A stretch of 41,990 nucleotides of DNA, from assembly GCA_022813865.1 (NCBI GenBank), contig JALDZX010000004.1, forward strand, positions 682,001 through 723,990, written 5' to 3'. This DNA comes from Xylographa opegraphella. Its lineage: Eukaryota. Within the stretch, counting starts at the first letter, position 1. Each line of letters starts with the position of its first letter. Positions 1 through 41,990 of this stretch are shown here, in pieces. Position numbers and translations under genes: made by a program. The notes under the pieces are model-generated. The model searched no databases. It worked only from the letters and a program-made list of their open reading frames with translations, and had not been told where the DNA came from.

Positions 1-1035
1 GTGCGTGGTGAAGAGACCGCTGCTAAGGTCCGAAAGACGCATGCCAAGTACGGGGATAAGCTATCTTTTGCCATTGTGAAAGATGTCGCCGAGCCGGGAG
101 CTTTCGACGAGGCCGTCAAAGGCGTCGATGGCGTGCGCATCCTCCTATCCTTCTAAACCTCCGCGCCAGAAGCTAATGCTTGCTCAGGTCATCCATACAG
201 CTTCGCCGTTCCAAATGTCTGTGACCGATAACGAGAAAGAACTGCTGCAACCAGCCGTACAAGGGACGAAGGGTGTTCTCAAGTCGATAAAAGCGTATAA
301 TCCCTCGGTCCGACGCGTGGTCATTACATCTTCTTTCGCCTCTATAGTTGATGTGACAAAAGGTGATCGGCCGGAGCATACATACACAGAGAAGGATTGG
401 AATCGTAAGCAGTCCTTCTCTATCGGCTTTCGATGCCAGAGCACTAATGTGCCGCAGCCGTGTCATACGAGGACGCCAAAACCGCAGATGGAGCCACGGC
501 ATATTGTGCTAGTAAGACTTTTGCAGAAAAAGCGGCGTTCGAGTTCGTGGAGACCGAGAAGCCCTCGTTCAATATCAGCACTATCTGCCCTCCCATGGTT
601 TATGGCCCGAATGCACACAGCGTCAGCAACCTAGCTCATCTCAACACTTCGTCGGCCGACATCTGGCGCTTGATGAACGGCACAGAGAAAGAGGTCCCGC
701 CTACCAGCTTCTATGCTTTCGTGGACGTGAGAGACGTCGCGAAATCGCATCGCCTGGCGTACGAGAACCCTAAAGCGGCAGGGGAAAGATACTTCGTCAC
801 TGGGGGTAGCTACAGCTACCAAGATATCTGCGACATTATCAGAGCCAATGTCCCGGAGGCCCGGAAGAGGACGCCTGAGGGAAAGCCCGGCAATGGGGTG
901 GGCAAGCCTGTGTACAAAGTTGACAACTCCAAGGCGAAAACAGAATTTGGCATGACATTCCGTTCGTTGGAGGAGTGTATAATTGACACAGCAAACAACC
1001 TGTTGCAATTGGAAAGGACAACAGAGAAAGCGTGA
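1..1035 (+). CDS. NAD(P)-dependent epimerase/dehydratase-family reductase (Gre2/aldehyde reductase II-like); 5' end outside the window
   Basis: Exons 1-132, 188-404, 458-1035 joined by GT-AG introns 133-187 and 405-457. Motifs GVDGVIHTASP, RVVITSSFAS, YCASK (YxxxK) and FVDVRDVA. Confidence 0.9.
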
Positions 1036-1540
1036 GCTGGTTCGAGCGATGTAATATATCAGACCAATTAGATTATAGAAGATCTGTAGAATAGAAATCC
1101 TTCATATGAATTTCATGCTACCAATAGCTGTCGTGATGGGTAGAAAGTTCGAAGTTGATTTTGTGCTGTGGTCTTATTCAGATAATACAACCAAAAGCCT
1201 GACCATAACGACTACACCCAAATGGTGAAGCATCACAGAACACTAATGAAAACGACAGGGGACAATCGCGCGTAGAGTTAGGGCAGAATGGTTGCTGTGG
1301 CAACCCTTGGCAGCCAAGCAATCGTAAGCTCAACATTGGCAAGTCGAACTTCGATCCTGAAAGCCGCAATAACTCCTGCTGGTGTCACAAGATAATACAA
1401 CCACTAAATAATTTGGAGTCCGGCCAGAAGCCTACAGCGAGAACAGTCACCTCGGCAGCACGAGTACGAAATTTTAAAAGTGCAGAGTTTGAGAACTTGC
1501 AGCTACCCATCAAACCTCGTGAGCGAATTCGGCAGGCGCA

Positions 1541-4500
1541 ATGCCTGGAACGGTGGCGGATGGGCCCACCGTTTCGCTTTCTTGTACGGCAAATGCTTTT
1601 GAACTGGGTTTTTCGAATACTAACAGTCCACTCGTAGTTACAAACAACTTCTGGGGCAAAGAAGATGCTGGGGTACAGCCCCTCCTGGAGCGCATGCATA
1701 ATGCGAAAGTCACTTCGGATGAATTGAAAGCTTTCTACAACTGTACGCTATTCCTTTGCGGTCACCAGTCATTTCAATACTAACTCACCCCAGCTCGAGC
1801 TGCCATCGAAGACGAATACGCGCGCAAGCTGCTGGGACTATGTCGCAAGCCATTAGGCTCATCCGAGGCGGGGTCCTTGAGAGCATCTCTGGATGTGATG
1901 CGTGGAGAAGTCGAGTCGATGGGCAAATCGCATCAAGCGATCGCTGGTCAGATGAAGAGCGAGCTGGAAGAGCCTCTGGCAGCTTTTGCCGGCGGAATGA
2001 AAGAGCGAAGGAAGATTGTGCAAGGCGGGATTGAGAAATTGTTGAAGATCAAAGTACAGCAGACACAGGTTGTCAACAAGGTAGGGAATCGTAACGACGC
2101 ATAGGTGCCGTGGGTTCAACTGATCGTGCTACAGACACGAGATCGATATGAACAAGATTGTCTTCGGATCAAAGGCTACCTTGCACAGGGTCATATGGTA
2201 ATGGGGCAGGAGGAACGGAAGAACAAGGCGAAGCTCGAGAAAACGCAAATTCAACTAGCCACCACAAGCAACGAGTATGAGGCTGCCGTGAAGGCTCTCG
2301 AGGAGACCACAGGGAGGTGGAATCGGGAATGGAAAGCAGCATGCGATGTTGGTTACAATCAAAAGGAGAGTAATGAGCGTTGCTGATACGTATTTAGAAA
2401 TTCCAGGACCTCGAGGAAGAGAGACTGGACTTCACGAAGAGTAGTTTGTGGACGTTTGCAAACGTTGCCTCCACCGTCTGCGTCAGCGATGATGCTGTAA
2501 GTTCTGGCTCCAAATGCTTCGGATACTAGCTGACATACTTCAGTCATGTGAGAAAATTCGTTTAGCACTGGAGAGCTGTGAGGTAGAAAAGGACATTGCC
2601 AGTTTCATCCAGGAAAGAGGAACTGGTCAAGAAATTCCAGATCCTCCAAAGTACATCAATTTCTGTCGTGGAGATATCAACGATTCCGCATCGGAAACAT
2701 CCGAAGATGATACCTACTCTGTTGCACAGTTCCAGCGGACTATCAATCCAGCGTTTCGCAGCTCCTCACCACAGCCATCCACCTTTGAGTCCCATCATGA
2801 TCCTCAATCCGAGCTGGCAATGCTTATGGGCCATGCTGATTCCAACCCTCCTTCGAGTCGAGAAGCGACAGTGACACCCCAAAAAGGTGCACAGCAGCCT
2901 CCCCCACAGCTAGACTATCGTCGGCAGGCACAAAATCATGCTCAGTACCAGCAGAATCAACAAAGCCAGCAGGTGGAATTGGCAACCGTACCGCACAATG
3001 AATATCCGACCGATGGTATGACTATGTTTTGTAGAACAGATGCGCCACCGTCAGAAAGAAGTTCTGCGCATAGTCCAGTTCGCCCATCGAGCCGAGATTC
3101 TCAGAGTGATTATTCGAACCCGACTTCGTTCTCTAGCATAGAACCACCAAGCGGGCATATCTCACCTACTAAACAGCTCCAAGGCACGCAGGTACCAGTA
3201 AGCCCTGTTAAGCAAGTCCAGAAGAGGCGAAGTGGCTTTTTTAGCAACAGTCCTTTCCGACGGAAGAGCAAGCACGAAAAAGACGCTCCGAGACCTTCGC
3301 GGAATACATGGGGCCCATCGAATGGCCGCAACACAGGAAGCACAAACCCTAGTCCTACCCGTCTAGGTATACAGTCTCACGACTTCGCCGCCGACCGATC
3401 CCACAGTCCAGAGCCGGCCGACCCTAGGGCGAATTTCCAGCTCAATATTGGCAACAACGTTTTTGATGTTGCTTCTCCAGACTCGCATCGCAAACCTCAA
3501 TCCTCCGCTATGCAATCCCATATGCAGGCCGAATTAGACCCGATTGCTGCAGCTCTCGAAGAACTCAAGGGGGTGACCAAGCAGTCCTCCACACGAGTAT
3601 CGGCTGACCGCTACCACGGTATTGCCACACCTGCACCGCCTGGTAGTAATACCCCAGTAGCGGCCGCTCAGCGTGGAACACCACCACCGTCCTACCATAG
3701 TCAGGAGAGCGTATCTAGACTAGGTGCACCAAAGCCAGCCTTTACCAGTGCTCAGATGCAGCAGACGACAAGAAAATACGTGAATCAGAATCAAGATATG
3801 TACGGCTCAGGGCAACTATCTAGACCGGGAACCAGCGGCGGAGTACCAAGAGCAGCAAGTCCATTGCCAATGCGAAGCACGAGTCCACGACCCGGATTTC
3901 AGGGTGGCCATGGGCAAGGCCACGGAAATCAGGGATACAGTAACACCACTGAACGAAGCGTCAGCCCCAACCCATACGTGATCGGAGGTGGCAGTTTGAC
4001 CATGGGTATGCAACCTCGGCCACGACAGGGGCAGAGCCAGAGCATGAGCCCTGTGAAACAAGGCTACGGTGGCTATCAGCGTCACACTTCCCCGAACGAT
4101 GTTCGGCGAGCCGCAAGTCCGCAGCCGCAGTATGGCAGACAGGAGCGACCGGCCAGCAGTGCTGGTGGTTCTGGAATGGCGATGCAGCTTTCTAATGGAG
4201 GACCAGGAATAGGTCAGCGAGGCAGAGATGATGGTGGGGGTAGACCCGTCAGCTACTATGGAGGCGGAAATGGTGGAGTTGGGGGTGGCGCATTAGGGAA
4301 CGGTGGAGGGATGAGAGGCGGACTAGATCCAGCAGCGCGGACGAGGAGTAAGAGCGTGGCGGATGGTCGTCAATTCACGAATGAGGGAAGACCCATTTTG
4401 CATTTTGGTAAGCCTTACCCCTTGCAATATACCTTGATCAATATCCCCTCTCCTGCTCAACGGCACTTGATCTGGAGAGACTTTTCTGACGACGATGACC

Positions 4501-4676
4501 CTGCAGCTCGTGCGATGTACACCTATCAAGCCGCGATCCCAGAGGAATTGTCCTTTGCCAAGGGCGACATCCTCGCGGTGCTGAGGCTACAGGACGACGG
4601 CTGGTGGGAGGCGGAGGTGACGGGCAAGAAAGGGCGGCCGGGGCTGGTGCCGAGCAATTACCTACAGGCCTGTTGA
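1541..4676 (+). CDS. PCH-family F-BAR + SH3 septation/cytokinesis protein (Hof1/Cdc15/Imp2-like)
   Basis: Six GT-AG introns (donors near 1584, 1743, 2081, 2348, 2497, 4408). N-terminal FCH motifs NNFWGK...LLERM and RAAIEDEYARKL, a Ser/Pro-rich linker, and a C-terminal SH3 domain (ARAMYTYQA...ELSFAKGD...GWW...GLVPSNYL). Confidence 0.92.
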
Positions 4677-5040
4677 TATCGGTGCACCGTTCTTGGGTCT
4701 GCACGTCCGCTCTGAAGATGAGCTGCTCTATGTATAGCCATGTGGTACTTTGTCTGACAGACTGGGTGATGGCTTCGACAATGGCTTGTCTGCTGGCTCT
4801 TTGCATGAACTTCTTATCAGATGTAAACGGTGGTTGGGGCGAGACATGGATGGATACCGGGTTTGAGGCGCGAGGATTGGGCATTGCCTGATAGAGCCGC
4901 GTGTGTATGTATGATGAGTTAAATTGAACATACCGGTAATTTCATCTCGCCGTGTATGCGAAGCCGGGAGGATTGAAGCAGGTCACGCAGGTATCCTGAT
5001 CTCCCAACCAGATGCCCATCCTCTCCCCGCCGCTTTTTGT

Positions 5041-5578
5041 TCAGAGTAGAGGTTCCTTTTGCCACGTTTGGGGAACAGAGTAAGGGTGGCTCTGAATCGC
5101 CGAGGGCGCCGCTGGCTTTTTTGTATTGGTCCAGCTGCCGAGGGGCGCGGGAATCGATGGACCGCGGCAGCTGAGGCTGTGGGAAGATCGGTGCGTACGA
5201 AATCTGTTCGTCACGGTATGGGGTGAGTGGGGAAAGGGGGCGTGGAAACTGGAGAGTGGGCAGTGTTGGGGTGCTGGGTCGGGGTCGGGGTCGGTCGATG
5301 GGTAGAGCGGATTATTCATAGGATCAATAAAAGGTAGGCGGGATACCAGGAGCGCGGGATGTCCTGAGCAGCCGTGGGGAGGAGAAGTGCGGAGGCGCGT
5401 GAGAAGGATGGTAGGACTTACGAATGTGTGAGAGCGTTGTAAAAAGGTGTTGGTGCTTGGGATGCGGATGGAGGTGGCATTGGGGACTGGGAGTTTGGAC
5501 CTGGACTTGTGGTTGATGGTGGAATCTGTCATCTTCTGATCTGGTCTGTCCTAAGGGTGGCTTGATATGTAGTAGCAC
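5041..5578 (-). CDS. possible small two-exon Pro/His-rich hypothetical protein
   Basis: A minus-strand GTAAGT donor near 5421 and a CTCAG acceptor near 5368 join ORF 5324..5578 in phase to ORF 5041..5532. No recognisable domain; low complexity. Confidence 0.25.
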
Positions 5579-5837
5579 GAGGTTGTGGACGTGGTTGTTT
5601 CGGGGGAGTGGACCTGTGATGCGCCGATGGTCGCTGTGAGAAATGAAGCATTGTGGCTCTCAGCGAGGGAAATCGCGTATTTGTGATCATCGGTACTCAT
5701 AAAAGAGTAAATGTAAATTGTGAACCTCATTGTGGTGGTGGTTGCATTGTTGCATAATATTATGAAAAATGTTAAGTTAAATATCATAATAGAAGTGGTC
5801 TCGTTCAATTCAAGCCTGGGCGGTTACATCGGGTAGC

Positions 5838-7430
5838 TCAGGACGAAAGGCTTGCCGGAAGACCCTCCCACCCGGGGCGGCGCGACAATCGGTAGGAAGC
5901 AAACAATGACCCTCCGGAGGCGAGTTTCGTATAGGCTCCGGGCCTAAAGCATTTGCCTCCGGGTTGTACGGGTTCGATTCGGGATGTTGGGTTTGGTTTT
6001 TCTTTCTTTGGAGGGAAGATCTGGTAATCGGATTTTCTGATCGTTACCCTATCTGGTGATGCCCCAATCTTTACCATGTTACTCCATGAGATCTCCTTTG
6101 TCATGGCTCTGGAGATATCCGTGACGCCTGCCAGATCGCTCAATTTTGTAGCCGGAAGTTGATAGCCGAGAAAGGCTAACAACAACAATGTCTTTTCATT
6201 TCTTACAGCGTTGCCACAGATGCCGCAAGCAACCAACCACCGGAGCCACCTAGCTGAGGATCCAACTGAAACACGAAAGCGAGCTGTATACGACCTACAG
6301 CTGACTGCCTCAGGTATTCATGAGCCTATCTGCGTTCTGAATTGTGAAGCACGTCTCCGGCCTGATGGGGTCCGCGAAGCAATACAGAATGATCTCCCGC
6401 GATTCGAGCGCTGCACAATTCTGATACAGATGGCCAAAATGAAATACGGGTGTAGGAGAGCAAAAGCTCCTGACCAATCGCAGGAGGCTCGTATATTATT
6501 ATTAAAGAATCAAAGCATACGAGCAACAAGATCATCAAGTTAAAGAATCTCGTCCGGGCCCAGCCGGCTTACCTGTTTATGATTTCGAGCTCCTGCAGGT
6601 CCCAAGTCTTGGAATAGTTTGAGACAAGTATGGCATTCCCTGTGAGAAGAACTCTGGGACCTTCTGTTACCATTGATCTGACTGCACCAGCAGGCATTTC
6701 TGTTTCCACAAGCATATCTACAGAACCAATCGACGTAGCCCTCAAGGTCAGTTCCAATATAAGTACATCTACAAGCAGATCAGTATCTATTTTACCGGAG
6801 CATTGGTGCTGACTTCTGCAGCATATGGAGGGTTTTGGCAATTTGTCAGGGCCCAAAGAACTCGAAGTAATGGTATACTTTATGGGAATCAGATATGTGA
6901 TCAAACAGCCGGGAGATACCACTGGTCTTGCCCCAGGACTTCAAAGATTGTTGCGGAACCACTTTCTTCAACTATTCATTCTCATCGACCTCAAATTCGT
7001 CATCGTAACAAAGAGTTATTAATATTGCTACGCTCCAGACAGCGTACCCTCGAAGTCAGCAAATAACCCAATGCCTTACCATGCAGATAACAATACCCAA
7101 GCCAACGTCCTCCTGGTGTTTTCTGGCATTGCCAATTGTTCGCATGATCACGCCCCCAACTATGGCAGCAGCATCAGACTCAAATCAGCGTTCGCATCCA
7201 CGGGCCCCGCCCCTATCTTTCAGCATCATGCATTGTATCAATTCTTTCTCATCGGATTTCGGTAGAAAAGTCTTCATACGATCCTCCGACAGCGAGGTCA
7301 GGAACAACGACTGCGCGATAGGGCTTGGCAAATGTGGCTTGAAGTGCGTTGGCAGCATTGAAGCGAAGAGATTTTGTGGGAGTAGGTGCTACGACATGGC
7401 AAGCTCACAGACAATTCCGATCTCTTGCCA
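5838..7430 (-). pseudogene. decayed multi-exon gene of unknown family
   Basis: Protein-like frames are interrupted by isolated stops (TAG ~7390, TGA ~7186, TAG ~6973, TGA ~6847) and retain splice donors GTAAGG (7079) and GTAAGC (6572). Confidence 0.4.
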
Positions 7431-8506
7431 CTGCTAAGCACACAAGACTTTTGATTTCTCGAGGCTTCCTGTTGCTGATCTAGTGGATTATATATATCGA
7501 GCACTTGCGGTTTTGAGGTTGTGACGACATTCCTCACGTGAGATCAAAAGGAGATCGTGCGTAGGGCAGTACTCAGTATCAATTGCGAGGACTGGACTAA
7601 CCTGGTGACATGGGCAGTCTGTGAGAGCACAATATTTTTTCTCCAGAAGTACCTCAAAGGCAAGCTGTAAACTTCCTACATATATAATCCTAAACTAAAC
7701 CTATTGAACTCTAGCTTCAACTTTAACTTCACTCCATGCTTTGGCACGACTCCAGCTCTGCTACCCTCTTCATCCAATGGTGTCAAATGAGAATCATATC
7801 TATGCCCTGTGCTCCTGCTCAAGTACGACTACTTTGGCATTCCTCGAAAGTGTACGGACATACCGCGCAATGCCTTGTTGCATTCGCTTCTCACATAGCG
7901 ATCCAATGTACTCGGGAACCCACAAGACCCTGCATTGTACACTGCGATTATGTCCGAACTGGCAAACTTCTGTCGATTTTAGCTCCAGCGAGATCTCTTA
8001 AGTAGATTCAATCTCTGTTTTCTATTTGCTATGTTTCACTATGACAACAAAGCTTGTACCAAATTGGACGTACGGAGGGTCGCAAGATAAGTGGCACACC
8101 AGCCAGTTTGATTTCTTAAAATACTACGCGAGCCAATATTAGTGCTCCATCGAATTATATGCTTAGGAAAGCACCTTCGTCTCACAGCTAATCTGTATTA
8201 AACCTAGACAATGTTTGTTCAAGGATCTCCGGAGCAAGCAGGGTGCTTGTCACTATAAGCTCGTATGGGACAGTCTAGACTCCAGCCACCTGTTACACGC
8301 TCAGTCTGAACTCAACGATGGGTAGCACCGTTGCTAGGGCTGGCTTCTGTTGGTACAGCATGAGTTATCGTTTCTATGTTGCCATAGCTATTTGAATGCC
8401 AAAACGTCCCATCTTCTCATCTCACAGATTTATACAAACCTCTGAAATTTTCGTATAAAATTCCCTTGAATTCCGCTAAAGGCAGAAGGGTCAATTTGTG
8501 CTGAGT

Positions 8507-9316
8507 ATGTTCTTCTGTATCCGACTCTATTCATTTGGCTGTCTTCTTGCGCTCCTTCACGTCCAAATCACCCATACCACCTCGGTTCTCTTTCCTGCCT
8601 ACATTTACCCATCCTCCAGCTCCTCAACCAATGCCTGGGCGCCACTGTACTCGTCTCTCGCTCTGAACCCTACCCTCCGCCATGAAGTCATCATCAATCC
8701 CGCCTCCGGCCCAGGCGGGCCGCCCAACTCGGACTACAGTTCCGCCATGCAGACCTTAAAGACTTACCCGAACGCCATCCCTCTCGGCTACGTCGATACC
8801 AATTTTGGGCTATATAATGCCTCCAACATTGAAGCCAACATCAGCACTTGGGCCCGCTGGCCCTCGGCCGTCCGTCCAACCGGCATCTTCTTCGATGATG
8901 TTGACACCGGAAACACGGCTGGCAGCACAGCCATCATGACTCAAGTCGCCGCATACGCGCGGTCTGCCGGCTTCACCTCCAAGATCGTCTTCAACCCCGG
9001 CGCGATCCCTGTAGCATCCGCGCAGAAAGCGCTCTTCGGTGCTGCAGATCATGTCATTGTTTATGAAAACAGCTATACAAGCTACCCTGCACAGGCGGCA
9101 GCGATCAAAAGCCTGAAGAACAGTGGTGTGCCGGGCAGGAATATGTCAGTGATGGCCTATGGAATGCCGAGTACAGGGACTGCCTTAGCGATGCTCGTGG
9201 CGAATCTCACGGGCGAGTGCTATGGGAGTGTTTACTTGACTGATAATGCGGGTGATTATGCAAACTTCGGGGCTGATTGGGCAGCATTCACGCAGCTTAC
9301 TAACGGGTATATCTGA
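8507..9316 (+). CDS. spherulin-4 family (GH135, Sph3-like) secreted protein
   Basis: Hydrophobic N-terminus followed by family motifs PAYIYP...W.PL, VIINPASGPG, LGYVDT, GIFFDD, VFNPG and VYEN. Intronless; ATG at 8507. Confidence 0.88.
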   Translation: MFFCIRLYSFGCLLALLHVQITHTTSVLFPAYIYPSSSSSTNAWAPLYSSLALNPTLRHEVIINPASGPGGPPNSDYSSAMQTLKTYPNAIPLGYVDTNFGLYNASNIEANISTWARWPSAVRPTGIFFDDVDTGNTAGSTAIMTQVAAYARSAGFTSKIVFNPGAIPVASAQKALFGAADHVIVYENSYTSYPAQAAAIKSLKNSGVPGRNMSVMAYGMPSTGTALAMLVANLTGECYGSVYLTDNAGDYANFGADWAAFTQLTNGYI

Positions 9317-9489
9317 AAGCCGCATTTGAAGAAGGGGTATCTTCAGTCGTCACTTTCAGTTCAAATCCCATACTATATCAATTGTTATGTCCAAATGAAG
9401 GTCACTAGACATGATTAATCGGCAACCAATGCCTATATATGGCATGCGCCTATGGATTTCCCCACTCGATCACCTCTTCTGCAATCTCC

Positions 9490-9864
9490 CTATTTAGGTC
9501 TCTTCCAATTCCACCAATGGGACTTCTTCTTCCTTCCATATTTCGAATTTTCTTCGTTCACAATGTTTTCGAGCTTTCGTTGCGCATCTTGATGATCTTC
9601 CACCCTGCATTTGACATCCAGACGATCCGCATATATACCGCCCTCGTTACAATGCATGTATTCCCACAGCGACATCCCTTCTTTCATAGCGGGAGAGACA
9701 TTTCCGTACTTGGCACACGGAGGGCAGTACCTGATGAGCGCTTTCGGGATTGAGCCAATGACGAGGCAGGAAAAGGTCTTGAATTCACCCGTCTGGTCCA
9801 CAGAGGGGTCGTTGCGGTTGTAGTTGTCGCACTTCGGACAGTAGCTGGGTATTGGCTGCGGCAT
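9490..9864 (-). CDS. small orphan Cys-rich protein (two CxxC motifs, basic C-terminus)
   Basis: 124-aa ORF with a good start context (ACTATG), CPKC and CPPC motifs, and C-terminal RKKKSHWWNWKRPK. Confidence 0.6.
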   Translation of the reverse strand: MPQPIPSYCPKCDNYNRNDPSVDQTGEFKTFSCLVIGSIPKALIRYCPPCAKYGNVSPAMKEGMSLWEYMHCNEGGIYADRLDVKCRVEDHQDAQRKLENIVNEENSKYGRKKKSHWWNWKRPK

Positions 9865-10678
9865 AGTGAGGAGTTGAGATTGTGATAGGTTTGGCTGAAG
9901 CGTTCTTCTGGGCTATATTAGAATCTGGAGGGGGAGTAGTATGGCCTGTAATTACCGTGATAGTGTGTGTCTTGGAGAATGAAAAGACTGTAAGAAACTT
10001 CCGTATTCAGATATACTTGGCATGTGAACGTGTGACCGTAGACATTGTCTGTTCTCAACTGAAATAGGTTTGAAAGGGATAGAATCAATCACAAAAGGAG
10101 CTAGTGTTCACTTCATTCATTTAGCCCCGTTACAATATAAGTAGCGGCAGTTCTTGGACCAAAATCATTGACATTGTATGAAATCAGTTAGACTAAGAGT
10201 TTGTAACACAAGTAATTGAGAAAGTGTGATGACAATGTATAGATGAAAGTCTCAGTTCGAATATCTCCGCGAGTTTACGTGTGTATCTTTTACTCATTCT
10301 ACCACTTCTTTTGTGAGTAAAGTTTGCCGCATCTCATCATTCATTGACTCATATATTCCAAGAGCAAGGAATTTCTGATCAATCAAACATCGTGGCCTGC
10401 TGAGGGGTTGAGGTAGGTCTCCTGGACAGCTTTCACTTCGATCAAAGACCTGTTCGACTCTTTCCATCGAAAGAGAACACTACCGTTCATTGATGGCACT
10501 TAATGGGTGCATGACTATTAAGGAGCCAGATAGCCAAGGTACATGGAGTATCTTAGTAGACGGCGGCGATGAAGCCGGGTGGCGTTTCGGGCCGATCAGG
10601 ATATCCTAAGTCCGGGTATCACCGAAGTAAATCACAAAGACTGCCACCATTAGATTTTGTTGAATATTATCAACTGCA

Positions 10679-13444
10679 ATGCATATTCTCGTGTGTATAT
10701 CGTTCCTTATGCGCACTTCCTTCTTTCACAACACTGATATTACTTTAAGGTCACAAACGATGACGGTCCACCCTCGCAGCAATCTTCTCCATACGTTCAT
10801 TCACTCGTGAAAACACTCCAAGATGCAGGCCACACCGTCTCCGTCATCCTTCCCCATGTCCAACGCTCGTGGATTGGTAAGGCACACTTCGTCGGACAGT
10901 TGACGAAGCCGACGTACTTTCGCCCTGGCACTCTGCACGAGGATGACGGCACAACCCATGAGCGGCCACTGCCAGAAGGCGCTATGGAGGAGGAGTGGGT
11001 TCTCGTTGATGGTACGCCTGGTACATGTGCCCAATTAGGCCTATACCATTTCTTCCAAGAGCGTGGTCCCATAGATCTTGTGGTTTCTGGCCCTAATTAT
11101 GGCAGAAACTCCACTTCGCTATTCAGCTTGTCTAGCGGAACCATAGGAGGCGCGATGGAGGCTGCTACATGTCGAAAGAAGGCCATCGCGCTGTCGTACG
11201 CCTTTTACTCCCGTGACCATGACCCTGTCCTAATTGCGGGCGCATCACGTCAGTCTGTTAGAATAGTAGAACACTTGTACAACAATTGGGGTGAAGATGT
11301 GGATTTATATTCCATCAACGTCCCTATGATTCAAGGCGTGGAAGATAATAAGGTCATGTACACAAATGTTCTTCAGAATTACTGGTCATCCGGCAGTCCC
11401 TTTCAGGAAGTTGAGGCGGATGAGGAGGAGAAGAATCCCGACGAGCAGGAAAGGGAGATCCGACAACAGCAACATGACGCAGCCGGGAAAACAAGCAGTT
11501 CCGGGCATAAGCATAAATATTTTAAATGGGCTCCCAAGTTCACGGACATACATAAGAGTATAGAAGAGAATCCGCCTGGCAATGACGGCTGGGCGATCAA
11601 GGAAGGGTACACAAGGTGCGCTAAAAACTCCCCAAATCCACGATCAGCTTTTGACTGATACTGTTTTAACAGTGTCACACCTCTCAAGGCAAATTTTATG
11701 CACGCTTCATCGAACATAAAAGGGGAACTGAAGCTGTAAGTTAGCTTTATCACGGACGTATACACGTACACTGTACATAAACCATAGAACGGATCAGGAT
11801 AGAGTTCTTTTGTGTGCACAGTCTTCCTTTCGTCCCTCACGCTGCTTCTATAATGCTGTACATCCTGACTATCTTCTCTACAGACCAAAGCCCATCCCCC
11901 ATCCCAAGCCGCACCCCACCATCCACGCCCTTATCGACTACGAAGGTCCCTACGTGCAGCCGCTTATATTATCTGCCCTTCAAACCCACCTCCCAGCTTC
12001 ATCCTACAATCTCATTGCTTCCGTCTCGGACCTTCCCACTGCCACTTCCCTTGTGTTGCTCATCACATCCTACGAATCCCTCCCCTTTACCCACATCCAC
12101 GCCCATCCAACCAGCGCTTTCGCAAACGCGTATATTATCCGCAAAGCCCTCATACGAAAGCATTACCTGGCCTTCACACTGGACTCATATCTGACCAAGT
12201 ACCCAAGCTCACCATTGAAGCAGCATATCCCAGCCAGCGTGTCCTTTGAGCTCGACTATGCTGAATTCCTGGACGATGCAATTCTGGAGGCATTCGAGCT
12301 GCACGAGTCGTTTGCTCGGAACGACGGCAAGGAGCCTGTGGCCAGGGAGTGGTGGATCCTGAAGCCGAGTATGTCGGATCGCGGGCAAGGCATCCGGCTC
12401 TTTAGCACGGAGAGTGAATTACAAGCCATCTTCGAGGAGTGGGAGACTGAGAACTCGGAGGAGGGATCGGAGGGTGACACGGAGATGGAGGACGAGGGAA
12501 TAGCAGCCGTACGATCCGGTATGACTTCGCTAGCTATTACCGAGTCTCATCCCCCAGAGACGGACATTTCATCGGCTTCTAAAGAGCAAGCGCGGTCTGC
12601 TCCCTACGCTACCAGCAAGACGCCTGGCAACGGCATCATCACGTCCCAGCTTCGTCACTTTGTCGCCCAGCCATACATCGCCCCACTTCTCTTCCCCGAG
12701 CTCGGCAAGCGGAAGTTCCATATCCGAACATATGTCGCCGCCGTGGGTGCGTTGAAAGTGTATGTCTACCGGGAGATGCTGGCGCTGTTCACGGCGATAC
12801 CGTATATCAAACCTGGCGCTGCATCTACAGACCCGGACAACAACGGAGGAGAAGGCCGCTGGGCATCGGAAAACAACCGTACAGGCGGCCAGGCTGATGA
12901 TGAAAGTGAAGCTGAGAAGGATTCGCCCTTCGATATGCGTGCCCACCTCACAAACACCTGCCTCCAAGACGGCACGCGTGAGGGTAGTGTCCTTCGCTTC
13001 TGGGACCTCCCAGCCACTCTTCCTCCCTCCGTCACCCCGCCGGCTTCCTCGAGCTGTGCACCCGCACCCCCGTCCACCGACTGGCGCGCCCACGTCTTCT
13101 CCACCATCTGTGCGTGCACGGCCTCGCTGTTCGAGGCCGCTTCGACGCAACCCACCACTTTCCAGCCGCTGCCTAACGCGTTTGAGGTCTTTGGCATGGA
13201 TTGGATGGTGGATGAGAGGGGCGCGGTGTGGTTGCTCGAGGTGAATGCGTTTCCGGACTTTGGGCAGACGGGAGAGGGGTTGAGGGATGTGGTCAAGGGG
13301 CTGTGGGAGGGGGTGGTCGGAGTCGCCGTGGGAGATTTCTTTGGCGTGGGTGAAAGGGGGGGTGGAGGTGGTGACCAGGAAAAGGTCGGGGACGAGCGGT
13401 GGGGGTTGAGATTGGTGCTGGATCTGGATATGGGGAGAGGGTGA
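10679..13444 (+). CDS. PBY1: SurE nucleotidase + tubulin-tyrosine-ligase-like fusion (Pby1-like)
   Basis: MHIL|VTNDDG (intron 10691-10749), VDGTP and VVSGPNYGRN...SSGT are SurE motifs. Introns ~11616-11672 and 11736-11883 follow, then TTL motifs WILKPSMSDRGQGI, VAQPYI, KFHIRTY, HLTNTCLQ, FEVFGMDW and LLEVNAFPDF. Confidence 0.9.
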
Positions 13445-14097
13445 GCTGGGTGGGAGGGGTCTTCGAATCTGCGAGGAGAAGGGGGTTCAAACGTGGGTGG
13501 GAATTGTGGCTTTGGAAATTAGATTCAGAAGCTACGCGATCGGGACCTCCCACTCTCTTCGCGGACAGACCGTCACTCAGGTAGGGAACTCTGGTGCTGA
13601 CTGCTGCTCCAATATGAAGCATCATACAGTGCACGGCTCGCGTTTGACAAGGTGTGCGGTAGACTACGGTCAACCATTTCCCATCTTTGTTGAACATTAG
13701 CCAGCCGGTGACGCAACCCACCCCACGTCCTTTGCTCAGGAGCTTTTGCGGCCCACGGGTAGGTACTCCAGCGAGTTGTTCCCTTGTCAAAGCAGACAGG
13801 CTCGTCTCACCGTGAACAGATGGGCGAGCCAAGGCATGGAATGATCGGGCAACTTGCGAGCTGCCCACCAGCATGGAGGTGCATGGCCATACCGTGCCCA
13901 GCACAGTACATTGCAGACAGAGAGCTCGGCGGTGGGGTCGATCGATGGTCAAGGAATGGGTGAATGTACAGGCAAGGGCAGTGCCAGGACCGAGAAAGCC
14001 TTTGTGTCTGTGACCGAGGAGATGCTACCATCCACCGGGACAGGCGTTTCAGACACGGGGAAGGCGCGAAACATTCGCATCGCGTTACGGCTCTGCA

Positions 14098-14167
14098 CGA
14101 CTCGGCGCGACTCGGCGCGACTCGGCGCGACTCGGCGCGACTCGGCGCGACGCTTCGCGACTCGGCA
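14098..14167. repeat. tandem decamer (CTCGGCGCGA)x5 plus degenerate copies
   Basis: Directly visible at 14101-14150, with partial copies on both sides. Confidence 0.95.
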
Positions 14168-14440
14168 GTGTCGCGACGCCAAAGGAAGCCGCGCGCGTGC
14201 AAAAGCTGGTCTACCACAGTAGTCCTACTTCCCCGCCCAAGGTCCACGATAGGCTTCGTGTGAAACGTGCATCGCGAAAGCTTTTGGGCACCGCCTCGAT
14301 GATTGTTGGAATTCTTTCTGGTTGCAGAGGATGGATATTGTCTCTGCGGTTGGCAGCCAATAGCAGCATCTCTATTACCGCAAGCACCAACCTATTCTAT
14401 AGAGACCAGCATCTTCTCTCTGCCATCGTCCAAGTCCCCT

Positions 14441-15218
14441 ATGGCCCTGTAAGCCCGAAGCCTCCCTCTCGATCCACCACTCCGATATGGACTTGGGGCC
14501 GCGTCCTTTGGCACGGAGAGCGAGGTGGCTATTTTTCAAAATCACTGGGCTTCTCACTCACTCGTCGCTCGCGCTCTGCTCGACCTACCCTGCAACGTCC
14601 TTGGCCGGTAGCTGTGAGCAGGTACAGTAGTTGTCCCTTTGTGCGAGCTGCGTATCGGCGTCGATTTTCTCTACCTTCATTATAGGCAGCTGCAGCAAGA
14701 TCCACGAGCTCCTCCTCCTCTTCTTCTTCCTCTTCTTTTTCTTTTTCTTCTTTTTCTTCCAGCGTGACCACCTCACAAAGAACACCTTTATCCCCCCTAA
14801 CAACCACCCACTCCTTATCCCTCACAAAGCAATTGTACCCCCTTCCCCCCCTTTCCCTATTGTCCCCGTTCCCCCCCTCCCGCATATATCCCCCTCCCCT
14901 TCCTACCCGCCCTCCTTCCCTCCCAATTCGCAAAAGCCCCCCCNCTTACCCAAACCTCCTTACCCATCACACCCACCTACCTACCCACCCCATCCCCACC
15001 CAACCACCCCAACCATACCCCTCAGAGACATGCTCCTCTCCCTCCGCCTGCTGGCCCACAAGCTGCTGCGCACCGGCAGCGAGGTCAGCCTCGTCAACTG
15101 CCGCGACCTCGGCTGCCACACCTGCTTCGCGCGCGAGCGGGAGCGAGAGCGGCGCCGCAGCGGGCGGGGGAATAGGTTGCGGAAGCGGAAGCGGAGAAGG
15201 GGGACGGGGACCGAGTGA
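14441..15218 (+). CDS. candidate spliced microprotein (62-90 aa) with C-x4-C-H-x-C motif and Arg/Lys-rich tail
   Basis: Exons 14441-14448 (ATGGCCCT|GTAAGC), 14763-14834 and 15026-15218 have consistent phase-2 junctions. The last exon has near-exclusive G/C third positions. Internal ATG at 15030. Confidence 0.6.
14709..14760. repeat. polypyrimidine (CTC/CTT/T) low-complexity tract ending in a CAG acceptor
   Basis: About 50 nt of uninterrupted pyrimidines directly before the AG at 14761-14762. Confidence 0.85.
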
Positions 15219-15727
15219 AGGGAGGGGGAGAACGTGGTGAGTTTTTCGGACTGGTGTTTTTTAATACTGTTTTTTCTTTTTTGCTTTTTTTCTGGGAATG
15301 GGGGAAAGGTGAGGGAAAGGATTGTGCGGATAGGATTGGCGTCGTATTGGTTGCGTAAGGCTAGGATAATAAAAACGTCTGGTTTTCTGGTCTTCGACAG
15401 ATAGTGTGAAATGGCGGGGCGTTGGATCTGGGCATTTGTCGGCTGCAGGGAGTGGTGGACGGGCTCCCCAGCCAGCGCAAGGCCATGAGCGTACAAAGCA
15501 CATGTTTAGCAGTGAGCTCGAGCCGGCAGAGACATATATCGGTTCTGGAAAATTGATAGAAAATAGTTCCTTCCATCCATCATTGTTTTCGATCCTCACA
15601 CTCATGGCGAAATGGGCATGTGATAAAAGTATTGATAGCTATCGCCTATTCGTGTCAAGCCGCCTCGACGCCTGAGTAAAACTAACCCTACTGTACCCAG
15701 AAAAGGACTCCCTACCCCCGTGGCCAC

Positions 15728-17145
15728 CTACATCAGGCCGGCCCGCTCCAACACGTGGGCTTGCTGCATCTCGGGTATCTGCGAGATGTACTGCCTCGCA
15801 TGGTTCGCGTCAAAGCGCCAGATGCCGCCCGTCTTCTCCGCCTCGATTTTCTCGCCGATCGGCTTCGCGAGCCTGTCGAAGAGAGGGTCGTTTTGCTGTT
15901 TGACGAAGAACCACCGTTGCCATTCCACGCCTTTGGCCGCTTCTTTTTTGCGCATGTCACGCTGTTCGTTTTCTATCAGGCTCTTTTCGTGGTTGGTCGT
16001 GTCCATGTCTCCCTTTCGGATAGCCTGGACGACAGGAGCCCATCGGCGCTTCGCCTCCCAGACGCTGAGATGCTCTGGAGATGGGTATTGCAACGGTGTT
16101 ATAGCTTCGGGGTGGATGGAGTCGGCGCCTGCCCCGGACTTCTTGCTTCCCTTGTACATAGTGAAGCTGTTGCTCCACTGACCTTCTACCGAATACAGCG
16201 ATTCTTTCTCTCTCCCTTCTTGATACATGGTTGCCGTAAAGCTGTTCTTCTTTCCGCCAATCCAACCTTTGCCCGAATAATCGATTTTCGAGATGTAGCC
16301 GGTTGAGGAAACGATATAAGTTTTGTCGTTGAGTTCGACGAACGGGGTACCATAAATGAGTCCTTCGATATGAAGGGCTGGGATAGTGATCAGGTAGTCT
16401 TCATCAAATTTATCGAGACGGAGGAGCGCATGTCCGATTTGCTTGACGTGGATGGTGCGAGAGAACGAGGCTTTTTGAGCGTTGTAACCTTGCAGCTATG
16501 CATAATTAGCATGAACATGGTTTGACGTTGAAAGAGGAGCAGTTCTCGACATACCGTAATTCCATACTTCTCATTCCTGATGCAGTAGGCGGTGACAGGC
16601 GGATGATGGCTGGCGATCGATTAGGATCCTGCACGAGGCTCGATCTGAGTATACTTGCCTGACCTGCTCCGACACCAGTGTGGTCACCCCTGTCTCCCAA
16701 TCATCTTTCGCATCTTTGGCAGGTTTGACCAATACACTAGGCCACTGCCCAATATGAAGCTCCCCAAGAAACGGATTCAACGGCTTCTTCTCATTGCCCT
16801 CGCTATCGCTTCTGCTGCAATACTGCTGCTTCAAGGTGGTCAAGAACCATCTCAAGACCAGTTTCGCTCGCTCCTCTGGGGTTGTTCCCCTAGCAGGTGA
16901 GACAAAACTCGCTGGGTTTTCTGCCCAGTAACCCGAGAATTCAGTGAGGGAAATGGTGCCGAGTATGAAAGGCGGGGCAGTCAAGGAAGCAAGGTCGCCA
17001 TTGAACGAAGCTATTGACTTGGTAAATTTCAGCATTGTTCCGACAAGGATGGAGGGAGGTTTAAGGGTCTCACTCGGAGGAACGACGACCAGGAGCCTTT
17101 GTTCGCCGGAGAGACACCGGCGCCCTCGTCCTTTGACGACGACAT
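15728..17145 (-). CDS. oxysterol-binding protein, Kes1/Osh4-like
   Basis: MSSSKDEG...[37 protein letters not shown], and the OSBP fingerprint EQVS|HHPP. Introns 17018-17073, 16610-16658 (GC-AG) and ~16496-16554. Confidence 0.93.
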
Positions 17146-17501
17146 AATAGCACAAAAGCGACCGTGTTGAAATGGAGAGAGTTGAATGTCAGAAGAGGAA
17201 AAGGAAGTCGAGTCGTTTTACGTGCACACGAGGGATGTGGTCTTACGAAGGTTGACTCTGGCAGGTGTCTGCTTCTCATGTGGTTCGCCCAAACGCAATC
17301 TGGTGGGGGGCTTTCGCCTCTGCAAAGCGTCATCGCGGGACAGCTCCCGTTTCTGGGCAGGTTCCAACCTTGATTCAGCCTTACATCCCGACGACGATGT
17401 TGACATCACTGACACGGTCACTCATCACCATTGCATCTTCGTTTACGGAGTACGGATTGTCTGATAGTGTATACATCATTTATTTATGGATTAGAGCAAG
17501 G

Positions 17502-19142
17502 TCATCTATTCCAAACCTTCCCGCCTTCCTTCTTCTTATTCCAAGGGTCGCTGTGCAGGGCCCAGCCCCTCGCTCGCTTTGCCTCCCTCTTCTCTCCCAT
17601 TTGGGGGTTTGGGATCCCCTCGTCTTTCTCTTCCATTACATGCATCCTGGTCATCTCTGCCGGCGCTCCCACGTTCAACTTCCAACCGCTCTGTCCCGGC
17701 AGAGGGTCGTCCTTCGCCAGCATGTGTAGATACCACAGCGCCAGACAGGCCGTCAGCCCTTCCTGCGTCCTCAGCTCGATGGTCGGCGCAAGGTCCAACG
17801 CTCCGAAATACGGCCTGTCGTTCTCGTCCGTCGTCGCGCGTACGCAGACAAGCTCGGTCTCCGTCATGATCCACCCATAGCGGCATTTGTGCTCTCGCAT
17901 ACACCATTGCAGGTGCGCGAGCCCCTTGAGATACAAGATTTTCCTGTGAGGAGCTTCGAGGCGCATCCCGGTGTTCCACCGCTCGTAGGACTTGACCAAG
18001 CCAACGACACGACCAAGTCCGTTGCCTTGCAATGTCTTCTCTTTATCGTCTTGATAATTAGAAATGAAATGGGGGCCCTCACGTTGATTCACCATGCGCA
18101 TTGCCACATAGCGAAAGGCGTTGATGGTAATCTTTGAGGCCGCGTTGATTTTGAGCATATAAAAGTCGTGAACAATCTTAATAAGCTCGCTTTCGGAGAC
18201 TGGATGAAGTCTCTGCTGCGTGATAAAAGGTTTTGGAAATGCGGTCGCGTTTACTGGTAAACTCAGAAAATTAGGAAAGGAAGGTATCTCCAGGATACTT
18301 TCTAGATTGAAGTCCTCCCAGCAGAGTAAGTTTCGAATGTCCCACCAGAAATGCTGATGGACGCCACGCCCCTGAACGTCGCTCACTTGGCGAACAATGC
18401 TGGGTTGGGGATTTGGGGCACGCATGTATTCGTTCAGTGTCATTGTTGCCTCGTCCGGTGCCCCAACTTGTAGCTCTTCTGGAAGGTCGTACGGCAGATG
18501 GCTGTACCTCAATACAGGTGACGGAGGCACATAAATAGAAGATCCCGGCAAAACAGACGGACTGTAGTATCCACCGCTGACATAACTTGGTTGACCACGG
18601 TATGGATACCCGTATCTGCCCAGGGTGGCGTCGTCAATACTTCCAGCAGAGATGGATCTTGAATGACCCAGATTCCGCCGCAACGACGGTGTTATAGTGA
18701 TCGGTGACGCAATTGCAGAGTTCACACCGGAGCTCAAGCCAGATCCGAGTGTTGAGGTTGCGGAAAGAGGCGAGATGAGAGATATGCATTCGGGAGGGCT
18801 GGTAGAGCTCCGATACGGAACTGGTCGTGCTGACTTCGTACGAGTAGGTGGGGCAGCTACCTGCGATACTGCCCTGCGGTGAAGCTTGGAGGTTTGATAC
18901 AAAGGTTCGAAATACTGATCCTGTGTCCGTATTTTGGGAAGTAGTGTAGGTCCAAGTTGTTGTTGGACAGGAGATCGGTCGCGGGGAGTCCGGGCATGGT
19001 TGTCAACCGATTCCGGTGATGATTCGAAGGTACAGATAGAGGCACCTGAGACATTTCGACTGTGGCTGCTGCCACCAACTAGACCTGGAAGGTCTGCTGC
19101 TGGAGGCGTAGCTGGCTGGTATGAGTACGGTGTGAGGGGCAT
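17502..19142 (-). CDS. conserved fungal hypothetical protein: Ser/Pro-rich N-half and globular C-terminal domain
   Basis: Long intronless ORF (ATG at 19142) with HFWWDIRN, RVVGLVKS, CRYGWIMTETELVCVR and LALWYLHML segments. Confidence 0.85.
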   Translation of the reverse strand: MPLTPYSYQPATPPAADLPGLVGGSSHSRNVSGASICTFESSPESVDNHARTPRDRSPVQQQLGPTLLPKIRTQDQYFEPLYQTSKLHRRAVSQVAAPPTRTKSARPVPYRSSTSPPECISLISPLSATSTLGSGLSSGVNSAIASPITITPSLRRNLGHSRSISAGSIDDATLGRYGYPYRGQPSYVSGGYYSPSVLPGSSIYVPPSPVLRYSHLPYDLPEELQVGAPDEATMTLNEYMRAPNPQPSIVRQVSDVQGRGVHQHFWWDIRNLLCWEDFNLESILEIPSFPNFLSLPVNATAFPKPFITQQRLHPVSESELIKIVHDFYMLKINAASKITINAFRYVAMRMVNQREGPHFISNYQDDKEKTLQGNGLGRVVGLVKSYERWNTGMRLEAPHRKILYLKGLAHLQWCMREHKCRYGWIMTETELVCVRATTDENDRPYFGALDLAPTIELRTQEGLTACLALWYLHMLAKDDPLPGQSGWKLNVGAPAEMTRMHVMEEKDEGIPNPQMGEKREAKRARGWALHSDPWNKKKEGGKVWNR

Positions 19143-20720
19143 AATGGCCAAGCTGAGCCTGGGCTAACTAGGACGGCGCACATTTAGCTTCAGCAACTTC
19201 ACCCAATGGACAAGAGATTGTCTAACCTGATAAAGGGAGGGTATGAAGCTCTAGATAAGGTATTAGATTGGGAGACCAGCTCCAGTGATTAGTCTATGGC
19301 AAGTGATAGTAGGAAAGAGAAAGGAGATTCGTACAGAACACTATAGGTTCAGGTCATTCCGAGATATATTGAGAAGCACAACGGGGAGAGAAAACACGGC
19401 GATGACGGCCATACTTATCCTCCACGAACACCCGGGTGGTGAAGAGGATAACCTGAAACATCAACACGGGTCTGACAAGAAGCTTCACTCAAAGTGTACA
19501 TGAAACGCAGACAAGAGGGCAGACTAGACAGGGTAGATGGCGATCAAGAGACTCGGAAAGGCTAGTAAAGATGTGAAGCTTCCCAGAAGGGTCTCAGATA
19601 TCGCGCGTCAACGCGGAGCTGGTCCGAAGCGAATGCTATTTTCGGCGGTCTGTAGCGGGCGTTTCTACGAAACTGGCCGGGCGGTACTCCGTAGGGCAGT
19701 GAATTGTGTCGATGTGGCCAAAAAGGACTCTGTCGGACACGGGGATCGGATCTCAGACACGGTCTGGCAGTGTACATACGGCGACTACAATGTTGGGCCT
19801 AAGCTTCGTCTCATCTTGGCAGGCGCCCGGCCACATTGCCAGGTCATGGCCGGAACCACAGCATACGGGCACGCGAAGTCGACTGTTTCGACGTGAGGGA
19901 GGCGCGTGGAGAAGTTTGTTGAAGGCGAGGAGGATGGTGTTGAGCTACGGCGCGGCGCGTACAGCGTCCAAAATAGCTCCCGGTCCCGTGATTGGTTTTG
20001 CCGAGAGACGACGACTAGGCTCTACGTACTCTAGTGTAATGCTAAGGGCTGCCTACGGCTGAAAATAGATAAGCTCCCTGCAGGACCTGGATGACGTCGA
20101 AACAGATCTCTCGGTGAGTCATCCCATCGGCACGCTCCCATTGGCCCGTCGCCCTCATCCTCCAGCGCAACTACAAACATCGTCGTATTACCTTGGGTAG
20201 GATAATGTACCTACCGTACCTTACTCAACGTGCGAAAGGGACGCGCTCGTTGATACCAGCCACGTCCCACGTACGTCCCGTCTCTACACGTCCAGCGCGT
20301 TCCTTGTAAGCGGCATTGTCAACTTTGCGGTCTGTTCCCTCAATGCACGTGTTTGCATTTCATGCTACATGTGAAAGAGGCGAGGATGTTGTTCTGAACT
20401 TCCCCACAGTATTGTTGTCATGCTATCTCGTTGTATCTGGTTGTTGATCATAAGCATAAGGGAGACTCCTGGCTGAAGCAACTTATGTAACATTGCAATC
20501 GCAAGATTATTACTTGATCAGCAATGCAACGTCTCTCATTGGCGCACTGCTGGAGGTTGTGGGTGATGAAGATTCTGTGCAACCTGGTAAGCCAGCATCG
20601 GTACGGTGATAGCAGATAGTGAGAAATATGTCTCGATATGCATGAAATACTCGCTATATATTGCAATGCTGACGTTACTCTACCTCTCGATCACTTTTGA
20701 GGACTTGTGAGCTGCATAAG

Positions 20721-22358
20721 TTATCCCGTCGTTGCTTCCACATTCAATGCCCACCATTCTTTCCATTTGACAACTCGCTTGGTCAGTCTTGCCTCTTCTG
20801 CGGCGAACACCATGGCATGACTTCTGATGACGTCTTCCAGGCTGCATCCGACATGTACTTGTTGTGCTTCGGCCACGTTCATATGTCCGCCCCTAACAGC
20901 GCTTACGGCCTTGACGAACTGTTGAACAAGTCCTGCGTCGCCTCCTCCGTGGCCTCCTCCGGGCTGGGGAGGGTAATATACTTTTGCCTCACGAGTCGCA
21001 AAGTCGTAGACCCGGATCATTTTGCTATCATACTCAATCTCTCCTTGTGAACCATATATCCTGCCCCTTCTCTCACATTGTTTCTCGGTGAAAGCTATCA
21101 TGTGAATGGATGCGGTCTTCGATCCCCTGCTTCTGCTGGATGAAATGCCATCTTTGTAGATAGATTCCTCCTCCCAAGTCATGGTCACCAGTTGGTCATC
21201 GCAAACGTCATTATTCGACTGCCACACGCATCTACCAAACCATGGACGGACATCAATATCCTCTTGCGGTGTAGCATCGTCGTAGTCCTCTGCTAGACGT
21301 TTCAGAAGCTTTGTCTCGGCGAAAGGCATCCCCTGGGTGACCAAGCAGTCTTCAATCTCTGCATCCACCACATTTACGGGCCACCCTGTCAACCCTCTAG
21401 CTAAGTGGTGTTCATCATAGATCTTCTTGGCACTGTAAATGCACTTATCCTCAATGGGGCACGAAAGACAATTAGTTGCTTCTTTTGCTCCTGGCGGCTT
21501 CCTGGATTTCGTAAAGAATGAAAGATGTCCGGCAGACGAAACATACGCCGGTAGATGTGGAGGATCCTTGGATGAGATCGGGGTGGAGCAGAGTAGCCAA
21601 AGAACAAGGTCAATATCGTGACATGACTTCGTCAGCAAGGATGGCGCTGTCGTCGATTCCTTCCGCCAATTGCCCCTGCATTCGATCAGTTTTGCGATTC
21701 ATCACAAAACCACCACCTACCGGACGTAGCTGTGAGAGAAATGCCACCAGCCAACAGGCTCTGTGTGTTCAATAGATATCACGTCCCCGATGACCCCATC
21801 TTCCACGAGTAGCTTCCTGAGTAGCATATTATGAGGGCTGTATCTCAAAACATGGCCAATCGAGAACACGGCTCGCGGCTGTTCTAAGCTCGGAGTCTTC
21901 AGCGAGCGGTAGATAGCCAGACAATCATTCAGTGTGGTCGCCAGAGGCTTTTCACTCATCATGTGCATGCCCAGAGGGGCCAGTGCCGTGATGATCTCCA
22001 CATGGGTTTCATCGAGCGTGCACACAAAGAAACCATCGTAGCCTGGTAATGCTGTCTCACTTTCCCCGGCTTCAACTCGTTTTCTACGACTGATTTCATA
22101 CTTGAGAAAGGCTTTCCAGTCTTCAAACTCTTGGCCATGCTGTCTGTCACCATCGTGCCAGATATACTTCTTACCTAGAACTTCGCGCTTGAAGGGGATG
22201 GGTTCCGCGACCGCTGCTATAATTGCCGTCGTAGATGAGGTTACCGCATTGGCGTAGGCATTGCCCCGAGATCCGGCTCCTATGATGACGAGGCGTATGG
22301 GATGCCTTTTCGACAGGAGCTCAGCTTCGTCTGTCTCGTTCAAAATTTGATTCACCAT
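20721..22358 (-). CDS. Gfo/Idh/MocA-family NAD(P)-binding oxidoreductase (StrI-like)
   Basis: IIGAGSRG Rossmann motif, SEKPLA, IGHVLRYSP, HSYVR|GNW (intron 21676-21720), LLTKSCHDID and GHGGGD. Confidence 0.92.
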
Positions 22359-22574
22359 GTCTACGATTTAGCGTTCTATAATTGGTGATGTTCATGAGAA
22401 ACGCAGGAATCGGAAAGTTGTGCCATTTCATGCACGTTGGCCCGTTCCTCTCGTTCACACCACCACCACCTCTGAAACAAGGGTTAGTTCCGACCTGTTT
22501 GGACAGCTTAAAGCTGATCTGGAGACTTCAGACCAAAAATAGTAAATCGCTCACCCCGTTCAGGATTTTTCTCA

Positions 22575-23206
22575 ATGGCTACGACAAGTTCGCATGATCC
22601 CCTGGTCTGGATAGATTGCGAGGCACTTCCACCATCACCACCTCGTCGGACAAATTTGCCACTGACGAGAACTAGATGACAGGCCTCAACCGCAACGACG
22701 ACACCATTATGTCAATATCATGTTTCATCACTGATGCAAAGCTCAACCTTCTGGATGTTGATGGATTTGATACCATCATCCATCACGAGAAATCTGCTCT
22801 CGACAGAATGGACGATTGGTGCACAAGAACTCATGGGGAATCGGGCCTCACGGCCGCGTGCATAACCTCGGATACTAGACCAGAAGTAGCGGCTGCTAAT
22901 CTTCTCAAGTATATCCAACGCTTCGTGCCGCAGCCGCGAAAAGGTCTGCTTGCCGGAAACAGTGTGCATTGTGACAAGGAGTTCTTAAGTAGGCCGCCTT
23001 ATGATATTGTGATGGCGCATTTGCATTACAGGATCCTTGACGTCAGCTCGATCAAGGAAGCAGCTAGGAGATGGGCGTCCAAAGATATCTTAAGAAAAGT
23101 ACCGATGAAGAAAGGGCTCCATCAGGCCAGAGAAGATATTCTAGAAAGTATCGAGGAGGCACGATTTTATGAAGAAGTGTTTTTTAGGCCGTCAAATAGC
23201 CAATAG
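22575..23206 (+). CDS. REX2: oligoribonuclease (Orn/Rex2, DEDDh exonuclease)
   Basis: PLVWIDCE|MTGL across GC-AG intron 22623-22675, plus THGESGL, LAGNSVHCD, LHYRILDVSS and HQAREDILESI. Confidence 0.92.
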
Positions 23207-23320
23207 TAGGGACAATTATGCAATTCGATGCTCTAGGATAGAAAGCTATGGTTCTACTTCTGCTAAACTTATTGCCCTGCCTATTCGTAACTCTGCTATT
23301 ACCATCATTGATTCTTGTCT

Positions 23321-23440
23321 TCATTTGAAGTGCTGTACAATCTCTTCTAGGCCTCCCGCTTGAGCCGCCTCCAGAGCTGTATCGTATTTTCGCGCTTTTC
23401 CATGGAGATCTGCCCCTTCTGAAAGCAGAAATACAAAAGC
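23321..23440 (-). pseudogene. ankyrin-repeat gene remnant
   Basis: FLLSEGADLHGKARKYDTALEAAQAGGLEEIVQHF matches the fungal ankyrin repeat pattern, but there is no credible upstream CDS in the gap before the PGM gene. Confidence 0.55.
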
Positions 23441-23989
23441 CAATTGAGTGTGCATGCCCATTGAATGAGAAAACCCTGGAATCTCAAAAGAGACTACGGG
23501 GCTGCAAACGGTGTATGGCAGAGATTTCGTACATGAAATTGGCTGGCTGAGGAGTTTGTACCCACGGCCACGGCCGGCGGCTGACTTTTGCATGAACTGG
23601 CAGCAGACGTTCGAGTGGGTTGTCCTTAACAGATGACGAAGGGCATAGTGGCAACATGTGAAGAATAGGTAGCTATGGCGCAAACTTAGGAAATGCAATC
23701 TCGTGAACAATACTCCATTCGGCTATCAATAATATGAATAACGAAAAGGTCGGATGTATTGGGCAACGCTAGATAAGAGTCCCGTACGGAGTAGTAAGGT
23801 GGACTAAAGGTATCCTAGTCTAGAAATCGGGTCCGGGCCGAGAGTGCCCGACATGACACCGAAGTGCCTGGAGAAAGTTAATAACCCCGCCATCTCAACA
23901 ATTTCACAACGAGACTGTTTGTCGCAGCTCATTACATCCGCCCCGTTTCTCTCCAGTACCCAATCAAAGAGAAGCAAACAATTGCAAAT

Positions 23990-25808
<1,819 letters not shown>

Positions 25809-26418
25809 AGGTAGAGCTGCAAAAGTTATATGAGAAATGATCGTTGGAACGGGATATCGAGACGCGGATATAATGCTCGACCTCAACCAAATAGCTTTCG
25901 TATTTACCACTTTTATAGACATATGAGATCAATATTACTTCTAAGATATATCGGACAATCAACGACACATGTGTCCTATTGGGTGACTCCGTTAGCATGA
26001 CACTACTTGCGTGCGGAACTAGCATGCTTCTTTTCACAGGAAAGGGGGTTTGCAAGCTGAAAGTGTTACGGTAAGTCCTTTTACGAGTCTGCGGAAACAC
26101 AGGATGACGTCCGCATCCAGTTATACATGCAGTACATCTTTTTGCAGCCATTGGAGCGTGATTCGTGCAAACTTTCAGCTTGTTTCCCTTCAGGACCTAA
26201 AGAGCGTAAAGGGTTTGCTCGGAAGACCCGTGTCAAACAGTACCTTTCATGGTCGGCATGGGTATCGTATCAAACGCCGTTACTTATGCCAGAAAATGAT
26301 TCCCAAGGCCCCCACCCCATAGTAGCCAGACCGCCCGTTTTTTTTTGTAACCTCACAAATGCCCATACTGTCTAATGATGATATCCAAGTCCACGCCAAT
26401 CATACCAGAGAGCGCCGT

Positions 26419-29399
26419 TTAGGAAGCGCCCTTAGTCGGTCTATAAGCATCATACGCTAGTGGTTGTTCCTCGTCCTCGGCTCCAGGTACACCCACATAC
26501 CCGCTGCCGCCAGTGCGCCACCGCTCCAGTCCCAGCTGGCCATACTCACTCGCACCATCATGAAAATAATCCGCCCTCCCAGGCTCTTCCGCCACGCCCA
26601 CAGACTGTACACCAGCTAGTAGGCCTCTATTACTTTCGCTATCATTACCATGGGTGTAAAATCCCCTTCCTCTGGCATTGGTGGCGACATCACTGTCGTA
26701 ACCACCGCCCCTGTATGGAGAATACTGCCTGCCTGTAATAGAGGCCGGTGCTGGACTATTTGCTCTGCTACTCAATCCAGGGCCGCGAGCCGCAGAAGGG
26801 GCGGGTGTCTGTACCCGGTCATACAATTCTCCACCACCGCCGTATTCGCTGCTGAAAGCTGGGTCATTTTTATAGAACGCGAAGTCGAGATTTGCCTCCG
26901 GAACAAATTTAAACATGCCGCCAGCTATTGCACTCGGCGCTGGTTTACCAGGCTCGACTGATGACATTTGACCCATGGCTATGTCGGAGTATGCCATTGT
27001 AGGGGCACTGGGTGAATCAAGACGGCCTCCATAAATATTTGCCAGAAGATGTTCGGCGCTCTCGTGTACCATAGGAACAATCAGTGGTTGGTATAGGGCT
27101 GGATTCCCAAACCTATTTCCGAGAGTAGTGTTTTGAGGGAGCTTCATACCCACATTAGAGATTGCTTCAGGGTCTTTGTTGATGAAACCTTGAACATAGT
27201 ATTGGCATTGGTCATCGAAGGACTTGCTGCAATAGACCTTGAAGCCTAGCAAAATTATGGGAAGAGGTACCATACAACCGAGCATGGTCCAGCTTCCAAA
27301 TGCAGCCTTGATTACAAGCGCTGCAATACAGTTAGCTAGAAAGGTTGCGAACAATACGCGGTTAAAAAGGACGTTCCAGAATTGACCCCCAGATTCGGTC
27401 TTGGTGATGAACACATAAAGCAAGAGGTATTTCTTCAACCAACAGTCAATAACGAAGTAAAGGAATGTTACTGGAAGCACGATCGGTTGGATCGTCGCAT
27501 AACAGAGGGATACTGTTGAGTAAAACAGGAAATAGTTGTAGTAACTTGCATAGTCAAAAGAAGGCGGCGCCGTCCAATCGATTGTCTGGCGAGGCGTTGG
27601 GTGCATGAAAGTTCGAGCAAACCAAACCCAAGTCAGGTTGATAATCTGAGCTAAATCCACAGCTGCCCCAAGATTACGCTGCAGGAGCCATGTGACCCAG
27701 AACGGGGAAACAGTACAGAGAGCAACCATTATCTTCGAAGGGAGATCGCCTGTGTTGATAGCATCCCATACACTTTCGTTACCGTTTCGACTGCCTATTA
27801 CAAGCGTGACGAACGACCATATGCCGGAAACGGTGGAAAAGACAACTAAATTGTTGAAAACGAAGAACGCATACAGCCGGTGCATAACGTGATGCTCACG
27901 CGATGTCTTGGTCATATCTCCCGCTCGAATTTGTAGACGTCTAAAAACGATTGGTAATAGCAAGTAGACTAGTGACGTCAGGCCTGGTGCAGCGACAGCT
28001 TGGACAGCAGCCCAAGTGGTTGGATTCGAATCGAAAGTCGCAGCGAAGGCAGGCCAGACAGCAGACAGATTGGAAAGCCGGGTAAGGAATACGGCGATCA
28101 TCGCATTAGGGGCAATCCAGACAACGGTCAGCAATGCTACCCAGATGTTGTTCATAAATCTTTTTGCTTTCCGGCTTCCTTTCGCTAGAGCCAGGTTGTC
28201 CCATATGAGATCATTTGGTTTGGGTGCGAGCTTGATTGAGACCCCTTCGGTACGATGCTTTCGTGCGGCATATGCAACAGCGTGGGCCTCTTCAACGGAC
28301 CGGTATGTGGCAAATCCGTACGGCATGGCTTCGCGACGAGAGTTATATTCATCGCCCACTTCTGCACGCACGCCATTGATCTTTGCTTTAAGACCAATAA
28401 TCCGCTCGGTCAGGTAGTCAATGGCATCAATCTGTCGGCCTTGACTAGTTTTGCGGTCATTTTTCGATGGTCGCAACATAGGTCGTGACGCAGGTAATTT
28501 GTCGGGATTTTTAAGATACTTTGCAAGGATGGATTCCAGTTTTCGTACTGACTGGCTATGTTCCTCCATGAGCTCAGGAAGGTCCTTTACCTTTCGCGCT
28601 ATCACCGCTGAAGGCGTGCCAGCGGTTCCTTTGACAGCCTCTAAAATCCCGATCAAACCGGAACCAGACCTTGCATGCTGTGGAAGGTCCTCCAGCCAAA
28701 CTGTCCTAGAATGTAAGCTGGTTCGATATTCTGAGGTCTCGAAGTATAGTCTCTTTAATCTCGCCACGGCTCTGTAGTTCCTCCACAGGAAAAAGACGAT
28801 GGTGATGTCGAAAACCCATGTGCATACAACATGGCTCCACATTGGGTTTCCTTCAAGGACATATTGGGGTGTCATCGTTGCAAAGGCCCTCTGGGTAGGA
28901 GACCCGGTAGGATAGTTCGAGGACTCGAAGATATGAACCGGTATCAGAACACCGCAGCCCACGATGCTAAGAACGAGAAAAATGTTTCGACACATTTTGG
29001 TGAAGCGTAAGAAGATAACAGCGTCCATCCCAACCTTTTCCACTAATTGATCTTCGTGCGTTGTAATCAGGGGTGAAAACCATGCAAAAAGGCCCTTGCC
29101 GATTGGCGGCGGAGCATGTTTTTTGTCGGCATGTTTCAATTTGGGCGCATATACAGTGGAGTTATGGGGTCGGAGGAGGGAAAAGAATAGGGTAATGACC
29201 AGCATGCTGCCAATGGAGGTGCCCAAGGCGATCCATAGCGTATCTGCTTGGAACTGATGAAAGCACGAACGATAAGCACAGGCCTTATGGATAATTATAT
29301 CCCTGGATTTACCTGATACGCAAATGAAGCCTGCAATGCAGTAAGAAAAGTATTTCCTGTTTGCCGCCGGGCAATGGTGATGCCATCCTTCGGATCCAT
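26419..29399 (-). CDS. OSCA/TMEM63/CSC1 (DUF221, RSN1/PHM7-like) calcium-permeable stress-gated channel
   Basis: Exon 1 (MDPKDG...FAYQ), intron 29254-29312, then VYAPK, GMDAVIFLRF, LAPKPNDLIWDNL and ESGGQFW with multiple TM helices. Confidence 0.92.
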
Positions 29400-30604
29400 G
29401 ATCCCCGCAAATGGAGTGTATGTCAAGACAAATATGAACTAGGCCTAAGAGAAAGGACTATCGGAATGGCATCGAAGAGGACAAAGCCTGGAAAACGCCG
29501 ACGAGATGTTTCGATACTGCTCGTGCAATGTTGCTTGGCACGTGTCGGTATGGAACCAGGGGATGCAATGAACTCCTAAAGAATGAAGACTCGTAGCCAA
29601 GGAATCGAAGATCTCCGCCCACCACTGAACAAAACGAGTGTTGTCCCAAAGAAAAGAAAGGCAAATAAAGAAAACGTGTTGAGAAGACTGTCTTTTTCCA
29701 ATAATGTTTGTTGGGGTTCCGCGATTCGACTCATCCCTGTAAAGATCGACGTCAGAGCAGCCTTTGCCGAGAAGCTTATTTTGGACAAACGAAGACATTC
29801 GATTGGCTCGTCAACAAGATCTGCGCGTGCCACTCGCGCTGTCCTTGGTACAGCTTATTTCAATCAATCAATCAGACATCAACTCCTTACGCGTCAAGGA
29901 AACAAGGTATAAACCAATGGGAAGGTCAACAAACCAATGCCTTGTAATATAGGCTGTGGCAAGTATCAGACTCTTCAAGTACGTGCTGCTTCTCGATATC
30001 TGGACGCAATGACATGAACATGTTCGTACCTTGATGCCGGCGCGGAGAAAATATCTGTACGAAATAGGCCGATTGATCGAATTGGTCAAACAATTGGAGT
30101 TAGAGGGGCGAGATGAGGAGCGTGGATCTGCGAGAATGGCGTATGGCACAATACAAGATCTGAGAGGGAAAATCTACAGTTTTGAAGAGAGAGGCAGTCA
30201 AATTGTGGTTGTCTTCCAGAGCGCGGACAAATGGTAACTTCATGCGAATAATTATATGCCGTGGAATGCATACTGGTATCGCAGCTGAATTTGCAAAATC
30301 TTGTAACCACTCTCCTTTGAAGTCGTTTGAACATGGCTAGGTGAAACTCTTTTAATCACGACGAACGCTAAGACTGTCAGCGATGACCTGAGGTTGAATA
30401 TGTATTTTCAGCTCCTAATGCGTGAAACCTATATGCCAAATCTTAGAACCACGTCCATAGATGCAGTCTGTCGCCTGCCGGGTTTCACCACCTGCATTTG
30501 ATACCATTTGCAAAAACACTGTAAGCCTTTGATCTACCATATAGCGCTCTTTTGCCATTTCCGCATTGCTTGAGTCCACGGTCAAGTCCAAGTATTTGAC
30601 GCCA

Positions 30605-31266
30605 TCAAAATATGCTGTCAAACACACTCCCTCCACCATCCAACCTAGTGGCTTCTTTCCTGAGCACATCGGCGCGGAATTTCTTGAAGGCCGTCTCGAT
30701 TCGTGCCCTCGACTCTGGATCTCGTGAGATGGAGCGAGTTGCAGAATACGTCCCTGTCAGCAAACCGGTCTCGCCGCCAAGAAACAGGCCACCGGCGGAG
30801 AAGAACAAGTAAGCCGCGACATCACCGAGAGTGGTTGGCTGCAGTAGGGCTGTTATATCCGGTATAGGTTCTGTCGGTTTGCGAAACGCAAGATATCAGT
30901 CTATATAATGTTTCCCATTCGATGCAAACGGCAGAACAGGTTATGCTGAGGCGACAAGGAAGAAGGCAACATCTCAGGAAACCCACCAGTCCTGCCATCA
31001 GCGAACTGCACCTTCACCGGCTTTTCTCTCGCCCGAAACGCATTGAACATCGTGGTTCGTGCAGACCGTACCCGATACGCCAAGAAGATCCCCAGGCCTA
31101 GACCGACAAGAGAGCCAATGTTAGCATGAGTTGAGAACTTCGATGCAGCATTGCGGAGTGCATCACGGTCAGACTGTCGCAGGTCATGCTGCATGTGCTC
31201 TTCTGCAAGTTTGGAAAGCTCATCGCTTTTGGACTTGCGGAACGCCGCTATGGATTCAGAAGACAT
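30605..31266 (-). CDS. conserved fungal two-TM hypothetical protein
   Basis: Two exons joined by intron 30871-30986 (VQFADGRT|EPIPDIT), with two Gly-rich hydrophobic segments. Confidence 0.8.
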
Positions 31267-32530
31267 TGGAAGAAAGGTTATAGGATGGATCGAAGCAGAA
31301 CAGTTTAGGTCAAGCACGCAGAGAAAAGATGGGAAGCCGGAATATATACGAACGACGAATGCTAGCTCTCGCTCGCCGGGGAATTACTCATACACTATTG
31401 TTGTCGAAGAGTCGCGGAAATTGGCGGCTGTGACGTTTGTGGTCCGTATGCACCGTAGCTGACTAAATTATTGAATGTAGATTCACCCAATCAGAGCAGG
31501 TTTTAAACAGTATCGAGAATGGGGTGGCTGGCTGCGATTTACATCTTGGAGAAACCACTCTAAGGATGTCGCTGGGAATCGAAAGTTTATTATATAAAGG
31601 CATATCTGATCCTGTAGCTCGCGGATCCATGGCGTTACTCCGTATCTTCGCAGCACGCAGTTTCTGTCTCACTAGGTCGAAGCCGGGATTCAACTATCCT
31701 ACTCCGAGTGCCAAAAAAGATGCTCTCTTGTGTCTATGCCCCTCTTGTTTCAGTACGTCCGGGTTTCGTATATCTTGACTCGAGGAGAACTTCATTTGGA
31801 GCTCCATGATTTACACTAGCGTATCTACACCGTCAGGATCAAATGCGCCGCATATTGTTAAAGCCATCGAACTTCTGATGAGCGAGGTTTTAAACTCCTA
31901 CAGTAACCCACAAGAACGACATAACGGAAGATGCAAGCTGTTCGCCCGTCTCATGTATTGTTGAGAATGTCGCGAGTTCGTACCTTATTGGCCGACAGAG
32001 ACGGACCCATGATGATGTACTAACACACAGACTCGAGTCTGGGAAATGCCGTGCGCCTCGCACACAAGACGCACGTACGATGGATGCGTCGAAGTTTTCA
32101 AACTCAAAGGCACGAAACAACATGCACGAACTTTTCATTAGAACATCAGACAAGGGCGAGCATTTCCGTCGGTTTTTGGGCCCCGAAGCCGGCGAGAGGC
32201 CAATGTAACTCCATATCAGGTCACGATAATGACATGTCATGAGAGGTGTGGAAGTATGGATATTCAAGGCAGGGGACCGGACACTTTGCTTGAGCCTCAA
32301 GCAGACGAAGTTGAAGGCAGTACCCATATGCAAGCGCCGGAGCGTTGAACCAAAAATCAATGAAGTGCTGCTAGTCCTGCTGATCGCCTTTCGAGTCAAT
32401 GCGAAGCTTTCAATTTGATAGGCCAGCGACATGGTCGGGGATCGAGCCGATTTCACAGACCACTTTCATTGAGAACGTGAATAGATCACGCATTGTCATC
32501 CTAAGAACATTCAGAGTCCCTGAGATTCTC

Positions 32531-33819
32531 TTACAGTTGACCTGCAGTATTGAAGTCCTCAAGGCCCTCCGCTACGCGTGCAGACATTGTCTTCTCACCC
32601 TCGCGCACCCATACTCTCGGATCAAAGTATTTCTACCATCAGTGTCAGCATCAGCATGTACAATTAGTTCGTGGAGCTTGCCTTGTTAGGCTTGTCTTCC
32701 CCTTCAGGATTTCCAACCTGCGTCATGATATAATCCTTCTTCTTTAGCACGTAATCCCGGATTCCTGTCAAGTACGCATACTGCAAATCGGTGTCGAGGT
32801 TGACCTTTACAACACCGTAACCGATCGCTTTGGTATACTCTTCTTTGCTAGAACCAGATCCCCCGTGGAAGACTAAAAACACTGGCTTATCCTCCTTGGC
32901 ACCAATCTTGTCCTTAACATATGCTTGGTGCTTACCAAGCAGTTCTGGGTGCAGCTTAACATTCCCAGGCTTGTAAACGCCATGAACATTTCCAAAGCCG
33001 GCAGCAATGGAGAAGTATGGACTAATCTTCACGAGGGTACTGTAGATGTGATAGATGTCTTCGGGCTGAGTGTAGAGGGAGTTGTTGTCGACGTCCTCAT
33101 TGTTGACGCCGTCTTCCTCACCTCCAGTGATGCCGATTTCCTGTCAAAATAGTCAGCGATTCGGCGAACATTATTTGTCAACTGGACATGATACCATCTC
33201 AAGCCATTGTTTCATCGGCGCTGCACGTTTGAGATATTTCGCGGTCGTCTGGACGTTCCATTCGACCTCCTCTTCCGAAAGATCAATCATGTGACTTGAG
33301 AATAGCGGCTCGCCGTGCTTTTCAAAATACTTCTCATCCTCGGTCATCATCCCGTCTAGCCATGGAAGGAGCTTCTTGGCGCAGTGATCTGTGTGGAGGA
33401 TAACCGGAATGCCATACGAGGGAGCGACCGCGCGAATGTAATGCGCTCCAGCGATAGCACCAGCAATTGAAGCTTCCTGATCCCCATTTTTGACACCCTG
33501 TCACCAATTTCAGTTGCGAGTACCCTCAGCGAAGACAACTCTGCTACCTTTCCAGCAAAGTAAGCAGCACCGCCTTGGGACATCTGCAGGATTATGGGAG
33601 CTTTTTTATCCCGAGCAGCTTCGAGAGCCGCCACCACCGTGGAGGAGGACGTGACATTCTGGGAAGTATCAGCAAATTCGCATTATTGATTTCTGTATTG
33701 CTCGAAGCACAGACTATGGCAGGAATAGCGAATTTGTGCTCTTGGGCATAGTTGAAGAGGTGTAGCACATCATCTCCGACGATGACACCAGTCTTTCGTT
33801 TCAATACGCCTTGCGCCAT
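32531..33819 (-). CDS. FBA1: fructose-bisphosphate aldolase class II
   Basis: FAIPAI|NVTSSST, LHTDHC, HMIDLSEE, EM|EIGITGGEEDGV, FGNVHG, FHGGSGS and KPNK|KYFDPRVW. Four introns; the last (32633-32681) is GC-AG. Confidence 0.97.
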
Positions 33820-34217
33820 TTCGGTGAATTATGTGAAGTGCAAGATAGGTAGGCAATGGTTTGAAGGTTGTGTAGGTATGTGGGTAGATCGGAGGTAATT
33901 GAAGTGGGGGTTTTGTTTTGGCGGGGCATATATCGGGAAATGGCCGGAACAGCAATGACGACCAACAGGCTGGGTAGTTCAGTAAGGTACGGTACCTGCC
34001 GACGGAGACAATACCATTACGGGCATCAGCCGAATTGAATCTCATCTTCGGCCGCTTTCTATGGGTGACCACATGCATTCTTGACTTGAGGAGAAGCTCA
34101 TCGGAAAGCTCGATTCAACTTTGATAACGCTCATTCGAAGCGGATAAGCTCTGAGCAGGCTTGTAATCGCAGAACAGTGCCTTTCGTACCGCAGTACGGA
34201 GCACATCGTGGCAACCT

Positions 34218-35156
34218 CTATTCCTGTGCTTTTACCTTCACTACCCGCTGTACAACTTCCCCGCCCTTTACCAGAATATATATTGTGAAATCGCCAAGAG
34301 TCTTGATTCTATCACGCTCTTCACCCACTTGTAACCCGTCTTTACGCTCTATTCTGATGTCCTCTGGATTCAATACCACTCTTGCCGCTTCCACGCTTTC
34401 GGCCGAATCTCCTTTCAGTGTCATAAGAGCTTTGATCTTCGCCACAATGTCTGCCGTTGACACGGATCCATAGATAGCAATTGACTGTGATTTAGCTGGA
34501 GTTTCCGACGCTTTTGAGGTATCCACTGCTGCGGAGTTGTTTCTTTGCGGCATGGCGTTCCCCACCGCCTCTGTTTCGCCAGCGGATATGACTGGCCGAT
34601 AGAACTCAAGATGCTCCGGTACGTAGGTCTTTACAAGCTGCGTAGCTTTATCGGGCTGCACCTTATTTAGTGACTCTCCGCAGTGAATCAGATGGCAACA
34701 ATCATACCGATAGAAGCTTGATCTGGATGTTGACGGGATCGTCTTGCCCAGCCTCTTGGCCCTCTGTGGACTGTTCCATTCCGAAAGTGAAGTCCCTCTC
34801 TATGACCACATCCGGTATCGCCTTCAATTGTGCATCTGTCATGTATTCTGCCCGTTTGGAAGGATACCAGATATTACGCATCCGGCCAGGCGCAACAGGG
34901 ACAATGGAACCTGCAACAGATAAGGGTGTCAGCTTAGTCGCAGAGGACATCAGTCAAATCGCGGCTTACCCTTACGACCATAGCCCCTAACATCTCTGAG
35001 AAGCTTCACATTGATCGTAGTAGGTAATCTTAATTTCTTCTTCCCTCGCACTTGAGTACGAAAGGGACTTAGAGGTAAGCTCAGGTCATTGCCGAGGACC
35101 TGCCGGATGCACGCAAAGCATTGTGGGACCATAGAGCTCCGCGTGAACGAAGACAT
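34218..35156 (-). CDS. mitochondrial ribosomal protein bL9m
   Basis: Presequence-like N-terminus ending QVRGKKK, L9 N-domain VKLLRDVRGYGRKG|SIVPVAPGRMRN, and C-domain IYGSVS...RIKTLGDF. Two GT-AG introns. Confidence 0.88.
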
Positions 35157-35621
35157 GATGTCTACCACGGTAGTTAGTCGCAATGCAACGGACACAGGCG
35201 TAATGTCACTGATGTGAACCAGGTCATGTTATTAGTCTGCTCCCATGCCCAAAGTCAACGTGCTTTGAAGATCTGCTCAGCATGATACTAGTCTACTACG
35301 TAGTCCTAGCCTTATCCGCTCACCCTTGTCTACTTCTCTGGATTGGCGGGCGCTCGATTCAATTGTTAGGCTCCGCTCCCACCATACAAAGACAAACAGC
35401 ACTTTGCATTTCTTAAGCCACGTCGTCTTGTATATAGTTCCGAGCATGGCTGGAGAAAGTTTCTCTTCACGCAACCAATACCTGTCAACTTTTATAGCTC
35501 CGTGCTCTAAAGGGGCTCCGGCTGTCAGCCCCATTTAGCCGGCTCCTGCTCACATTCCAGTACAAGTCATGACCTGTATTTCTACTTCGATACTGTCATG
35601 GCTTGATCAAGAAGACTCTTC

Positions 35622-37499
35622 ATGATGCCCGAAAAACCCCTCACCGTCCTTACTTATGCAGCGAGCGCCTCCCTCGCTGCGATTGCTTTGGTCTACTTCT
35701 TCAACCCGAATTACTTGATTGATGGTGACACTTCTGCTTCTTCGGCGAGCACGCGCAGGAAAGGTATCGTCGGCTTGTCTAACCCGGCGAACGACTGTTT
35801 TATCAACTCCGTTCTTCAGTCACTGTCCGGTCTAGGTGATTTACGGCTATATTTGATCAGAGAGCTTCACCGCAGAGCCCTTGATGGGCAAGAGATCTAC
35901 TCTATCGTTCCTGATGAGGATGAAAATGGGAAACCAACTAACAAGAAAAAACTGTTCAGTTTACAAAGTGGAGAAGTCACACGAGGTTTGAAAGAAATAT
36001 TAGACGGTCTTAATGAGAGACCGATATACAAGAAGACCATATCAGCGGGACAATTTATCGGAGTTCTGGAGCATGCATTCAATACGAGAATAAGCAAATC
36101 CCAACAAGATGCACAAGAATTATTGCAAGTTGTAGCGGAGAGACTTTCAGAAGAGTATCATGCTGGCAGAGAGGCAAGAAAACGTGCGAGGAACGGACGA
36201 AGTGATGTACATGATACGAGTAGCGCTACTACCCAGGGGCTTGGATTATCTCTCAAGCAGCCGAAGATTGACGGCCTCTCAAACGTACTCACGGTTCCTC
36301 CGGAGCTAGACGAGGCTGATTATGTTGATCCCGGTCCGATGCTAGAAGACGAAGACGGCTTCCCGCTCGAGGGTCGTACAGAGTCACAGATAGAGTGCCA
36401 GCATTGCCATTTCATTCCGAAAGCAAATCCGGTAACGTTTGTGATGTTGACTCTGCCAGTCCCCCAGAAAAGGTCAACTTCTCTGAATGAATGCTTTGAC
36501 GCGCATTTCAAAACGGAGTATATTGACGACTACAAATGCGATAAATGTCGGCTTGAGCACGCCGTGATGGCTTACACGAAGGAGTTTTCTCGAGCCAAAT
36601 CCGACCATGAGCGGACTGCGTTGCAAAGCGACATCGACAAATTGAAATTGGCCATTGAGGAAGATCCAGAGAAACCACCTGATGGTGTTCAGTTGCCAGA
36701 TAGCAAATCTGCTCCCAATCGGAGAATCGCTCGTCACGTACGAATTACCGACTTCCCCAAAATTCTTGTCATTCATCTCCAAAGATCGATTTATGATATT
36801 CGGAGTAGTTCAACCAAGAATGCTGCAAAGGTATCATTTCCAGAACGGTTCCCCATTGGCGGCTTGATAAATCGCCGGAATTATAAGCTGTTAGGAGTTG
36901 TGACACACAAAGGCACACACAACAGCGGACATTACGAATCTATGCGAAGACAGCATCTCTATGCGCCCTTTTCCACTCCTCACATACAGAATCAGAACAG
37001 CCCTTACAGTGCAGTGACTACACCAGCTCTTTCAGCAATGCCTAGTCCGAATATCCGACCACAGTCAAGCTCGCCGGCTGCTTTTGTTGATGACGGCCAA
37101 ATGACAAGCTCGGATGTGGAGGACCTTTTACCTCCGTCGACGGCATCATCATCACCTTCGCGTTCTTCAATAGCTTTATCCCCGCCTTCTACCCGACCAT
37201 CATCAGGATCTGGAAGTGGGATCGTGGGCGCTAAACGAACATCCATCCCCGCAGCCTCTCCGCTTCGAAGCTCTGTCGACCGAAGTACCGAGACCGCAAC
37301 CACCAGTCTTGAGCAATCCGAACCCGCCACTCTCAAAAGCACGTCTACACCCGATCATATACGGCTCCGGCGGAAAAAGAAGATCAGTGACCGATGGTGG
37401 CGGATCAGTGACGACAAAATCAAGGAGTGCAAGACGAGTGATGTTCTGGGAATGCAGAAAGAAGTATATATGCTCTTTTACGAGATCGAAAAGAGCTAA
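35622..37499 (+). CDS. ubiquitin-specific protease with N-terminal membrane anchor (Ubp16/USP30-like)
   Basis: N-terminal TM segment, Cys box GLSNPANDCFINSVLQ, QQDAQE, His box HKGTHNSGHY, WWRISD and YMLFYE. Confidence 0.92.
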   Translation: MMPEKPLTVLTYAASASLAAIALVYFFNPNYLIDGDTSASSASTRRKGIVGLSNPANDCFINSVLQSLSGLGDLRLYLIRELHRRALDGQEIYSIVPDEDENGKPTNKKKLFSLQSGEVTRGLKEILDGLNERPIYKKTISAGQFIGVLEHAFNTRISKSQQDAQELLQVVAERLSEEYHAGREARKRARNGRSDVHDTSSATTQGLGLSLKQPKIDGLSNVLTVPPELDEADYVDPGPMLEDEDGFPLEGRTESQIECQHCHFIPKANPVTFVMLTLPVPQKRSTSLNECFDAHFKTEYIDDYKCDKCRLEHAVMAYTKEFSRAKSDHERTALQSDIDKLKLAIEEDPEKPPDGVQLPDSKSAPNRRIARHVRITDFPKILVIHLQRSIYDIRSSSTKNAAKVSFPERFPIGGLINRRNYKLLGVVTHKGTHNSGHYESMRRQHLYAPFSTPHIQNQNSPYSAVTTPALSAMPSPNIRPQSSSPAAFVDDGQMTSSDVEDLLPPSTASSSPSRSSIALSPPSTRPSSGSGSGIVGAKRTSIPAASPLRSSVDRSTETATTSLEQSEPATLKSTSTPDHIRLRRKKKISDRWWRISDDKIKECKTSDVLGMQKEVYMLFYEIEKS

Positions 37500-38009
37500 A
37501 TCCTCGTTTCGATTGAGCTGAAATGTCTTGCATCACAGGCCAAGGCCGATTCGAGAACAGTCCTCCTTTAAAATGGTCACTACAGTGCAGAAGCCACGCA
37601 GGTGTACGACTTACCTTCTGTAACTAGGCATCTCGCAGCATAGTTCAGGTGCGGATAATTCAGGAGATGGTATGTTTGCGATGTTCACAGGCGCGACGGG
37701 GAATGGCGTTTGCACGACATCCCATGGGTCAATAGTAGCAGATATGGATCAGGCCCATAATGAGTCGTATGATGATTTGCCTTGAGCAAGCTGTATACAG
37801 ATCGTAGATTCGGATGGAGTCTTTCGACTCGTGGCAATAGACAGCATACCAAATGGAGATGTAAAGCGATATGATCGTTGGTTCAATTCTGCCACGCAAG
37901 AGCATATTGCCGGCGTAACTGACGGAGAATTGCTCGAATAGCTGCATCATTTGATTCAGCATTGTCTGTAGCGTGGTCCAGTGCTAATATTAGTAGGGCT
38001 GCAGTTATA

Positions 38010-39402
38010 TCATTCGTTCCAAGGCAGCCAGCTCTGATTCGCATATGATTGAGGAATACACTTCACCAGAGGTGGCGGATCCATTTCCCACTCAATTCTC
38101 AGCGATTGGTCATCCTGATTATCGCCATCCTTGTTTACATACTGAGAGACATACCCTTTTACGGCTTTGATTTTTGTACCTGCCTCGTCGCTGTATCCGA
38201 GATTAACAGCAGGTACAACAGCAATCTTGCCATACCCATAGCGCCACATATCTTTGCATAACAGTTCTGGCTCGCCTTGATAGCATTCGCCTTTAACAGA
38301 ATTGCGAAATGCTATTGTCTGTTCGAGAATAGGTTTGGCCGTAAATGCAGTAGCACCATTCCAGCACGAAAAAACCTGAAACGATTTGTGGCTCGCATAA
38401 TTTGTCAGGGCTTTAGGATTGTTCCAAAAGAGATTCCAGGCAGAATTCCAGTTGCCATCTGCAGGAATTTCGAAAAACGAGTCTCCATTCATTCCTCTTG
38501 CAATCCACACATCGTAGAAAGTTGGATCTCTTCCGACATAGATCCAATCCATAGCGCAGGTCATATCAGCGTTCTGATAGACGCGTTGCTGGATTAGCTC
38601 TAGAATATCCTCCATACAGATCGATACGTCGTTGATAAATATTATAGTAGTATCGCGGGAATAGAGATTCGACTGGTGTAGTAACGGTTGAAGTACCTGG
38701 TTGCGAAGCTCTGCTAACGCTATTATTCTATATCCGGGCTGCTCCGTTTGAGCCATAGGATCCAAGTCACTCGTATTGAAAAAATATTGTACACCGATTT
38801 CTTCGAGTTTTGAACTTAATAACTTGAGAACTTCAAATGTTCCGTCATTCGATCTACCTTCCACGATAGATAAAGCACAATATTTTGGTCCCAAAAACCG
38901 TATGGATTCAACTATAGAGCCAATAAGTCGCGGCAATAGACTTACACACTGATGTAAATCTAAAGCGAAAAAGTACTTGATTTGTATATCAGACTCCGGT
39001 GTTTGTAATATTTCGCCACGAAGATGTTCGTATCGACTACCACTCGGGGTTGGACAAGCTAATCGGGGAAAGAAATCATCATCCGGATTCATTATCGCTT
39101 TAATATAGGTTGGTGCGGTTTCCAGCAAGCTTGTATTTCCTTTTCTGAGACTAGGAATAAATGTTTGGCTGGGTTCGTCTACTGCTATAGTCATGAGTAT
39201 TAGCGGATACCCGTGTACGAGTTGTCATGATGGAAGATGGCTTACTTGTAGAGTTTAACACGGATGCTTTGAAAAGACCAATCAACGGCCCGCCTCCGTC
39301 CTGCTTCCAACTAGCGAGGAGAGCCAGAGCAACGAGAAATAGACATACAGTACCGAAGAGAACCGTCAATTTGCGTTTTGTAATTCGATAAGTAAGCATC
39401 AT
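38010..39402 (-). CDS. CAP59/CMT1-type alpha-1,3-mannosyltransferase (GT69), type II membrane protein
   Basis: TM-bearing exon, intron 39185-39245, then SIVEGRSNDGT, LAELRN, FINDV, CAMDW, FYDVWIAR and VFSCWNG. Confidence 0.9.
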
Positions 39403-39903
39403 TGCGAAGAAGCCAAGCATAGCATGAAGCCAGAAGGGTAGATGTACCTCTCACGATGCGTCCAAAGGCATTCGGCTTTGGGCAGCTGAAACTCATAGCT
39501 TCCGATGTGCATGATCTGCATGGGATTCGGCCGCAAGGACCACAGTCTTGATCGTCGAGTGTCGGCGGCTAGCTGGGCGGATTTGGTTGGAGGATTTCGG
39601 CGTGTGCGCGTTTTAGGTAAAATTTAGAGCGCATCTCGGGCATCCTGGGGCCCTTCAGCCAATGAGAATTCTTAAACTAGCGACCTCTCACACCTTTTGA
39701 CGCAGCATCTTGCAGCTCCTGCTGAAGCAAAGCCTCCATAGAGTACTGGTTATCCACATGGTTTTCAGCTCAATTATGGCGGGCTATCCATATTCTGGCT
39801 TGTTCCTGTTTCTTCGTATTTTCCGACTTTATCAATTGAATAGGACATCAACAACCTCCCCATTGGACCGAACATCGTTAGCAGCTTCCGCTTTCAAAGC
39901 TAG

Positions 39904-40889
39904 ATGGGGCATATGCCACGGCGCCAGATGACGACCGCTTTTCTGTCAACATGTGGCTATGAAAATGGAGATGCTAATCAGCCTCGCACAGCGAATGGGG
40001 GCTACGATTGCACATTCTGGTCAGAATACGCATTATGGGGTTTCTGTCCTCAGACGGTTGATACCGCAAGTGATTGCGGTTTGGCAGGGAATTGCATAGA
40101 TGCCCATGGCTGCTCCACAGGTTGTGGCATTCACGGGATATCCTCCCTCACAACTTTCACCTGGTACGTCGGGCATGGTACTTTTGCATGCAAAAGCTCA
40201 TTTCCTGGACTGATCTTTCTGTAATGTTGGCATGATGCTGATATATTCCAATGTGCAGCACCAAGTCTGGAAGCGATTATTGCTCAACAGCATTGTTGAC
40301 AGACGCACTTGACCGGGTATACGCTTATCTTGCTTGTGCATCTGCGCCGATTACGGACCATCTGTTTGTTGAGGCAATCACTACCTCTGCCACACAGTCG
40401 TCTTCAACTGACTCTTCTTCAACTACGCCCGTACCTTCTTACTCTTCGCTATCCTCATCATCTTTACCGATTTTCCCCGATACCACAACCAATTCTGCCT
40501 CTGTTCCTACCACGGCTCCAACTCCGGCCTCTGTTCCTACCACGGCTCCAACTCCGGCCCCTGTTTCTGCCACGGCCCCTGCTGTGTCTTCCAATAGCCC
40601 CAATAATATTGGGGGTATCATTGGTGGAGTGCTTGGTGGATTAGCCTTAATTTTTATCTTCGTTCTCGCACTGGTGTACCTACGCCGCTCGGGAAGAGCG
40701 GATCGCGGATCCACGCTCCTCGATTCTGCCATCCCACTACAGAGTAGTCAGGCCTCGTGGATACACAACCCTGATTTCCCCAGCAAGAATAACGACAACT
40801 GCAACGGCGAGCCGATCGTATATAGCAGTCAGAAGAGGGGCGATCTCGCAGAGCTAGGTAGTTATAAGGAGCCCCAAGAGTTCCCTTAA
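39904..40889 (+). CDS. Cys-rich ectodomain + Ser/Thr stalk + single TM cell-surface protein; 5' signal-peptide region possibly disrupted
   Basis: STCGY...YDC...WGFCP...DCGLAGNC...CSTGCG, intron 40164-40258, S/T-rich stalk, and TM segment IGGIIGGVLGGLALIFIFVLALVYL-RR. Confidence 0.7.
40497..40580 (+). repeat. 30-bp coding tandem repeat (ASVPTTAPTP) x2 plus a degenerate third copy
   Basis: gcctctgttcctaccacggctccaactccg occurs twice in tandem, followed by gcccctgtttctgccacggcc. Confidence 0.9.
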
Positions 40890-41990
40890 TGGAGCAGAAC
40901 TGCTATACCAAAAGGTTCGAAGCACACGCGCTTGGGGCAGGCCCTAGGATAACACATTGGTCTATTGCCCTGGCTAAACCCGTTCTGTGGATACCACATA
41001 TATCAGCAAATGCTAGATGTGCTTATCCAGTGTGATGGAATTGGGGGTGCTCCGCAGTAGTATCCTATGGTAAGCTAGGAATAAGGCCTCTATAGTAGGA
41101 TGGGAAATGCGTTTTCAAAAAAAAATATTAATCACAGCTGCTGCAGCTCTGCACCGACAACTGAACTGAGCCTGAGAATGAATGCTCATATGTCTTTGTC
41201 TCTTGAAAGCAAATCACATCTACCGATCTAAGCACACGTCTACCACGGGACCGCCACTCGACATCCGGGTTATTTGCCAAGGCCCTACTGGAATTCTCTT
41301 CTGACGTTAAAGTCATGGGAGCGTTTACAGGCGCGACGCGGCCGCGCCGATCGCGCGGGTGTTCCCGATGTCTCATGTCCCTGCTGCCAAGACGCCAAGA
41401 CATGTCACGCTACAAAAGTGATCGGCTGGAGGGCAGTTAGCCTACTTTAAGATACCAAAGACTAAGGTAAGGTAACGTCCGTCCCTGCGTGCCGAGACGC
41501 CCGCCGTGCCGAGACATATAAGGGGTACTTTGACTTCAACCAGATCATAGTCTACGCCTTTTGCATTTCCTATCGTGACGATATATGAAAGATGTACTGC
41601 AACTACTCCCGAACATCTAAGATGCCTTGAATCCAAATATTACACTGGGCGGCGTCGCTTCTTTACCTGATATACAAAAAGCCTCCTTGTATAGTAGACT
41701 AGTGTCGCTTCACTACAGCGCCACTCTGAAGCTTAAATCATTTATTAAACTTACAGGACGATTCTGTCCGAGTTTTAAAACGACACTGCAATGCTGAAAT
41801 ATCATTATCAGTCCAGGGTCTGCTGTAGCAGACAGCTTAACGTAAGATCGCCACGTCAGGGGTACTTCCGACCGCCTAACACGAGAACCCCGCACGTTTC
41901 ATAAAATAGTTACAGTAATATTTACCAGTTGTAATCAAATACGCCGGGCCGATAGCTGTCCGCCATGTGGCTGTGCAAAACCGTATTAGC

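Follow-up and report, generated by a model that had tools for sequence, protein, structure and literature searches.

GC-AG introns in three genes of a Xylographa-type lichen fungus: an estimated share of about 3% of introns alongside canonical spliceosomal RNA sequences

The window, by which we mean the whole analysed stretch of 41,990 nucleotides, lies at the end of contig C176 in a genome of 24.7 Mb and 241 contigs. Three of its genes contain an intron with a GC donor: an OSH4/KES1-like gene of the oxysterol-binding-protein type, the gene for REX2/oligoribonuclease, and FBA1, which encodes a class II aldolase (32531-33819, minus strand). An open frame of about 1000 codons (26422-29457, minus strand) presumably encodes a CSC1/OSCA-type membrane channel, and a single N lies at about position 15190, in a low-complexity stretch.

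The OSH intron (16610..16658, minus strand) is 49 nt long, lies in phase 2 and has a strong donor (CAG|GCAAGT..CCAG); the gene model described below calls it with a posterior of 1.0, as it does the next intron of the gene, an ordinary GT-AG one (16496..16554, minus strand). In REX2, on the plus strand, the first exon of 16 codons (22575..22622), 88% identical to the matching part of the homologue P0122, carries what we take to be the first catalytic D-x-E motif. It is followed by a 53-nt, phase 0 intron placed by homology (22623..22675, GAG|GCACTT..CTAG) and by exon 2 (22676..23206), which has homologues in PF00929. The third GC-AG intron is the last one of FBA1 (32633..32681, minus strand; 49 nt, phase 0, AAG|GCAAGC..GTAG, posterior 0.99). 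Each of the three contains a CTRAY-type branch-like element, and their combined acceptor and branch scores are 4.4, 6.9 and 8.0 (median of the scored introns, 6.3). Minor (U12-type) introns are recognised through an RTATCCTT donor and the U11/U12 snRNAs; none of the three GC donors fits this motif.

Removal of the introns restores the conserved motifs EQV-S-HHPP in OSH, WIDCE-MTGL in REX2 and KPNK-KYFDPR in FBA1, and in OSH the PF01237 match reaches the last residue before the GC donor. The only GT alternatives in the same frame within 60 nt upstream would cost 5, 6 and 12 residues, including the motif. The preliminary description of the window had claimed three motif-forced GC-AG introns, and its coordinates, GC..AG ends and motif restoration all hold. 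Their presence is thus confirmed by protein homology, from which we infer that they are also spliced in vivo.

All four donors of FBA1 are off-consensus: besides the GC donor, two lack G at +5 (TG|GTATCA, 33141..33194, posterior 1.0; AG|GTAGCA, 33498..33547, posterior 0.99) and one reads TA|GTCTGT (33659..33714, posterior 1.0; all on the minus strand), which is odd for a glycolytic gene with high expected expression. The protein is 99% identical to those of relatives, and its best matches among named proteins belong to the lichen-forming ascomycete Xylographa. In six named Xylographa species, Lambiella and Agyrium, FBA1 is annotated with 359 aa and an intact KPNK-KYFDPR, whereas P0242, which matches the window where compared, is a 326-aa partial protein ending exactly at the GC donor. 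P0242 is thus the only one of these proteins in which annotation overlooked the intron, which suggests a GT donor in the relatives. A search for the orthologous intron in metagenomes gave one match, an intron-less sequence of the spliced type, and thus no relative's donor; among 120 homologues, none was a read-through revealing the donor.

The REX2 donor (AG|GCACTT) is weak and lacks G at +5, but the 3' end of the intron, with branch site and acceptor, is strong. The gene model does not call this donor; at −0.12, its score falls short of the 10th percentile for donors called with confidence. In four homologues from other fungi, read-through at the same position continues with valine, a GTN codon; the intron position is therefore old and has a GT donor in these fungi. 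In P0122 (85% identical) the junction is joined and the donor is not visible in the protein. Exon 1 is missing from all eight Xylographa annotations examined, which could reflect a shared weak donor or merely a short exon. For frequent GT>GC turnover, proposed earlier as an explanation, these two genes offer hints only, namely the GT donor of REX2 in other fungi and the FBA1 intron missed in P0242.

The gene model supports about 28-30 introns in the window, in agreement with the earlier count of about 28; among the 31 called at p>0.5, one wrongly takes the place of the REX2 intron and two or three are doubtful. All five GT donors that had been singled out as odd are called: the three in FBA1, GTGGGT in a small unnamed gene (30871..30986, minus strand, posterior 0.87) and GTTGGT (2348..2397, plus strand, posterior 0.90). 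The probability of at least 3 GC donors among 28 introns is 0.003 at a rate of 1% and 0.043 at 2.8%. The window differs from the genome sample introduced next with p=0.042 (Fisher), a value not adjusted for the fact that the window was itself picked for its GC introns. The genome holds about 590 such windows, and at 2.8% some two dozen of them would be expected to have at least 3 of 28.

To estimate the GC-AG rate, we used 80 non-adjacent 10-kb stretches from 11 contigs of the same genome (800 kb) and a self-trained, splicing-aware hidden Markov gene model, trained on this sample and the window. The +2 base of the donor was left free, so that GA and GG serve as decoys; when hexamers were simply counted, with no gene model, background drowned the signal. 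The counts were made without the window, by a model that has no UTR introns and had missed the REX2 donor. The expected numbers of donors were 601.4 for GT, 17.35 for GC, 0.7 for GG and 0.0 for GA, corresponding to 2.8% GC; at p>0.5, 14 of 599 donors were GC and at p>0.9, 10 of 503. Switching the 14 GC donors to GT brought the estimate to 0. Spiking with 1, 3 and 10% GC returned 0.28, 2.85 and 9.5%, the lowest spike thus being recovered too low, and a GC-specific donor matrix gave 2.96%. The model found 160 of 240 spiked GC donors at p>0.5 but just 87 at p>0.9, which gives sensitivity-corrected rates of 3.0% and 3.9%, respectively.

An independent estimate came from a pattern search of the whole genome (donor, 22-38 nt, RCTRAY, 6-11 nt, YAG). 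It yielded 804 matches for GTRAGT, 176 for GCRAGT and 240 for the GA+GG decoy GRRAGT. With the decoy scaled by hexamer frequency, the GC background is about 100 and the excess about 76, compared to 745 for GT. Of the first 30 GC matches, the gene model accepts 7 (p≥0.79), and of the 9 that fall in the sample it accepts 4; on this basis about 50 would be genuine. Taking RAGT to occur in 26% of GT donors and in 50-80% of GC donors, these figures convert to a rate of 2.1-5.0%. A reversed-pattern control gave 139 for GC, which would shrink the excess to 37, but it is a poor background because the reversed decoy count (339) exceeds the forward one.

We also compared the pieces flanking 28 GC candidates outside the window with Pfam. 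Most had no usable match on either side; in two, the model continues exactly across the GC intron, in a ubiquitin-conjugating enzyme (L023:6151; UQ_con, 102 to 104 with residue 2) and in a Git3-type receptor (L077:620; Git3, 89 to 91). One-sided support was found for a few candidates, in an MRS2-like transporter (L113:1501), a MutS protein (L118, 1501, minus strand; MutS_V) and a BTB protein (L038:5305). Several of these further introns have no AG before the donor.

By these two routes we estimate that GC-AG introns make up about 3% of all introns, with a plausible range of 2-4%. The elevated use of GC-AG introns proposed earlier is thus upheld in kind, being above the textbook 1%, but not in extent: the 11% seen in the window is excluded genome-wide, because a 10% spike was recovered as 9.5% and the real sample gave 2.8%.

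It is possible, though unlikely, that the genome is an ordinary one with about 1-1.5% GC-AG introns, that the model over-calls GC donors and that the window is a correspondingly rarer chance cluster. Held-out flanks of 42 loci (129 kb), with the central selected GC site dropped and five overlapping or duplicate loci excluded, had 0 GC donors among 102 (expected sum 1.1), which pulls the rate toward 1-2%, although these flanks are biased slightly toward GT. Sample and flanks pooled give 14 of 701, or 2.0%, with a confidence interval whose lower bound is close to the ordinary value (1.1-3.3%), and the 10 GC donors among 571 at p>0.9 do not clearly exceed 1% (p=0.07) as long as sensitivity is left uncorrected. 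In addition, three of the 14 GC calls at p>0.5 are in long or doubtful introns (110, 185 and 270 nt). Over-calling is difficult to reconcile, however, with an expected decoy count below 1 and with the estimate of 0 after the switch of GC to GT; the recovery of only 87 of 240 spikes at p>0.9 means that the raw counts are too low, and the genome-wide excess independently yields at least 2%.

Many GT donors had also been described as far from GTRAGT. In 493 confident GT donors, the base frequencies are A68/G19 at +3, A50/T24/C18/G9 at +4, G88 at +5, T65 at +6 and G51 at −1, and they agree with the published consensus of Fusarium core genes (A74/G16, A42/C32/T22, G93 and T66, with G53 at −1; PMC5677156), being no more degenerate. 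GTRAGT makes up 26% of these donors, against about 23% implied by multiplying the Fusarium position frequencies, so we rejected distance from GTRAGT as a sign of relaxation; the odd GT donors of the window are the normal tail of the distribution. G at −1 is found in 46 of 60 donors without G at +5, compared to 204 of 433 others (p=1.5e-5); pairing on the exon side and on the intron side commonly trade off in this way.

The GC donors pair better with U1 outside +2: the 10 confident ones have 5.75 matches on average, whereas the 493 GT donors have 4.80. The 87 recovered spikes average 5.0, and the difference from these (p=0.003) is larger than detection bias would explain. In the window, the OSH donor has 7 matches and the FBA1 donor 6. 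REX2, with only 5 and no G at +5, is the exception to this compensation.

Among the 41-48 candidates scored in each snRNA search, we found at least three U1 genes, two with a canonical 5' end and a third that is canonical after removal of an intron, and at least one U6 gene, with ACAGAGA present. The branch-pairing sequence of U2 and loop 1 of U5 are normal, as is the length of U4. Inspection of the U1 5' end and the U6 ACAGA box, suggested beforehand as the place to look for a change, therefore revealed canonical sequences in both; together with the near absence of GA and GG donors, this speaks against the unusually tolerant U1/U6 recognition that had been considered. Genes for a METTL16-like protein (PF05971) and SNRNP27 (PF08648) are present; both proteins are reportedly connected with the preference at donor position +4 (abstract of PMC10581693).

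A 5' splice-site step made truly tolerant by a protein change (U1C, Luc7 or Prp8) rather than by an snRNA, with at least 5% GC-AG introns and weak donors missed by our model, would accommodate the REX2 donor that the model cannot see, the 5.0% reached at the upper end of the pattern conversion, the four off-consensus donors of FBA1 and the eight annotations without REX2 exon 1. We nevertheless consider it highly unlikely, as spikes with GT-like, and thus weaker, contexts were 95% recovered in the 3% and 10% tests, training the donor matrix on GC lifts the estimate only marginally, the GT donors are as regular as those of Fusarium, and GA and GG remain near zero. It is extremely improbable that an assembly error or a disabling mutation accounts for any of the three GC donors: full-length FBA1 in relatives and its truncation in P0242 would fit a change private to this genome, but good-consensus GC donors recur on many contigs while GA and GG ones do not, errors would not favour C, and the flanking exons are intact and conserved.

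Our preferred reading, which we hold to be probably correct, is that these are U2-type GC-AG introns spliced by canonical machinery, that they account for about 3% of introns, and that their accumulation in the window is a chance cluster. They would be ordinary major-spliceosome introns that have acquired C in place of T at +2. Canonical U1 would recognise such donors with one mismatch and hand them on to canonical U5 and U6, the lost pair at +2 being offset by a better match elsewhere in the donor. In introns of about 50 nt, a strong nearby branch site and acceptor would help, possibly through intron definition. GT>GC changes would then persist wherever the context is strong enough, perhaps by drift.

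The estimate is about three times the fungal mean for GC-AG introns, 1.009% (PMC7072748, Table 1), a mild excess that is high yet within the known fungal range. Per-species shares in this source run from 0 to about 6%, but they are annotation counts that pool GC-AG with AT-AC, obtained by a different method than our model-based value. The percentages we computed from its File S9 are 2.06% for A. niger, 2.21% for C. neoformans, 2.53% for P. nodorum, 2.65% for Botryobasidium and 4.99% for Pochonia, the same range as our estimate; nine fungi picked as better-annotated examples extend from 1.07% (Neurospora) to 4.99% (Pochonia). We noticed no name of a lichen fungus in this table. Elsewhere, GC-AG shares are given as 1.0-1.2% for ascomycetes, with basidiomycetes reaching up to 3% (PMC4500085, citing Rep et al. 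2006 for euascomycetes) and, from RNA-seq, as 0.02-2.97% (PMC6176087).

The closest counterpart is the U2-type GC-AG introns described in euascomycetes (PMC4500085), which share with ours the GC donor, CTRAY, YAG, a length of about 50 nt, the stronger donor context and a tendency to be overlooked by gene finders. They differ in their rate of about 1%, compared to about 3% here, where even the weak donor GCACTT is included (PMC4500085, PMC7072748). We are not dealing with a new splicing system; GC-AG introns were already known in euascomycetes. In Eurytemora affinis and Oikopleura dioica, GA-AG introns are commoner than GC-AG ones and a changed U1 has been hypothesised (PMC7072748, Figure 5). 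Our genome resembles these species in having non-GT donors in housekeeping genes, but differs from them in that GG and GA are near zero (0.7 and 0.0 of about 620), GT accounts for 97% of donors and U1 is canonical. Relative to lineages with relaxed donors, the non-GT share is small (about 3%), GA and GG are not used, and the U1 5' end and U6 box are unchanged. The completed literature searches found no report on splice sites in lichens, though one may exist.

A practical consequence is that GC-AG introns break automated annotation, as seen in FBA1, cut at 326 aa, and in REX2, deprived of its first exon, so that intact genes may be scored as partial when the gene content of these lichens is studied. 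If the threefold excess is true, with canonical snRNAs, it would add one more data point to the variation of GC-AG rates among fungi. Donor turnover should be easy to follow, since several Xylographa species have been sequenced. As a speculation to which we assign a low probability, the true GC-AG rate of Xylographa-type lichen fungi might be 4-5%, higher than in any other filamentous ascomycetes, with rapid GT>GC turnover from species to species, working weak GC donors and canonical snRNAs, in which case introns in the U1 and U5 genes would point to looser fidelity or more reverse splicing.

Introns in snRNA genes were less to be expected than GC-AG introns, and they are relevant to the idea that introns are gained by reverse splicing. 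The third U1 copy has a 62-nt GT-AG intron (L003:1441-1502, plus strand; C57:51661-51722) in the middle of the sequence that pairs with the 5' splice site. Its seemingly changed 5' end had made it a candidate for a variant U1 pairing with GTCTG donors, which we rejected, as the copy is a canonical U1 with an intron. It shares its TATA box and an upstream promoter motif with an intron-less U1 copy. The sole U5 among the candidates scored is interrupted at the 3' edge of loop 1 by a GT-AG intron of 52 nt (L128:1568-1619, minus strand; C171:22069-22120), which has a good branch site and whose removal restores loop and stem; if this is the only copy, U5 production must depend on its splicing. Introns have been described in U1, U2 and U5 genes of Rhodotorula hasegawae and in U6 of many fungi (PMC5855946, PMC5832005), and those found here, within the 5' end of U1 and at loop 1 of U5, are of the same kind. 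In the parts of these sources consulted, introns in U1 and U5 genes are cited only for Rhodotorula (PMC5855946), and U3 and U6 alone are named as often interrupted (PMC5832005).

A degenerate second U2-like sequence (L132; C206:22025-22132, minus strand) has about 32 extra nucleotides directly following the branch-pairing region, with donor-like and branch-like words and no clear acceptor, and is possibly a decayed intron-bearing copy. Finally, two U1 genes and the U2 gene (L001, L003, L131) have in common, upstream of the TATA box, a motif about 25 nt long that is probably an snRNA promoter element.
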